Shown here piece by piece: positions 1-64,000 of a DNA stretch of 64,000 nt (its first letter is position 1; each line of letters starts with the position of its first letter). The translations under genes were made by a program, and so were the position numbers. The DNA comes from Candidatus Woesearchaeota archaeon (GTDB taxonomy: Archaea; Nanobdellota; Nanobdellia; Woesearchaeales; GW2011-AR9). The notes under the pieces were generated by a model. The model was given only the letters and a program-made list of their open reading frames with translations. It searched no databases and was not told the origin of the DNA. The DNA lies in NCBI GenBank assembly GCA_016188115.1, contig JACPIK010000002.1, forward strand, positions 680,077 to 744,076, written 5' to 3'.

Positions 1-92
1 TTTTCCCGTAGGAGGGAAGAACTTTTAGTTTACTACTTGTTAGTGGTTAATTGTGGAAAGATTTAAATAATACTAATAATAATTATTAGCCT

Positions 93-236
93 ATGAAACA
101 AGTCTTCACCTGCTCGCTTGACGAACAAACAGTAGAAAAATTACGCACATTCACACGCAGTAGTTCGTTTCGCAATAAAAGTCATGTGGTTGAGCAAGCA
201 CTTCTTAAATTCTTAAAAGATGAGGGGGAGAAATGA
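93..236 (+). CDS. Small ribbon-helix-helix (CopG/Arc/MetJ-like) DNA-binding protein, 47 codons, absent from the ORF track
   Basis: Hand translation from the ATG at 93 gives MKQVFTCSLDEQTVEKLRTFTRSSSFRNKSHVVEQALLKFLKDEGEK. This has the beta-strand, helix, helix pattern of RHH antitoxin/repressor proteins. Its TGA stop at 234-236 overlaps the ATG of the downstream kinase gene (ATGA), so the two are translationally coupled. Confidence 0.45.
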   Translation: MKQVFTCSLDEQTVEKLRTFTRSSSFRNKSHVVEQALLKFLKDEGEK

Positions 237-2491
237 GTCAAAATCCACCTGATTTGGAGAGTATCATAGGAAATGTAACTCAAGTTATACAAGATCACAC
301 CCTATCAAAGCGTAGGACACGTCCAGATTACAATAGTCTCAAAACCGTTGAAGATTGGATTGAGGAAAAAGAAAAGCATCCTGAATGGGCTGGTCTTTCA
401 GCATGGCAAGTCATTAAATTAGGAGGAAATGTCTTTTACAAAGAATTTCAAAAATGGAATAAAAGTAACACAAGCGATACCTCACAGCGCGAAGTTAATT
501 ATAATTCTATATTTAGCCGACAAAGAGAACGCTATGAAAATCTAAGAACGGTCGATGAGTGGATTGAATTTCGTAATAAAAATCACCCCGAATGGAAAGG
601 ACGTACTCGCAACGAAATGGAGGAATCACCTGATTCTAACTCATTTTGGACCAACTATCGTAAATGGACAAGACGTACTGCCCGAACTAAAGAAGAAAAA
701 GAGCAGTTCTTGCAAGTAATGGCATTAAGAACCAGAAATGACTACTCTAGTTTAACCACTATTACTGACTGGAAAAAACTCTACAATGAAAATCCGCACT
801 GGCACAAAATGAGCACCCCAGAACTTCTCAACGATAAGCAAGGAGGAGGTGCTTCATTTTATTCTTCATTTAATTTTTGGATAAGCTCTCAAACCTCTGA
901 CGAAAAAGAAAGAAAAAGAATCCGTCGCAGAGTAATATCATACAACCTTCGAGATTGGTCAGGTTTTGAATCTATTGGCGACTGGATCAATACCTATCTT
1001 AGAACTAATTCTTGGCATGATATGGATTCTACCCATTTAGGTACAGATGAAAAAGGAGAAGGCAAATATTTCTACCATAATTTCAAAAAATTTCTCCAAA
1101 AAGAATATACTACTCAGCGAAAAAGAACACAAGCACGCGCCGTCCTCGACATCAATCTTCCCCCCTACCAATGGGACGCGGTACAAGCAATCAGAGAAGA
1201 ACGTACCCTTGAAGATATCATTGGTGTTGATCGCACTGAAACACGCGAAGCTGTAACTGCAATGAATGCCCTTAAACTTGTTCAAAATCAATGGGGTGAT
1301 TATCTTGATCGTGATAAGTATGCAGGTTTAATTCGAGAGATTTTTAATGATTCAATGTCACTTGAGCACCACGTAGGAAGCGACAGTAAAAGAGTAGAAG
1401 CATATCTACAAGCAGCAGATTTAGAAAAAGTATCAATCACTGAACAAATAGTAGATCCTAGCTCTAAAAATCCCAATGTTCGCATAAGTCTCTATCTAGG
1501 TACAGATCCACAAAGCGGGTCAGATCAAACCATTGAAGCCTTCGTGAAATTCTTTTCAGATAAGCAAGAACGTGATACTGAACTAACATTAACAAACTGG
1601 TTCGCGCAATATTCACAGGTGAAAACCGTTGGACAAGCGCGAGCAACCAAAGTAACAGCAAGAATAGAGAAAAATAATGACCAAACAGAAACATATGACA
1701 CACTAACCATCTGTGCAATTGAAGATAAGACAGGAGAAAATGCATCCTACGTATTAGTAACGCCATTTGCAAATTTACGAACAACGGCTCAAGAACTACA
1801 GGGAAGGGCAGGCCAGAGAGTACTGGACATGATCACCAATGCAGTGTATGAATTTCATCAAACTCCTGCACCCAGCCATAACACCGAAGAAGTTGTTTCC
1901 ACAAGGATGAGATTCGTCCCTTATAGTGAAAGTGCAAGACAAGAAATTGCTAATGAGAATACTTCGCTTTACCAACAAATGCAACGAATGGGCATTATGA
2001 AAAAATTAGACAGATATGCTACTCAACACCAGGCTTTAATTCATGGTGATTGTCACACAAAAAATCTCTTGCTTAATGAAGATAATGAAATCGTATTTGC
2101 TGACCTAGAGAGGACACGAAGGGGAATACCCCAACAAGATATTACCAAATATCTAGGAGCCCGCTCTCACAAATTAAGCACTCAAGAACAACAACGACAA
2201 CTTGATCGCTATATTGCATTATCAGGCATAACAGACCAGCAACAAGGTGCAGAGTTTAAGAGAATATATGATGTTGTAACCGTGTATGAAGAGTTGCGTG
2301 TTTGTCGACATATTGTTGATCGCCCCTCAACATTCCAAACAATAGAAGCATGGCAAGAAAGTTTTGAATATCATTTAGACAGAGCTTTGGATCATGCAAG
2401 AAAAGCCTATTCTGCTACGCAAGTTGAAGCTCTCGAGAAAGCTGCAAGAAAAACTTTAGTAGCTCCACACGCCATACAAAACGCAGTTTAA
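233..2491 (+). CDS. Protein-kinase-like (APH/HipA/CtkA superfamily) protein with four N-terminal ~45-aa tandem repeats
   Basis: The C-terminal half carries a catalytic-loop motif IHGDCHTKNLLL (HGDxxxxN, also DxHxKN) followed by FADLE (DFG-like). The N-terminal ~300 aa hold four degenerate repeats (..L.TV.DWI....HPEW....FY..F.KW). Confidence 0.6.
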   Translation: MSQNPPDLESIIGNVTQVIQDHTLSKRRTRPDYNSLKTVEDWIEEKEKHPEWAGLSAWQVIKLGGNVFYKEFQKWNKSNTSDTSQREVNYNSIFSRQRERYENLRTVDEWIEFRNKNHPEWKGRTRNEMEESPDSNSFWTNYRKWTRRTARTKEEKEQFLQVMALRTRNDYSSLTTITDWKKLYNENPHWHKMSTPELLNDKQGGGASFYSSFNFWISSQTSDEKERKRIRRRVISYNLRDWSGFESIGDWINTYLRTNSWHDMDSTHLGTDEKGEGKYFYHNFKKFLQKEYTTQRKRTQARAVLDINLPPYQWDAVQAIREERTLEDIIGVDRTETREAVTAMNALKLVQNQWGDYLDRDKYAGLIREIFNDSMSLEHHVGSDSKRVEAYLQAADLEKVSITEQIVDPSSKNPNVRISLYLGTDPQSGSDQTIEAFVKFFSDKQERDTELTLTNWFAQYSQVKTVGQARATKVTARIEKNNDQTETYDTLTICAIEDKTGENASYVLVTPFANLRTTAQELQGRAGQRVLDMITNAVYEFHQTPAPSHNTEEVVSTRMRFVPYSESARQEIANENTSLYQQMQRMGIMKKLDRYATQHQALIHGDCHTKNLLLNEDNEIVFADLERTRRGIPQQDITKYLGARSHKLSTQEQQRQLDRYIALSGITDQQQGAEFKRIYDVVTVYEELRVCRHIVDRPSTFQTIEAWQESFEYHLDRALDHARKAYSATQVEALEKAARKTLVAPHAIQNAV

Positions 2492-3396
2492 AGATACACC
2501 GCATAAAACGGCCCAACAATATCTTGACAGCGCCTCATCATTTTTGCGCAACGCAGGACGACATGATGATCTATTTTAGGATCTTTAAGTAAAGCTAGCA
2601 ACTCTTTATTCATAAAATGGTCTTTACGTTTTGCAAACATTTCTAAGTAGGAAATGTCTTTTTTGAAATAAGAACTAAAAAGTTCGTCAACAGTTTGAAA
2701 AATTGAAGTTACTATTGCCCTTGTTTTCTCAGATGATTTGATAGAAGAACTCTCAAGATAATGATATAAATAATCTACCTCGTTAGAAATCTTCTCAAGG
2801 TCGCGTACGATAAGATATTCAAAGATGCAAGTATCGCGAAAGCGTAAATTTTTGTTGAAAATCCGTTTAACATAGTCTGCATACCGAGTAATAATCTCGC
2901 GATATTCATGGACCTCATTGCCTCGCTTAAACGAATTTGTTACTAAATCTTCACCAATCTTACGCATATTTTCTTTTAACAAGTAGAAGCTTTTTTTGAA
3001 AAGTAATTCATATTCACTCTCCATCTCGACTGAAATATTTCGAAGCGTGCATTTTTTATCAGCAACATCCACAACCTCAAACCCAATGAGATTACGAGTT
3101 AGATTCTCAATTTCTTTAAATATAGAATGATCCTCAAAATGAACCTGGATTATATCATATCCCTTTTTGTACGCATTACTCAACTTTATTTTCATTAAAT
3201 GAATCGGCATTGAGCGCGATAGCGTGAGAGTAATCTCATTGCGACGTAACGCACCTTTGCCAGCCACCACCAACCGATTTTCCTCTTCTTCTATTTCAAT
3301 TACATCTCCTGCTTGGAGATTATGTTCTTGAAGCCATTTAGCAGGCAGAGTAACCGTAAGTGCATTATTTCCCTGTTTGACAAGTTTACGTTGCAT
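2488..3396 (-). CDS. AbrB/SpoVT-domain plus PhoU-like regulator
   Basis: The N-terminus VKQGNNALTVTLPAKWLQEHNLQAGDVIEIE is a swapped-hairpin AbrB/MazE-type domain. The long helical C-terminal domain resembles archaeal PhoU-homolog regulators. It is convergent with the kinase gene, and the two stop codons overlap at a TTAA. Confidence 0.55.
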   Translation of the reverse strand: MQRKLVKQGNNALTVTLPAKWLQEHNLQAGDVIEIEEEENRLVVAGKGALRRNEITLTLSRSMPIHLMKIKLSNAYKKGYDIIQVHFEDHSIFKEIENLTRNLIGFEVVDVADKKCTLRNISVEMESEYELLFKKSFYLLKENMRKIGEDLVTNSFKRGNEVHEYREIITRYADYVKRIFNKNLRFRDTCIFEYLIVRDLEKISNEVDYLYHYLESSSIKSSEKTRAIVTSIFQTVDELFSSYFKKDISYLEMFAKRKDHFMNKELLALLKDPKIDHHVVLRCAKMMRRCQDIVGPFYAVYL

Positions 3397-3515
3397 GTAG
3401 AGTAAAATAAGAATGGTATTTTTAAAATTTTCTATAAGTTATATAACTTCTATAAATTAAATATAATAAAAAGTAGTGTTGTCACTTGTTAATTACAATT
3501 AAGTGAGGGACAACC

Positions 3516-4370
3516 ATGAAACAAACACTTTATTCAACTTTAACTGCATTGACGCTAGCTGCGTGTGGTGGAACGGCACCAGGGGTTAATCAATCTGAGA
3601 CCATTAATGACACCCAACGTCAAGAAGCAATCGCATCGCTTCAAAAACGTGGAGTTACAATCGATGAAACATTATCCTGCGGCCCTTTCACAAATGGTTT
3701 TGGAGAAAATCCACAACCAGAAGGCAATGCTCAGTTCAAAGCTACTAGCTCTTATTTTAAAGATAAAGGAGAGAACCTACTCCGAACTCAAAGTTATAAC
3801 GCATTTAAGATTTCACTTACTCAGGATAGAGCAGGAAAATACCATGCCCATGAAATAGGAAATACAAAAACTGAACGAGGCCTGGATTCATTTGCGCGAT
3901 TTGTCTGCTATGTTTCTAGTAAGCCCAGTTACACTAAAGAGATTGAAGGCAAAGAACTCGAAGATGGAAAACGTGAAGATGGAAAAGCAACCTATGGTCG
4001 TCTTGTAAGAGAAATGGATCAAAAGTTTAGTGCTGCAGTTGAAGAATCCGATAGACGTTTTGACGAAGCAGTGAGAGAATCAGACCGCAGATTTGATGAC
4101 ACCCTACGCAGAAGTAATGAGCGTTTTGATGAATTAAGAGAGAAAAACCGCCAAAGATTTGAGGACACAGTTAAGCGAAATAGAGAGCGATTTAACGAAA
4201 CAAGAAGCCAATTTGACGAAGAAGTAGAAGCTACGAGTGATGATTCTAAGTGTAATAAACAATACCTAGCTGATCTTGCAGTGTGTGAAAGATCACTCTA
4301 CGAAGACCACAAAAAACAATGCGCAGACCGAGCACTTCGAGAAGCTAATTGGTGCAAAGAATTTGAATAA
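3516..4370 (+). CDS. Secreted lipoprotein-like protein with internal RFDE coiled repeats
   Basis: Signal peptide MKQTLYSTLTALTLAACGG with a lipobox-like LAAC. The C-terminal half contains 11-aa repeats (ESDRRFDEAVR, ESDRRFDDTLR, SNERFDELREK, NRQRFEDTVKR, NRERFNETRSQ). Confidence 0.5.
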   Translation: MKQTLYSTLTALTLAACGGTAPGVNQSETINDTQRQEAIASLQKRGVTIDETLSCGPFTNGFGENPQPEGNAQFKATSSYFKDKGENLLRTQSYNAFKISLTQDRAGKYHAHEIGNTKTERGLDSFARFVCYVSSKPSYTKEIEGKELEDGKREDGKATYGRLVREMDQKFSAAVEESDRRFDEAVRESDRRFDDTLRRSNERFDELREKNRQRFEDTVKRNRERFNETRSQFDEEVEATSDDSKCNKQYLADLAVCERSLYEDHKKQCADRALREANWCKEFE

Positions 4371-4388
4371 TCATCGAGGAAATAAAAA

Positions 4389-5246
4389 ATGAAACAAACA
4401 TTAACTGGATTAACATTAATCGTTGCAGGTTGCGGATCACAAAATCCCTACCAGCGATTTGAACAAGCAGATATACCAAAATCAACACCACAAATCACAA
4501 ACCAAGATCTTGCTGACAATTGGAAACAGACGACCACTGTGTATGAAGATGGAACTACTCAAATCTCTGCAACAAGAGAAAATGAAGACGGTTCATTTAA
4601 TTTTTCATCTCGTCAAAATGAAAATTCAAGAGGACCAAAGTATGATGGAATTCTCGACAATCTTAGTCCACAGCTAATAGGAGAAAGTTATGTTGCAGAT
4701 CCCCTTGCACGAAACGATTTTATTCAAGTGCTCGCACATCAAACTGGGTACCTTCCCAAAGCACGATCCTTTGAAATTAGTGCTAATGGAAAAGAAGTCA
4801 AATGTAATGAATCTCAAAGCGGTTTCTACATCCCATTTAAAATTTTAGAGGAAAACAAAGAACGAGCTGAATCACTGGCTAGTGAAATTGATTTCAATAA
4901 TGACCATGTACTTACACGGTGGGAGATTTGGGATTATGGACGTAGAGAAATGGAAGTTTGGTGCCCACTTCCAACGGGAGTAACACCAGAAACAGTTGCA
5001 AAAGAGTTTGAACAAAACATTGCTTTTAACCAAGAAAAGGACTCTTATCGCGTTGTAGTATGTGATGAAAATAGATTTGTTTCACAAGCCGTTCTTGATT
5101 ACAAAGCACAACTCTTCTTTTCACAAGAAAGGGGAACGGGGGATCCTATTAAAGACAGTAGCAAATGGCAAGGATCAAGCCGAGTAGATCTTCGTCGTTT
5201 TGATGACAAAGCTTGTGCAGTGTACGAAGTGCGATTACTCGATTAA
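4389..5246 (+). CDS. Secreted lipoprotein-like protein (N-terminus paralogous to the previous gene)
   Basis: Signal peptide MKQTLTGLTLIVAGCGS with lipobox VAGC. The N-terminus MKQTL matches the upstream gene, suggesting a tandem duplicate. Confidence 0.5.
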   Translation: MKQTLTGLTLIVAGCGSQNPYQRFEQADIPKSTPQITNQDLADNWKQTTTVYEDGTTQISATRENEDGSFNFSSRQNENSRGPKYDGILDNLSPQLIGESYVADPLARNDFIQVLAHQTGYLPKARSFEISANGKEVKCNESQSGFYIPFKILEENKERAESLASEIDFNNDHVLTRWEIWDYGRREMEVWCPLPTGVTPETVAKEFEQNIAFNQEKDSYRVVVCDENRFVSQAVLDYKAQLFFSQERGTGDPIKDSSKWQGSSRVDLRRFDDKACAVYEVRLLD

Positions 5247-5405
5247 AACAAATCAATGCTTACTCCAGAGATAGTAGAGAAGCTACGGTAGATAGACCCT
5301 AAATCAATGGCAAGAAAGCCGAGATCAAAAAAATCAACACTTGAAGGAAGGTGCGAGTAAGAATTAACAGAATGATCAACCATCGGAGCTATAATAAAAA
5401 TCACC

Positions 5406-6101
5406 ATGAAAGAAAATGAATTACAGGAAGCATTAGACAGAAAAATTGCCCAATATTATCGTAATGATAAACTGATAAGCTTAGCTATTATTGCTTTTGG
5501 TGTAGCTAGTGCGGGAACTGTTGCGTATTATGGTCAGGAGGTTTATTTTAAAACATTTCCCGATTCACCATCAAGTGCCCCAACTCTAACAGATCCCAAT
5601 CCAAATGTGGCACAACTGATACACTCGTCTGCCCCTTATTCAGCGACCACACTAATTTCAACCCCGCCTATTTTAAGAGAAGTTAATTCACAACCAAAAA
5701 GAACAAGTAAACCTGCAGCAAAAGAAAAAAGTCATTACCAACCAAAACCCCAGATATTATATTATTCTACACCCAATGTGACTGGATCAAAATTAGAAGG
5801 ATTGATTGGACAACCCAAACCAACCGTTGTTGATTTTTACGCTAGTTGGTGCGGACCTTGTAAACTTCTCGAACCAGTCTTTAATCAAGTAGCAACCCAA
5901 TACAAAGAACAAGCAACATTTGTACGCATTAACATAGATACAGAAAATGCAGCCGCTATAAAATACGGTGCAACAAAAATTCCCCTTGTTATCGTATTTC
6001 AAAACGGAACAGAGGATTCAAGATTTAATGGCTATTCTCCCAATGGAACTATGAATCAAATCTGGATGAAAGACACATTAGATAGATTACTAGCAAAATA
6101 A
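5406..6101 (+). CDS. Membrane-anchored thioredoxin-domain protein
   Basis: WCGPCK active-site motif in a thioredoxin fold (VVDFYASWCGPCKLLEP). It has an N-terminal TM helix (LISLAIIAFGVASAGTVAYY) and a Pro/Ser-rich linker. Confidence 0.75.
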   Translation: MKENELQEALDRKIAQYYRNDKLISLAIIAFGVASAGTVAYYGQEVYFKTFPDSPSSAPTLTDPNPNVAQLIHSSAPYSATTLISTPPILREVNSQPKRTSKPAAKEKSHYQPKPQILYYSTPNVTGSKLEGLIGQPKPTVVDFYASWCGPCKLLEPVFNQVATQYKEQATFVRINIDTENAAAIKYGATKIPLVIVFQNGTEDSRFNGYSPNGTMNQIWMKDTLDRLLAK

Positions 6102-6121
6102 TTAAACAATAAATCAAAATT

Positions 6122-6535
6122 CTACTCTTCCTCTTTAGCCTGTTTCTTCGCTGCTTTCTTCGCTTTCGCAGCCAACCGTTTCGCCCGCATAGAAATATCC
6201 GTATCAATCGTGATCTCGACAGGTTTTTCTTCTTTTACAGGTTTCTCAACTTTCGGTTTTTTCATATCTTCAACAGCTTTAAGAAATGCATTTCTTTGAT
6301 TCTCAGTCAAAGAACCAAAGCGGATATACGCTTCTTTGATATTACGTAAAAATTGAGATTTTTCATAGAAATCAGCAGGGATATCAAAGAATTTTTTAAA
6401 CACAGGATCTTCAATTTCTTGATTTATCCGCTTCATCTGACACGTTGAACAGATTGGAAATTGACGCATGGAGTACATTAACACTTGATTTGTTTTACAA
6501 ATCGCGCATTTCTGTTTAAATTTCGCATACACCAT
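6122..6535 (-). CDS. Hypothetical zinc-ribbon protein with a Lys/Ala-rich C-terminal tail
   Basis: CAICKTN...CSTCQ pair of CxxC motifs. The C-terminus is AKRLAAKAKKAAKKQAKEEE. The start is probably MVYAKFKQKC at 6535, downstream of the first ATG of the track ORF. Confidence 0.35.
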   Translation of the reverse strand: MVYAKFKQKCAICKTNQVLMYSMRQFPICSTCQMKRINQEIEDPVFKKFFDIPADFYEKSQFLRNIKEAYIRFGSLTENQRNAFLKAVEDMKKPKVEKPVKEEKPVEITIDTDISMRAKRLAAKAKKAAKKQAKEEE

Positions 6536-6707
6536 GTGTATTTCAAAGACCAAAGCCTTTATAAGTTTAGCTAAATAATATATCAAGAAAATTTATTAAT
6601 ATTTAAAGAATAAAATTAATATAAATAGAAAGAATGACAACAAATATAGATTTTTATCAACAAAAGAAGAATATTTAAAAACAAAAAGAGAATATTACCT
6701 ACTACGC

Positions 6708-7226
6708 ATGCCTCTTTTAGCGAATCAAAGCCCCATTGTACTTCTTGAACCCCACCATGAAAAAGATCTTCTTAGAGAATTATTACGCCGGTTACAAGAA
6801 AAAAATTCTCTTAAATTTGAAGAATTAATCACCTTGTATACCCAAACATCCCCTCAAAAAACGATCCCCTGTTCAATATTTAATTACAATCTTCATCCCG
6901 CAGAAGCTCTCTGTAAATATCTTAAAGAAAACCAACATCTTACATTCCAACAAATCGCCCTTCTTCTAAATCGAAATCAAAAAAGTATGTGGGCTACCTA
7001 CCAACGAGCAATAAAACATCGCAAACAACCTTTTCCTCTCAAAGAAGAAACATTTATCATACCTTTAACTCTCTTTTCATCTAGAAAAAAGAGCGTGTTT
7101 GAAAATGTGGTTTTATATCTTACAACAACCTATCAGCTTTCAATTCCTGCAATAGCCCAGTTGCTTCAAAGTACCCCTGCATCTATACAAGTAATATTAA
7201 CACGGGCGAGACAAAAACATGACTAG
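6708..7226 (+). CDS. Putative DNA-binding protein with two sigma-70-region-4-like HTH motifs
   Basis: LTFQQIALLLNRNQKSMWATYQRAIK and LSIPAIAQLLQSTPASIQVILTRARQK both resemble HTH (sigma-70 region 4 / LuxR-like). The stop overlaps the start of the 1531-aa gene. Confidence 0.4.
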   Translation: MPLLANQSPIVLLEPHHEKDLLRELLRRLQEKNSLKFEELITLYTQTSPQKTIPCSIFNYNLHPAEALCKYLKENQHLTFQQIALLLNRNQKSMWATYQRAIKHRKQPFPLKEETFIIPLTLFSSRKKSVFENVVLYLTTTYQLSIPAIAQLLQSTPASIQVILTRARQKHD

Positions 7227-10200
7227 CGACCCTTGGCAATCGCGACAACGTCGCGTGGAAAAAGAACTAGAAAAAAACAACCTGCCTCAGACTATAAGAA
7301 GCAACACTCCTCGCTATGAAGTGATAGTAGAATCACCACAACCTAAACAAAAGACAAAAAAAGCCCCCCGACAAATCGCATGGAAAGCAGTTGCGCTCTT
7401 AATCATTATTTTCAGTATCAGTTTCCTATTTGTAACACAAACACCCTCTTCACAAAACACACAAAGTATCACTGGTGCAGCCATAACAAATGTAGACACT
7501 ACGGTCAAAACACCAACCTCAAACTTAACAACAGCACCAATCCCAGAAGAACAATATACCAGCAGTGGTATTGGGAGTCAGAACCCTTACCGCACATTAG
7601 GTAGTATCACCAACCCTAGTTTTGAAGACGCCATAACTACAGAATGGGTATATTCAGAAACTGACACAGAATTTACAGGAGGACGTGTCGCACCCACCAA
7701 TTACGTTCCAACACAAGGATCATATGTATATCTTTTAGGACAAGACACTTCAACTGGAGCAGGCGGTAGCCCCGTCCTTAATATTGTCCCTGGAGTCTAT
7801 TCACAAGTTTTGCAAACCATTGATCTCACTGACGTAACAGACATAAAGTTTGATACAAAATATATTGATTACTATGGCATATCCAGTTATTTCAACATTA
7901 GTGCATTTATTGATTCGACGCTAGTCTGGTCCAGATTGAGTATCGACTACCAAGCAGAGAATATTACATTGGATACCTCTACATATTCTGGCAGCCACGA
8001 TCTTAAATTTAGGCTTACAGGATTATTTACAGGAGCAATTTACGAACCAGCCTGGTTTATTGATAACATTAGATTAAATCAAACGGTTACGTATCTCATT
8101 ACTAATTATAATCTTACTCCTTCAATCGCATATTTTGACACACCTTTGATTGCGCAAGCAACATATAGCAGTAACGCAACAGGAAATGTTTCCTTTCGCT
8201 GGTCAATAAATGGACAAAATAAGTTTAACTTAACAAATCTCTCCGTAAATCCAAATTCTTATATTACTAATACCCTACAGCCAGGAAATTTTACAACAGG
8301 AGACTCAATTTCACTTTCAATTACAGGACAAAATGCAACAGATTCTTCCACTACCTCTCCTCTTACACTCACCATTTCAAGCTACACCCCAAATCTTACA
8401 TCCGTTCTCTTAAATACAACCCACAACACATATAGTGATAATGACAACTTAACATTATATCTAAACTCTTCGAGTCAGCAAGGGTTTACACTTCATAATA
8501 TTATTAATTGGTACAAAAATAATGTGCCATTATTAGTAGTAAATATGCCATTTGAACGAGTAAATGGCACTAACACCAACAATGCATATGACTATTCTAT
8601 ATACGCGCATAACGGCTCGGAAAATGGAGGTGTTGTCTGGAATCGCACCATTGGATATGGTACAACAGGCGCCTATATCTTTGATGGAGCAAACGATTAC
8701 CTTCAGATTGAACAAGTCCCCCAAATAACAAAAAATTTTAGTGTTGAATATTGGGTAATGCGAAATGGAACACGACATGAAGCGTTTGCATTCACAAACG
8801 ACGGTTCCCAAAATAAAGATGACCCCTTTAGTTGGGATGGAAACCAGATAAATATTGGAGATGGACTTAATCATGAAATAAAAACAGTCACTCTTGCCGC
8901 AGATACTAATGTTTGGACACATATTATTTTTACAGTTGATGGATCAAACAAAATATTGCGCCAATATAAGAATGGCACGCTAGTAGATGATCTTTCATTA
9001 ACATATACCCCTAGTTCATTTCCAAATAAATTTCTTCGTATAGGACGAGGCGGATTTGCCGAAATTTACACAGAATATTTTCAAGGAGCAATTGATAATT
9101 TTCGCGTTTACAACCGCACACTTACACCAGACCAAGTAAAACTACTTTATCAAAATCAAACCGATGTTATTGTACAAAATGAAACCTATCTCGGCGAAAC
9201 CTGGAAAGCCTGCGTAACAATCCATGATACCTTCGAATCTTCAAATAGCACTTGCAGTAATTCTATCACATTTGGTGATAACCACATACCCACTCAATTT
9301 CAACCAATTATTCAGTCACTCGATGCAACTACTTCAACATCTACTGATCTTGCATGTTACAATCAATCTACAACGGATTTTGAAAATGACCCTGTCAAAA
9401 ACATTTACAATTGGAAAGTCAACGATAAATCAATCGCTGTTCTCAACATGCCATTTGAAAATTACTCTTTAACTTACAGCGGCGAAACAAAAGATTATTC
9501 TGGGTACAATAATAATGGAACCAATACCAGTGGAGCATTCTGGAATGCCACCGGTGGATTTGATGGCAAAGGGGCATATCGACTTGATGGCGTTGATGAT
9601 TATATTTCAATAAAAAATAATGCTAGTCTTAACTTCGTAACCAATTATAGTATCTCATTCTGGACCAAGAATGAGGTTAGCCCTGCTAATTTTGACACAA
9701 TCCTTGCTAAAACAAGTGGTACTGGGTGGAGTGATGGATATGGAATATATTATTCATCCAGCAGTCAAATAAATTTTTGGGTAAGTGCATATGGCAGTGC
9801 ATACGCGTACGCCACCATTACACCTACATTGTGGAACCATGTTGTTGGAACATACGATGGCTCCACAATCAGAATTTTCGTTAACGGTGTAGAAGGCACG
9901 CCAGGAACGCGAACAACGCCCGCAACCAACACCGCCGCGTTAGAGATTGGAAGAGGTGCAAGTAATAGTTATAACATTGATGGACACATAGATGAATTAC
10001 TCATTTTTAATCGTAGTCTTAGTACAGATGAAGTAAAACTTCTCTTTCAAAATAAAACCAACACTACCTCATTTCGAGAATTACAACAAGGCGAAACATG
10101 GGCTTGTGAAATAACCCCCAACGATGCTCATGGTGATGGACAAAATAAAACCAGTACTGCTGTAACCATCAGCGCTAATACTATCCCTACAGTAACAGTA

Positions 10201-11814
10201 GCGTTTAACTCATCAACAAAAGACAATACCTCTGCTCAAGATCTTATGGTGTATCCAACGATCATCGATGCAGACCAAACCAGAACAACAACAATCGCTA
10301 ATTATCTCGTCAACAATAGTGAAATGATGTTGCTAAACATGCCTTTTGAAGCTAAAAGTAATACTACCAACACTACCGACTATTCACATTTCCATAATCA
10401 TGGAGTCGTAAGTGGACCATCATGGTATGCGCAAGGGGGAATCAACGGATCAGGAATGTATAGTTTGCATGGTGGCACCGACACAATAGTAATCAATGAC
10501 CAAGATTACCTTGATTTTGGAACAAATAAATCATTTATGTTTTGGTACAAACCAATATCGACAACAGCCAACCAACATGTCATGGGAAAAGGAAAAGGAG
10601 CAGGAACATACGAAGGATGTATAATGAGAATGAGCTCGACGCTCGCATTTCAATGTTATAATTCTGCAGGAATCGAAGATGTGTCAATAACAACAAATAC
10701 AGTACCATTAAATGAATGGAATCTTGTTTCTATTGTATTTTACAATAATAATGTTACATTCTACCTCAACGGCAATTATAATTCCTCTGACTTATCTTAT
10801 CAAGCAACTTATAATTCTGACTCACCCTTAAAGATAGGACAAGCGCAAACCGGATGGAGTGGTTCAGCCACAGATGGATTTGTAGATAATGTTCAAATTT
10901 GGAATCGCAGCCTTACACCAGAACAACTCAAAACCATGTACCAAACCCAACGAAATCTGGTTATCAACAGTAGTGAACTTAAAATTCATGATGTTTGGAA
11001 AGTCAACGTCACTGTGAGTGATAGCGTTGATAATTCTGTGGGAGTAATGAGCTCACCGATCACTATTCTTAATGAACCAGTAGGCAATAGTCCACCTAGC
11101 GCGCCATTACTTGTAGCCCCATCAAATCTCACCACTACCATCGTACGAACCCCGCAATTTAATTGGACAACATCCAATGACAGCGATGGTAATCAACTTA
11201 CCTACAACCTTGTTATAGATGATAACATTTTGTTCAACAATCTGGAAATAAATGTCACCGGAATTGGTAACCTTACTTCAGGTAATGTTACATATAATAT
11301 TTCAACAGAATTAGATGTAGACAAAACCTATTTCTGGCGAGTGCGAGCCAATGATGGAACAGATTTTGGACCATATTCAAATGTATCCAATTTCACCCTC
11401 AGTTCCTATCTAGCAATTACCCTTACTCAGGACACCATTAACTTTGGTAGTGTCTCACTTTTCACACGCGCCAACACCACATCAGGAACACCGCGACCAT
11501 TTAGAGCAGAAAACGTAGGAAACATTATTGCTAACGTGACCATCTCTGCTACTTCCTACTTTAGTTCTGTTCCTTTCCCTTCAAGTTATTATCAATTCAA
11601 AATACGGGAAAACGAAACAGGAGCATTTAATCTAACACATTCCAATACGAGCTTTATCAACATGGTTAACTCTACCATATTGCCTCACGTTTGGGGTCTT
11701 GATTGGCATGATTTCAAGAATGATTTTCTCGCGGACATATTAGTGCAATTACCAGATACAGAACCAATAGGACCAAAAAACTCAACAGTTACATTTAGTA
11801 TATCACAACAATGA
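7219..11814 (+). CDS. Giant cell-surface protein: N-terminal TM anchor, three LamG-like (concanavalin A-like lectin) domains, C-terminal fn3-like domain
   Basis: Three paralogous modules (LLNMPFE...DGxxDY..I...W.H....DG......YvNG......L.IG.....F.G.IDe..I.NR.L) are typical of the Laminin_G_3 jellyroll. Each is followed by an ETW.C..T..D motif. The C-terminal region (PQFNWTTSNDSDGNQLTYNL...YFWRVRANDG) is fn3-like. The N-terminal TM is AVALLIIIFSISFLFV. N-x-S/T sequons are very dense. Confidence 0.75.
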   Translation: MTSDPWQSRQRRVEKELEKNNLPQTIRSNTPRYEVIVESPQPKQKTKKAPRQIAWKAVALLIIIFSISFLFVTQTPSSQNTQSITGAAITNVDTTVKTPTSNLTTAPIPEEQYTSSGIGSQNPYRTLGSITNPSFEDAITTEWVYSETDTEFTGGRVAPTNYVPTQGSYVYLLGQDTSTGAGGSPVLNIVPGVYSQVLQTIDLTDVTDIKFDTKYIDYYGISSYFNISAFIDSTLVWSRLSIDYQAENITLDTSTYSGSHDLKFRLTGLFTGAIYEPAWFIDNIRLNQTVTYLITNYNLTPSIAYFDTPLIAQATYSSNATGNVSFRWSINGQNKFNLTNLSVNPNSYITNTLQPGNFTTGDSISLSITGQNATDSSTTSPLTLTISSYTPNLTSVLLNTTHNTYSDNDNLTLYLNSSSQQGFTLHNIINWYKNNVPLLVVNMPFERVNGTNTNNAYDYSIYAHNGSENGGVVWNRTIGYGTTGAYIFDGANDYLQIEQVPQITKNFSVEYWVMRNGTRHEAFAFTNDGSQNKDDPFSWDGNQINIGDGLNHEIKTVTLAADTNVWTHIIFTVDGSNKILRQYKNGTLVDDLSLTYTPSSFPNKFLRIGRGGFAEIYTEYFQGAIDNFRVYNRTLTPDQVKLLYQNQTDVIVQNETYLGETWKACVTIHDTFESSNSTCSNSITFGDNHIPTQFQPIIQSLDATTSTSTDLACYNQSTTDFENDPVKNIYNWKVNDKSIAVLNMPFENYSLTYSGETKDYSGYNNNGTNTSGAFWNATGGFDGKGAYRLDGVDDYISIKNNASLNFVTNYSISFWTKNEVSPANFDTILAKTSGTGWSDGYGIYYSSSSQINFWVSAYGSAYAYATITPTLWNHVVGTYDGSTIRIFVNGVEGTPGTRTTPATNTAALEIGRGASNSYNIDGHIDELLIFNRSLSTDEVKLLFQNKTNTTSFRELQQGETWACEITPNDAHGDGQNKTSTAVTISANTIPTVTVAFNSSTKDNTSAQDLMVYPTIIDADQTRTTTIANYLVNNSEMMLLNMPFEAKSNTTNTTDYSHFHNHGVVSGPSWYAQGGINGSGMYSLHGGTDTIVINDQDYLDFGTNKSFMFWYKPISTTANQHVMGKGKGAGTYEGCIMRMSSTLAFQCYNSAGIEDVSITTNTVPLNEWNLVSIVFYNNNVTFYLNGNYNSSDLSYQATYNSDSPLKIGQAQTGWSGSATDGFVDNVQIWNRSLTPEQLKTMYQTQRNLVINSSELKIHDVWKVNVTVSDSVDNSVGVMSSPITILNEPVGNSPPSAPLLVAPSNLTTTIVRTPQFNWTTSNDSDGNQLTYNLVIDDNILFNNLEINVTGIGNLTSGNVTYNISTELDVDKTYFWRVRANDGTDFGPYSNVSNFTLSSYLAITLTQDTINFGSVSLFTRANTTSGTPRPFRAENVGNIIANVTISATSYFSSVPFPSSYYQFKIRENETGAFNLTHSNTSFINMVNSTILPHVWGLDWHDFKNDFLADILVQLPDTEPIGPKNSTVTFSISQQ

Positions 11815-13052
11815 AAACAGCAACTGCAACAAGAACGGGATTACTATTAATTTTTCTCATCCTAGGTGCAACTATGGCATTGGGGCTCGGAATTAGGCCT
11901 GCAAAAACAACAATTGAAGCAGAGTATGAAAAATCTTTTGATGGTGAAGTATGGGTAGTAAATAGTGATTACCAAGAAAATAGTGTGACTGTATCGGTTG
12001 AAGGTGAAATGGCCAAATATGTTACAATTCATGATTCTCAAATTCATTTCCGTTCCGATGATGAAGCAAAAGCAGTTCACTTCTCAGTGCGGCTACCAGA
12101 ATCTATCCCCCCAGGAATTTCTACCGCAGAGATCATTGTCCAAGCGACACCAGGGTTTAATGAAAATCAAGGCATGAGTTCAAAGATCATTCTGAAGCAC
12201 CAGATTATGATTCATGGACCATATCCACAAAAATATGTGAAAACAAAAATAAATTTTCATGACCGCGGAGAATACATCGATTTTATTTCAGAAATAGAGA
12301 ATGTTGGAAAAGAAGATATTAATAAAGTTCAGACAAAATTTTATGTTAATGATAAAGAACAAGTTCCGCTCGTCTTGAGTACAGAAGAGAAAAGTTTGGA
12401 GATTAAACGAGGAGCCATCTTTGAATTAAAGGTAGATAAAAATGATTTTGATTATGGAGAGTATGAAGTTTCTGCAGTAACATATTATGATGGAAACCAA
12501 GCAGAAGTAATTAAAACTTTAATCGTTGGAAAACCGGAGATTGATATCACCTATTTTGACCAATATCTTAAAGCCAATACTATTAACAAATACACTCTTG
12601 AGCTCCTCAATAAATGGAATAAACGTATTGAAAACGTATTTGTCAATATTATTTTGAAACGAGATGAAAACGTGTTGGAGTCTTTTAGAACATCTCCAAT
12701 TGATATCCCTCCACTCATGCGAGAAAGAATCCAGGAATATCTTGATACAAGAGAGTATGGACCAGGAGAGTATAATGTTGAACTACAAGTAAATTATTGG
12801 AATATTTATTCTATGGACTCAAAAAGTTATGATATTGAACTTCTTAAAGAAAAAGAACAGGAACAAAGCACGGCACCAACTCAAAATGTCTTAGTTGGAA
12901 ATGCCATTCAAGCTCAAGAAACAAAACTCAAATCCAACATGAGAATAATATTATTAGGATCAATTTTACTCGCCGTTCTTGTTTTTGGAGGATACATTAT
13001 TCATCGTTATAGAAACAGAGATGATTACGAAGGGGGAAACAATGCTTTTTAA
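11811..13052 (+). CDS. Secreted surface protein with C-terminal TM anchor
   Basis: N-terminal signal peptide (LLLIFLILGATMALG) and a C-terminal TM plus basic tail (IILLGSILLAVLVFGGYIIHRYRNR). The start overlaps the stop of the LamG gene (ATGA). Confidence 0.5.
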   Translation: MKTATATRTGLLLIFLILGATMALGLGIRPAKTTIEAEYEKSFDGEVWVVNSDYQENSVTVSVEGEMAKYVTIHDSQIHFRSDDEAKAVHFSVRLPESIPPGISTAEIIVQATPGFNENQGMSSKIILKHQIMIHGPYPQKYVKTKINFHDRGEYIDFISEIENVGKEDINKVQTKFYVNDKEQVPLVLSTEEKSLEIKRGAIFELKVDKNDFDYGEYEVSAVTYYDGNQAEVIKTLIVGKPEIDITYFDQYLKANTINKYTLELLNKWNKRIENVFVNIILKRDENVLESFRTSPIDIPPLMRERIQEYLDTREYGPGEYNVELQVNYWNIYSMDSKSYDIELLKEKEQEQSTAPTQNVLVGNAIQAQETKLKSNMRIILLGSILLAVLVFGGYIIHRYRNRDDYEGGNNAF

Positions 13053-13412
13053 AGTTCTTCCATTATTGGATTCATAGGATAACCAACAGAAAAAGTTCTG
13101 TTTAATCTAACTAAAAAAGAGAAGTTGGATCTAGAACTGACATTCAGAGGATTCTTTCTTTGGGTTCTTAAACTAGTGAATACTCTCTCCCATAGGTGAT
13201 ACCATGACAACTAAAAAAGAATATAATGTTGAAAACCAATATGGAGAATTCGTCAACGAGCTCCATGATGAAGATCGTGCATTCTTGCAGTTTATGGCTC
13301 GGCGACAACGATATTAATTCTTTCTTTTTTTCTAATAAAAGTAAATAATAAAGTAAACGGGAAAATAGTAAATATAATCAAAATATGAAACAACAAACCG
13401 AAAGAAAAATCC

Positions 13413-14537
13413 TCACCCAAAGAACCGTTTTAAAAATCCCGTACTTGCTTTCTCTTCCTGCAATTCTTTAATCAGTTCACGTTGTTTCTTAGATATTTTT
13501 GTAGGAACAGCAACACGCACTTTTACCATCTGATCGCCACGTCCACTGGATTGAATACGAGCAAGACCTTTACCTTTCATGCGAAATGTTGTTTCTGATT
13601 GCGTCCCTTCAGGAATAGTGAGAACAGCAGTACCGTCAATGGTAGGTACTTCAATTTCATCACCAAGTGTAGCCTGCGTAAACGAAATAGGAATAGTAAT
13701 TTCCAAATTATCCCCTTGCCTTGCAAAGTGAGCATGAGCTTTGACATGAACTTGAATATACAAATCTCCCGCACGACCACCTGCTCCTCCCACCTCGCCT
13801 TCTCCAGTAACACGTAGACGCATACCATCCTCAATTCCAGCAGGAATAGTAACTTCGATTTCTTTACGTTCACGAACGACGCCTTCACCGTTACATTCTT
13901 TACAGGTATCACTTGCTTTCTCACCACGACCTTGACAAGTAGAACAAGGCGCAGTTTGTTGGAAGACACCAAACGGAGTCTTTTGAATTTTACGCATATA
14001 TCCTGAACCTTGACAAGATGAACATTTTGTAAACGAATGAGCCCCTTTACCTTTGCAAGAAGCACAATGAGCTAATTTATTGAGTTTAACAGATTTTGTC
14101 GTTCCTTTTGCTACTTCCTCCAGAGTGATTTCAATATCATAGAGTAAATCAGAACCGCGTCGACCACCTCGTCCACGACCCCCAGCATTGCCACCAAAGA
14201 GTTGATCAAAGATATCTCCAAAATCCCCCATACCGCCAAATTGTGACATCACATCAGAGAAATCATACCCCTCAAAACCACTGCCACCAGGACCGCCAGC
14301 CCCGCCATTAAACGCAGCAGAACCATATTGATCATATTGGGCCCGTTTCTTATCATCTCCAAGAACGGAAGCTGCTTGATTAATTTCCTTGAATTTCTCT
14401 TCATACTCCTTTTTATTCTCTTCAGCAGCGCGATCTGGGTGATATTTCATTGCCAGTTTTTTATAGGCTTTCTTAATATCTTCTTTCGTTGCACCTTTCT
14501 CAACACCCAATAATGAATAATAATCTTTATCTGCCAT
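13413..14537 (-). CDS. dnaJ: Chaperone DnaJ
   Basis: J-domain with HPD (YYSLLGV...YHPD), a G/F-rich region, and four CxxCxGxG zinc-finger repeats. A GGGAGA SD-like sequence lies 7 nt upstream. Confidence 0.9.
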   Translation of the reverse strand: MADKDYYSLLGVEKGATKEDIKKAYKKLAMKYHPDRAAEENKKEYEEKFKEINQAASVLGDDKKRAQYDQYGSAAFNGGAGGPGGSGFEGYDFSDVMSQFGGMGDFGDIFDQLFGGNAGGRGRGGRRGSDLLYDIEITLEEVAKGTTKSVKLNKLAHCASCKGKGAHSFTKCSSCQGSGYMRKIQKTPFGVFQQTAPCSTCQGRGEKASDTCKECNGEGVVRERKEIEVTIPAGIEDGMRLRVTGEGEVGGAGGRAGDLYIQVHVKAHAHFARQGDNLEITIPISFTQATLGDEIEVPTIDGTAVLTIPEGTQSETTFRMKGKGLARIQSSGRGDQMVKVRVAVPTKISKKQRELIKELQEEKASTGFLKRFFG

Positions 14538-14540
14538 GGT

Positions 14541-15194
14541 CTATTCTCCCGTAACTCTACGAAGATGGTTCTCAAACTCTTGTTTTAAATCTTGTGCAGT
14601 GAATGATAAATGCGAAAATAATTCTACTTCAAAATCCAGCATTTCTTGTTCTTCTTCATGCCTTAGGATCGCATGAGGATACATCTCACGCAAATACGCT
14701 AATCTCTCCCGCAACCCTATAATCTCTGTCTTTAACACTCGCCAATCAATGTAATGCACCAAATTTTCTTCAAATGTTTTGTCTACCACATGAATCCCCG
14801 GTGCGCTGGCTTTACGCAATGACGCCGCCAACCTAGGATACTGCTCACCAAACACTTCATATGCAATTTCTCCTTCGTACTTTCCTGCAAAACGCAATCG
14901 TAATTCTTTCCACTTAGCAATCTCCTCATCTGAATACGCATAAGGATGATATTTATGATTAGGATTTAATTCTTTGAGTGTCACCGCTTTAAACAAATCA
15001 TGTAAGACCGAAAGGGCACGCACAAAATCAACATCAACAGGCTTACCCTCAATTCTAGTTCCATTTTTAACTAACTCTTGTGCTAAAAACATGCTTACCT
15101 CTTGCACCGCTTTGCAATGCGCTAAGATGTTTCTAGGAACTTTATATTCTTCAAAATAAGAGAGGCATTGAGATTGACTTGGAAGAGATATCAT
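14541..15194 (-). CDS. HD-domain phosphohydrolase-family protein inserted between dnaK and dnaJ
   Basis: H...HD signature (AHCKAVQ ... LSVLHDLFK). The track ORF 14541..15686 runs antisense into the dnaK 3' end. The plausible start is MISLPSQ, with its ATG ending at 15194. Confidence 0.6.
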   Translation of the reverse strand: MISLPSQSQCLSYFEEYKVPRNILAHCKAVQEVSMFLAQELVKNGTRIEGKPVDVDFVRALSVLHDLFKAVTLKELNPNHKYHPYAYSDEEIAKWKELRLRFAGKYEGEIAYEVFGEQYPRLAASLRKASAPGIHVVDKTFEENLVHYIDWRVLKTEIIGLRERLAYLREMYPHAILRHEEEQEMLDFEVELFSHLSFTAQDLKQEFENHLRRVTGE

Positions 15195-15252
15195 GTTTGT
15201 GTATAACCCCTCAAAAAATAAACTATAACAAAAAAATAAAAAAAAGCAAGAC

Positions 15253-17166
15253 CTATTGGTCTTTACCTTTCTTCTTGCCAGCTGGCTTGTCAGAAGAGTG
15301 ACCTGCTTTCTCTTTAAACTCAGCGTCAACAACTTTCTCACCATGCGCATGTCCATGAACTTGATCTTCACCAGGCATACCGGCGTTCCCACCAGCAGCT
15401 TGTTGCGCAGCATTTGCATCTTGGTAAATCTTTGCGCCAATCTCGCCAACCACTTTGTTGAGTTCTTCGATAGCAGCATTAATAGCAGCAGCATCTTCGC
15501 CTTGACGAACTTTCTCAACGTGAGCAATTTTGTCCTCAATGCGCTTGCGTGTGCCATCATCAACTTTGTCTTTAAATTCATCAAGCACTTTCTTAGTTTG
15601 ATAGGCAACAGATTCAGCATTGTTTTGCGCTTCGATAAGTTCACGTTTACGTTCATCGTCAGCAGCATACTTCTCTGCTTCTTCACGCATGCGTTTCACT
15701 TCTGCTTCACTTAATGCACTTGAACCAGTAATCTTAATTTTTTGTTCTTTACCAGTTCCAAGATCTTTTGCGCTAACATGAACAATACCATTTGCATCAA
15801 TATCAAATGTGACTTCAACTTGTGGAACGCCACGAGGAGCAGGAGGAATTCCCATTAAGTCAAATTGACCAAGAGTCTTGTTGTCATGAAACATAGACCT
15901 TTCCCCTTGTCCAACTTTAATAGTAACTGCAGTTTGGTTGTCAGCAGCAGTGGAGAAGATCTGCGATTTTTTGGTAGGAATGGTTGTATTTCTCTCTATC
16001 AAACGAGTAAATACGCCACCCAAAGTCTCAAGACCTAAGCTTAGAGGCGTAACGTCAAGAAGCAAGATGTCTTTAATATCGCCAGACATAACTCCTGCTT
16101 GAATTGCTGCACCAATCGCTACAGCTTCATCAGGGTTAACAGATTTGTCGCCTTCTTTTCCAGTGAGTCTGCGTACTAAATCTTGAACACAAGGCATACG
16201 GGTTGAACCGCCTACAAAAATAACACGATTAATATCACCTTGTGTCATTTGAGCATCACGTAATGCATTCTTAACTGGAGCTTCCAATCGACGTAAAATA
16301 TCCGCAATTAAAGATTCGAAATGAGCGCGGGTTAATTCCTCTTTGATGTGTTTTGGTCCATGTTGATCAGCAGTGATAAAAGGGATGTTAATCTCAACTT
16401 TCATTTTTGAAGAAAGTTCAATTTTCGCTTTTTCTGCTGCTTCTTTAAGACGTTGCATCGCCGTAGGGTCGTGACGTAAATCAATACCTTGGGATTTTTT
16501 GAAACGATCCATGATATCATTCATGATACATTCATCAACATCATCCCCACCAAGGTAATTATCCCCGCTGGTTGCTTTAACTTCAAAGATGCCATCCCCT
16601 AATTCCAAAATAGAAACATCAAATGTTCCTCCTCCGAAATCAAAAACAAGGATAGTATGATCTTGTTCTTGTTTGTCAAGACCGTATGCAAGAGCAGCCG
16701 CAGTTGGCTCGTTAATAATGCGCAGTACATTCAAACCTGCAATTTCTCCTGCATTCTTAGTTGCTTGACGTTGAGAATCATTAAAATATGCAGGAACAGT
16801 AATAACTGCATTTTTAACTTCTTGACCAAGATAAGCTTCAGAATCACGTTTTAATTTCTGTAAGATCATAGCAGAAATTTGTTCTGGGCTATGAGGTTTT
16901 CCATCAATGGTAACTTTTTCATTTGTGCCCATTTTACGTTTAATGGAACGAATAGTACGAGTAGGATCAGTAATTGCTTGGTTACGAGCTACTTGACCTA
17001 CAACAACATCCTCATCTTTAATGTGAACAACGCTAGGAGTTGTTCTAGTTCCTTCTGAATTGGGGATAATTACGGGTTTACCTCCTTCAAGAACAGCAAC
17101 AGCTGAAAAAGTTGTACCTAAGTCAATACCGATCGTTGCGCCGGTTGTGGTTTTTTTGGTTGTCAT
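15253..17166 (-). CDS. dnaK: Chaperone DnaK (Hsp70)
   Basis: [22 protein letters not shown] and the full Hsp70 ATPase and substrate-binding domains. The probable start is MTTKK at 17166, with a GGAGG 8 nt upstream. The track ORF begins 15 nt earlier. Confidence 0.95.
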
Positions 17167-17233
17167 TATATTTTCCTCCATTAAATGGTATTTTTCTTGA
17201 TTTGTTTTTCTTAATCAAATTTTGATTACAATT

Positions 17234-17785
17234 TTACTTTGATTTTGTTTTACTAAGATCCTTCTCTGGATGAGACTTGCCAGGACCATCACTTACTTTT
17301 ACACGTGCAGCACGTAATACTTTTCCATGAAGCAAGTATCCTTTTTGAAATTCTTCAACGATAGTATCCACGGGTTCATCACAAGGCACTTTCATAAGAG
17401 GTTGATGATAGAGGGGATCAAACTTAGCCCCTAATGAATCCAACGCTACAACTCCACTTTTTTCTAAAGCAGAGAGCAACTGAGCGTATAATAATTCCAT
17501 CCCCTCTCGCACATCTTCTACTTTTTGAGTAGGATTCTTTAATGCAAGATGAAAAGTATCTAAAACTGGCAGCAGTTCAATGAGGAACTTTTTAAGTGCC
17601 ATTTGTTCAGCATCAGTTATACGTTGCGTAACTTGCTTACGATAGTTCTCAAAATTAGCTTGAGTACGTTGAAGCAAATCGGTAAGTTCTTCAACTTTAT
17701 CTTTGACAGGAGCCTCTTGCGTTGTGCTAGTAGCATCTGCATTTTCCGTTTTAACAGGTTCGTTTTGTTGATCTAAGTTCGACAT
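17234..17785 (-). CDS. grpE: Nucleotide exchange factor GrpE
   Basis: GrpE coiled-coil and C-terminal domain (LQRTQANFENYRKQ ... HQPLMKV). The track ORF extends to 18082 through the divergent regulator gene. The likely start is MSNLDQQ (17785), or MHSR at 17804. Confidence 0.8.
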   Translation of the reverse strand: MSNLDQQNEPVKTENADATSTTQEAPVKDKVEELTDLLQRTQANFENYRKQVTQRITDAEQMALKKFLIELLPVLDTFHLALKNPTQKVEDVREGMELLYAQLLSALEKSGVVALDSLGAKFDPLYHQPLMKVPCDEPVDTIVEEFQKGYLLHGKVLRAARVKVSDGPGKSHPEKDLSKTKSK

Positions 17786-17802
17786 GGAAGCTCTTGAATG
17801 CA

Positions 17803-17815
17803 TTTTATATATAAA
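17803..17815. promoter_or_regulatory. Palindromic TATA-like box TTTTATATATAAA, about 25 bp upstream of the grpE start
   Basis: An AT palindrome centred about 25 bp from the grpE ATG at 17785. Archaeal promoters carry BRE/TATA near -26. Confidence 0.4.
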
Positions 17816-17834
17816 CATTTCGCAAGGACAAACA

Positions 17835-17842
17835 TTTAAATA
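17835..17842 (+). promoter_or_regulatory. TATA-like box TTTAAATA for the divergent wHTH regulator (leaderless)
   Basis: Lies 23-30 bp upstream of the ATG at 17865. Confidence 0.35.
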
Positions 17843-17864
17843 GAAAAATACCCCTATCCCGCAT

Positions 17865-18269
17865 ATGACACAAAAAGTCACGATTCTGCGAATTCGCCGT
17901 GTTGCCACAGAAAACCTCAACCAAGATCTCCAGTGGTTTGGCTCATCATTAGGACTATTTAATCTGCGTGATAAGGATAGCAGTTGTTTTCGTGTATTTA
18001 TTACCCTGCTTAAGCGCGCTCGGACTTCCGACCTCATCACATCAGATGAAGTTGCAGAAAAATTAGATTTAAGTCGAGGCACCGTCGTACATCATCTGAC
18101 CAAACTTATGGATGCAGGAATAGTCATGCGAGTAAAAGGAGGATATGTACTGCGAGACAACAACCTGCAAAAAGTAATTCGCGATGTCCAAAGAGATATT
18201 GAAAACATCTTTACTGACCTAAACAAAGTAGCGAAAGAAATCGATGACCAGTTAGGTCAGAACTTCTAG
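17865..18269 (+). CDS. Winged-helix transcriptional regulator divergent from the dnaK operon
   Basis: ITSDEVAEKLDLSRGTVVHHLTKLMDAGIVMR is a classic HTH plus wing. Its position suggests it is the heat-shock operon regulator (inference). Confidence 0.5.
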   Translation: MTQKVTILRIRRVATENLNQDLQWFGSSLGLFNLRDKDSSCFRVFITLLKRARTSDLITSDEVAEKLDLSRGTVVHHLTKLMDAGIVMRVKGGYVLRDNNLQKVIRDVQRDIENIFTDLNKVAKEIDDQLGQNF

Positions 18270-18417
18270 AGAACAGGTAATTATAATAATTTTAGATTAT
18301 ACTAAGACCCTGCTAAACCTATCCCCACCACCCAAAATAGAACAGACATATCTTGAAAGACAAAACCACATCGTCAAAAAAGATAGCTATTTATAGAGAA
18401 AAAATAATCCCTTCAGC

Positions 18418-19926
18418 ATGAAGAACCTCAAAGGATTGTTGCTTTTACTTTCATTCTTACTTATTGCAATCCAGATTATCCAGCTAAGTGTTGTCTTTAG
18501 TATAACTGGCGCAGTAACGGGTGGCACAGCAACAGTAGGATTATGCTACAATCACCAGCCTTCATTTTACAATCTTACGAATTATACCCTCCCCCATAAT
18601 GTTGCATTTAACTCAACCATTTATGCTAATGAAAGCGACAGCGATGCAGTTGCTTTTTTTGATAATACCAGCCTCTTTTTAATAAACAACAATACTGGCG
18701 TATTCTCATTCATACCCTCAATTTTAAATGTAGGCAACCACAGCATAGATATCACCATTCGTGACTATAATAGTTCCTGCGCATCGAATGTAAGCGAAAT
18801 ATTGCTTCTTACTATTAACAACTCGATCCCCTACCAAAATAGAACCATCCCTAATCAAACGTGGGAAGAAGATGTCACCCTCACCGGCATCAATCTTACC
18901 ACCTATTTTGCCGACTACGAAAACGACACACTTAATTTTACTGCCCAAATTGGACACAATATCACAGTAACTATTTCTAATTTTACGGTCACCATCGTTC
19001 CGAATACAGATTATTATGGCATAACCTGGATCGTGTTTAGAGCAAATGACAGCTTAGGAACTGCAACCTCAAATAATGTCACACTCAACATCACTGACGT
19101 AGCAGATTTTTGCGGAGATGCAGTGTGTAATGCAGATGAAAGTTGTTCATCATGTTCTGCTGATTGTGGCAGCTGTGGAGGATCAGGCAGTAGCGGAGGA
19201 GGAGGGGGCAGAGGATCGGGAGGAGCAGCAAGCCCGCGAGTAATAGAAGTGATACCACCAACCCCACCGCAAACAGAATGCAACCCATCTAAAAAGTGCG
19301 GAAATTGGGAACCAGCTTCATGCACAACCCAACCCCAAGAACGCAGTTGTATCGAAATTAAACCAAGCTGCACTGCTATTAAAACCATTGAAACCAGATC
19401 TTGTAATTGTATCCCTGACTGGCAGTGTTCAACGTGGGTTCCTGAACAATGTAACGCTTATCAAACACAACATAGAACCTGTGTAGATCGAAATGACTGT
19501 AACAAAGAACCATATCCTGATGACTCACAAAGCTGTGCTTCAGAATCAACCTACGCAGATTCCCAAGAAGCATTGATAGGACAAGCCATGTGGAGCAACC
19601 TTAAAAATAAAATTGGAAGCCTTACCAGAACAACCCCACTTCTACTCACCATAGTAATTATCTTTTGTGGAATCGGCGGACTCTGGATATGGCACCAACA
19701 CAAACCAAAAATTGCCTTTTGGAAATGTGTAGACACTAAAGAGATAGATACATCAAAATTTATCAGCAAATTCACAAAAGAACAATTAATTGAAATTACA
19801 TCAGAACAAGAAATAAAAATTGATACCTACGTTGAAGCAACCCGCAACAATAAAGTGAAAATACACATCCAAGCGCGTATCAAGGATCATAAAAACAATA
19901 AAACGTCTATTCAACGAGTAGAATAA
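18418..19926 (+). CDS. Surface protein with signal peptide, Cys-rich and Gly/Ser-rich segments, C-terminal TM
   Basis: Signal/TM LLLLLSFLLIAIQII. Dense N-x-S/T sequons. DFCGDAVCNADESCSSCSADCGSCGGSGSSGGGGGRGSGG linker. Cys-rich region CNPSKKCGNWEPASC... TM LLLTIVIIFCGIGGLWIW plus a cytoplasmic tail. Confidence 0.5.
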   Translation: MKNLKGLLLLLSFLLIAIQIIQLSVVFSITGAVTGGTATVGLCYNHQPSFYNLTNYTLPHNVAFNSTIYANESDSDAVAFFDNTSLFLINNNTGVFSFIPSILNVGNHSIDITIRDYNSSCASNVSEILLLTINNSIPYQNRTIPNQTWEEDVTLTGINLTTYFADYENDTLNFTAQIGHNITVTISNFTVTIVPNTDYYGITWIVFRANDSLGTATSNNVTLNITDVADFCGDAVCNADESCSSCSADCGSCGGSGSSGGGGGRGSGGAASPRVIEVIPPTPPQTECNPSKKCGNWEPASCTTQPQERSCIEIKPSCTAIKTIETRSCNCIPDWQCSTWVPEQCNAYQTQHRTCVDRNDCNKEPYPDDSQSCASESTYADSQEALIGQAMWSNLKNKIGSLTRTTPLLLTIVIIFCGIGGLWIWHQHKPKIAFWKCVDTKEIDTSKFISKFTKEQLIEITSEQEIKIDTYVEATRNNKVKIHIQARIKDHKNNKTSIQRVE

Positions 19927-20291
19927 AGATAAACAACATTTCTTGCAAAGAATCTAGAGAATAATAGTGAATCGTATAAATCATAGCCCATAATACAAAT
20001 CAAACAAAAATGACGAAATCACTCAAAAATAAGACAGAGGTACCCCACACGTTCCACATCGGCATGGTCAGACCCTATAATTTGACAACAGCACGACAAT
20101 AATGACATCGCACTGCATGAAGACCAGCAAAACGAAACGACGTGAACGTTTGCTTACACCCTGGACAATTGGTTGTCTGATGTTGCATGTATCCCCCGAT
20201 AGATTAGTAGAGGTATATGTTGTTTATAAGTTTTATGAAAAGTCCAGCCTGAAGAAAAATCAAGAAAAGGGGAGTGTGAACAGGAAGGAAA

Positions 20292-20314
20292 AGAGAGAGA
20301 GAGAGAGAGAGAGA
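20292..20314. repeat. (GA)n dinucleotide microsatellite, about 11.5 units
   Basis: agagagagagagagagagagaga in an intergenic region. The track ORF 20102..20422 reading it as RERERE is probably not coding. Confidence 0.85.
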
Positions 20315-20434
20315 AATATAACCCATGGATTTACTTTTGATCCCCTCATTCATAAAAAAGCAAAGTTACAATTTATTTATGAGATTTTAGTATTTAAAAC
20401 AAAACATAAGAAAAAAGTCTAAAAAACAAAAAAA

Positions 20435-20842
20435 TTAATTTCGTGCAAGTTTCCAAATAACTTTCATACCCACAATAATTGCGCCAGGTACAACAAAAAC
20501 GACAATGTTACTCAACACGGAACGCAAAATGTTCCCTAAATTTGGCCATAAACCAAAGAGAGTAAACAATTGAAGATTAACAATTCCTGCAAGCATTAAT
20601 GCCACTGCCGCAACTAAAAATGGAGTAGTTTCTTTTGCTGTAAGATTAAACAAACCAACTATCAAACCAAGCAAGACAAGTGTTGAAACCAGCATTTCGG
20701 GCGGTAATTTTGTACGAAAGAACACACCTACAAGGATACAAACAACAATTCCTGCAAAAAAAGTATAGTGAGCAAGGCGGTGAAGCTCTACACCCCACAG
20801 CAATCGAGGAGAAGCATCAGCTGACCTCTTTTTAGCAACCAT
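20435..20842 (-). CDS. Small polytopic membrane protein (about 4 TM), unknown function
   Basis: Four hydrophobic helices. The probable start is MVAKKRS, internal to the track ORF. Confidence 0.4.
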   Translation of the reverse strand: MVAKKRSADASPRLLWGVELHRLAHYTFFAGIVVCILVGVFFRTKLPPEMLVSTLVLLGLIVGLFNLTAKETTPFLVAAVALMLAGIVNLQLFTLFGLWPNLGNILRSVLSNIVVFVVPGAIIVGMKVIWKLARN

Positions 20843-20985
20843 GATAATATCACCTCTTAGTGTCTCAAATGATGATGTTTTGGTATATAAATCATTCGGT
20901 CTCACGAGGATAACCAAACCTAAAATCACTATTCTAAGAATGAATCAAACACAAAGGATTTAAAGAAACAAAGCAAAAACGAAAT

Positions 20986-21249
20986 ATGCAGATTCAATTC
21001 ACACTCGAAAAATGCAAGACCAAAGCAACGTATTCTGCAAAACTCTCAAAACCCCAAACACTCAATCTCAAAACCATCCAAACACAATTTGAAACTATTC
21101 TTGAAACCCCCATCTTACTTGTGATCAAGATTAATTCCATCGAAATCATTGTACATGGATACGGCGAGCTGCTTTTCAAAAGTGGAGAAGACCAAGAATG
21201 GATGAAAACTATCGCCAAAAAAATTTACGAAGCAGGATTAACAAAATGA
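20986..21249 (+). CDS. Hypothetical protein
   Basis: ORF only. First gene of a three-gene ATGA-overlapped set. Confidence 0.3.
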   Translation: MQIQFTLEKCKTKATYSAKLSKPQTLNLKTIQTQFETILETPILLVIKINSIEIIVHGYGELLFKSGEDQEWMKTIAKKIYEAGLTK

Positions 21250-21524
21250 ACGAGCAAACACTAATTGATCCATTAGACATGACACCTCCATTTTTACGCT
21301 ATTATGCTTATGATAGAGGAGACTTAGTATATATTGCATTAATCCAACGTGGTGAAGGAAACCCTCATGTAATAGCGAGTCCAGGTTCAAACGGGTTAGA
21401 CGTAATTGCACATTATATTCAGACACAAGGAGATGGTCTTCGTATTCTCAATGGTCCAGCAAACTTTCAAAGTGGTTATAGACGACTAACCAGCGAAGAA
21501 TTGACACGGATGCAACAAAGATGA
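21246..21524 (+). CDS. Hypothetical protein
   Basis: The MNEQTLIDPL start overlaps the upstream stop (ATGA). The track ORF starts earlier at 21198. Confidence 0.3.
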   Translation: MNEQTLIDPLDMTPPFLRYYAYDRGDLVYIALIQRGEGNPHVIASPGSNGLDVIAHYIQTQGDGLRILNGPANFQSGYRRLTSEELTRMQQR

Positions 21525-21925
21525 GAGTCGTTGGCTGTTTTGTGGAGTACGCAGGAAAATTTCTTATTTTAAAACGCGGCGACACCGTCCACCAACCAGG
21601 AGCATGGTGTTTGCCGGCAGGCAAAATTGAAGCAGGTGAAACTGATCTTACTGCAATTATGAGAGAATTGAATGAAGAAATAGGATATAAAACTACACCC
21701 AAAGAGATTGAATTTCTCAAAATCCATGATATTGATCTTGATTGGGGACATCTGACTTTTCCGACATTTCGTATTAAATTAAATCACCCAATATCGGTTC
21801 AGCTTAATTCACGAGAACATAGCGCATATCTTTGGGTAACAGCAAAAGAATGCTATGAAAAGAAAGATTTGGTGAGTGGATTTTGGGAACTCTTAGAATT
21901 TATAGGATATGTAAAGAAAAATTGA
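21521..21925 (+). CDS. Nudix hydrolase
   Basis: Nudix box GKIEAGETDLTAIMRELNEEIGY (Gx5Ex7REuxEExGu). The start overlaps the upstream stop (ATGA). Confidence 0.75.
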   Translation: MRVVGCFVEYAGKFLILKRGDTVHQPGAWCLPAGKIEAGETDLTAIMRELNEEIGYKTTPKEIEFLKIHDIDLDWGHLTFPTFRIKLNHPISVQLNSREHSAYLWVTAKECYEKKDLVSGFWELLEFIGYVKKN

Positions 21926-21948
21926 TCTTTATTTAAAATAAAAAAAAG

Positions 21949-22098
21949 CGTCCCGGACGTGACTTTCCTAACCTCTTGACTTAACGGTTTTGGTCAAGCT
22001 TTTCCAAAAGGTTGATTTGAACACGTGACCTGACGGTCTCTTTTCACAGATACTGTGAGTAACAGCCGTCCGCTCTAACCGGGCTGAGCCACCGGGAC
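21949..22098 (-). tRNA. tRNA-Asn (anticodon GTT) with two introns (canonical 37/38 and T-loop)
   Basis: Hand-folded. Acceptor GTCCCGG/CCGGGAC, D-arm GCTC-AGCCCGGTTA-GAGC, anticodon arm GACGG-CTGTTAA-CCGTC interrupted by about 22 nt (plus 22038..22059), variable loop AGGTC, T-arm ACGTG-TTCAAAT-...-CACGT interrupted by about 53 nt (plus 21962..22014). The discriminator is G. A T8 run follows the 3' end. The mature length is 75 nt. Confidence 0.7.
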
Positions 22099-22186
22099 AC
22101 CAAAACGCAAGTACTGTAATCGATTTATAAAGATTTCTGCGTCCGCAAGCAATTTGTTCAAAGCCTTTAAAAAAGCTAGATGAAAA

Positions 22187-22522
22187 ATGAGAAGAATGAA
22201 TACTGATTCCACAATAGACCAATATGTTCGTATACGAACAGAAGGACTGTTCATATCTGATATGGTCTCAATTTACCGCCAAAGCAGAGCATTTTTAGAA
22301 ACAACCCCTGGACCATCCCCTAAAAAGCCAGAATATTTTTTTGTTCCATCGCCAGGCGATTATGTAACAAGTATGACACGAAATGAATTTGTAGCAGTAG
22401 CAAAACAAGAATTTCGCGATCTAACTTCTCCTACTTTACCTAGAGAGATAGCAGGAATGGGTGCCGAAGCAATGCTTGGATTTCAAATTGTTCTCAAACA
22501 ATATGATCTTGAAACAAAATAA
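22187..22522 (+). CDS. Hypothetical protein
   Basis: ORF only. Confidence 0.3.
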   Translation: MRRMNTDSTIDQYVRIRTEGLFISDMVSIYRQSRAFLETTPGPSPKKPEYFFVPSPGDYVTSMTRNEFVAVAKQEFRDLTSPTLPREIAGMGAEAMLGFQIVLKQYDLETK

Positions 22523-22524
22523 AC

Positions 22525-22818
22525 TCATTTAGCTCTTGCCTTCGCATTATATTCTTTTTGTTTCTGCTGATGATACGTGCAAAACACAATTCCTTCCACT
22601 CTTGGTTTCTTGCACCTCACACACGTTCCCGATTTTTGCCGTTGATAATACGCTGATTTTCTCTCTTTTTTAAGACGCATTGAATTCTCATGATAAAATT
22701 TGAGAAAACGATTCTTATACTCTGGTTCTTTATTGCCAGTTACCGTCGCTTTTAATTTATTGAATAATTTTCGTAACATCATTTCACCTCTGACAAACCG
22801 AACAATACGTCGTTCCAC
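22525..22818 (-). CDS. Small basic zinc-ribbon protein, unknown function
   Basis: CVRCKK...CTYH motif. Lys/Arg-rich. The 5' end overlaps the 3' end of fpg by about 35 nt. Confidence 0.3.
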   Translation of the reverse strand: MERRIVRFVRGEMMLRKLFNKLKATVTGNKEPEYKNRFLKFYHENSMRLKKERKSAYYQRQKSGTCVRCKKPRVEGIVFCTYHQQKQKEYNAKARAK

Positions 22819-23587
22819 GCCCGCCTATTTTAACACTTTCCATAGTATGCCCTTTTGGACATTTTTCTTTTTGATACACAGCCAAATATCCAGCAAAATC
22901 ACCTTTTCCATCAAGGTGTCGATAATTAGATACTGTCGTACCATTCTTTTGTATCGCCAGCCGTAAGATTCGCACCAATTGATGGTGCAATAGTTTCAAT
23001 TTTGGTAATGACACTTCACCAATCTTATGCAAAGGATTAATACCTGCATGATACAACGCTTCTTGCGCATAGATATTACCTATTCCTGCAATGCAGGATT
23101 GATCTAGCAATTTTGTTTTGATATTTGCCGTAGGATACTCTTGCAACAATTCACAAAACTTCCTCACCGACACATCAAATGGATCTGGACCAAGACGATG
23201 TAATAATTCATCATATTCAGGTAATGTCAACGGTTCAACACGACCAAAACGGCGAATCTCATTAAACGTCATCGCTGATCCATCTTGAAAACGAAATAAT
23301 CCCGCGCGATACTCCTGTGAAAGATGACCTTGTTCTTGTACACCCCGCACCAAATAATGAAAATGTCCCGTCATGCGTAAATGGACCATCATCATAAATT
23401 GTTTATTCGTTTCGAGGAAAATATACTTTCCTCGACGTGTAATTGCCTTGATTGTAAATGGAACATATTTCAATAATCCTGATGAAACCACCTTCCGATC
23501 TGTAATCACAAGGTCTACTACTTTTTTCCCTACAATACGAGGTCGCAGCTTTCGCACCACCGTTTCCACTTCAGGTAATTCTGGCAT
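22784..23587 (-). CDS. fpg: Formamidopyrimidine-DNA glycosylase / endonuclease VIII (Fpg/Nei family)
   Basis: The N-terminus MPELPEVE (catalytic Pro2/Glu3), an H2TH region and a C-terminal zinc-finger-like CPKGH...CSVCQ. Confidence 0.85.
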   Translation of the reverse strand: MPELPEVETVVRKLRPRIVGKKVVDLVITDRKVVSSGLLKYVPFTIKAITRRGKYIFLETNKQFMMMVHLRMTGHFHYLVRGVQEQGHLSQEYRAGLFRFQDGSAMTFNEIRRFGRVEPLTLPEYDELLHRLGPDPFDVSVRKFCELLQEYPTANIKTKLLDQSCIAGIGNIYAQEALYHAGINPLHKIGEVSLPKLKLLHHQLVRILRLAIQKNGTTVSNYRHLDGKGDFAGYLAVYQKEKCPKGHTMESVKIGGRGTTYCSVCQR

Positions 23588-23634
23588 GAGATTAACCGCC
23601 TATTTTCATTCTAGTCCCACTATTTTAGCCACAC

Positions 23635-26568
23635 CTAATCAAATTGGTTTTTCCAAGCAGCATAGCGAGCATAAATTGGACCGACATACACTAGTTCCAT
23701 ATAATCGCCATTTCCGATTTGTTTTCCTTTATAGGTTCTCACTCTAACATTCATCGCACTCTTAACCGCAGACCACGTTTTTTGACCCTGTGCAATACGA
23801 ATGTATCCATTTACCGCACCAGGACCATCATGATACGCTAAAATTGCTAATTTAATTTGATCTTCCAGTGCAGCGCCTTGATAATTTTGCAAAAGATTAG
23901 CGAATAATTTTGCTTGAGCTTGTATTGAAAGTTCAGGATTAAATCGCGCATCATTTTGTGGAGTGCACATATAGGTACCCTCTTTCCAGACCCTACCCCA
24001 TCTCGCAACTTCATTCATACATCCTTGCCTAGTTTCTTTCTCATTCGGTTCTAAATTTCCACAACACATAACAACTTGATTTGCCCCAAAATAGCTCTTG
24101 GCAGTTTTATAAGTAAATTGAGCCAGCCCAACTGCTCCCGCAGTACTAACTGCCCGAGTGCTAAATCCTGATTCTTTTGAAGTAACTGCTTTAAGTAAAG
24201 AAGGAGGCACATTATGTTCTTCACCATATTTTTTAAACCAAGTATCATATTTTTCTACATTATCCTCGGGAATATCAAAAATAGGTTTTGGACCATCATC
24301 TTCGTCAGCAACACTTGCCACAACAGGAGCAGGATACAATACTGCCCACGGCACAAAGCCAACACCAGTTTGATAGACATATTCCCCCGCAAGAATAAAC
24401 GGCGAAACTCGCCTCCACGCTTTATCAATATTTTTGACTGATTCAGAATACATCTCTGAAATCGCTTTGGTTGTCTCAGGAGCTGACTCACCACGCGGTT
24501 TAACAGACCCATAACCTTCTGAGCTAGGATCAAATGGTTCATCATCTGCAGGAGGAGTTAGATACTCTTGATAGAGCAGCGCATATATTGCTCTTGCCCA
24601 AAGTTTTCCACCAAGCCCGCCTTGTCCAGTATAATGGATTCCATCTCCTCCCGTATATTGAACAGCATCCGTAAGAGTATTAGCATCAATAAAACGACAA
24701 CGAGATTCGACAAGAACTTTAAGAGCTCGATTGATTCCCAACGTATCTACTTTTCTATTAGTTGAAGCTGGCGCGCCTACCCATACACATTTTTTACCTG
24801 ATGAAACAACCTTCTCTACCAGCGAGTTAATATTTGCTGCTTGATTATTAACTCCCTGTGCAGTCAAAAAGTTTGTTCCTAAAGAGATTATAACCATTTC
24901 GGGATTAAATGCAGACAATTGATTTTCAAAATTAAATGGAGTCTGAATAAGATTGCTTGGTGTCTGGCTACCAACCAAGACTAATGATCCTGCCGGATTC
25001 GGTCCAGTTGGTTTCCCCCCACTATCTCGCTTTTCATTACACACTTTATAATTTACTTTATCAAAATTACTTGCAGCTGCCCCTCCACACGCATACGTTT
25101 GAGCTGCAACATTTTTTTGAATTAGTAATCTGTGTAACTCTTTTCCATACGCACCAACAGAATGAGAATCGCCAATGTGCAGTACACTTGAAGGACCAGC
25201 AATCGAAGAACCACTGTATTGTGACATATCCTCTTCTAAAGGATTCGCATTCTTTGCCAGCCAGTCATCAACGCACTCTTGATCATCTGGATCGCAGATA
25301 TCGGCAAGATATGCTTCAGTTTCACTACTAGTAGCAGCGATCGTTTCCTCAGTGTATATATCTTGTATCATTTCACGATAAATCGCCTTACAATAATAAT
25401 ATCCCCCACAAGCATAGTCATCACAATCAACACCACCATCCCCATTATCATCAACACCATTAGTACAATCTTCTACACCATCTTGACTCGAAGATCCTTC
25501 ATCTGAATCCGAAAAGAGACCTGAGTTTAACTGACGATAAATTGCTTTACAATAATCATCTTCACGACAAGCATAATCCTCACAATCAACACTGCCATCC
25601 TCATTATCATCAGCATTATTAGTACAATCTTCCACAGGGATCTCTTCTTCAGTAGGCTCAGCAAGACCTCCCGTCTCTTCATCAACTGCCCCATCCCCCG
25701 CAGCAGCAGCAACAGGATGTACTGCCGGAGCAGAAGTAGGAGAAGAAGGTTCATCAGGAACTAATTCAATTGTATAAGTAAGATCAGAACCACTATTTGC
25801 ATCCGTTGCCGTAGCACCCGCTGGTACATCATTACGTGCATACATCTCATCAGTCGCTGGAGCAGGAGCAGAAGTTGATTCATCAGAAGGATCTAATAAA
25901 ACGTCAATCGTGCCATCTGGATTTACCCGAGCACCATTATTGAAACCTTCCTCACCAGCAGAATCAGCAGGAACAGAAGGATCAGCCCGACACAATAATG
26001 CGCCATTACGAAAAACATTCTCATCAGCAGTATAAAGAACATATAGCCCTTTCACCATGTGTGTACGTGAATCATAAAACCCACTAATTCCGCGAACTTG
26101 AATCGATTGAGTACGAAGATCACAAGTAAATTTATGTTCAGTATAAGCTTGTGGTAGCGTTGATTGGATAGGTACACTAGGAGTTTCGCCACATACCGCA
26201 GCAACTGAAACAATCCCTTCAACCCCATTCTTAGTCGCAGCAATAGCACTAAGACCATTCATAAATCTACCAGCACATCCAGAATCACGTAATACCAATT
26301 CCTCATTACCAATTATAACATTAGATTGATCCTGACAAAATAAACCTAAAGCATCAATAAAACCTGATCGATCTACACTTGCTTGAATCCCCAACGCTGC
26401 TTGTCCATCAGGACAAAGTAATGTAAACGGTTGACCTACCATACTTCCAAGAAGACGACTGCCTGTCTCCAAAAATCGAACATCATTCTCTGCCAAACCA
26501 CCCACTACTAAGATTAACAGTGTAAATAAAACCAAAAATCCAAACCGTTTCATTCCAACACGTTTCAT
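23635..26568 (-). CDS. Secreted multi-domain hydrolase: signal peptide, N-terminal beta-rich domain, Cys/Asp-rich Ca-binding-like repeats, SGNH/GDSL esterase domain, C-terminal family-1 lytic transglycosylase (SLT, GH23) domain
   Basis: Signal FGFLVLFTLLILVVGG. Two copies of EDCTN..DDN.DG.VDC.DYAC...YYCKAIYR. SGNH blocks VLHIGDSHSVG, IISLGTNF, GGDGIHYT. SLT catalytic motif ESGFSTRAVSTAGAVGLAQF and AYHDGPG. Last gene of a four-gene overlapped operon. Confidence 0.7.
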   Translation of the reverse strand: MKRVGMKRFGFLVLFTLLILVVGGLAENDVRFLETGSRLLGSMVGQPFTLLCPDGQAALGIQASVDRSGFIDALGLFCQDQSNVIIGNEELVLRDSGCAGRFMNGLSAIAATKNGVEGIVSVAAVCGETPSVPIQSTLPQAYTEHKFTCDLRTQSIQVRGISGFYDSRTHMVKGLYVLYTADENVFRNGALLCRADPSVPADSAGEEGFNNGARVNPDGTIDVLLDPSDESTSAPAPATDEMYARNDVPAGATATDANSGSDLTYTIELVPDEPSSPTSAPAVHPVAAAAGDGAVDEETGGLAEPTEEEIPVEDCTNNADDNEDGSVDCEDYACREDDYCKAIYRQLNSGLFSDSDEGSSSQDGVEDCTNGVDDNGDGGVDCDDYACGGYYYCKAIYREMIQDIYTEETIAATSSETEAYLADICDPDDQECVDDWLAKNANPLEEDMSQYSGSSIAGPSSVLHIGDSHSVGAYGKELHRLLIQKNVAAQTYACGGAAASNFDKVNYKVCNEKRDSGGKPTGPNPAGSLVLVGSQTPSNLIQTPFNFENQLSAFNPEMVIISLGTNFLTAQGVNNQAANINSLVEKVVSSGKKCVWVGAPASTNRKVDTLGINRALKVLVESRCRFIDANTLTDAVQYTGGDGIHYTGQGGLGGKLWARAIYALLYQEYLTPPADDEPFDPSSEGYGSVKPRGESAPETTKAISEMYSESVKNIDKAWRRVSPFILAGEYVYQTGVGFVPWAVLYPAPVVASVADEDDGPKPIFDIPEDNVEKYDTWFKKYGEEHNVPPSLLKAVTSKESGFSTRAVSTAGAVGLAQFTYKTAKSYFGANQVVMCCGNLEPNEKETRQGCMNEVARWGRVWKEGTYMCTPQNDARFNPELSIQAQAKLFANLLQNYQGAALEDQIKLAILAYHDGPGAVNGYIRIAQGQKTWSAVKSAMNVRVRTYKGKQIGNGDYMELVYVGPIYARYAAWKNQFD

Positions 26569-27122
26569 TCGACCCTAAACCTCTTGACTAATGAAATTCG
26601 CTTATCTAATAACGGATTTTCCACCATGATTTCTACTTGATATTCACCCAGATCAGGATTATCTCCAAGCGTAAAATAATCTGCAAACGCCGCAGGTTCA
26701 TTTTCTTTTGTAGATTCGTGTTCTAACAGATAGGAATTTTTCTCTTCCAAATTAAGAATAATATTGCCCTGAGGATTAACAATGCGATAATTTCGCACTA
26801 ACATGATTTGATTATCATATGTACTACTCTGCACTAAGAACCGTAAATAGATTTCATCGCCTTTTGCAAACACATCGGTTTTTTGATAACAATTAAACTT
26901 CACATCAACATACTTGCAAAAATCAAACTGACGAATCTGAAGGTCACCGCCGCGACCTAAAGGAATAAATTCTGTATTAAGAAGACTAACCTGTTGCGCT
27001 TGATCTGAACTTTCCTCAAATGCACCAACATAAATTAACAGTAACATGATCCCTGTTGTAATCGCCGCAACAATCGCAATCACCGCCACTTGTACCAGAA
27101 CTGAACCTTTGTTGGAGATCAT
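26565..27122 (-). CDS. Small N-terminally membrane-anchored extracellular protein (operon member)
   Basis: TM VLVQVAVIAIVAAITTGIMLLLIYV. Start and stop overlap the flanking genes by 4 nt each. Confidence 0.45.
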   Translation of the reverse strand: MISNKGSVLVQVAVIAIVAAITTGIMLLLIYVGAFEESSDQAQQVSLLNTEFIPLGRGGDLQIRQFDFCKYVDVKFNCYQKTDVFAKGDEIYLRFLVQSSTYDNQIMLVRNYRIVNPQGNIILNLEEKNSYLLEHESTKENEPAAFADYFTLGDNPDLGEYQVEIMVENPLLDKRISLVKRFRVE

Positions 27123-30100
27123 GATGAGCCCCCCCCGGAATTACATTGTGCTTCCAAGATTGGTTTAGTCGCTGCACTTGCTGCAGAAATTTGAAAGTTA
27201 GCTAGTTCTACTCCATCACTAATTTTACATGCTTTTGCTTCGGTTGCGCTAATACATTTATACGCATAAACAGAATCAGTAATAGGCAGAGTATACCCCT
27301 TAGCACCACAAAGAGATGAATCTGCTAAAGCCCTCTTCGCAGCAGCCACTTTCCCTTCATTACAATATTTCACAACACCTTTGTTAAACTTCTTATCTAC
27401 CTCACATAAATACGCATAGATTTTGTGAAACTCATCTGTATTTTCAAGATCGTCATCATCCGTCTCTTCACTTCCTTTATCATAACCCGCAGCTATATCA
27501 CCAGAATAATCCCGCAAGAAGAAATATTTCAAAAGATTATCAATATTCACAGCGTACGTTTCAATACTGCCTTGTTTTTGTCCTTTCATAATCAACGATA
27601 AAATTTCATAATACAATGTCATCACGTTACTCATGTCGCCTTGTAATTTCTGCAATTCCTCGGTCGCAATCTCATGAACACGATCATAATTTTCTTGCAT
27701 AAAGAAATCATGAACTCCGCCAAGTTCAGCAATAGCCATTGGTTGACGCTGAATACGCACAAGTTGAACATGACGATTTTTACCAATTGCCGGTTGTTTA
27801 GTAACTTGTGTTGCAAACGCACAGCCCTTGCTTTCATCCTGATCTAATAACTCATACACTACCTGAACATCTTTCCAATTATTCTGTGTTGCATAGACAC
27901 TTCTCTTCGACACTCGATAAGTACATTGTAATGGTTGCGCAGAAAAGTCTGGTTGACCAATCACTTGACTAATCACAAACCCGTCTGCATTAAATTGTGC
28001 CGCGTTGGCATTTTCTAATGACATAGCTGCAACACCATCTTTTTGCAGCAACCCGCCAGTGATAGAATACCCATTACGTGAAGAAGTAGACGTTAACGAC
28101 GCATCAGCAGGAACAGTAACTTGCACAAGAGTGTTTTGCACCTGAGTAAACGAGAAGACAAACTCATTACGATCTTGCACGGTTTCAGGAGACCCAAAAT
28201 AATTTGGCTGATTTGGACATCCCGCATTACTTGGAGCTCCATTCACTTTTTCTAATTGATTTGACATTCCGCCAAACATTGTCTCCGTTACTGGACCTAA
28301 TACATCTTCTTTGAGATATGTTCCTTGCACATTCTCTGGAATGACCGCAGCCCCCACTACTTCAGGAACACCTGGAAGATTTCGCACCGTACGTCGTAAA
28401 CACATCCCTTTGCCATTCAAAGCAAGATTAACACGTACACGAATATCATCATGTTCACTCGCAACAAAAATATTAGGAGTGCGACAATCAACCCATTTAT
28501 CATTGCGTTTATCATAACATTCCATATACGGAGATTCAATCGCTGCTTGACCAGTACCGAACAGACTTGCTAATTCAGGACAATCATACCGACCCGACAC
28601 AGCATCAACAGTACAAGTAGCAACACCAGGAGGAGTAACATCAGTAATTGGTTGATACCATACTCCTTTACGACCAGAAAGAACCTCTTTATCAAAACAT
28701 AATTCTGGATTTTCACCAGGATCTAATTCCAGTTCTACTTTAACGTGATCGTAACGGAAATGAGAATCGACACGTTGAGGTGTTTCAATAGGCACACTAA
28801 ACATTCTTCCTCCTTGAATGTTCATACTCGTATCAATAATTTTTTCACGTTCACCAGCAAATTCGGGTGCTTTGCTCGCGCGTAAACAATCGCAACCTTT
28901 GCCATTACACGATTCATCCACACCAAAAAATCCTCGATCTTCCGGACCAATGCATTCCAAAGACACTTGTGAACGAGTAATCTTACAACCAGGCATAACA
29001 ATAACACCAATTTCATAATTATGAATGGCTGTTTCTTTTGCAGGGTTAAATGTACTTAACTCACGAAATGCAGGAGCAACCACAACAGAACTATGTGTTG
29101 GAAACGCATATGCCGCATCTAGTAAAAAGTCCTCACTAAATAAAGGAAAATCAAACCCAAATGCTGCCATACACATTGATTGCGCAAATCCCTGTGCGCC
29201 ACCTTGGAAGTAATTATTTAATTGCGCATTACCATAATCACTTTTGATATCATTCACCGATGATTGCAGCGCACTCGACATCCCTTGAGTGCCTTCCTTA
29301 AGCACAACGCCAATATCTTCAAACGCACCGCCTTTTCCAATATCATCAAAGTTTGAAGGTGTACAGCTTGTAAGCATCGCTGCAACTCCTTTATACACTA
29401 AACCACAGACATTCTGACTAAACCAGGTCTTACACGCACCCGCATCATATAATCCAGTATATTTCGCTTCAACTAAACAATTACGTAATCCAACTAAGAT
29501 ACTCTCAATCATCACCATGTGTTTAAGAATACCTGAGGTGCACATTGTTTGCACGGATTCAATAAGACCAGCATGAGGATCTACTTTTGCAACCTGTTTA
29601 TCCTCACCACGAATATAATCAATCAAATAATCCTGACCAAACGCGCCAGAAAAATCACGTCCATGATAATAGCGAATCGTTGGATAATTTGTTCCAAACT
29701 TGCCATTTGATTCTTTAAAGATACGTTCCTCTCGATAGAACCACTCTTCCTCAACACCGGGTTTGTATTTTCCAATTTCTACAGCAGTGCGTAAACTACG
29801 GTCTCCACTTGGTTCTATTGACGCATCCGGTTTCTTACCCATACATACACATTGATAGAATTCAGGCTCTTTATTTTCAGTAAATGATTCAATAAAACAA
29901 TCTTTAGTATATCCCGTGGCATACCGTTCAGTTTTATCAACAGTACCTAATTTTTTACCATTTTTATCATATAACTGAGTAATTCCACTTTCATCTTTAC
30001 CTTCTTTATAACAGCCTTTTCCTAAATGTCCCAGATCAGAATCAGTTTTAAACTCACCACCATACCTTCCTTTATAGGGGTCAGTACAAGCTTCTTGACA

Positions 30101-32878
30101 AGAAATATCTCTTCCAGCAATAAGACCCTCAGATCCAGGGGGTTGATAAACAACAAGTCTTTCAGATTTTTCTAGCCCACCTAATAATTTATTCGCGGAA
30201 CGAAGATGAAATACGCCTACTTGTTCATCACGAGGAACTTGTTCACTAGGATCCATAAAAAAGACAGTATCACTTCCATCTCCTTTAGTCCAACATTTTG
30301 CAACATCTTTAGTGTCTATAGTTAAACCAGTAGAATCTGCTTTCAATCTTTCCTGACAATTCTCCAATGGAATCAATGGTGCACCACGTCCCGTCACCGC
30401 GCATGCATTCTGCTCCTGTATGACATTATTAATCTGTTCTTCAGTCTTATCCTCTGTCCATCCAGCAGGAACAGCACGGCAAAATGCGCGATCACACGTC
30501 CAACGATATGCTGTATCCAACGCTGCTTCAAATTTCCACGCCGTTGTCGTCGAATCACACTGCTCATCAAGAGTATGCGCTTTTGTGTTAGGACCATCAA
30601 CAAGACCCCCATCAGCCTCATACCAATCTACAACCGCTTGAGGTAAATCTTTTTTATATTGTTCATCAGCTTTGATAAGAGCATACCAATTCTCCAGCGT
30701 TTCACGCATATACAAATTATTTTGTTTAAGCGGACATTTACCGCTGCTATCAAACCCTTCCCCTTTCTGCTTCGCTTTTGCTTCAGGTTTTGCTAATTCA
30801 AAATATGATTCTAAACGTGATGTTGCCACACGCACACCACGACTTACCCATCTTCCTAAGAAAGACGCAATACAACTTACTCCCGTAATCAAATAGGCTG
30901 TTTCGACATACTCACGCGCAGTTTGTAATTGGGTAATTGTCCAATTTAATGCTGCAACACCATCATTCGCAATAAAGTCCGGAATTAAATCAGCGCTATC
31001 AACAGGAATATCCACAAAATACCCAATATCTTGACAAGTAGTTTGGGTTTTAGTTCCACTCCATTTATCCTCTCCACCCTCGGCTTTGCCTTCCCGTTCT
31101 TCGTATTCAATAGAAATCTTAATAGGAAACATTAATTGCCGTTTCTTAAAATCATTCCAAAAATCGTCTTCTTTCTTACTAAATTCCGCAGCCCCAATCA
31201 GTGTCCACGTTGCATAGACCGCTTCCTCACCTTTCAATGGTCGAGTAGAACCCGGCATAAGTTGACAACCAAGACCAAATTTCTCATCTTCTTGCATTGA
31301 TTGCGTACACGCTTTCTCAATACGCACATTCTTTATTCTATAAGCTCGTTCATAGACTTCCCCACTTTTATCAAGTACCGGCGTGCCTTGACCTAAATAA
31401 TTAAACTTAAAGACTGCTTGAATTTCCTGACGCCCTTCATCAAGTAATGTTGGATTCAACGCATACGGTGTTTGGAATTTAACCATATTCTCAACACCAA
31501 ACGCCAGATCGCCCGACGCGCAGGAATTAACATTAACCGTTCGCTGCCACGAAATTGATTTACCGCTTTCGTCTTCCGCAATTAAAAAGACATGATATGT
31601 TGCCTGTTGTGCTGCAGCAACTGCTTCCTGAATAGGAAAAATAGTATATTCTAACAACTGGATGGGAACTTCTCGAGGTGTTAATTTTTTAGCCGTAAGT
31701 TGATCACGCAAAGATAAAGAAAAATCAACATCTTTAAAGCGAAACGACCCATTTTGATCTGCTTCGACAACTTTTACTGCACGACTAAAATCAGGATGAA
31801 ATTCGTATCCTTGCGGTCGATAAATGTACAAGTACACTTTTGCTCCAGGTTCTGTTTCTCCTGAAATGGAAGATTCAGCTCGACCTTCATAAAATTGATA
31901 TCCCTTCTCTATCTCTGCGCGTAACGTGGGAGCGCGCGTATCCGCTTTCACTAAAAACTGCTTCTCGCTTTGCCATCCAGCCCGATCCGCTGCCACAACC
32001 ACAATAGTATTATCGCCTTCTTGTAAGCTTACTTCCAAAGAAAAGAAAGTAGTAGGAGGACTTTGCGCAACAGAACGATTGTTAACAAATATTTCCACGC
32101 TTGAATTTTCGCTAATTGTCCCATTAAGAACGATCCGATTCTCATTTGCAAATTCTTCAATAGGAATCAATTGAACCACAGGTTTGTGAGTATCGGCAAA
32201 AACCACAGTAGTAGTATTAGCTTTATTGCCAAAGGCATCAGTTGCTTCAATAAAAATAAGATTTTCTTTTTCTGCATCAAGTGTAATTCCACTCACTTTG
32301 AACTCACCATCAGTAACACCAGAACTTGCACCAACTGCCTGCGTGCTTGCGCCCAATCGACCATTTACAAGTACCCGTACACTTGCTCCATTCTCTGCTG
32401 TTCCATTAAAAGAAAGAGAAGTACCTTGGATAACTTCCGGTAGCACGACCACCACTCCTGAAGTAGAAAGATCCTGCGCTGCTGTTTGAAATGAATAATA
32501 ACTTCCCTGCGCATCATCAACCACATCACCGCTTTGCACTTTATATTGATACGTCGTTTGGGAACTAAGACCAGACAAAGGCAATCGATGCTCAATAACC
32601 TCATCAGCATCACCACGTCGCACAAACTCAGCAGGATCAGTGCCAAACTCAACAAAACTATTTGCCGCTTCATCAGTTTCCCATGCAAGTATTGCGCTAT
32701 CCTGCGTAACATTTTCAGCACGCACATGAGATATCTCAAGCGCAGAAACCAACGTCGTATTCACCAGTAAAAAGAGCACACCAAGTACCATTATCTTCCA
32801 AGCAGTACTACTAACGTAACTACCCCTGTAACTTCTTGCGTGACTACTCGTGTGTTTTGTTTTTACCATGTTAATCAT
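27119..32878 (-). CDS. Giant (1919 aa) secreted/surface protein with N-terminal fn3-like and Ig-like repeats and a large Cys-containing C-terminal region
   Basis: Signal-anchor IMVLGVLFLLVNTTLVSA. fn3-like ISHVRAENVTQDSAILAWETD...TTYQYKVQS. Repeated beta-rich segments. No catalytic motif recognised. Confidence 0.6.
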   Translation of the reverse strand: MINMVKTKHTSSHARSYRGSYVSSTAWKIMVLGVLFLLVNTTLVSALEISHVRAENVTQDSAILAWETDEAANSFVEFGTDPAEFVRRGDADEVIEHRLPLSGLSSQTTYQYKVQSGDVVDDAQGSYYSFQTAAQDLSTSGVVVVLPEVIQGTSLSFNGTAENGASVRVLVNGRLGASTQAVGASSGVTDGEFKVSGITLDAEKENLIFIEATDAFGNKANTTTVVFADTHKPVVQLIPIEEFANENRIVLNGTISENSSVEIFVNNRSVAQSPPTTFFSLEVSLQEGDNTIVVVAADRAGWQSEKQFLVKADTRAPTLRAEIEKGYQFYEGRAESSISGETEPGAKVYLYIYRPQGYEFHPDFSRAVKVVEADQNGSFRFKDVDFSLSLRDQLTAKKLTPREVPIQLLEYTIFPIQEAVAAAQQATYHVFLIAEDESGKSISWQRTVNVNSCASGDLAFGVENMVKFQTPYALNPTLLDEGRQEIQAVFKFNYLGQGTPVLDKSGEVYERAYRIKNVRIEKACTQSMQEDEKFGLGCQLMPGSTRPLKGEEAVYATWTLIGAAEFSKKEDDFWNDFKKRQLMFPIKISIEYEEREGKAEGGEDKWSGTKTQTTCQDIGYFVDIPVDSADLIPDFIANDGVAALNWTITQLQTAREYVETAYLITGVSCIASFLGRWVSRGVRVATSRLESYFELAKPEAKAKQKGEGFDSSGKCPLKQNNLYMRETLENWYALIKADEQYKKDLPQAVVDWYEADGGLVDGPNTKAHTLDEQCDSTTTAWKFEAALDTAYRWTCDRAFCRAVPAGWTEDKTEEQINNVIQEQNACAVTGRGAPLIPLENCQERLKADSTGLTIDTKDVAKCWTKGDGSDTVFFMDPSEQVPRDEQVGVFHLRSANKLLGGLEKSERLVVYQPPGSEGLIAGRDISCQEACTDPYKGRYGGEFKTDSDLGHLGKGCYKEGKDESGITQLYDKNGKKLGTVDKTERYATGYTKDCFIESFTENKEPEFYQCVCMGKKPDASIEPSGDRSLRTAVEIGKYKPGVEEEWFYREERIFKESNGKFGTNYPTIRYYHGRDFSGAFGQDYLIDYIRGEDKQVAKVDPHAGLIESVQTMCTSGILKHMVMIESILVGLRNCLVEAKYTGLYDAGACKTWFSQNVCGLVYKGVAAMLTSCTPSNFDDIGKGGAFEDIGVVLKEGTQGMSSALQSSVNDIKSDYGNAQLNNYFQGGAQGFAQSMCMAAFGFDFPLFSEDFLLDAAYAFPTHSSVVVAPAFRELSTFNPAKETAIHNYEIGVIVMPGCKITRSQVSLECIGPEDRGFFGVDESCNGKGCDCLRASKAPEFAGEREKIIDTSMNIQGGRMFSVPIETPQRVDSHFRYDHVKVELELDPGENPELCFDKEVLSGRKGVWYQPITDVTPPGVATCTVDAVSGRYDCPELASLFGTGQAAIESPYMECYDKRNDKWVDCRTPNIFVASEHDDIRVRVNLALNGKGMCLRRTVRNLPGVPEVVGAAVIPENVQGTYLKEDVLGPVTETMFGGMSNQLEKVNGAPSNAGCPNQPNYFGSPETVQDRNEFVFSFTQVQNTLVQVTVPADASLTSTSSRNGYSITGGLLQKDGVAAMSLENANAAQFNADGFVISQVIGQPDFSAQPLQCTYRVSKRSVYATQNNWKDVQVVYELLDQDESKGCAFATQVTKQPAIGKNRHVQLVRIQRQPMAIAELGGVHDFFMQENYDRVHEIATEELQKLQGDMSNVMTLYYEILSLIMKGQKQGSIETYAVNIDNLLKYFFLRDYSGDIAAGYDKGSEETDDDDLENTDEFHKIYAYLCEVDKKFNKGVVKYCNEGKVAAAKRALADSSLCGAKGYTLPITDSVYAYKCISATEAKACKISDGVELANFQISAASAATKPILEAQCNSGGGSS

Positions 32879-32894
32879 TTAAGATTGAAATTGT

Positions 32895-34937
32895 TTAAGA
32901 TTGAACCTCAGGAAGAGGGACTGCATAGCTATATTGCGCTAAATCCCCCATTAATTCTAATATCCCCTCCGTTGAGCTATCTGTTGGGACTAATGTGTGA
33001 ATTATAATTTTGTGAGCTTCTTCAAGTTCATCCCATGCTACTGACCAATTTCCTTTATAGCCGCCGATAATTTCACCGCCAACTTCTCCTGCTTCTCCTT
33101 TAAGTAAGAGTACTTCCAAAGGATATGTAAAATCCGCTTCTGCTAAAAATTCAATATTTTGTTGCGATTGTATATGAGGATCAAGCGTCGCAGAAATAAC
33201 TGCTTTTGATTCATGAAAATGCGTTGCGAAGAGATCGCGTTTTGTACGATTTGCATCATAATATAGTGAAACAAACGCCGTAACCTCATCATCTAATGCA
33301 ACTGCGGGACCAACCTGAGTAGGAGACGTAAACGAATGAGTAACGATCTCAATATTTGAAATGGGAAATTTTTGGAGAGGAATTAAGTCAAATTCAACTT
33401 CTGCATCAGGCGTCGTAATGACTCGTTTCCAATCTTCTTTATACCCTTCTTTAGTCGCGCGAACAATCGCGCCGCCGCATTGAGGCACATTAGTACGCGC
33501 CGCCGCAACATCACCCATACCGGCAAAATCATACTGAGTTGAAACAATATTATCGCATTGATAACGCAAACAAGAGTAAGACATCTCAACATTCTCCAAT
33601 GGAACACGCCAATATACCCCTGTTTGCCAATTCTCTACCAATTTATAGGTCTTCATCATCAAAGGAACTGAACCACTTTGACAAAATTCTTCATCACCAT
33701 ATGCCCCAAAGACTCCAGAAACAGCTTGTGTAGGCACCGCATTTCTATTCGCGATATTTCGCGCAAGATGTACTGTAAATGCGGTTTTAAAATCATAACC
33801 CGTCGTTTCATCACGAACATGAACCATAACCGGATAACTCACATCATAGGTAAATTTCCAAGATTGCAAACAGAAAAATGACAAGAGAGCATTTTTCTGC
33901 CCTAACTGATTGCTACGTAAAACTCGACCACTTCGCGGAGTAACATCAAACGAAAAAGGATACGAATCATCAAACGAAAAAACCACTGACACATCATCAT
34001 TAAACAAAATATCATCGCCAATATCCCAAACATAATGATTAGTATAATATGATAAATCTTCAGGATATTCAACAATATCAGTGCCTTTTACCTGCAAACG
34101 CGCAAGGTTATATCGCAACAAATCTTTCAGAGTTTGTTTAACAGTATCAATCTCCCAGCGTTTTGTCCCGCAACTTACTTCAAATCCCGCAACAGGCACA
34201 TCAGGATGTTCTAATGCAATCAAATCCTGTGTCAAATCTTCTAATTTAAGATCACGCAGTTCTCGTTCTACAATTCGCCGAGAAAGATCATAAACACGTT
34301 TAAGTTTGATGTCAGATTCTGCAACGTGATCCACCACTTCAGTAACAACTTCTCCGTTTTTGTCCCGAATGACTAAATGCCATCGCACATTAAAAATGAT
34401 TTTGCTCTCAACAAGTTCTGTGTTAACTTTTACAAGATCCCTCTCTTCAATTTGATAAGTATCGAGTCGATCAGGTTCAAACACACACCCATGAAGTTTT
34501 TGTTCAATTTCCCGATCAAGTTGCATTTTGATTTCATCTAACGTAGGATACATCGTTTGCGTGCCATATGCCCAATATGGAACTAAAGAGAGAGGAGAAG
34601 TACGTAAATGTAAATTAGCATTCTCTGCAATCGAAGAAGGTACAGAAAGATATCCGCCCTGCGCTCCTAAACGGCGAACCGCATCTTCTCCAATAGATTC
34701 AATACAAGAAGTAATGAGTGATTCCACGCGACTTTTCTCCGTGGGAATAATTTCTCCAGGTTTGAAGGTAACTATTTCAGTTTTAATAGCAATAATTAAG
34801 ATAATTGCAAGCAACGCCACTATCCCCAGAATAATAAAAATTGTTACTTGACCCTTCCGTGAACCAGAAAACAAAATAGGAGAAGACCTAATAGTATAGT
34901 TACTACTAAAAACACGATCCAACCTCTTTTTTTGCAT
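32895..34937 (-). CDS. N-terminally membrane-anchored 680-aa extracellular protein (first gene of the surface operon)
   Basis: TM VTIFIILGIVALLAIILIIAI. A TATA-like element lies 15-30 bp upstream. Confidence 0.5.
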   Translation of the reverse strand: MQKKRLDRVFSSNYTIRSSPILFSGSRKGQVTIFIILGIVALLAIILIIAIKTEIVTFKPGEIIPTEKSRVESLITSCIESIGEDAVRRLGAQGGYLSVPSSIAENANLHLRTSPLSLVPYWAYGTQTMYPTLDEIKMQLDREIEQKLHGCVFEPDRLDTYQIEERDLVKVNTELVESKIIFNVRWHLVIRDKNGEVVTEVVDHVAESDIKLKRVYDLSRRIVERELRDLKLEDLTQDLIALEHPDVPVAGFEVSCGTKRWEIDTVKQTLKDLLRYNLARLQVKGTDIVEYPEDLSYYTNHYVWDIGDDILFNDDVSVVFSFDDSYPFSFDVTPRSGRVLRSNQLGQKNALLSFFCLQSWKFTYDVSYPVMVHVRDETTGYDFKTAFTVHLARNIANRNAVPTQAVSGVFGAYGDEEFCQSGSVPLMMKTYKLVENWQTGVYWRVPLENVEMSYSCLRYQCDNIVSTQYDFAGMGDVAAARTNVPQCGGAIVRATKEGYKEDWKRVITTPDAEVEFDLIPLQKFPISNIEIVTHSFTSPTQVGPAVALDDEVTAFVSLYYDANRTKRDLFATHFHESKAVISATLDPHIQSQQNIEFLAEADFTYPLEVLLLKGEAGEVGGEIIGGYKGNWSVAWDELEEAHKIIIHTLVPTDSSTEGILELMGDLAQYSYAVPLPEVQS

Positions 34938-34951
34938 TAGGTTAATGATAG

Positions 34952-34967
34952 TTATATAATTTATAAA
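34952..34967 (-). promoter_or_regulatory. TATA-like promoter element (TTATATAATTTATAAA) for the four-gene surface operon
   Basis: An AT-rich TATA-like sequence 15-30 bp upstream of the ATG at 34937. Confidence 0.4.
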
Positions 34968-35152
34968 GCTTGTGCTACCGCCCCGTCTATAACTTTACCT
35001 ATTTTCAACAAATATATTTACCCAGTTCGATTAAAAAAAACAGCATTTAACGAAAGTGCATTTAACATTAAGAATTTTCCTAAAAATGATTAAAAGGGAC
35101 ACAAGAAGAGTATAGAAACAATAGTCTCTTACACAAAATCATCCGAAATATC

Positions 35153-35971
35153 TTATCCTATGTATGTTACATCTTCATCTATATGTTTTGCACCCGGAAC
35201 AGAACCAGACAACATTTCAGAGGTCCATTCCTGCGTTCGTTTAAGCAGCTCTTGTTCCAACGCCACTACATCTTGAGAAAGTTTAGTAACATTAATTTTG
35301 TAAGAATATTTAGTGTTAATAACGCGAATCAATTCACGCGCGCCCGTAACACCCACATACATGGGATGAAGATGAGTCTCTGCTAAAAGAGCAACCGCAG
35401 TTACACCTCGCCGTTTGCCTAAACCCAATAAAACTCCAGAGACGCCAATAATTGGTCCAACGACCTTAAAAATAGACTTTTCCACACCTAATTTTTTTGC
35501 AGTATATTCTTTGAACAACGCCAGATCATTCGCCGTGCAAAAGACTTTGGGCTCTTTAGGAGTTTCTTGCAAACCAATTCCGCCTAACGCAATAACATGA
35601 GAACCGCCAAACTGCTGTACAATTCGCAAAATTTCTTCACAAAAAGTATAACAACCTTCTTCATCAATAGGTTGGATATCCCCCACTAAAATGAGTAAAT
35701 CTCTTTTACCAGATTGAGGTGTGAATTTCTTGTAATAGAGTTCAATTTTAGGTTCATCGATGAGATTATCTTCATTTACAAACACAGAATGAGGAAATTT
35801 ATGAGAGAAAAATGAATACAATTTGACAGCTTTTAACTCCTCAACAAAAAAATCAGCCGTGATTTTACCCACATTACCAATACCGGGTAACCCTTCAATA
35901 AAAACAGGATTAGATAATTTAGGGAGAACTTTAACTTCTTGCACAATCTCCCATTTTGTAGACATAAACAT
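35153..35971 (-). CDS. PAC2-family (proteasome assembly chaperone-like) protein
   Basis: The N-terminal IEGLPGIGNVGKI motif is characteristic of the PAC2/DUF75 family. Confidence 0.5.
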   Translation of the reverse strand: MFMSTKWEIVQEVKVLPKLSNPVFIEGLPGIGNVGKITADFFVEELKAVKLYSFFSHKFPHSVFVNEDNLIDEPKIELYYKKFTPQSGKRDLLILVGDIQPIDEEGCYTFCEEILRIVQQFGGSHVIALGGIGLQETPKEPKVFCTANDLALFKEYTAKKLGVEKSIFKVVGPIIGVSGVLLGLGKRRGVTAVALLAETHLHPMYVGVTGARELIRVINTKYSYKINVTKLSQDVVALEQELLKRTQEWTSEMLSGSVPGAKHIDEDVTYIG

Positions 35972-36004
35972 CCTGAAGAAAAACCAAGTTTATATAGATT
36001 TGGA

Positions 36005-36412
36005 TTACTTCTCTAAATAAATATCACACAGGAAACCAAGATCTTCTCGACCAATCTTAACATCCCCATCTGAGAGTTCTGCCAATGCCATATCAACTTC
36101 TCGTGCCTGTCGTTGTTGATAGACACTGGATTGTATTGCTTTTAGCAAACCATAACCTGCAACCATCAAACCAACAAAACCACTCAAATACAGTTCATAA
36201 TCTCCACCATCTCTAAGTACACCAAATGAAGTTCCACTAAGTACTGTAGCCGGAAGTGCTGCTCCTAAAGCGCGTGCATAGCATCTTCCATATTCTTTCT
36301 CTTGAACATGCATCCTCCAAAGTGACCCTATAAAAGCCATAGCTTCATCTGGTTCTGATAATTTTTGCCATTGAGTTCGTGCAGCTTCTAATTTTGAGGA
36401 GTCATAAACCAT
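36005..36412 (-). CDS. Hypothetical small membrane-associated protein
   Basis: ORF with one hydrophobic segment (GFVGLMVAGYGLL). Confidence 0.3.
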   Translation of the reverse strand: MVYDSSKLEAARTQWQKLSEPDEAMAFIGSLWRMHVQEKEYGRCYARALGAALPATVLSGTSFGVLRDGGDYELYLSGFVGLMVAGYGLLKAIQSSVYQQRQAREVDMALAELSDGDVKIGREDLGFLCDIYLEK

Positions 36413-36601
36413 AAAAATTGAAAAATAGACACTATTTAAAAATGTTACTACCTAGAAGAGACATTACAAAAGTTCTAAAATTAAAGATAAACATTAATAA
36501 ATAGCTCGCAATTTTTTAACAAGTCCTCAAAGTGCCAATGGATGTGTCGGCAGTAAAAAATCATTCTGATTTTTGAGTCGCCACATAGCATAAAAAATTC
36601 A

Positions 36602-36691
36602 TGCGGATGTGTCGGAGTGGTCAAACGAGCTACCTTGAGGGGGTAGTGGCTTAGTGCCTGCGCAGGTTCGAACCCTGTCTTCCGCACCATT
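36602..36691 (+). tRNA. tRNA-Leu (anticodon GAG), type II long variable arm, CCA encoded
   Basis: Hand-folded. Acceptor GCGGATG/CTTCCGC (one U-U mismatch at 6:67), D-arm TCG-GAGTGGTCAAA-CGA, anticodon arm CTACC-TTGAGGG-GGTAG, 15-nt variable arm, T-arm GCAGG-TTCGAAC-CCTGT, discriminator A, CCA, then a T5 run. Confidence 0.8.
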
Positions 36692-36695
36692 TTTT

Positions 36696-37214
36696 ATGAA
36701 AAAAGAACAGTTTGGTATACCCTGGAAAGTTAGTATATTCTTCTTGATCATCATATTACTAGCTTATTTTGCAGCAGAATTAACAATTTTTTATTCAGTC
36801 TCTTTACCAATCATTCTTTTTTTTGTTATTTTTTGTTTTGGAAGTGTATTAGTTTATTATTATTGGTTCCTAAAAAACAAGAAAAAATGGCTATTCTTAT
36901 TTGGTATCTCAGGTTTATTTTTATTTGTTTTAATTTTTTTCTCCAGTGCTTATTCACAATTACCCACTAACTCAACCAATTACATTTCAGATTCTGACAA
37001 TGCCAATTATTCAGAAGAAGGCAATATTACAAATCTAAATTTTAAAGATGCATTTTATTTTTCTACGGTTACATTATCAACAACAGGATATGGAGATATT
37101 ACTCCCCACGGTTATTTTAGAGATTTGGTTATAACTGAGATATTATTAGGAGTTTTCCTAACTGTGTTCACATTAAGTGGGATTTATAGTCTTCTCAAAG
37201 AAGAGAATGAATAA
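36696..37214 (+). CDS. Minimal K+ channel-like protein with canonical selectivity filter
   Basis: TVTLSTTGYGDITP (TxxTxGYGD) flanked by a pore helix and outer/inner TM helices. 172 aa. The track ORF start at 36654 overlaps the tRNA. The ATG at 36696 is more plausible. Confidence 0.7.
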   Translation: MKKEQFGIPWKVSIFFLIIILLAYFAAELTIFYSVSLPIILFFVIFCFGSVLVYYYWFLKNKKKWLFLFGISGLFLFVLIFFSSAYSQLPTNSTNYISDSDNANYSEEGNITNLNFKDAFYFSTVTLSTTGYGDITPHGYFRDLVITEILLGVFLTVFTLSGIYSLLKEENE

Positions 37215-37766
37215 CTATTTCGTTCGACTCACACACCCATTCTCTTCCATCCAAAATCGCCACTCCAAATGTGTATCTCGCGTGATCCCAATGCGAGCCC
37301 CTTTAGCTACCATAAAATTTCTTAATCCGTCATCTAACAGCTTTATCTTCACTCCGGCCTTAGTTCCATTAAATGCCCCATCAATTCCCAATGCTGAACA
37401 TAATTTTCCGGGACCAGAACATAAATCAACAATTTTACTCTTTCCACGCCGCTTTCGCATCTCTTCCAATCCCACGAGTGGTTCTGCCGCGCGAATCAAC
37501 ACTGCCCCCGCATCATCTTTCTCAGTTGTAAAATTCAAACACCAATACATCCCATAAATAAAATAAACATACACATGACCATAGGTATCATACATTAACG
37601 CGCTACGTGACGTTCTCGTAAACGCATGCGACGCCCCATCTCGTTTATACGCCTCTGTTTCAACAATTCGTACCCGACAACCATCAACCTCAATGATTTT
37701 ACCAATCAGTTCTTGCGCAACCACCACTGAATCACGAGCAAAAAACGAAACAGGAAGAGATTTCAT
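37215..37766 (-). CDS. 3-methyladenine (methylpurine) DNA glycosylase, MPG/AAG family
   Basis: FFARDSVVVAQELIGKII...IVETEAY...ASHA...YVYFIYGMYWCLN...AVLIRAAEP is the family signature. Confidence 0.8.
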   Translation of the reverse strand: MKSLPVSFFARDSVVVAQELIGKIIEVDGCRVRIVETEAYKRDGASHAFTRTSRSALMYDTYGHVYVYFIYGMYWCLNFTTEKDDAGAVLIRAAEPLVGLEEMRKRRGKSKIVDLCSGPGKLCSALGIDGAFNGTKAGVKIKLLDDGLRNFMVAKGARIGITRDTHLEWRFWMEENGCVSRTK

Positions 37767-37832
37767 AACCTCTCAAATCCTCCGAATTATAAAAAAGCAA
37801 CGACCGCATCCAATTAAAATCAGCAACAAAAC

Positions 37833-38528
37833 TCAAATCTGGCTTAAAACCAAACCCACACCATATCCAATCACACCAGCTGCTAACCCGACAAGCGTTA
37901 TCTCCAGCCCAGATTTCCAAGGATTGCGACGAGTGAAATGAGATTTTGCCAACCCCACTGCAAACAAAGCACTAATAGTAAGAAATACCGCAACAACCGC
38001 AGCAAGATCAAGTCCTAAGAATGTAAATGGAATAATCGGAAACAGCGATCCTGTTAAAAACGAGAAAAACATCACCACTGCATTACGTAAAGGATGATCA
38101 AAACGCTGTTGCGAGAGTCCCACTTTTTTTTGAATATAATTTGTTGCAAAAGTATGATTATTATGTTGAAAGTGATATAAAATTGCATGAATTTCATTAT
38201 TATCAAATTTTTCCGCTTTCAAAATTCGTGCCATTTCTTGAAGATGTTGTGAAGGATTTTTTTTAATTTCACGTTTTGCAGAACTAATCTCTTGTTCTTG
38301 AACCTCTCGTTGAGATTTAGCTGAGAGATAACTTCCTGCCGCCATAGAAAACGCGCCTGCAAGCATACTCGAAAGCCCTGCAAGAATAATCCCATATCGA
38401 CCACCACTGCCAATATAAACTCCTAACACTAACCCCAAATTAGAAACTAACCCATCTTCCATACCAAAAACAAAATCACGAATCATGTCCTTGAGATTAT
38501 TCTTCATGAAGAAAGCACCACACTGCAA
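37833..38528 (-). CDS. VIT1/CCC1-family membrane protein (putative Fe/Mn transporter)
   Basis: FGMEDGLVSNLGLVLGV motif and multiple TM helices. Confidence 0.55.
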   Translation of the reverse strand: MQCGAFFMKNNLKDMIRDFVFGMEDGLVSNLGLVLGVYIGSGGRYGIILAGLSSMLAGAFSMAAGSYLSAKSQREVQEQEISSAKREIKKNPSQHLQEMARILKAEKFDNNEIHAILYHFQHNNHTFATNYIQKKVGLSQQRFDHPLRNAVVMFFSFLTGSLFPIIPFTFLGLDLAAVVAVFLTISALFAVGLAKSHFTRRNPWKSGLEITLVGLAAGVIGYGVGLVLSQI

Positions 38529-38803
38529 GTATTCTCAATGCATTTGATTTCACCTTGTCCACAATCAAGTGTTTTTTCTTGGCAATCCATAGAACACATC
38601 ACTGCTGCGCAAGTTGGAGCATAATTTAACCCCACAGCATCCGTTGCATGACAACACGTTGCAGCAACACAATCGCTATCAGTAGAACAATATTTTTCAG
38701 GAGGAACACTGCTCTTTGCTCCAGAACACCCAACAATAAAAAGAACTGCGACCAATAGGAAAGATAAACGAAAAAAGAGACTAAAATTGAGTCGAACCAT
38801 CAT
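38504..38803 (-). CDS. Small secreted Cys-rich protein
   Basis: Signal peptide LSFLLVAVLFIVGCSG and 10 Cys in about 70 aa. Confidence 0.3.
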   Translation of the reverse strand: MMVRLNFSLFFRLSFLLVAVLFIVGCSGAKSSVPPEKYCSTDSDCVAATCCHATDAVGLNYAPTCAAVMCSMDCQEKTLDCGQGEIKCIENTCSVVLSS

Positions 38804-38910
38804 ATCACCAGATCAAAGAAAGTAATTCAAGATTAAATAAGTTGCGATAAAGAACAGGTAGTAAAGAAAACAGTAATGAACAGTAAAAAATGATTCATTC
38901 CTAAATACAA

Positions 38911-40191
38911 TCAAGGTTCATAAATAATCTTTTCACAAATCTCGCCACGCAAATTTTGACCAATAAGCCTCTTCACATCAGATGAAGAATAATTTGCCAG
39001 CAACCATGCCAATTTCACAAATGCCGTATTAGCCAACATATCTTCACCAGAAATAACACCTAATTCGAGTAAATCTCGTCCTTTGGAATACACATTCATG
39101 TTGACCCCGCCATAGATACATTGTGAAGTCATGACCACCACACAGCCACTCTCGATAACCCGTTTTAACGCTGGATAAATCTCTTTGTGAATTGCACATA
39201 ATTCATTAGGCAATTGCCCAGGCGTATGCCCTAAGCCGGTCCCCTCTATAACCAGACCTTTGTATCCTCTGAAAAACTCAAATTGTTCCGGAAACATATG
39301 AACATGAATCTTGAGTAACCCTACTTTATCTTCCATATTCGGTTTAATCACAAGAGAGGAAGAAACTCGCGGATACTCTTGAGTTAAGAAACACACTTCT
39401 CGTGTTGCATAGTCAACATGAGCATATGCCCCTACATTCACCGATTTAAATGCATCACGTCGAGAAGTATGTAATTTATACGTTTTTGTTGCAGGCAAGA
39501 TTACGCATTGATCGTCATTTTCGTGTGCATGCATACAAATCGCCACACCGCCAAAATCAGTTTTTGCAATAAACTCTGCTGCGCAAATAAGATTCATTCC
39601 CGCATCAGAACTACCACGATCAGAAGAACGCTGTGCGCCAACAAAGATAATAGGAACAGGAGTTGATTCAACAATAAACGAAAGAGCCGCAGCGCCAACT
39701 GCCAGATTATCTGTACCCATTCCGATGATAATTCCTTTCACACCTTTTTTGACATGCTCCTCAATTTTTTGCGCAATGAGCTTGAAATGAGGAAAACGTA
39801 GATCATCACTCCACATCTGCGCAATCAGTTCAGAATCAATGTTAGCAATATCTGTTAATTCAGGAAATAAACTAACTAAATCCTGCGGAGTAAAATTAGT
39901 CGCAACGCCACCTGTACGATAATCAACTTTACTTGCAATCGTTCCACCAGTATGTAAAATAGCAATCGTAGGTAAATCAGCGCGAGATGTTAGAGGAACA
40001 TGGGACAAAGCCTGTGGTGCATCGCCTTTCACAATAAGATCAATTCTCTCAATATCAACCCGTTCAAAACCCATATTGTATCCGTTTACAAGTTTGAGCA
40101 GCACAACACCTTCTTTTGGACTAGGCATAAGAATACCTTCTTCCTTTGAAGTTTTGGTAGTGATACGAACATGATCGCCAGGTTGAACCAT
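38911..40191 (-). CDS. gatD: Glu-tRNA(Gln) amidotransferase subunit D (GatD)
   Basis: Asparaginase-type motif ILHTGGTIASKVDYRTGGV plus the GatD-type N-terminal domain (MVQPGDHVRITTK). The start is trimmed relative to the track ORF. Confidence 0.75.
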   Translation of the reverse strand: MVQPGDHVRITTKTSKEEGILMPSPKEGVVLLKLVNGYNMGFERVDIERIDLIVKGDAPQALSHVPLTSRADLPTIAILHTGGTIASKVDYRTGGVATNFTPQDLVSLFPELTDIANIDSELIAQMWSDDLRFPHFKLIAQKIEEHVKKGVKGIIIGMGTDNLAVGAAALSFIVESTPVPIIFVGAQRSSDRGSSDAGMNLICAAEFIAKTDFGGVAICMHAHENDDQCVILPATKTYKLHTSRRDAFKSVNVGAYAHVDYATREVCFLTQEYPRVSSSLVIKPNMEDKVGLLKIHVHMFPEQFEFFRGYKGLVIEGTGLGHTPGQLPNELCAIHKEIYPALKRVIESGCVVVMTSQCIYGGVNMNVYSKGRDLLELGVISGEDMLANTAFVKLAWLLANYSSSDVKRLIGQNLRGEICEKIIYEP

Positions 40192-40279
40192 GAAGAATGA
40201 AAACAGGGGAGAATTTATATACGTTGCCCTAAAAAAGCAAGAGGTGGTTTCTTGAGAGTGCATTACGAGAGTATAAGAT

Positions 40280-41302
40280 ATGTCCCTATTACCCCCAGAA
40301 CTCATTAACAAAGCGTTAAATCTCGGACTTCTCAGAGTAAATGGCACTCGTCATGTTAATGCCCATTCTATTGATGTTCAAATAACCGACACCCTCTGGA
40401 CCGAACAAGACGGAGCCATCACTATCCCTCCAGAAGGATTCGTTCTTCAACCCGACCAAGTGTATGGAACAATTCTGGATCAAGCTATTCTTCTTAAACG
40501 CGAATTTATTGGAGAAATAACCACTAGAAGCAGTTATGCTCGCCTAGGAACCCGTTTAGACCCAGGACCGGCGAGTACAGATTTAACAATTGGAGGAGAT
40601 CGTGAATTCACCCCAAGATGTAATTTGGACACATTTGGCACCCATGTACGAATCTATCCTTACGAACCAATAGGACAAATATTTTTTCACACTCAATTAG
40701 AACAATTACTTGCAGAAGACATCAAAGCAGCCATGGATAGTGGAGATTTTGTAATATATAATGGCGATCGCCAACTCAGTAAGCGAGACGTAACATTTCA
40801 GCACGCACTCAAACTACACATGGATGATGTTATTCACGTTTATAAGAAAGGAAAGATCCTTGATACACGCGATAAAGACCATTCACAAGACTTTGAAACC
40901 GTTAACCTACGTGACCACCCTGAAGGATATTATCTTCCAAAAGGAGCATTCTTTATCTCTTCATCACGTGAAAAATTTGCAACGTCTAATAAGTGTGTTG
41001 CCTATGTAACACCAACAATCAATTTACGACCAGCAATGACTATAACTCAATATCCTGATCCCAACCATTTCACATTAGTTCCCTTCCTTACACATCCCAA
41101 TGCGCCTTATCATGCCTATGGATTAAATAATCTGCGACAAATGACATTTGAAAACTATGTCACACAACTCGAAGGAGTATATCTTCATGCAGGATGTAAA
41201 CAAGCAGAACTTGTTCTCGTACCATTTCTTAAACCAAGCGAACAAACCATGGGATCTCGTTATGCAGGACAGGTTGGCGCAACATTACGAAGAGCAGAAT
41301 AA
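40280..41302 (+). CDS. dCTP deaminase-like (dUTPase superfamily, long DCD-type) protein
   Basis: The RSSYARLG...DPG motif matches conserved motif III of dUTPase/dCTP deaminase. Confidence 0.45.
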   Translation: MSLLPPELINKALNLGLLRVNGTRHVNAHSIDVQITDTLWTEQDGAITIPPEGFVLQPDQVYGTILDQAILLKREFIGEITTRSSYARLGTRLDPGPASTDLTIGGDREFTPRCNLDTFGTHVRIYPYEPIGQIFFHTQLEQLLAEDIKAAMDSGDFVIYNGDRQLSKRDVTFQHALKLHMDDVIHVYKKGKILDTRDKDHSQDFETVNLRDHPEGYYLPKGAFFISSSREKFATSNKCVAYVTPTINLRPAMTITQYPDPNHFTLVPFLTHPNAPYHAYGLNNLRQMTFENYVTQLEGVYLHAGCKQAELVLVPFLKPSEQTMGSRYAGQVGATLRRAE

Positions 41303-41333
41303 TAATAATAATAATAATTTAATAATAATAATT
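41298..41333. repeat. (AAT)n low-complexity microsatellite
   Basis: aataataataataataat ttt aataataataat immediately after the stop codon. Confidence 0.8.
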
Positions 41334-41453
41334 ATAACAAATCCCAAAACAACACCGTTTCTACTATCTTTGCATTTTCTGCCTTTTCCACCTCTGCTCA
41401 TACTAAATCTTTAAATAGCCCTTTCTTTGAAAGAACAACAAAATCAAAAATAG

Positions 41454-42872
41454 GTGGTTTATATGCAACATCAAGATTACAAAGTAAAAGACATGTCCTT
41501 AGCAGATTGGGGACGTAAAGAAATTACCATTGCCGAAAAAGAAATGCCTGGGTTGATGGCACTACGTGAAAAATATGGGCACAAAAAGCCACTCCAAGGC
41601 GCTCGTATCACAGGGTCATTACATATGACCATTCAAACAGCAGTGCTTATCGAAACATTAGTTCATCTTGGCGCCCAAGTACGCTGGGCATCATGTAACA
41701 TTTTCTCTACTCAAGATCATGCAGCATCAGCAATTGCTCATGCAGGAATTCCGGTCTTTGCTTGGAAAGGAGAAACACTTGAAGAATATTGGTGGTGCAC
41801 TGAAAAAGCGCTTGATTTTGGCAATGGAAAAGGTCCAACTTTAATTGTAGATGATGGTGGCGACGCAACCATGATGATTCTCAAAGGAGTTGAAATTGAA
41901 AAAGATCACACCATTTTAAGCAAAGATTATAGTCACGAAGGCGAAGATTACCAAGAACTAATGAAATGCCTCAAAGCGTTCTATGTTAAAAACCCTTCAC
42001 ACTGGACTAATGTCGCAAAAGAAGTGAAAGGCGTTTCGGAAGAAACCACTACCGGAGTACATCGTCTCTATCAACTACGCGATCAAGGTAAATTACTCTT
42101 CCCCGCAATTAATGTTAACGACTCCGTCACTAAATCAAAATTCGACAACTTGTATGGTTGCCGTGAATCATTAGTTGATGGAATTAAACGCGCAACTGAT
42201 GTTATGCTCGCAGGAAAAGTCGCTGTTGTTGCAGGGTATGGAGATGTTGGTAAAGGCTGCGCCCAATCACTCAAAGGGTACGGCTGTCGCGTCATAATTA
42301 CCGAAATTGACCCTATCAATGCACTTCAAGCAGCCATGGAAGGGTATGAAGTGAAAAAAATGGATCTTGCAGCAAAAGAAGGGGATATTTTTGTCACCAC
42401 CACAGGCAATAAAGACATCATCGTTGATCGACATTTTACCATGATGAAAGATCAAGCCATTGTCTGTAACATAGGTCATTTTGATAATGAGATCGATATG
42501 CATTGGCTCAATGCAAAATCTGACGCAAAACGGCTTAATATCAAACCACAATACGATAAATACACATTTAGCAACGGTAAAGAAATTTACATTCTCGCTG
42601 AAGGTCGACTTGTCAACCTTGGTTGCGCAACGGGACATCCATCATTTGTTATGAGCACCTCGTTTACTAACCAAACCCTTGCTCAAATTGAATTATGGAC
42701 GAAGCCACATGAAATTGGCGTGTATGTTCTGCCTAAAATTCTTGATGAAGAAGTAGCTCGACTACACTTAAAGAAAATAGGCGTTGAGATTGATGAACTA
42801 ACCGATTCACAGGCAGCATACTTAGATATTGCCAAAGGCGGACCATATAAACCAAACCATTATCGGTATTAG
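41454..42872 (+). CDS. ahcY: S-adenosyl-L-homocysteine hydrolase
   Basis: [17 protein letters not shown] at the N-terminus, NAD-binding GYGDVGKG, and full-length similarity. Confidence 0.9.
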
Positions 42873-42922
42873 GATTATATTTTTAGTTTAATTTATTTTT
42901 TTCCATTTCTTTTTTGTTAACA

Positions 42923-43333
42923 TTATCTTAAGATTGAAGAACCGTTCACGTTCATTGCTAAAAGAAGTTTATAGGTACTACCACACACGATATACAAACC
43001 AGAATTAGAAGTCTGTGGAGCAATAATTGAAAATCTACTTCGCTGTAATGGAAGTCGAAGAATATCCCTATAAAGAGCCTCCTCACCAGTATGTTGTGCC
43101 TCAAAATCAAGAAAGAACGCGTTCTCGTTTTCACTAAAACTAACAGAACAAAGTCTTCCTTGAATAAGATCTGTGTGATCCCAACCCTCTGCTTCTAATC
43201 TTGTGTGCATAACAAAACCACATTGATAGAAATGACCATCTGCAACAGCGTTCATGATTTTAGTTCCGCTTGCATGAGTTAACGTTTCTAGATTAGGTTT
43301 AGCATTATCCTCAGTAGATTGTAAATGGTACAT
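42923..43333 (-). CDS. Hypothetical protein
   Basis: ORF only. Confidence 0.3.
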   Translation of the reverse strand: MYHLQSTEDNAKPNLETLTHASGTKIMNAVADGHFYQCGFVMHTRLEAEGWDHTDLIQGRLCSVSFSENENAFFLDFEAQHTGEEALYRDILRLPLQRSRFSIIAPQTSNSGLYIVCGSTYKLLLAMNVNGSSILR

Positions 43334-43433
43334 TTTTCCCTCAAAACAGAGCCTATTTTTATGTATTTAGAAGATTATTCTCACACATCACGAAAATACA
43401 TATAAACCAATTCTTCCATTATGATATTAACCT

Positions 43434-45041
43434 ATGAAATACCACGACCTTACGCTTCCGTTCAATTCTTCCATTCCCCCTTTCCCAGGTGATCCTGCAA
43501 CAGTTATTGAACACTATGCCACAATTGAAAAAGAAGGATGGAATGAATTACGCATCACCTTCAACAGTCATATTGGAACTCACATTGATGCGCCATTCCA
43601 TATGATTGCTAAAGGCAAAAAATTAGATCAATTTCCTATTGAAACATTTATTGGCGAATGTATCGTTCTCACCCTAGATCAACCAGATCTCCATTTAATA
43701 AAAGAAGGAGATATTGTATTATTTTATACGGGGCATATCAAAAAAATAGGAACAAAACAATTTTTTGAAAAAAATCCCATTATTTCCCTACCATTAGCAC
43801 AGCGTTTAGTTGAACGAAAAGTCCGCATTGTTGGCATAGATTCATACACAACGGATAATGCCCCATTTTATGTTCATAAATTTCTCTTTCAGAAAGATAT
43901 TTTAATCGTTGAAAATCTCACCAAATTAGAGACACTCGTTGGTAAACGCGGCGAGTGCATCATTGCGCCACTCAACATATCAAACGCAGATGGCGCGCCT
44001 TGTCGAGTAATTGTAAGAGAGATAGAAGAGGAGAAAAAGATGAACAAAACAAACGATGTAATTGGAATGGGTAGCCTGCTCATGGATCTACTCATTGAAA
44101 TTGATGATCAAAAACTCATTGAAATGGATTTACGCAAAGGAGAAATGCATCTTGTAGATCATGATAAAGCAAAATCAATACTGCATAAAATTGAACAACA
44201 AAAAGTAACCATTGAACAATGCCCAGGAGGTTCTGTTGCCAATACCTTGCGCGGAATTGGTCTGTTGGGAGGAAATGTTATTTGTTGTGGAAAAGTAGGA
44301 AACGATAAACATGGTGATTATTATATTGAACAGATGAGAAATCACAAAGTACTTCGTAATTTCACCAAACACAACGCCGTAACCGGACACGCCATCGCAT
44401 TTATTACTCCTGATGCTCAACGCACTTTCTCGGTTCATTTAGGAGCAGCAATCGAATTAGGCAAAGAAGACGTCATTGAAGAAGACATCGCCAAAAGTAA
44501 AATCTTACAGCTTGAAGCATATCAATTAGAAGGAAAAACACGAGAAGTCGTTCTTCATGCGATCCAATACGCAAAAAAACATGGCACTCTTGTCTCATTA
44601 GATCTAGCAGACCCAGGATTAATTCGTCGTAACAAAGAATTTCTCATGACACTTCTTAAAGATAAAGTAGATATTATTTTTGCAAACCAACAAGAAGCAA
44701 AAGAATTTACGGGAAAAGACGATGTTCATGCTCTCACTGAGTTAGCAAGACATTGTAAAACTGCAATTGTCAAACTTGGTGCTGAAGGCTCATTAATTGC
44801 TCATGACGGGGAAATAATCATGGCCCCTGCATTTACCGCAAAACCAGTTGACACAACCGGTGCTGGCGACACCTATGCCGCAGGATTCTTGTACGGCTAC
44901 TGTCATAACTGGCCATTACAAAAAGCCGCCGCATTAGGATCACTCATGGCTGCAAAGATCGTCGAACAGAAAGGAGTCAGACTAGATCGAATCGACGTAT
45001 TAAATCTCAAAAAGCAGATAGAAGAAATGCAGATAAATTAA
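43434..45041 (+). CDS. Fusion protein: cyclase-family (KynB-like metal-dependent hydrolase) N-domain plus PfkB-family sugar/nucleoside kinase C-domain
   Basis: N-domain HIGTHIDAPFHM (cyclase family). C-domain GMGSLLMDLL ... DTTGAGDTYAAGFLYG (PfkB/ribokinase signature). A single continuous frame. Confidence 0.6.
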   Translation: MKYHDLTLPFNSSIPPFPGDPATVIEHYATIEKEGWNELRITFNSHIGTHIDAPFHMIAKGKKLDQFPIETFIGECIVLTLDQPDLHLIKEGDIVLFYTGHIKKIGTKQFFEKNPIISLPLAQRLVERKVRIVGIDSYTTDNAPFYVHKFLFQKDILIVENLTKLETLVGKRGECIIAPLNISNADGAPCRVIVREIEEEKKMNKTNDVIGMGSLLMDLLIEIDDQKLIEMDLRKGEMHLVDHDKAKSILHKIEQQKVTIEQCPGGSVANTLRGIGLLGGNVICCGKVGNDKHGDYYIEQMRNHKVLRNFTKHNAVTGHAIAFITPDAQRTFSVHLGAAIELGKEDVIEEDIAKSKILQLEAYQLEGKTREVVLHAIQYAKKHGTLVSLDLADPGLIRRNKEFLMTLLKDKVDIIFANQQEAKEFTGKDDVHALTELARHCKTAIVKLGAEGSLIAHDGEIIMAPAFTAKPVDTTGAGDTYAAGFLYGYCHNWPLQKAAALGSLMAAKIVEQKGVRLDRIDVLNLKKQIEEMQIN

Positions 45042-45058
45042 AAAAAAGTAAGAACAAA

Positions 45059-45457
45059 ATGAAAAAATATCTCTGCCCAAAAGAATTCACACCTACAATG
45101 GGTTCCTATTCTCATGGAATTAGTGTGGATGTAGGCGATTCTCAAATGATCTTTGTTACAGGACAAATCGCCATGGATAAAGATGGAAACGCAGTCGCGC
45201 CAGATAACATAATCAAGCAAACGGAATTCGTATTTCAAAATATTGAAAAAATTCTTCACGAAGCAGGAGCATCATTAGAACATGTTGTCAAAGCCGTGAT
45301 TTATGTTACTGATATTTCCAAATTTAAAGAGATTTCAGCCATTAGAAATAAGTACTTTGCAAATTCTAAGCCAGTAAGTACATTAGTAGAAATCAGCAAA
45401 ACCGTAAAAGTTGGTTGCGATATTGAGATCGAAGTAGTTGCGATTAAGAAAAAATAG
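45059..45457 (+). CDS. ridA: RidA/YjgF-family enamine/imine deaminase
   Basis: PTMGSYSHGISV....FVTGQIAMD...V.A.IYVTD is typical of RidA. Confidence 0.8.
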   Translation: MKKYLCPKEFTPTMGSYSHGISVDVGDSQMIFVTGQIAMDKDGNAVAPDNIIKQTEFVFQNIEKILHEAGASLEHVVKAVIYVTDISKFKEISAIRNKYFANSKPVSTLVEISKTVKVGCDIEIEVVAIKKK

Positions 45458-45466
45458 AGGAGCACC

Positions 45467-45841
45467 ATGAAATCAGTTTTTATCGCTAGTTCACGCAAGT
45501 ATTATGATTCAGTAAAAGAGATAAAACATACACTTGACACCCTGCACGTAAAAGGTTTCTACCCTGATTTTGATTTCCAAGATGAAAGAGCAGAGAAAAA
45601 CGAAGAACTCAAGAAAAAATTAACATTAAAACACTTTCCTGAAATTGATCAAGTCGATGTTCTCTATGTTTATGCAAAAGAGGGTTATGTAGGATATTCA
45701 GTTACTATTGAAATTGCGTATGCCTACGCTAAAAGAAAAGAAATAATTAGCTCAGAAGAGATCAGAGAATTAGGAGTAAAAGCATTAGTTTCAAAGGTTA
45801 TGAACCCAGAAGAATTTGTAAGATATGTCTCTAAGGATTAA
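45467..45841 (+). CDS. Nucleoside 2-deoxyribosyltransferase-like (Rossmann-like) small protein
   Basis: VFIASS...VDVLYVYAKEGYVGYSVTIEIAYAYA resembles the NDT/LOG-like fold. This is a weak call. Confidence 0.3.
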   Translation: MKSVFIASSRKYYDSVKEIKHTLDTLHVKGFYPDFDFQDERAEKNEELKKKLTLKHFPEIDQVDVLYVYAKEGYVGYSVTIEIAYAYAKRKEIISSEEIRELGVKALVSKVMNPEEFVRYVSKD

Positions 45842-45911
45842 GAGATACGGCAAGATGATTAAAATTTTAAATTCTGGAAAATTTTATAAGAAGTAGAAGC
45901 ATTATGAATCC

Positions 45912-46433
45912 ATGATTGAAGTAGAGTTAAAATTTCTAGATATCAACATCCCCCAAATAAAAAGAAAACTACAAAATATTGGGGCAAAGTTGGTGTACGA
46001 CCAGCAGATTGAATCTCATTCTTTTGTAAAAGAAGGTTTCCATAGCAGCGATTCTCATCAAAAGTATTTACGTGTACGAAAAGCAGGAGATGAAATTACT
46101 CTTACCTACAAAGAACCGGCGAGCAAATCGGATATGGGCTCTCGAGAAGAATTGGAAGTTAAAGTGAATAATTATAACAACATGATTACAATTCTTGAAG
46201 AAATAGGTTTTCAAAAAGAAAAAGCTTTTCGCAAACATCGGATACATTATGAGTTAGGCAACATTAAATTCGAACTTGATACCGTAGAAAATATTCCAAC
46301 CTATCTTGAAATTGAAACACAAACCAAAAAAGCAATGAGAGAGATTTGTAAAAGGTTAGATATAGATATTAATTTTGGTAAGAAAGGAACTATTGTAGAA
46401 ATATTGCCAGAGAAATTTATATCGAAGAAATAA
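45912..46433 (+). CDS. CYTH-domain protein (CyaB-type class IV adenylate cyclase / triphosphatase)
   Basis: N-terminal EVELKF (ExExK) and the CYTH beta-barrel pattern (YLRVRK...ELEV...ELD). Confidence 0.7.
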   Translation: MIEVELKFLDINIPQIKRKLQNIGAKLVYDQQIESHSFVKEGFHSSDSHQKYLRVRKAGDEITLTYKEPASKSDMGSREELEVKVNNYNNMITILEEIGFQKEKAFRKHRIHYELGNIKFELDTVENIPTYLEIETQTKKAMREICKRLDIDINFGKKGTIVEILPEKFISKK

Positions 46434-46450
46434 ATCTATTTATCTAAAAT

Positions 46451-47500
46451 CTACTTATACATTCTTTCAATCGCTTTCTTAATCTCATCTTGATGAGGTG
46501 CCAATGTCTTTGGCTCAGCAGCGACGACAGCAGGAACACTAACAGCAGGTTTCACCACAGCAACTTCTTTCACTTTCTCTGCTTTAATATTCCACGTCTT
46601 ATCTTTGATCTTAGATTGAATAGAATCCAAATTATACGTTGCTGGTTTTGGTTGCCAATGCATATCTTTCAATGAATCATCAGCAAAACGAGCTAACACA
46701 TGCGCAACCAATCCACTTCCAGGATTGTCATCGCTGTTACCAGATTTAATCACAATGTTTGTTCCTTGCGCACCTAGACCTTCAAAAAGAGCAGATGCTG
46801 CCATGGAAGCGACAGTAAACAGATGCGCCCCACTCTCCCCATTTAACTTACTGAAATCTTTTGTTTCTTCTTTAGAATAAATTTCTATATGTCCTTCGAC
46901 AACACCTTTGGCAGGAACAATCACTAAAACTTTTTCATCTTCATAGAGCAACGTATTCTTTGTTGCAACATCTTTTAATTTATCAGATCGTCCGCCAGAT
47001 CCAGTATGCCAGCTCGCCGGACTGCGTTTAAAGTGAGCTCCCATCATTGCAGGAAAATTTTGTACAAACAGTTGCTTTTTATCATCTTTCATGACTGCTT
47101 TGCGTTTGTCAAAAAAGAAATTGAAGAAACCATCTTTCTCCTCACGAGGTAAGATGTGAATCAAAAAATGTGGTGCCTGTTGACCAGCAACGCCACCATT
47201 CGCAATAAAAATGTTACAGCCCGTAGAAATAATGCCACCCATAACGGCTTTGGTCATCTGCGGCAGTAACCCATACAGATATGCAGATTCTTCTGGAGAC
47301 ATGTAAGGCGCAATAGGATAATGCTCTTTAGGCATGAAGAGAGTATGACCTTTAAGAGCAGGATAAATATCAAGCATGGCAATAGTTTTAGAATCCTCAA
47401 AAACAGTCTTTGCCTTCATCTCACCAGATATTAATTTACAGAATACACACTGTTTCTTTTGTTCATCGAGTTGTTTCTTTTGCTCTGGTGTTAGTTGCAT
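46451..47500 (-). CDS. Tandem HIT-like domain protein (GalT/Ap4A-phosphorylase-like)
   Basis: Two HIT-like halves. CVFCKL plus a histidine-triad-like PHFLIHILP in the first half. Confidence 0.5.
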   Translation of the reverse strand: MQLTPEQKKQLDEQKKQCVFCKLISGEMKAKTVFEDSKTIAMLDIYPALKGHTLFMPKEHYPIAPYMSPEESAYLYGLLPQMTKAVMGGIISTGCNIFIANGGVAGQQAPHFLIHILPREEKDGFFNFFFDKRKAVMKDDKKQLFVQNFPAMMGAHFKRSPASWHTGSGGRSDKLKDVATKNTLLYEDEKVLVIVPAKGVVEGHIEIYSKEETKDFSKLNGESGAHLFTVASMAASALFEGLGAQGTNIVIKSGNSDDNPGSGLVAHVLARFADDSLKDMHWQPKPATYNLDSIQSKIKDKTWNIKAEKVKEVAVVKPAVSVPAVVAAEPKTLAPHQDEIKKAIERMYK

Positions 47501-47544
47501 TGTAAGATTAATAAATCAGAATTCACTTAAGAATTTTATGATGT

Positions 47545-48009
47545 TTATGCAGGAGTATCGGCTGGTACTATATATTTTTGAAAATCTTTAGAGGAAATAT
47601 CATAAGAATAATCTTCTAAAATTTTTGGGAGTAACAAATCACTAATTCTAGGAAGTTTGGACTTTTGAGGTCTGAAATAAGAAAATGATGGATATAGAAC
47701 GCTATTAAAATTAGGAAAACGAAAAAAATCTATATTTAAATTAATCTCTGCCGGTAATGGTGGCAAATATTCTTTATCTGTTTGCGTAGGAGCTACTGGT
47801 TCGCTAGCCGCAGCAACTCGTCCATCTAAATCAGCTTGATAATCTGCACCCATCTTAGGACGACCGACTTGAAGTGGAGCTGGTCGTTCCATAAAACCAG
47901 CGAAATCATACATTGTTTCAGGATTACCACTCGCTTGCGCTTGAGCAATCCACCTATTGTGAGCTGCTTCAAAATGAGGTCCACGTCTTGCAGGAGGAAG
48001 ATAATCCAT
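47545..48009 (-). CDS. Hypothetical protein
   Basis: ORF only. Confidence 0.3.
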   Translation of the reverse strand: MDYLPPARRGPHFEAAHNRWIAQAQASGNPETMYDFAGFMERPAPLQVGRPKMGADYQADLDGRVAAASEPVAPTQTDKEYLPPLPAEINLNIDFFRFPNFNSVLYPSFSYFRPQKSKLPRISDLLLPKILEDYSYDISSKDFQKYIVPADTPA

Positions 48010-48087
48010 AAATCAGAGAAAATAGCTTTTCTTTAAAAAGCTTTTGAGTATTACTACTGGAAAGAGACAAAAATGATAAATCCAAAT

Positions 48088-49011
48088 TTATTTCTTCTTA
48101 ACCTTCTCAACATTCTTGCCGAGCTTCAATTTCTTAATCAATTCTTTGTATCGATTACGAATGGTTACTTCAGTAACACCAGCAACATCAGCAACTTCAC
48201 GTTGAGTTCGTTTCTCACCATGAATTAAAGAAGCGACATATAATGCAGCAGCAGCAATACCCGTTGGACCTCGACCAGAGGTTAACTCAATATCACGCGC
48301 CATTTCCAGAATCTCAACAGCATGGGATTGTGTTTCAGCCGAAAGCTTCAACGCAGACGCAAACCGAGGGATATAATCCGCAGGATTGCTTGGTTTGATA
48401 TTAATCTCTAGTTCACGAGTAACAAAACGATACGTTCGCCCAATTTCTTTCTTCTCAATACCAGACGCTTCACCCATCTCATCAAGAGTACGAGGAATTT
48501 CATGACGTCGACACGCAGCATACAATGCTCCAGCAATGACCGATTCCATAGAACGACCGCGAACTAACCCTTTCTGAACTGCGCGGCGATAAATTCGCGC
48601 TGCTTCTTCTTCAACAGAACGAGGAAGACGTAAAAATGAACTCACCCTCTTCAGCTCAGCCAAAGCAACTTTCAAGTTACGTTCAATTGCCGTGCTAATA
48701 CGAATATTCCATTTACGCAAACGGAAAAAACGATCTCGTTCTTTTTCAGAACCTAATTTGTAAAGATCAGATGAAGAACCTACTTCTGTTCCTAAACCTT
48801 GATCAAATTGAGTCTCGGAACTAGGAGCCCCTGTACGTCGTCGGCTTCCACCGCTATCATCATCAAAATCACGCCATTCCTGACTAAAATCAACCATACG
48901 ATCTTCAAGAACAAGACCGCAATCACGGCAGATGGTTTCACCACGTTCAACATCACGATGGATGTTTTTACTGGCACATTCAGGACATTCTTTGATGGAT
49001 TTACGAATCAT
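48088..49011 (-). CDS. tfb: Transcription initiation factor IIB (TFB)
   Basis: N-terminal zinc ribbon CPECAS...CRDCG, a B-finger/linker, and two cyclin-fold repeats. Confidence 0.9.
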   Translation of the reverse strand: MIRKSIKECPECASKNIHRDVERGETICRDCGLVLEDRMVDFSQEWRDFDDDSGGSRRRTGAPSSETQFDQGLGTEVGSSSDLYKLGSEKERDRFFRLRKWNIRISTAIERNLKVALAELKRVSSFLRLPRSVEEEAARIYRRAVQKGLVRGRSMESVIAGALYAACRRHEIPRTLDEMGEASGIEKKEIGRTYRFVTRELEINIKPSNPADYIPRFASALKLSAETQSHAVEILEMARDIELTSGRGPTGIAAAALYVASLIHGEKRTQREVADVAGVTEVTIRNRYKELIKKLKLGKNVEKVKKK

Positions 49012-49080
49012 ACAGCTTATCCTTCCCTAGCCAAAATAACCTGCTAGAACGCTAAATTTATATATGATCTTCAAAAGTCA

Positions 49081-49124
49081 TTTATAAATCTTTCGAAAAT
49101 AAAGCTCACAGAAAGATTTATAAA
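49081..49124. promoter_or_regulatory. Perfect 14-nt inverted repeat with a TATA-like core in each arm, upstream of tfb
   Basis: TTTATAAATCTTTC, then 16 nt, then GAAAGATTTATAAA. Lies 70-113 bp upstream of the tfb start. Confidence 0.4.
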
Positions 49125-49145
49125 AGTGCTAAGAATCATTTTAAC

Positions 49146-49289
49146 ATGCAAAAAAGAGGCCAATTAGGGATTATTGAGTTTAAATATTTCATGGGAGGGC
49201 TCTTTGTAGGATTAATCATTGCACTTGTTCTTGTAGCATTAGGGACAAATGGTGTGTTACCCTTCAAAATACCCCTTGTCTGTGGATAA
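49146..49289 (+). CDS. Possible small (47 aa) single-TM protein, not in the ORF track
   Basis: MQKRGQLGIIEFKYFMGGLFVGLIIALVLVALGTNGVLPFKIPLVCG. One clear TM helix. Confidence 0.25.
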   Translation: MQKRGQLGIIEFKYFMGGLFVGLIIALVLVALGTNGVLPFKIPLVCG

Positions 49290-49491
49290 AAAAGGGTCTA
49301 TTTTAACATAGACTAGAATCTAGTTTTTACTTTATAAGTTTTTATCCCCTCTAAAAAACAATCTAACTCTTCTGGAATAGAAAACATTAATAAGAAAGAA
49401 CTATCCACAAACACCTACCAAAAACTCGTAGAACCACACACAAAAAGGTCGTTCTCCGCAGCCAATTGTCAATAAAGAAGGTAGAGAAATA

Positions 49492-50061
49492 TTGACAAAA
49501 AAAGGGGTGAATATAATGGATGTAGAAAGAATTCAGAAAATAAATGCTCTTGCTCTTGAACTTATGAAAAAGGGACTAGCAAGCGATAGAGAAAACGCAG
49601 TAATGCAAGCAGAAGAAGTATTCAAAAGTCAACACGCAGGCGATTACCGTGAAATGCGTTCCACATTAAGTGCAGTGCAAGAAGTAGCACAACCACGTCG
49701 TGACGCAAGCTCCCAAATCGACCTTAGCCAAGATCGTGTTAAAGATATTCTTGAACAAAATAGCAAATTCTTAGTGCAAAAAATCAGAGAGTTTCAAGAA
49801 AAGATGGATGCTATGGAACGTGAAGTAGAAGGACTTAAAATCAAGTTAAATTACCAACGCCTTCCTACCGCAGCAACAGTAGTATCAAATCAACCTGCAG
49901 GATCAGTACCTATTCAAGCACCAGCATCAATGCATGTTCCACCTATGCCTAGCTCCGGTTCTCAAGGTGGTGCAGCAGCACCAGGTAGCCATCCTCGCTC
50001 GGGCAACTTTAAAGATACTGATGTATCCATTGAGAAATTCTTTTACATGGGTCACAAATAG
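49492..50061 (+). CDS. Hypothetical protein (helical N-domain, Pro/Ser-rich C-terminus)
   Basis: ORF only. Confidence 0.35.
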   Translation: MTKKGVNIMDVERIQKINALALELMKKGLASDRENAVMQAEEVFKSQHAGDYREMRSTLSAVQEVAQPRRDASSQIDLSQDRVKDILEQNSKFLVQKIREFQEKMDAMEREVEGLKIKLNYQRLPTAATVVSNQPAGSVPIQAPASMHVPPMPSSGSQGGAAAPGSHPRSGNFKDTDVSIEKFFYMGHK

Positions 50062-50248
50062 ACTTTTTTAATTTTCTTTTTTGTAATTTTTATTTTTAGC
50101 TTCTAAAAAATCCATCACCAATTACCCCATTATCTATATTGCAATTAACAAGTTGCCTACTATTATCAGGATCAGTTTACTTTGCCCATGAGGAATTATC
50201 CAAAGAATCAAACACACCCACCGATAGATTTTTAAAGAAAGTAACTAC

Positions 50249-51793
50249 TTGAGAATAAAAACAAGATGGTGGGGAGGGGTTAAAATCGCAACAAACAAAT
50301 TTGTATTACTATTATCATTTCTATTGTTATTTACTGCTGTAAGTGCTCTTGCAGACGTAAGTATTGTTGACGCCAACGACGTTGCTCTCAACAACATCAC
50401 CGCTGAGATTGACTATTCTCAATTTGACGATGAGAATGATGAAACTATCAACAAAACAATTACTCTTCGTATCAATAACACCAACGCGCAAGATGAAACT
50501 GTGCAAGTAACTGTTACCGGTTTACCTGCTGACTACTCTTTTAGAACATCTGCTGCGCAAGTTTTAGTTCCAGCAGGTCAAACTCAAACTCTAGATCTTA
50601 CTGTGAGTGCCCCTCATGAACAAGACGCTGGTAAAATTAAAATTGGAACTATCCAAGTAAAACAAAATAATAATGTTCTAGACCAAGTTGAATTAATCCA
50701 AGATACGAAAAGCATGTTTCGCCTTGATGAACTCAAAATCGAATACAAAACCGATGAAGATGACAGTCAAAGTGAAGATGCATGTGATGAAGGAACCTTT
50801 TGTGAAGCTAAAGGCACCCCAACCACATATGATCTTGAAGAAAAAGTAAAAATTGGAACAACCGTTCAACTTACTTTCAAAATTGAAAATCTCTTTAACA
50901 AAGATTACAATGATGGAGATCTAGAAGACATCCAAATCACCATCGAGTCTGATGACAGCGGCTTATACACTGATGAATTTGATGAAGAATTTGACAATCT
51001 TGAAGATATTACCGCTGACGAGAAAAAAACCTACGAATTCGAATTCGACGTAGATCCTGAAGCAGACGAAGATGTGTATACTCTTAACATTAAAATTGAA
51101 GCAGAAGATAGCAACGGAGCAAAATATCTTCTTGAACGAGAAATCGATCTTGACACTATCCGTGAAAAAGATGATATTCGTATCCAACAAGCTCAACTTC
51201 AACCTACCACAGTAAGTAGCTGTAATCCTAGTTTTAGCCTAAGCACAGAACTAGAAAACTTTGGATCAAAAAAACAAAATTTTGCATCCCTTAAGATAAA
51301 ATCTGACAGCCTAAAAATTGATCAAGAAGAAAAAAACATTGAACTTGAAGAATTTGATGGAGGAGATAGCACCTTCGAAAAAACTTTCACGTACAATATT
51401 CCTAGCAATCTTAAAGCAGGAGAATACAAAATTGATCTCACTGCCTATGTTCGCACAGGAGAATTATCTGATCAAAAACAAGTAGAATTAAAAGTTGAAG
51501 AATGCGATGGTCAGGAAACACAAGAAGAAGAGGAACCAGAAGTTGCTCCTTCCACCCCACAAAATCAAACAACTCAAAATCGGAGTGGAACAGTTGTAAC
51601 AACAAGTACCCTTCCTCCTACCCAAGCACAACAACCAGTAACACAACCAAACGCAAATCCTTCATACCAAGTACCTCGTACTCTTGAAGACCCGTACACC
51701 GTTGAAGATTTGTTCATCGCAGGAATTGTGATTGCAGTAGTATTGATCATTACCTTAATTGTCGTGTTTTTCGTACTGTTGCTACGCCGATAA
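50249..51793 (+). CDS. Acidic secreted surface protein with C-terminal TM anchor
   Basis: Signal FVLLLSFLLLFTAVSALA. Very D/E-rich. Thr/Gln-rich stalk. C-terminal TM IAGIVIAVVLIITLIVVFFVLLLRR. Confidence 0.5.
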   Translation: MRIKTRWWGGVKIATNKFVLLLSFLLLFTAVSALADVSIVDANDVALNNITAEIDYSQFDDENDETINKTITLRINNTNAQDETVQVTVTGLPADYSFRTSAAQVLVPAGQTQTLDLTVSAPHEQDAGKIKIGTIQVKQNNNVLDQVELIQDTKSMFRLDELKIEYKTDEDDSQSEDACDEGTFCEAKGTPTTYDLEEKVKIGTTVQLTFKIENLFNKDYNDGDLEDIQITIESDDSGLYTDEFDEEFDNLEDITADEKKTYEFEFDVDPEADEDVYTLNIKIEAEDSNGAKYLLEREIDLDTIREKDDIRIQQAQLQPTTVSSCNPSFSLSTELENFGSKKQNFASLKIKSDSLKIDQEEKNIELEEFDGGDSTFEKTFTYNIPSNLKAGEYKIDLTAYVRTGELSDQKQVELKVEECDGQETQEEEEPEVAPSTPQNQTTQNRSGTVVTTSTLPPTQAQQPVTQPNANPSYQVPRTLEDPYTVEDLFIAGIVIAVVLIITLIVVFFVLLLRR

Positions 51794-51830
51794 ACAGAGC
51801 AAACGAAAATCAAAAAACAGGTAAAATACT

Positions 51831-52862
51831 ATGAACAAAAACTCAATCCTGACAAGCGTTGTTTTTTTTATCTTTCTTTCTTTAGTTTCTATTTCAGCTC
51901 TTGCCCAACTTCAAATTGAAAAGATAGAAGTTAATGGCAATACCGATGGGGATCTAGAAATTGAAGAAAATAACGAATTTGAGATTACGGTACAAAATAA
52001 TGCTAATATCAGCATTGAAGATGTCCAAGTCACCGTTACAATACTTGATGTAGATAGTGAAGATATTGATGAGAATAGTGATGAAGAAGACATCCGCAGC
52101 GGTGATGACGAAAAATTCACAGTAGATATCGATCTTTCAGGAGAAGATCTTGATAAAGACTCATTTGAAGTTGAAGTTCTAGTAGAAGGCGAAGACAATA
52201 ATGGAGTTGAATACAGTACTGTTGAAAATATAACCGTTGGCCTTGATTTAGAAAACCACCAGTTAATTATTGATCGTGCAGTTCTTGCCCCATCAACACT
52301 TCAGTGTTCTCGCACTGCTCGACTTGAAGTAACTGTTGAAAACCAAGGTAAAAGTGATGAAGATGACGTAGTCATTCGTGTTTCTAACAGCCAGCTCAAC
52401 CTTGAAGCGCATGAAGATGAGATTGATATTGATGAATTTACAGAAAACAACAACGATGTTGAAGAAACATTTTTGTTAAATTTCGAAAATGCCAAAGCAG
52501 GAACCTATATCCTCGTGGTCCAAGTATTTAGAGATGAAAATAAGCTTGCTGACACACAAGAAGTTACTCTCAAAATTCAAGATTGTGCACAATCAGCAAC
52601 CACAACCACTCCAGAGAGATCCCAATATACCATATCTAACTCGCAGGATTACGCTCAACAGTTGCAACGCTTTGTGAACCAACAAACAGTGCAAACTAAA
52701 CCAGCATCAACCTCGACAACCCCTGCAGTGCAACCTAATGTTCTTCGTGCTTCATTTCGTGAAAGCGACACCTATGTAGCCATGTTAGGAATACTCTTAG
52801 TATTAGGCTTTATTGCATTAATACTTGCAGTAACGGTAATGCTAGCAAAAAGAAAACGCTAA
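51831..52862 (+). CDS. Acidic secreted surface protein with C-terminal TM anchor (paralog of the previous gene)
   Basis: Signal VVFFIFLSLVSISALA. D/E-rich. A conserved C-proximal block (…LKIQDCAQS… versus …LKVEECDGQ…). C-terminal TM plus KRKR. Confidence 0.5.
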   Translation: MNKNSILTSVVFFIFLSLVSISALAQLQIEKIEVNGNTDGDLEIEENNEFEITVQNNANISIEDVQVTVTILDVDSEDIDENSDEEDIRSGDDEKFTVDIDLSGEDLDKDSFEVEVLVEGEDNNGVEYSTVENITVGLDLENHQLIIDRAVLAPSTLQCSRTARLEVTVENQGKSDEDDVVIRVSNSQLNLEAHEDEIDIDEFTENNNDVEETFLLNFENAKAGTYILVVQVFRDENKLADTQEVTLKIQDCAQSATTTTPERSQYTISNSQDYAQQLQRFVNQQTVQTKPASTSTTPAVQPNVLRASFRESDTYVAMLGILLVLGFIALILAVTVMLAKRKR

Positions 52863-52875
52863 GAACTCACTTAAT

Positions 52876-53514
52876 TTATTTTTTATAAATTACTTCCTTT
52901 TCTCCCTTTTTAATTTTGGTTTTAACAGTAGTTTGTTCGAATATTCCCATCTCTTGAGCCGGCAACTCTTCTACCATCTTTTTTAATTTCGCCAACCGCT
53001 TCCAACTCTTCTCCAATTTATCGTTACAATACGAAACGAGCCACTCTTTATCACCTGCAAAAACCAACTCTCCTCGGTCATAAAACGGCATCTCTACAAC
53101 TGCACTATCGCGAATTTCTATAATAATTTTCTTAGAAGCTGTTAAAATACAACTTTTTTTGCAGATTGCTCGCGCCGCTTCTACAAAACGATTTGCTGTA
53201 GCCATATCTCGACAACAAACATGCAAAATAAACGTCTCCATACGCAACCAAACCATACCCCTGCTTTTTTGCGTAGCAGATAGTTCAAAAAAAGACAAAT
53301 CAATTGGATCATGACTTACTTTAATCCATTCGGTTTCATTCTTCTTGCCAGATCCACTCCAAAAATACGTGCGACCAGAGCAAGTGGAAGTCGTATAAAG
53401 ATCAGGATGCTTATTAACAGATTCAATAAAAGGGATTGCTCGCTCATCGATGCTTCCTTTCTTGCTTTTGTCAAGCTTGGCAAGGAAGGTTTTTTTGTCG
53501 TTGTTAAAAGGCAT
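52876..53514 (-). CDS. taw3: tRNA wybutosine-synthesis protein Taw3 (TYW3 family)
   Basis: KGSIDERAIPFIESVNKHPDLYTTSTCSGR (the SCSGR motif). Confidence 0.65.
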   Translation of the reverse strand: MPFNNDKKTFLAKLDKSKKGSIDERAIPFIESVNKHPDLYTTSTCSGRTYFWSGSGKKNETEWIKVSHDPIDLSFFELSATQKSRGMVWLRMETFILHVCCRDMATANRFVEAARAICKKSCILTASKKIIIEIRDSAVVEMPFYDRGELVFAGDKEWLVSYCNDKLEKSWKRLAKLKKMVEELPAQEMGIFEQTTVKTKIKKGEKEVIYKK

Positions 53515-53547
53515 AATAAAAGAAAAAAAGAAGTTACTTTAAAATTG

Positions 53548-54216
53548 TTACCTGTCGTAGAACTCCACTCTCTTTGTCCAGCGAACGGAATCACTTAGAT
53601 CTTCACGCGAATGATATTTTCCTGCCAGATCATCTAAGACAAAATCAAGTATATTCTCAAGATCAACATCACGTGACTGAAATTTCAACACAACACGATC
53701 TGTACTTGTGCCTATGTCGAAAACACCATGTTCTTGTTTTTTGCCAATAGCGTATTTTACGTCAATTTCGCCAGAGAGTCGCGAAACTTCATCTTTCCAC
53801 GCTTGATATGTTGTTGCAGGAAGAATTGACTGTCCACCAGCATGTTCACCTTGACGTATTTCATGCCACCAACCATGTTCCCCCGTATCAAAAAAGCGAT
53901 AAAGTGTTTCCTTCGGACGGTCAATATATCCTCCAACAAGAGGCATGCCGAATTCTTCTTTGAATCGTTGCATCATGTCGCCATTAATAGCTGGACTCGC
54001 CCAAGGATCGATTGCCAGGCTACAGGTATGATATCTTCTTTTTCCATCAAGAAATTCAAATGTATAAATCTCATCATCAGAGATATGACCTAATAATTTC
54101 TTAGCGAAAACTGCCGTAGGTTGTTCCCTACGTATTGCATCAACAAAATCAGATTTTTCCCCCGCTGCTGAACCGCAAAGACGACCATAGCCAAAACTCA
54201 TTTTTTCAGGTTCCAT
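53548..54216 (-). CDS. Hypothetical protein
   Basis: ORF with no recognised motif. Confidence 0.3.
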   Translation of the reverse strand: MEPEKMSFGYGRLCGSAAGEKSDFVDAIRREQPTAVFAKKLLGHISDDEIYTFEFLDGKRRYHTCSLAIDPWASPAINGDMMQRFKEEFGMPLVGGYIDRPKETLYRFFDTGEHGWWHEIRQGEHAGGQSILPATTYQAWKDEVSRLSGEIDVKYAIGKKQEHGVFDIGTSTDRVVLKFQSRDVDLENILDFVLDDLAGKYHSREDLSDSVRWTKRVEFYDR

Positions 54217-54350
54217 GTTTTTCCTCCATCTACACCCATCAAACCTATTCTTTCCAGCTCACTACCACATATTAATTTGACCACTAAAATACCACTTGTT
54301 TGAATCAAAAAACAATATGTTTATATACATAATGACTCATTTGAACCATA

Positions 54351-54803
54351 ATGATTGATGAAACTGACTTAAAGATTATTGAAATACTCAAACAAGATTC
54401 CTCTCTCTCCACTCACCAGATTACCAAGAAAATACAGATTCCACAAACCACAGTACTCAACCGTATTCGCAAGTTACAAGAAGCCAATATCATTGAGAAA
54501 TTTACCATCAAACTTAACCATAAACAACTCGGCAAAACCCAAAAAGCAGTCATCTTTGTTAAAGTTGATACCCGCACTGAACGCAGTACAGAAAAACGAG
54601 TAGGTGATATTGAAGAAAAAATTGCCAAAGACGAAAGAGTCTTAAATATCAAGCGGTTGATGGGCAGATACGATTTCGTTATCGAGCTGGCGTGCACCTC
54701 CATCGATGACCTTAACGATTTCCTTATCAACAAAGTACGATCAAAAGAGTGCATCGCAGAAACCGAGACCATGATGGTACTCAAAGAATGGAATAATAAT
54801 TAA
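54351..54803 (+). CDS. lrp: Lrp/AsnC-family transcriptional regulator
   Basis: DLKIIEILKQDSSLSTHQITKKIQIPQTTVLNRIRKLQEANIIE HTH plus a RAM domain. Confidence 0.8.
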   Translation: MIDETDLKIIEILKQDSSLSTHQITKKIQIPQTTVLNRIRKLQEANIIEKFTIKLNHKQLGKTQKAVIFVKVDTRTERSTEKRVGDIEEKIAKDERVLNIKRLMGRYDFVIELACTSIDDLNDFLINKVRSKECIAETETMMVLKEWNNN

Positions 54804-54842
54804 CAAAACTAATTAAAAAATAATACTACAAGAGGGAAAAGT

Positions 54843-55574
54843 ATGAAAAACATTGAAAAAGTCGCAGTGGAACTCACCACGAACAAAAAATATCTTCTTA
54901 AAACCATCACAGATGATTTTATCACCCCGCAAGGTATGCTCAATAAACGCGATCTAAAACAAGACGGTAGAATCCGTGCAAGCACTGGTAAAGTATTCTC
55001 CATTATCAAACCTTCTTTTGTTGACCTTTGGGAAAATCTCAAACGTGGACCGCAGATCATGGTGCAAAAAGATATTGGTCTTATTATCGCCAAAACTGGC
55101 ATCAACAAAGATTCAATCGTTGTTGACGCTGGAGCAGGCACAGGTTCATTATGCCTCTCTCTTGCGAACATTTGCAAACATATTACTACATACGAAACCA
55201 ATGGTGAACATGCAGCCATCGTTGAAAGAAACATCCAAATGGTGGGATTTAACAATATTGTCCTCAAAAAAGAAAACATCAACAACGGAATTGTTGAAAC
55301 AGACGTAGACCTCATAACTCTTGATCTCCCCGAACCGTGGAAAGTATTAGAACATGCAGAAAAAGCATTAGTCATGGGAGGATTTCTCGTTATCTATTTA
55401 CCCAATATTCTTCAAGTCAAAACATTCGTTGACACCATTCCCAAAAGTGGCATTTCCTTACTTGAGGTTGTCGAATTAATGGAACGCCAATGGCGCGTCG
55501 AAGAGAATATTGTCCGTCCAGAATTTGAGATGTTGGGACATACTGGGTTCTTGGTGTTCTGTAGGAAGATATAG
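54843..55574 (+). CDS. trmI: tRNA (m1A57/58) methyltransferase TrmI
   Basis: Gcd14/TrmI-type N-domain and the SAM motif VVDAGAGTGSLCLSLA. Confidence 0.8.
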   Translation: MKNIEKVAVELTTNKKYLLKTITDDFITPQGMLNKRDLKQDGRIRASTGKVFSIIKPSFVDLWENLKRGPQIMVQKDIGLIIAKTGINKDSIVVDAGAGTGSLCLSLANICKHITTYETNGEHAAIVERNIQMVGFNNIVLKKENINNGIVETDVDLITLDLPEPWKVLEHAEKALVMGGFLVIYLPNILQVKTFVDTIPKSGISLLEVVELMERQWRVEENIVRPEFEMLGHTGFLVFCRKI

Positions 55575-55619
55575 AATACTATCTAAATTCTTAAATACCA
55601 CTTTATTTGTTTTCTTAGC

Positions 55620-56039
55620 ATGCATCTTCCCATCAAAAAGCTCTCACCTGACGCCATCTTGCCACAATATGCACACGCAGGTGACGCAGGATTAGATTTC
55701 TTTTCCAACGAACATGTCACAATCTTACCTAACGAACGCCACGCTGTTGCCACCGGCATTGCCATGGCGATTCCTTTTGGCTATGTTGGATTACTCTGGG
55801 ATCGCTCCGGACTCGCAGTCAAAAATGGAATAAAACTCTTAGGAGGAGTAATTGACGCATCCTATCGAGGAGAAATTAAAATTATTATGTATAACACCGG
55901 AACCGAACCCCTCGTTATCACAAAAGGAATGAAGATTGCCCAAATGCTCATTCAACAATATCAACAGTGCACTATCCAAGAAACAAACGATCTTCCCGAC
56001 ACCAGCCGTGGTGACAAAGGCTTTGGCAGCACGGGATAA
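55620..56039 (+). CDS. dut: dUTP diphosphatase (trimeric dUTPase)
   Basis: Motifs AGDAGLD, RSGLA, GVIDASYRGE and the C-terminal GFGSTG. Confidence 0.85.
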   Translation: MHLPIKKLSPDAILPQYAHAGDAGLDFFSNEHVTILPNERHAVATGIAMAIPFGYVGLLWDRSGLAVKNGIKLLGGVIDASYRGEIKIIMYNTGTEPLVITKGMKIAQMLIQQYQQCTIQETNDLPDTSRGDKGFGSTG

Positions 56040-56792
56040 TTATCCCCATTTATAGGCAGGAATTCCACCTTCAGGAACAAGACTTTCAGGAGTAGTATTT
56101 GTTGAACGAGAATCTAAATATGCCTGAACGACCCTCATGCCTTTTGCTTCTCTTTGAAGTGCAAAATCAATTCCCGAGCAGGTTGCACGTTCACATCGTA
56201 AAGGAATCAATGCAATAAGATTACGATATCCTTGTCCACACAATTCACTCACCACTTCTCGATAATCAGCACTGCAACCTAAATCTTGCCCATCTCGCAA
56301 TATCGCTTTACGTCGATATTCACTCTCCGGCCAGAGTGCGGTCAAACTCAAGCGTGAAGCTATGAGAATTCTTCCATCTAAAGCTTCCGCCAACAAAGAG
56401 AAACGATAAGATAAAGGAACAAGACCACCCTTAATATGTCCTCTCATTAACTCCACCACAGGAACCATAGTAGAATCAACATCACCATCATCTTTCTGAT
56501 ACCAACGAGGATTTATTTGAAGCGAATGGTCATCCACCACAACAGCAATCCCTACGTTCTTATCATAAGCTATTCCGCGCTTTGCAAGACGTAGTGCTAG
56601 ATCAAAAGTATATTCAGAGAACAAGCCAAATCCTTCATCTTGGTTGTCACCAACAGCAGCTACCCCCTCCCTGTTTAATGGATAGTGACCACCCAAAATT
56701 GCAGTTGGACCTTTCCAGCCAGTAACAAATGTTTGAAGCTTTAACTCAAGTTCATCTAACGTGGGAATGATTGCTTTTGACATGAATATCAC
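56040..56792 (-). CDS. Conserved hypothetical protein
   Basis: 250-aa ORF with no motif I can assign confidently. Confidence 0.3.
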   Translation of the reverse strand: MIFMSKAIIPTLDELELKLQTFVTGWKGPTAILGGHYPLNREGVAAVGDNQDEGFGLFSEYTFDLALRLAKRGIAYDKNVGIAVVVDDHSLQINPRWYQKDDGDVDSTMVPVVELMRGHIKGGLVPLSYRFSLLAEALDGRILIASRLSLTALWPESEYRRKAILRDGQDLGCSADYREVVSELCGQGYRNLIALIPLRCERATCSGIDFALQREAKGMRVVQAYLDSRSTNTTPESLVPEGGIPAYKWG

Positions 56793-56883
56793 TTCGAAGT
56801 GATAAATTATATATTAAACTTCTAGTAGATTTTTAGTAATTTAATGGAAAAGTTAATAATAAATAACAGAGATTTACTAAATT

Positions 56884-57852
56884 ATGTACAAAATTGACAA
56901 TACTGATGCAAAACTGCTCGTAGAATTAGACCACAATGCTCGACAGGCAGAAACGACATTAGCTAAAAAGATCCACCGTTCTAAAGAATCTGTCAGATAC
57001 CGTATCAAAACTCTTGAGCAAAAAGGTGTTATCGAAGGACACACTATCTGGATTGACACAGTACAATTAGGCTACCACAGCGCAAAATTATATCTAACTC
57101 TTGCCAACAAACCAAAACTACGTGAGGAATTTGTAAAATATGTCACCCAAGATAAACGCCTCTTTTGGTTAGGTCTTGCTGACGGTGCTTGGAATGCAGG
57201 ACTTACCTATTTTGTCACCTCAAATCAAGAATTCTTCGAGCTCAAGAATGAATTATTTAGTCAATTCAAAGAACTGATCACCGCAAGCCAGATAGCATCA
57301 ATTGTTGAAATTGGATTCAAGAATAAAACTTTTCTTACACCTTCCGAATCTGTATGGAAAACTATGTTCACCCAACCTAAGACATTCTACACTTTAGATG
57401 CAGTTGAAAGGAAAATCCTTCGAGCACTTTTTGCCAACGGACGGATCTCCCTGACTCAACTTGCGCAGCAAACACAATCAACTATTGACATAGTACGACA
57501 TCGTATGCACAAGTTAGAAGAGAAGAAGATTATCGCACGATATGGTGCTCGTATCAATTACAACAAATTAGGATATGAATTTTACAAGACGTTCTGTTAC
57601 TTTCAAAACCTCACTAAGCAAGATGAAAAAAAGTTCCTAGAATATTGTCGAAAGCAACATCCAATTATACACTTTGTTAAAACAATCAGCTCATGGGACA
57701 TCGAATTAGAAAGCATGTGTAAAAGTTACCATGAATATCTTAAGATCATCAACGATTTAACAAGAGAGTTCCCCAGCATCATCAAAGTAGAGACAGCTAT
57801 CATGAGTGAGGATTATGTCTTTCCTGCTAAGAAGATGATTTTTGAAGAGTAG
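56884..57852 (+). CDS. Tandem (duplicated) Lrp/AsnC-like regulator
   Basis: Two successive HTH-plus-RAM units (DAKLLVELDHNARQAETTLAKKIHRSKESVRYRIKTLEQKGVIE and ERKILRALFANGRISLTQLAQQTQSTIDIVRHRMHKLEEKKII). Confidence 0.6.
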   Translation: MYKIDNTDAKLLVELDHNARQAETTLAKKIHRSKESVRYRIKTLEQKGVIEGHTIWIDTVQLGYHSAKLYLTLANKPKLREEFVKYVTQDKRLFWLGLADGAWNAGLTYFVTSNQEFFELKNELFSQFKELITASQIASIVEIGFKNKTFLTPSESVWKTMFTQPKTFYTLDAVERKILRALFANGRISLTQLAQQTQSTIDIVRHRMHKLEEKKIIARYGARINYNKLGYEFYKTFCYFQNLTKQDEKKFLEYCRKQHPIIHFVKTISSWDIELESMCKSYHEYLKIINDLTREFPSIIKVETAIMSEDYVFPAKKMIFEE

Positions 57853-57873
57853 AGATGAATGTTGTGTAGAAAT

Positions 57874-58356
57874 CTACTTCCCTACTTTCTTCTTCAACTC
57901 AGCCACTTCTTTCTTCAAATGTATCAAAATCTCCAGCTGTTTCTGATCAATACGCAAGTCACGCACATCTTTTTCTAAATCTAATTCAGCGCGAGCTTGA
58001 TCGCGTTTCGCTGCGCGATTTTGACTCATCAAGATAACAGGTGCCTGTAACGCTGCAACCATTGATAATCCAAGATTCAATAAAATGAAAGGAAATGGAT
58101 CAAAAGGCACACTTAGTAAAATCCCATTAGTAACAATCCATAAAACCAACACAACTAGAAATGTCGTAATGAATCTCCAACTGCCACCTACTTCCGCAAT
58201 CTTATCAGAAAATTTATCTAATTTTTTCAAATCTTTCTTGTAGAGCTGATCAATTCTTTCCAGTGTCGTCTCAACTTTATGAATTTCATGTTCAAAAACT
58301 TGGATAATATCTTCTTCGGTCTCAAAAAGAACAGAAGATTGTTTCTTCTTCCCCAC
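57874..58356 (-). CDS. DUF1003-family membrane protein
   Basis: SWRFITTFLVVLVLWIVTNGILL...FDPFPFILLNLGLSMVAALQAPVILMSQNR matches the DUF1003 signature. Confidence 0.55.
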   Translation of the reverse strand: MGKKKQSSVLFETEEDIIQVFEHEIHKVETTLERIDQLYKKDLKKLDKFSDKIAEVGGSWRFITTFLVVLVLWIVTNGILLSVPFDPFPFILLNLGLSMVAALQAPVILMSQNRAAKRDQARAELDLEKDVRDLRIDQKQLEILIHLKKEVAELKKKVGK

Positions 58357-59835
58357 CTAGACCACCTTATAGCCAATAGAATGAGTAAGGATATCTTTTG
58401 CCAAGCCTAAATGAATCTCGCTTTCAGCATAAATAGTATACAAAGCAGTGCCTTTAGCAACTTTTGCGCCCACGGCAGCATGTAAAAAAACACCAGCCCC
58501 TTTATCTAATGGAGCACCCGCAACACGAGCAATCTTTGCAATAATTTCGTTATCAATTTCACGAATAGTTCCCGATTTTGGAACAGTAACAACATAGGTA
58601 TATTTTCCTAAACAAAACTGTTTTTGTTTACCTTGTGCACGAATAATATCTTGCATCTTCGTAAACGCTTTTCCTGACTCCAAAATTTCTTTCGCGCGAG
58701 CATGAGCATGAGCATAAGGACAATTACACACCATTTCAATAAGATGAGCTGACATCGCAATAGCTTTCTTCTTAAGATCTTGAGGAGCTTTAGGATCATT
58801 GCGTAACACCGCCATAACATCATTTGCTTCCAGAAGAGGACCAACACCAAACCCGATAGGCTGCGAACCATCGGTAATTTCAACACGCACTTTCATCCCC
58901 AAATGCTTTCCTACTAAAGTAAACATTTTCTTAAGATGAAGTGCTTCTTTATGTGATTTGACTTTCGCAGTTTTTCCCATAGGGATATCAATCAAAACAT
59001 GCGTTGCGCCAACAGAATATTTCTTCGCCATCACCGACGCAAGCATTTGACCTTCCGCATCAATCGAAAGAGGATGTTCCACCATGATAATTTTATCATC
59101 AGCAGGAGCAAGGTTCATTGAACCACCATGAACAATACAAGCGCCCGTCTTTTTAACAACCTCTCGAATCTTTTTCTCCGAGAGAACAACTTGTGCCAAA
59201 CACTCCATCGTATCAGCAGTACCGGCAGGTGACGTGATTGCGCGTGAACTTGTTTTAGGAATAGTATATCCCGCTGCTGCAATAATAGGAATCACAATCA
59301 TTGTAGTACGATTACCAGGAAGACCACCGATACAATGTTTATCTAATGTAAGAGATCCAAACTTAAGTTTCTCCCCCGTATCTACCATTGCTTTAGTCAT
59401 ATCAACAACTTCATGAATATCCCACCCATGTACAAATCCAGCAGAAACAAAATACGTTTTTTCAATGTCACTTAATCGGTCATTCGTAATATCATCAATA
59501 ATGGAATATAACTCTTTATACCCTAACTTTGCGCCAAATAATTTTTCTCTAATGTGAGCCAAAGACTCAGGTTTTCCTGCATATCGAACACGAACTTTTT
59601 GCCCATGTTTTACATGAAGTAACGCCAGCACTTCTTCAAAGAGACCAATTGATCCTTCTGGAACAACTTTATCATGCTGTGCAATATCAAGAATACAAGT
59701 GATTTCTTTAGGATGATCTTTGATCGTAATCCTATCACCGATATGAAGATCAAGGCGTTGCGCATCTTTCTGATTAAGAATAGCAACCAAAACATTACCT
59801 GTAGCAATATCCATATCCTTAACTTTAAAATACAT
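58357..59835 (-). CDS. deoA: AMP phosphorylase / thymidine phosphorylase-family protein (archaeal long form)
   Basis: KHCIGGLPGNRTTMIVIPIIAAAGYTIPKTSSRAITSPAGTADTME. About 490 aa with the N-terminal extension typical of archaeal AMPpase. Confidence 0.85.
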   Translation of the reverse strand: MYFKVKDMDIATGNVLVAILNQKDAQRLDLHIGDRITIKDHPKEITCILDIAQHDKVVPEGSIGLFEEVLALLHVKHGQKVRVRYAGKPESLAHIREKLFGAKLGYKELYSIIDDITNDRLSDIEKTYFVSAGFVHGWDIHEVVDMTKAMVDTGEKLKFGSLTLDKHCIGGLPGNRTTMIVIPIIAAAGYTIPKTSSRAITSPAGTADTMECLAQVVLSEKKIREVVKKTGACIVHGGSMNLAPADDKIIMVEHPLSIDAEGQMLASVMAKKYSVGATHVLIDIPMGKTAKVKSHKEALHLKKMFTLVGKHLGMKVRVEITDGSQPIGFGVGPLLEANDVMAVLRNDPKAPQDLKKKAIAMSAHLIEMVCNCPYAHAHARAKEILESGKAFTKMQDIIRAQGKQKQFCLGKYTYVVTVPKSGTIREIDNEIIAKIARVAGAPLDKGAGVFLHAAVGAKVAKGTALYTIYAESEIHLGLAKDILTHSIGYKVV

Positions 59836-59955
59836 AATCTAATCCCTCTTTTAGTAGGAAAGAATCATTTTATGGTTTATATAGATTGTGATAAGATTAA
59901 ATGCCAAAGAATACAAAACCTTTTTAAAGAACCATTAGTCTGACAACGACATAGT

Positions 59956-60069
59956 GGGCCCGTGGTCTAGCGGTTACGGAAAAATCAATTCCGCCACAGA
60001 TGACAGCGCCCTTACAAGGAGAAATCCTCTGAAAGGCGTTAGTCCCCGGTTCAAATCCGGGCGGGCCCA
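59956..60069 (+). tRNA. tRNA-Val (anticodon TAC) with two introns (D-loop region and canonical 37/38)
   Basis: Acceptor GGGCCCG/CGGGCCC, discriminator A. D-arm GTC...GAC interrupted by about 24 nt (CGGAAAAATCAATTCCGCCACAGA). Anticodon arm GCGCC-CTTACAA-GGCGT interrupted by a 17-nt hairpin intron (AGGAGAAATCCTCTGAA). T-arm CCCGG-TTCAAAT-CCGGG. The mature length is 73 nt. Confidence 0.75.
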
Positions 60070-60143
60070 TTCATACTTCTTTATTCAACAACGATTCCCG
60101 GATGCAAAAACGGGTCACGAACGAGCAAAGCGAAGTGACTCGA

Positions 60144-60189
60144 CCCAGTTCAAATAGAAGATTACATTTCTAGGCAGGCCCATTCATAC
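60144..60189 (+). repeat. Degenerate duplicate of the tRNA-Val 3' end (T-arm, acceptor and flanking CCCATTCATAC)
   Basis: CCCAGTTCAAAT...GGCAGGCCCATTCATAC compared with the tRNA copy CCCGGTTCAAATCCGGGCGGGCCCATTCATAC, about 110 bp downstream. Confidence 0.5.
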
Positions 60190-60243
60190 CCCTACTTCTC
60201 TAAAACCATACTTTTTATATATCAAAACCGATCTAACTTACTC

Positions 60244-60978
60244 GTGGATCAAAAAATCTTTGACATGCTTTTAGAAGAAGAGGAGATTAGCTGGAAGACT
60301 ATCCTTCAAGATCTCGTTAAGCGAGAAGAAATGGATCCGTGGGATATCGATATCACTGTTCTTACTCAACGTTACATTCAAGTTATTAAAGAGATGAAAG
60401 AGCACGACCTCAAGATTTCAGGAAAAATTCTTCTCGCCGCAGCATTTCTACTCAAACTCAAATGTTCCAACTTACTTGAAAAAGATTTTACCCGTCTTGA
60501 TGCTCTCATGAGTCAAACTGAAAACCTTGACGAACTGGAAGATGAAATTTTTGAAGGAAACGACGGAGAAAAACGCGTCAAAGAGAAATATCAACTCATT
60601 CCACGTAACCCTCAACCTCGTAATCGTAAAGTATCTATGAATGATTTAATTGAAGCATTACAACATGCCATGGAAAGTAAAAAACGCTTCTTAGAAAAAA
60701 TTAGGCCTGTCAAATTCAAATTACCTGAACGTAAAATGGACATCATGGAAGCAATTCGCGATGTTTATCAAAAATTAATTTATTATACACAAAAAGAAAA
60801 CAAAACAACGATCACATTTAGCAAACTTCTTCCACCCAATAGCGGCAAAGATGAAAAAGTGTATACATTTGTGCCATTACTTCATCTAGAAAATCAACAC
60901 CGCGTAGAAATGGAACAAAAAAAAGCATTTGAAGAGATTGCCGTCACCGTACGTGCGCGAAAGACCAAAGTAGCATAA
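60244..60978 (+). CDS. scpA: Segregation and condensation protein A (ScpA, kleisin)
   Basis: ISWKTILQDLVKREEMDPWDIDITVLTQRYIQVIKEMKEHDL is typical of the ScpA N-terminus. The track uses a GTG start. The ATG at MLLEEEE is an alternative. Confidence 0.7.
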   Translation: MDQKIFDMLLEEEEISWKTILQDLVKREEMDPWDIDITVLTQRYIQVIKEMKEHDLKISGKILLAAAFLLKLKCSNLLEKDFTRLDALMSQTENLDELEDEIFEGNDGEKRVKEKYQLIPRNPQPRNRKVSMNDLIEALQHAMESKKRFLEKIRPVKFKLPERKMDIMEAIRDVYQKLIYYTQKENKTTITFSKLLPPNSGKDEKVYTFVPLLHLENQHRVEMEQKKAFEEIAVTVRARKTKVA

Positions 60979-61040
60979 ATTTCCTCTTTGCCATGTACCC
61001 TTCACAACCTTTTTAAAGTCGAAAGTGAGTTCTTCCCTAC

Positions 61041-62915
61041 ATGAAACCGACGAAAAGTATCCAAGTGCCTGCAAAATTAGTGGATCAAGTAATAGGTCAA
61101 GAAGAAGCAGTCAATATTATTCGTAAAGCAGCAGGACAACGTCGTCATGTTCTCTTAATTGGTGATCCAGGTACAGGAAAAAGTATGTTAGGCATGGCGC
61201 TTGCTGAACTTCTCCCTAAATCGGATCTTAAAGATATTCTTTCTTTTCCAAATCCAAATGATGAAAATAATCCTACTATTCAAGAAACACCAGCAGGGAA
61301 AGGCAGAGAAGAAGTCAAAAAATATCAAATTGATGCGAAAGAGATGCTCAAAAGTAACAATTTTCTCTTATTCATTGTCGCTATTATCACTCTTATTGCG
61401 CCCTGGTGGATTCGCTACCATTACAAATCAGATATAATGTTTGCAGCATTTTTCTTAGGCGGTATGATCTTTCTTGCCGCATTCGCCATGATGTTAAGTA
61501 TGGGTCCACGCATGTTTAAACAAGGCATTATTGTCGCACCAAAAGTTATTGTTGATAACTTTGGCAAAAAGCAAGCTCCTTTCTATGACGCAACCGGTGC
61601 TCACGCAGGTGCATTACTAGGAGATGTACTTCACGATCCTTTTCAATCAGGAGGATTAGGAACACCTGCTAATCAACGTGTCGTTGCTGGAATGATTCAC
61701 AAAGCGCACTTAGGCGTGTTATTTATTGATGAAATTGCAACCCTTCATCCCCGAACACAACAAGAACTCTTATCAGCATTACAAGAAAAAAAATTCCCCA
61801 TCACCGGCCAATCAGAACGCTCAGCAGGGGCAATGGTACGCACTGAAGCAGTTCCCTGTGATTTTGTACTCGTTGCTGCAGGCAACCTTGAGACTCTTAA
61901 GAATATGCACCCTGCATTACGTTCACGTATTCGCGGATATGGCTATGAAATCTACATGAATGAAACCATGCCCGATACTCCAGAAAATCGAGAAAAAATA
62001 GCTCGGTTTGTAGCTCAAGAAGTCAAAAAAGAAAATAATAAAATTCCCCATTTCACCATCGACGGTGTTGCCGCAATTATTGAAGAAGCGCGACGCCGTG
62101 CTAACCGCAAAGGGCATCTTACACTCCATTTACGTAATTTAGGAGGTCTGGTACGCGCCGCAGGAGATCTTGCCAAAGAAGAAGGCGTAGAAGTTACACG
62201 TAAACATGTTAAAGCAGCAAAATTACTTGCCCGCCCTCTTGAACAACAACTTGCGGATAAATACATCGAACGCAAGAAAGAATACGAAGTCATCATGACC
62301 ACAGGTAAACGTGTTGGTCGTGTCAACGGTCTTGCTGTTATTGGCGAAGGCAGTGCCCACTCTGGAATCCTTCTTCCTATTGAAGCAGAAGTAACCCCAG
62401 GCGGTAAAAAATCAGAAATCGTGGCAACAGGAAAACTTGGAGATATTGCCAAAGAAGCCGTCAAAAACGTCTCTGCTATCATCCTTAAATATTTTGGAGA
62501 AGACATCAAAGAAAAATACGACATTTTCGTCCAATTTTTGCAAACCTACGAAGGCGTTGAAGGTGATAGCGCGTCTATTGCCGTTGCCACAGCCATTATC
62601 TCTGCATTAAAAGACATCCCTATTCGACAAGATGTTGCCATGACTGGTTCACTCTCCGTACGCGGAGACGTATTACCTGTTGGAGGAGTATCATCAAAAG
62701 TTGAAGCCGCTATTGACGCAGGCATCAAAATAATTATTGTACCTCATTCCAACATACAAGACATCGTTCTTGACGAAGCCAAACTTGCCACCGTAAAAAT
62801 TATTCCAGTTCACACCATTCAAGAAGTTCTGGATAACGCATTAGATTGGGAAGGTAAAGAAAGTTTGAAAGAGAAATTATTTGGCGAGAAAAAGAAAGGA
62901 AAGAAAACTATTTAG
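61041..62915 (+). CDS. lonB: Archaeal membrane-bound ATP-dependent Lon protease (LonB)
   Basis: Walker [15 protein letters not shown] hairpin inserted in the AAA+ domain ([15 protein letters not shown]...[11 protein letters not shown]). Lon proteolytic domain [16 protein letters not shown] with the Ser-Lys dyad. Confidence 0.9.
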
Positions 62916-63298
62916 AGATCGTTAAAATACAGTTGAATATCTTCAATTTGGTTTTCACGACTTATGTCATCTGGAAGAAAATGTCTGCGTGTTTTTTCTC
63001 GATTTAGTGTATAATTTTTAATAACCATTGCTCGACTTAGATACGTTACAGCAGCAGCCACTGCAAAAATGCCTCTTTCTGATAGTGAATCCTGATTCAA
63101 TCCAAAAGTAGCGAAACCTAGTGGAGCAAGTTCTAAAACATATCCTAATACAAAATCACTAAAATGATTCACGAAAAGTTTACCTCCACTGAGCCTACCT
63201 TGACTAAATTCTTCTCTAATAAGTGCCCGAATATCTGAATGCTCGTGATAATTTACAATCAGCGAACCAGGGATTAAATCATCAATGTTCATCAACAA
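62912..63298 (-). CDS. Hypothetical protein
   Basis: ORF only. Confidence 0.3.
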
Positions 63299-63547
63299 GC
63301 AAACTAAATACTTTTTTATAAAATTGACCTCGAAAAGTACAAGAAAAAAAGTTACTGCTTACTCCCACATAACTCCCCCTTAAAAATACAAACTGTAATT
63401 TAATTTCACCCAGCGACAGAACCATCAACATCAGAAGCAGCACAAGATTGCTTTAAATGACAAAGAGTTGCATAAAAATCATAAGTTCATCTGCAAAGCG
63501 CAACCCTACCAAAAGCTTTAAAAACCACCCCCTAATTTAAGCTTATT

Positions 63548-63925
63548 ATGGCACGATCTCAATTTCGATCTCAACGTAAACCAAGCGGTGGACGTTTCCA
63601 CGCTTCCCGTAGCAAACGCAACTCTGAACTTGCTGGCTACGTGTCAATGACAAAAGTCTCAACTCAAAAAAGAATGCAAAAGAAACGAGTTGTAGGCGCA
63701 AATTACAAATATTCCCTTCTTCAAGTAAAAGAAATTAACGTAACTGATAAAAGCGGAAAAACTGCAAAAACCCCAATCCTAAATGTTGTAAACAACACTG
63801 CAAATCAAAACCTTGTTCGTCGTAACGTTATTACGAAAGGCGCAGTCGTTGAAACAAAACTTGGACGTGTTCGTGTAACTTCCCGCCCAGGTCAAGAAGC
63901 CAGCGTTAATGGTCGATTAGTTTAG
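63548..63925 (+). CDS. rps8e: 30S ribosomal protein S8e
   Basis: MARSQFRSQRKPSGGRFHASRSKR... matches the conserved S8e N-terminus. Confidence 0.85.
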   Translation: MARSQFRSQRKPSGGRFHASRSKRNSELAGYVSMTKVSTQKRMQKKRVVGANYKYSLLQVKEINVTDKSGKTAKTPILNVVNNTANQNLVRRNVITKGAVVETKLGRVRVTSRPGQEASVNGRLV

Positions 63926-64000
63926 ATTTTTCTTCTAATTTCTTTGTTTTAGAAACATTAAAACATTATTACCTATCTTCACTACCTTTTTTCTCCAATT

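What the first reader, a model, noticed from the sequence alone, without database searches (positions are those of the whole stretch)
59956..60193. Two-intron tRNA-Val followed by a degenerate copy of its own 3' end: a likely integration or excision scar
About 110 bp downstream of the tRNA lies CCCAGTTCAAAT…GGCAGGCCCATTCATAC, matching the T-arm, acceptor and flank of the tRNA (CCCGGTTCAAATCCGGGCGGGCCCATTCATAC). Direct repeats of a tRNA 3' segment are the attL/attR signature of integrase-mediated insertion. The short spacing suggests an element that has since been lost or largely deleted. The tRNA itself has introns in the D-loop region (about 24 nt) and at 37/38 (17-nt hairpin).
Basis: seen in the sequence. 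Interest (0 to 1): 0.55.

Follow-up and report, generated by a model that had tools for sequence, protein, structure and literature searches.

The report
Relic duplicate of a tRNA end
A valine tRNA gene with two introns in a tiny archaeon (Woesearchaeota) is followed by a decayed second copy of its last 25 bases that still holds the stump of a third intron; this is a leftover of DNA recombination at the gene and shows how tRNA introns can be swapped in or out, although a well-conserved hairpin next to it remains unexplained.

Summary
Positions 59956-60069 encode tRNA-Val(TAC) with a 24-nt D-loop intron and a 17-nt 37/38 intron. Its T-arm, 3' acceptor strand and flank recur 74 nt downstream (60144-60202). 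The match is far above chance.

The 14 extra bases inside the copy lie at T-loop position 59/60. Ten related Woesearchaeota carry a genuine splice-competent tRNA-Val intron there. The nearest relative with the same layout (L001/L024) has a perfect second T-arm with a 38-nt intron-like insert. So an intron-free and an intron-bearing version of one tRNA 3' end sit side by side. This fits the published recombination model of tRNA intron gain and loss.

The integrase reading is only partly supported. No integrase or element gene was found in the window or in about 25 related loci. The same 74-nt spacer is present in L001. The spacer partly resembles the scpA promoter and start.

Distant relatives do show classic signs of insertion at this site, such as a ParE toxin cassette between 17-nt tRNA-end repeats.

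One result does not fit a plain scar. A 32-nt hairpin beside the copy is 86% conserved where synonymous sites are saturated. A functional RNA is therefore not excluded.

The parts
59915..59928 (+). Inferred archaeal promoter of tRNA-Val (AAAACC + TTTTTAAA), about 27 nt upstream of the tRNA start
   Evidence: Read from the sequence. The same AAAACC/T-rich TATA pattern lies upstream of scpA. This is an inference and was not tested.
59956..60069 (+). tRNA-Val(TAC) gene, 114 nt, 73 nt after splicing; CCA is not encoded
   Evidence: ARAGORN on the spliced sequence; Rfam RF00005 44.2 bits; fold z = -4.5. All 73 exon positions are identical in L024.
59977..60000 (+). Intron 1, 24 nt, in the D-loop (20/21 or 21/22). 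The boundary is ambiguous by one A, so 59976-59999 is equally possible.
   Evidence: Its removal restores the D-arm GTCT/AGCGGTTA/TGAC seen without an intron in L004 and L008. The fold shows a relaxed bulge-helix-bulge: GCGG pairs with CCAC at 3 of 4 positions, next to a CGGAA/TTCCG hairpin. It is 88% identical in L024.
60017..60033 (+). Intron 2, 17 nt, at the canonical 37/38 position. The boundary is ambiguous within an A run.
   Evidence: L023 has a nearly identical intron (16/17). L001 has an expanded 42-nt version.
60045..60083 (+). Repeat copy 1: T-arm (CCCGG TTCAAAT CCGGG), 3' acceptor strand, A73 and 14 nt of flank. This is the working 3' end of the tRNA.
60070..60110 (+). Spacer: T-rich trailer, a TATA-like TTCTTTATTC (60076-60085), and GGATGCAAAAA, which resembles the scpA start GGATCAAAAAA
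   Evidence: It aligns with 60207-60256 (scpA promoter and start) with score 28 against 16.6 +/- 2.8; 8 of 3000 shuffles reach that score. The first 20 nt are 80% conserved in L024 and the rest 48%.
60111..60142 (+). Conserved hairpin: 8-bp stem CGGGTCAC/GTGACTCG, an internal loop and a short inner stem
   Evidence: The fold shows the 8-bp stem. It is 30/35 identical to L024, and the indels fall in the loop or add an inner base pair. No Rfam match.
60144..60155 (+). Repeat copy 2, first part: T-stem 5' strand and T-loop (CCCAG TTCAAAT), 11/12 to copy 1
60156..60169 (+). 14-nt insert at T-loop position 59/60, read as the stump of a T-loop intron
   Evidence: It sits at the same position as the 26-135-nt splice-competent introns of tRNA-Val in 10 relatives and the 38-nt insert of L001 copy 2. 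Here the central helix pairs at only 2 of 4 positions and there is no inner hairpin.
60170..60182 (+). Repeat copy 2, second part: T-stem 3' strand (CTAGG), 3' acceptor strand (CAGGCCC) and A73; 10/13 to copy 1
   Evidence: The G52>A and C62>T changes keep a pair. C51/A63 and C6/A67 are mismatches.
60183..60202 (+). Repeated flank TTCATAC, a 6-nt stutter, then TACTTCTCTA, the second flank piece
   Evidence: The corresponding region of L024 holds four CCCAT... variants.
60203..60243 (+). scpA promoter (AAAACC ATAC TTTTTATATA) and the leaderless start region. This is context and the right-hand boundary of the feature.
   Evidence: 78% identical in L024 and also conserved in L023. The scpA ORF is 60244-60978; Pfam SMC_ScpA.

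Best explanation
The second copy is a recombination relic. Two versions of the last third of tRNA-Val were joined in tandem, one without a T-loop intron and one with an intron at position 59/60.

The intron-free version (60045-60069) now completes the working gene. The intron-bearing version was left 74 nt downstream, in front of the scpA promoter. In this genome it has decayed: four base changes, and the intron cut down to 14 nt.

The most likely route is insertion of DNA carrying a tRNA-Val 3' segment into the resident gene by crossover inside the 12-nt T-stem/T-loop block or the 13-nt T-stem/acceptor block. This would be an attL/attR-type duplication, made by a site-specific recombinase or by homology-assisted recombination with DNA from a related Woesearchaeon. 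Almost all of the inserted DNA was then lost, before the window and L001 lineages split.

Shown: the repeat, the intron position, the splice-competent twin in L001, and the recombinogenic nature of this site in relatives.

Inferred: the direction of the event, the enzyme, and the loss of an element.

Not explained: why the hairpin at 60111-60142 stays conserved.
For: 1. The repeat of the T-arm, acceptor strand and flank is highly non-random.
2. The insert lies exactly at 59/60. Ten relatives have genuine tRNA-Val introns there with T-stem 5/5, central helix 3-4/4 and a closing hairpin (sequences).
3. L001/L024 has the same layout, with a perfect second T-arm and acceptor and a 38-nt insert that meets the same geometry (5/5, 4/4, -9.7 kcal/mol).
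4. L006 shows the reciprocal product: an intron-bearing working copy followed by an intron-free duplicate that shares 21 nt of flank.
5. L012 has an antitoxin and ParE toxin cassette bracketed by an exact 17-nt repeat of the tRNA 3' end. L013 has a similar cassette.
6. L024 has stacked CCCAT... flank variants, one identical over 18 nt to the L031 tRNA-Val flank.
7. Empty sites exist, with tRNA-Val directly in front of scpA, in L004, L005, L008, L015 and L016. The cargo between the two genes differs in L006, L009, L010, L014, L018, L023 and L027.
8. There is a published precedent. Recombination between an intron-bearing and an intron-free att sequence left a tRNA fragment repeat in Caldiarchaeum (PMC3293823).
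Against: - No integrase gene or other element gene appears among the ORFs and Pfam hits examined, here or in any related locus.
- The nearest relative with the repeat has the same short spacer, so no occupied site is seen in this clade.
- The hairpin (86%) and the tRNA-like parts of copy 2 (77-92%) are conserved between the window and L024. Neighbouring spacer and insert are 16-48% identical, and dS of the flanking genes is 1.5 or more. An inert scar should have decayed.
- Copy 2 of L001 is intact and looks spliceable.
- The spacer resembles the local scpA promoter and start, which a foreign element would not be expected to carry.
- Scans of viral contigs for the hairpin found nothing relevant.
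Confidence: 0.5

Rival explanations
1. Local tandem duplication with no mobile element. A segment of about 100 nt, running from the T-arm through the flank and the scpA promoter into the first scpA codons, was duplicated in place by slippage, unequal crossing-over or template switching. The hairpin is junction filler. The upstream copy later lost its T-loop intron and the downstream copy kept it.
For: - The spacer after copy 1 (60072-60110) aligns with the scpA promoter and start after copy 2 (60207-60256): CATACTT.TT.TAT.TCAA.A.CGAT...GGAT.CAAAAA. The score is 28 against 16.6 +/- 2.8, reached by 8 of 3000 shuffles.
- The repeat extends beyond the tRNA into the flank.
- Stuttered short flank repeats occur here and in L024 and L006.
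- No element genes were found anywhere.
Against: - The same comparison is not significant in L024 (702 of 3000 shuffles). AT-rich promoter-like sequence can converge.
- It needs a second event, precise loss of the intron from copy 1.
- The hairpin shows no similarity to scpA codons 5-16 by eye.
- It does not explain the foreign-looking 18-nt L031-type flank in L024 or the ParE cassette between repeats in L012.
Confidence: 0.2
2. The module is a working RNA gene. A transcript starts near 60108-60112, about 25 nt downstream of the TATA-like TTCTTTATTC. It comprises the hairpin, a T-arm with a spliceable insert and a 3' acceptor strand. It would serve as a stand-alone tRNA 3' piece, either a split-tRNA part for another tRNA-Val isoacceptor as in Nanoarchaeum equitans, or a tRNA-like regulatory or processing RNA.
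For: - The hairpin is 30/35 conserved and the tRNA-like parts 77-92%, while adjacent segments are 16-48% and synonymous sites are saturated.
- Indels in the hairpin fall in loops or add a base pair.
- G52>A is compensated by C62>T in copy 2.
- Copy 2 of L001 is perfect, meets the splice-site geometry, and is followed by TTTTTATTTT.
- A TATA-like box lies at the right distance in both genomes.
- Split tRNAs are known in this phylum. Tool-based surveys report unexplained 'missing' tRNA-Val in some orders (preprint 10.64898/2026.05.13.725050).
- A different structured module, with 4 compensatory pairs in 3 sequences, occupies the same place in L006, L013 and L014.
Against: - There is no 5' acceptor partner and no sequence complementary to the leader in the 64-kb window.
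- The leader is a closed hairpin, not a free strand that could pair with a 5' half.
- In the window the T-stem and the acceptor each carry a C/A mismatch, and the insert can no longer form the splice motif.
- The sister lineage L023 and most other relatives lack the module.
- Only two lineages carry it, so covariation cannot be tested.
- No Rfam family matches.
Confidence: 0.2
3. Chance resemblance between AT-rich intergenic DNA and the tRNA 3' end.
For: None beyond the short length of the two matching blocks (12 and 17 nt).
Against: None of 5000 shuffles reaches the observed alignment score, and no comparable match exists elsewhere in the window. The same arrangement, in better condition, is present in L001/L024.
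Confidence: 0.01

Closest known systems
attL/attR direct repeats of tRNA 3' ends flanking archaeal integrated elements (SSV1 44-bp attP in tRNA-Arg; pNOB8-type plasmids), as summarised in PMC3293823
   Same: An intact tRNA gene is followed by a direct repeat of its 3' segment that runs past the acceptor end into the flank. Relatives show gene cassettes between such repeats at the same tRNA.
   Different: Only 74 nt lie between the repeats. There is no integrase gene, whole or partitioned. The repeat is interrupted by an intron relic. The same short spacer is inherited in a second lineage. Part of the spacer is conserved.
Sugahara et al. 2012 model of tRNA-Thr(GGU) disruption in Caldiarchaeum subterraneum (PMC3293823): recombination between an intron-bearing and an intron-free att sequence
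   Same: Two versions of one tRNA segment that differ by an intron end up as direct repeats. One completes the gene and the other is left as a fragment. This gives a route for intron gain or loss.
   Different: There the fragment is a 5' piece, lies 1.8 kb away, has a recombinase gene in between, and the intron is at 24/25. Here it is a 3' piece, 74 nt away, with no recombinase and the intron at 59/60. Either copy could be the incoming one.
Split tRNA 3' halves of Nanoarchaeum equitans and recently split tRNAs of Desulfurococcales (PMC3218864)
   Same: A free-standing 3' tRNA piece in the same phylum as N. equitans, with a possible promoter and (in L001) an oligo-T terminator.
   Different: Known 3' halves start at 37/38 or 30/31 and carry a leader complementary to the trailer of a 5' half. 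This piece starts at position 49, its leader is a self-closed hairpin, and no 5' half was found.
Non-canonical and multiple tRNA introns at 59/60, and permuted tRNAs joined at 59/60 (Thermofilum pendens, Cyanidioschyzon merolae; PMC3218864)
   Same: The same T-loop position and the same bulge-helix-bulge geometry built on the T-stem.
   Different: The gene order here is not permuted. The 59/60 insert sits in a duplicate, not in the working gene.

Membership tests
Archaeal intron-containing tRNA gene | A canonical cloverleaf with a sense anticodon after removal of the inserts | tested here: met
   A 73-nt tRNA-Val(tac) is called by ARAGORN after removing 24 and 17 nt. Rfam tRNA scores 44.2 bits against a gathering score of 29.
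Archaeal intron-containing tRNA gene | A bulge-helix-bulge (or relaxed) motif at each exon-intron junction | tested here: inconclusive
   D-loop intron: the fold shows a 4-position helix GCGG/CCAC with one C/A mismatch between two 3-nt bulges, next to a 5-bp hairpin. 37/38 intron: only 3 of 4 central pairs in the best register, judged by eye from the fold. The splicing endonuclease type of this genome was not examined.
Integrase-generated att duplication (integrated element or its remnant) | A direct repeat of a tRNA 3' segment bounding the insertion | tested here: met
   Blocks match at 11/12 and 16/17, and the flank also matches; alignment score 32 against a shuffle maximum of 24.5.
Integrase-generated att duplication (integrated element or its remnant) | An integrase gene or recognisable fragment inside or next to the repeats | tested here: not met
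   The 408-nt intergenic region holds no ORF of note, and the neighbours are AMP phosphorylase and ScpA. No integrase domain was found in the ORFs between tRNA-Val and scpA in relatives. No six-frame search for integrase fragments was run.
Integrase-generated att duplication (integrated element or its remnant) | Empty and occupied versions of the same site in related genomes | tested here: inconclusive
   Empty sites: L004, L005, L008, L015, L016. Occupied by a ParE cassette between 17-nt repeats: L012; L013 is similar. Both are distant relatives (ScpA 63-65% identical). Within the close clade, L001 has the same short spacer and L023 has unrelated genes without a repeat.
Integrase-generated att duplication (integrated element or its remnant) | Foreign origin of the DNA between the repeats | tested here: inconclusive
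   74 nt is too short for a composition test. No match to the hairpin in IMG/VR apart from one chance hit in a GC-rich phage gene. The spacer partly resembles the local scpA promoter.
Split tRNA 3' half | Intact T-arm and acceptor strand able to pair with a 5' half | tested here: not met
   In the window the T-stem pairs at 4 of 5 positions, there is a C/A mismatch against the only available 5' strand, and the insert is not spliceable. The feature is met in L001.
Split tRNA 3' half | A leader complementary to the trailer of a separately encoded 5' half | not testable with these tools
   No partner exists in the 64-kb window. The rest of the 1.47-Mb genome could not be read. The leader folds on itself.

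The most novel reading that the evidence does not exclude
The hairpin, T-arm and acceptor module is a conserved, separately transcribed tRNA-derived RNA of Woesearchaeota. It would be either the shared 3' piece of a trans-spliced tRNA-Val isoacceptor, split at an unprecedented position (48/49) and carrying its own T-loop intron, or a new class of tRNA-linked structured RNA. The unrelated but equally structured 'type A' module at the same place in L006, L013 and L014 would be a second member of that class.
Probability: 0.18. Interest if true: 0.7.

Novelty: new member of a known kind. Interest (0 to 1): 0.4.

Why it matters
How archaeal tRNA genes gain and lose introns at odd positions is still argued from very few cases.

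Here an intron-free and an intron-bearing version of the same tRNA segment lie side by side. Both reciprocal arrangements occur in related genomes: the window and L001 on one side, L006 on the other. That is the outcome predicted if introns are exchanged by recombination at tRNA genes. It extends the one well-documented case (Caldiarchaeum) to DPANN archaea and to the T-loop.

The locus also shows that tRNA-Val in this group carries introns at up to three positions. Standard finders miss such genes. ARAGORN found neither this gene nor most of its relatives. This may explain reports of 'missing' tRNA-Val in complete Nanobdellota genomes.

If the conserved hairpin module proves to be expressed, it would add a new tRNA-derived RNA to a phylum already known for split tRNAs.

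Tried and rejected
1. ARAGORN with and without intron mode on the raw locus finds nothing. The gene is only recognised after manual splicing.
2. The Rfam gathering-threshold run on the whole window returned nothing. E-value runs give only the two tRNAs and no family for the module. No hits at E <= 0.01 in five related loci.
3. IMG/VR scans for the window hairpin and for the type A module gave 0 hits, or one chance hit each inside coding regions of unrelated phages.
4. A covariance model of the type A module (L006, L013, L014) does not match the window or L001 module. The two are not demonstrably the same family; they share only the 9-mer GCGAAGTGA with L014.
5. Kink-turn, C/D-box or H/ACA readings of the hairpins were rejected by inspection, because the required GA pairs, boxes and pocket are not in register.
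6. A small ORF (ATG at 60102, 23 codons) was rejected. A 2-nt indel in L001 breaks the frame.
7. The hairpin as an anticodon arm was rejected. The 16-18-nt loop has no U33 or anticodon pattern and is too short to hold an intron.
8. Similarity of the module to T-loop introns of relatives is at best p = 0.007-0.04 over 22 tests, which is not significant after correction.
9. No complement of the hairpin and no second GGGCC(C/T)G 5' end exists in the window.
10. No integrase, SSV-type or other, was seen among the ORFs between tRNA-Val and scpA in relatives.
11. A multiple alignment of the four after-copy flanks gave no useful picture.

Full report
CONTEXT. The window is about 39% G+C. The ScpA protein encoded next to the finding is identical to a protein of a Candidatus Woesearchaeota genome with a 1.47-Mb contig. 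Its closest genomic relatives are Woesearchaeota or Nanoarchaeota metagenome-assembled genomes. The finding lies in a 408-nt intergenic region. On one side is an AMP phosphorylase-type gene (58357-59835, minus strand). On the other is scpA (60244-60978, plus strand), followed by lonB. This intergenic region is identical in three independent assemblies (L020-L022), so it is not an assembly artefact.

THE tRNA. ARAGORN and Rfam at gathering threshold both miss the gene. After removal of 59977-60000 (24 nt) and 60017-60033 (17 nt), the remaining 73 nt form a standard cloverleaf that ARAGORN calls tRNA-Val(tac). Rfam's tRNA model aligns the unspliced gene end to end at 44.2 bits, with insertions of 26 and 18 nt at the same places. 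The precursor folds much better than shuffles (z = -4.5).
- The first intron is in the D-loop. The fold shows a relaxed bulge-helix-bulge: GCGG pairs with CCAC with one C/A mismatch, there are two 3-nt bulges, and a CGGAA/TTCCG hairpin follows.
- The second intron is at the canonical 37/38 position. Its splice motif is less clean in my hands.

THE REPEAT. The T-stem 5' strand and T-loop recur at 60144-60155 (11/12). The T-stem 3' end, acceptor strand, A73 and seven flank bases recur at 60173-60189 (16/17). A gapped local alignment of 60045-60083 against the next 160 nt scores 32. In 5000 shuffles the mean was 12.8 +/- 2.0 and the maximum 24.5, and nothing else in the 64-kb window exceeds 21. 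The alignment has two gaps: 14 nt inside the T-loop and 6 nt in the flank. After the second gap it picks up a further flank piece (TACTTCTCTA, 60193-60202). The gap between the tRNA and the copy is 74 nt.

WHAT THE EXTRA BASES ARE. Loci anchored on scpA were fetched from genome, metagenome and assembly collections. They show that tRNA-Val(TAC) in front of scpA is a widely conserved arrangement in this group, and that the gene carries introns at up to three positions.
- Ten relatives (L002, L003/L011, L006, L009, L010, L012, L018, L019, L027, L031) have an intron of 26-135 nt in the T-loop between positions 59 and 60.
- In every one the T-stem is 5/5, the four T-loop bases 54-57 pair with the four intron bases that precede the 3' splice site by two (3-4 of 4 pairs), and the rest of the intron closes into a hairpin. 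This is the same geometry as a canonical anticodon-loop intron.
- The 14 extra bases in the window's copy sit at exactly this position.
- The closest relative that shares the layout, L001/L024 (ScpA 86% identical), has tRNA-Val with the same two introns, a similar spacer, the same hairpin, and then a second T-arm and acceptor identical to the first. That second copy is interrupted at 59/60 by 38 nt that satisfy the splice geometry in full: 5/5, TTCA/TGAG 4/4, inner hairpin -9.7 kcal/mol.
- The window's copy is the decayed form: T-stem 4/5, central helix 2/4, no inner hairpin, and a G-to-A change in the acceptor strand.
- The copy is therefore not a slightly garbled att core. It is a second version of the tRNA's 3' third that carried a T-loop intron.

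EVIDENCE THAT THE SITE RECOMBINES.
1. L006 shows the reciprocal arrangement. The working tRNA-Val has the T-loop intron. About 110 nt downstream lies an intron-free copy of the variable loop, T-arm and acceptor with 21 nt of identical flank.
2. In L012 an antitoxin and ParE toxin pair lies between tRNA-Val and an exact 17-nt repeat, TCCGGCCAGGCCCACTC, of its 3' end. L013 has a similar cassette.
3. In L024 the DNA after copy 2 contains four successive CCCAT... units. One (CCCATTCATTTCTTATAG) is identical to the 3' end and flank of tRNA-Val in L031, a different genome from the same sample.
4. The content between tRNA-Val and scpA varies. There is nothing in L004, L005, L008, L015 and L016, orphan ORFs in L006, L009, L010, L014 and L018, HGLS and TrmB genes in L023, and three small genes in L027.
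5. None of these intervals shows an integrase domain.

WHAT DOES NOT FIT A PLAIN SCAR. Synonymous sites of scpA, the phosphorylase gene and lonB are saturated between the window and L024 or L023 (dS 1.5 to undefined; identity at fourfold sites about 0.3-0.44). The intergenic segments between the window and L024 behave very differently from one another:

| Segment | Identity to L024 |
|---|---|
| tRNA exons | 100% |
| copy 2, T-stem 5' strand and loop | 92% |
| hairpin 60111-60143 | 86% |
| first 20 nt after the tRNA | 80% |
| copy 2, T-stem 3' strand and acceptor | 77% |
| rest of the spacer | 48% |
| flank stutter | 27% |
| insert in copy 2 | 16% |

- The two indels in the hairpin fall in loops or add an inner base pair. 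The one L001/L024 difference turns C-G into U-G.
- One of the four changes in the window's copy 2 (G52>A) is compensated (C62>T).
- A TATA-like TTCTTTATTC lies about 25 nt upstream of the hairpin in both genomes. L001 has TTTTTATTTT right after copy 2.
- These points argue that at least the hairpin, and in L001 the whole module, is or recently was under selection.
- Against a function: the sister lineage L023 and most relatives lack the module. No 5' acceptor partner or complement of the hairpin exists in the window. The window's own copy can no longer form a proper T-arm or splice motif.

ORIGIN: ELEMENT OR LOCAL DUPLICATION. The spacer after copy 1 aligns with the scpA promoter and start after copy 2 (score 28 against 16.6 +/- 2.8; 8 of 3000 shuffles). 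This could mean that the duplicated unit ran from the T-arm into scpA, which would be a local duplication. It could also mean that the spacer holds a promoter of similar make. The same test is not significant in L024. I therefore cannot decide between insertion of foreign or sibling DNA by crossover in the tRNA segment and a purely local duplication followed by intron loss.

I favour the insertion route for two reasons. It explains in one step how an intron-free and an intron-bearing version came together. It also matches what is seen in L006, L012 and L024. The direction also stays open. If the crossover was 5' of position 59, the intron-bearing copy is the old chromosomal end. If it was 3' of position 60, the hairpin, T-stem and intron came in with the incoming DNA, and the host gene, which is intron-free in L023 as well, was left unchanged.

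MECHANISM PROPOSED.
- Shown: a duplicated tRNA 3' third, one copy with a 59/60 intron relic; the same structure in better condition in L001; reciprocal and cassette-bearing forms in relatives.
- Inferred: a single recombination event before the window/L001 split placed the two versions in tandem. The interior was reduced to 74 nt. Copy 2 lost function in the window lineage.
- Open: whether the hairpin module was co-opted, as a promoter-driven small RNA, a trailer structure or a protein-binding site.

COMPARISON WITH KNOWN SYSTEMS. The closest precedent is the Caldiarchaeum tRNA-Thr locus. There, recombination between an intron-bearing attP and an intron-free attB was proposed to explain an extra intron and a 5' tRNA fragment next to a recombinase gene (PMC3293823). 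Classic archaeal att duplications (SSV1, pNOB8) share the tRNA 3' repeat but have an integrase gene, which is absent here. Split tRNA 3' halves (N. equitans, Desulfurococcales; PMC3218864) share the free-standing 3' piece but not the position or the leader architecture. A 2026 preprint on complete Nanobdellota genomes reports tRNA-Val 'missing' from 15 of 54 Pacearchaeales by tRNAscan-SE and leaves split genes or detection failure open. The multi-intron tRNA-Val genes seen here offer a simple candidate explanation.

VERDICT. This is a new example of a known kind of event. It has an informative twist, an intron stranded in the duplicate, and one unexplained feature, the conserved hairpin. Interest is moderate (0.4).

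Noticed in passing
window 36540-36615: tRNA-Leu(GAG) (36603-36689) has an exact 11-nt copy of its positions 3-13 (GGATGTGTCGG) 65 nt upstream. The copy is followed by sequence ending GAGTCGCCACATAG, the same GCCACAKA ending as the D-loop introns of tRNA-Val. The TATA-like TTTTTTAA lies about 25 nt upstream of the fragment, not of the gene. So both tRNAs in this window have a partial copy with an intron-like tail on their outer side.
   Followed up: partly
L006 2820-2890; L013 425-549; L014 1853-1928: A conserved two-hairpin 'type A' module lies directly downstream of tRNA-Val. The loop TAGTGTAACT is invariant. Four base pairs show compensatory changes among only three sequences, and 94% of cells are paired against 34-44% when the partners are slid. 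It ends in an acceptor-like CAGRGCYCA followed by a T run. L013 has a 57-nt insert in the second loop. No Rfam match, and it is not the same family as the window's module.
   Followed up: partly
L013 205-297; L015 5-100; L006 2552-2634: About 90-nt '5' modules' lie directly upstream of tRNA-Val. They begin with the tRNA's own first 12 nt, contain a D-loop-intron-like hairpin and an anticodon-arm-like stem-loop (a perfect CTTACAC loop in L015, degenerate in the others), and carry the only TATA-like box, so the tRNA would be transcribed with them as a leader. Their TTCAGTCCC is complementary to GGGACTGAA at the start of the type A module on the other side of the tRNA.
   Followed up: partly
L012 705-1205; L013 554-1060: A small antitoxin and ParE toxin cassette lies between tRNA-Val and scpA. 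In L012 it is bounded by an exact 17-nt repeat of the tRNA 3' end (TCCGGCCAGGCCCACTC). No integrase is present.
   Followed up: yes
L024 2407-2470 (= L001 about 5908-5970): Four tandem CCCAT... units follow copy 2. CCCATTCATTTCTTATAG is identical to the tRNA-Val 3' end and flank of L031, a different genome from the same sample (ERZ27280176).
   Followed up: partly
L024 1978-2090 (= L001 about 5477-5590): A 113-nt unit upstream of tRNA-Val is absent from the window. It starts GGGATGGTCGAG and ends CCTAGGTTCTGTCCAGGCCCA. It looks like a degenerate tRNA-like gene or a further fragment.
   Followed up: no
L023 1860-1985: A long-range palindrome of about 120 nt (ACGTTTAGCGTCTT...AAGACGCTAAACGT) lies between the phosphorylase gene and tRNA-Val and is absent from the window. 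No Rfam hit.
   Followed up: no
L014 about 3470-3590: A GC-rich stretch with long-range pairing (GTTGATGGGCGCC...GGCTGCCATCAAC) lies just upstream of scpA, where other genomes have tRNA-Val. It may be a structured RNA.
   Followed up: no
window, whole; related loci: Standard finders miss these tRNAs. ARAGORN found tRNA-Val in neither the window nor most relatives, or mis-called the anticodon. The Rfam gathering-threshold run listed nothing in the window, although both tRNAs score 44-48 bits in E-value runs.
   Followed up: yes
L001 12248-12288: A tandem repeat, CCAGACATACA x4, of unknown meaning.
   Followed up: no
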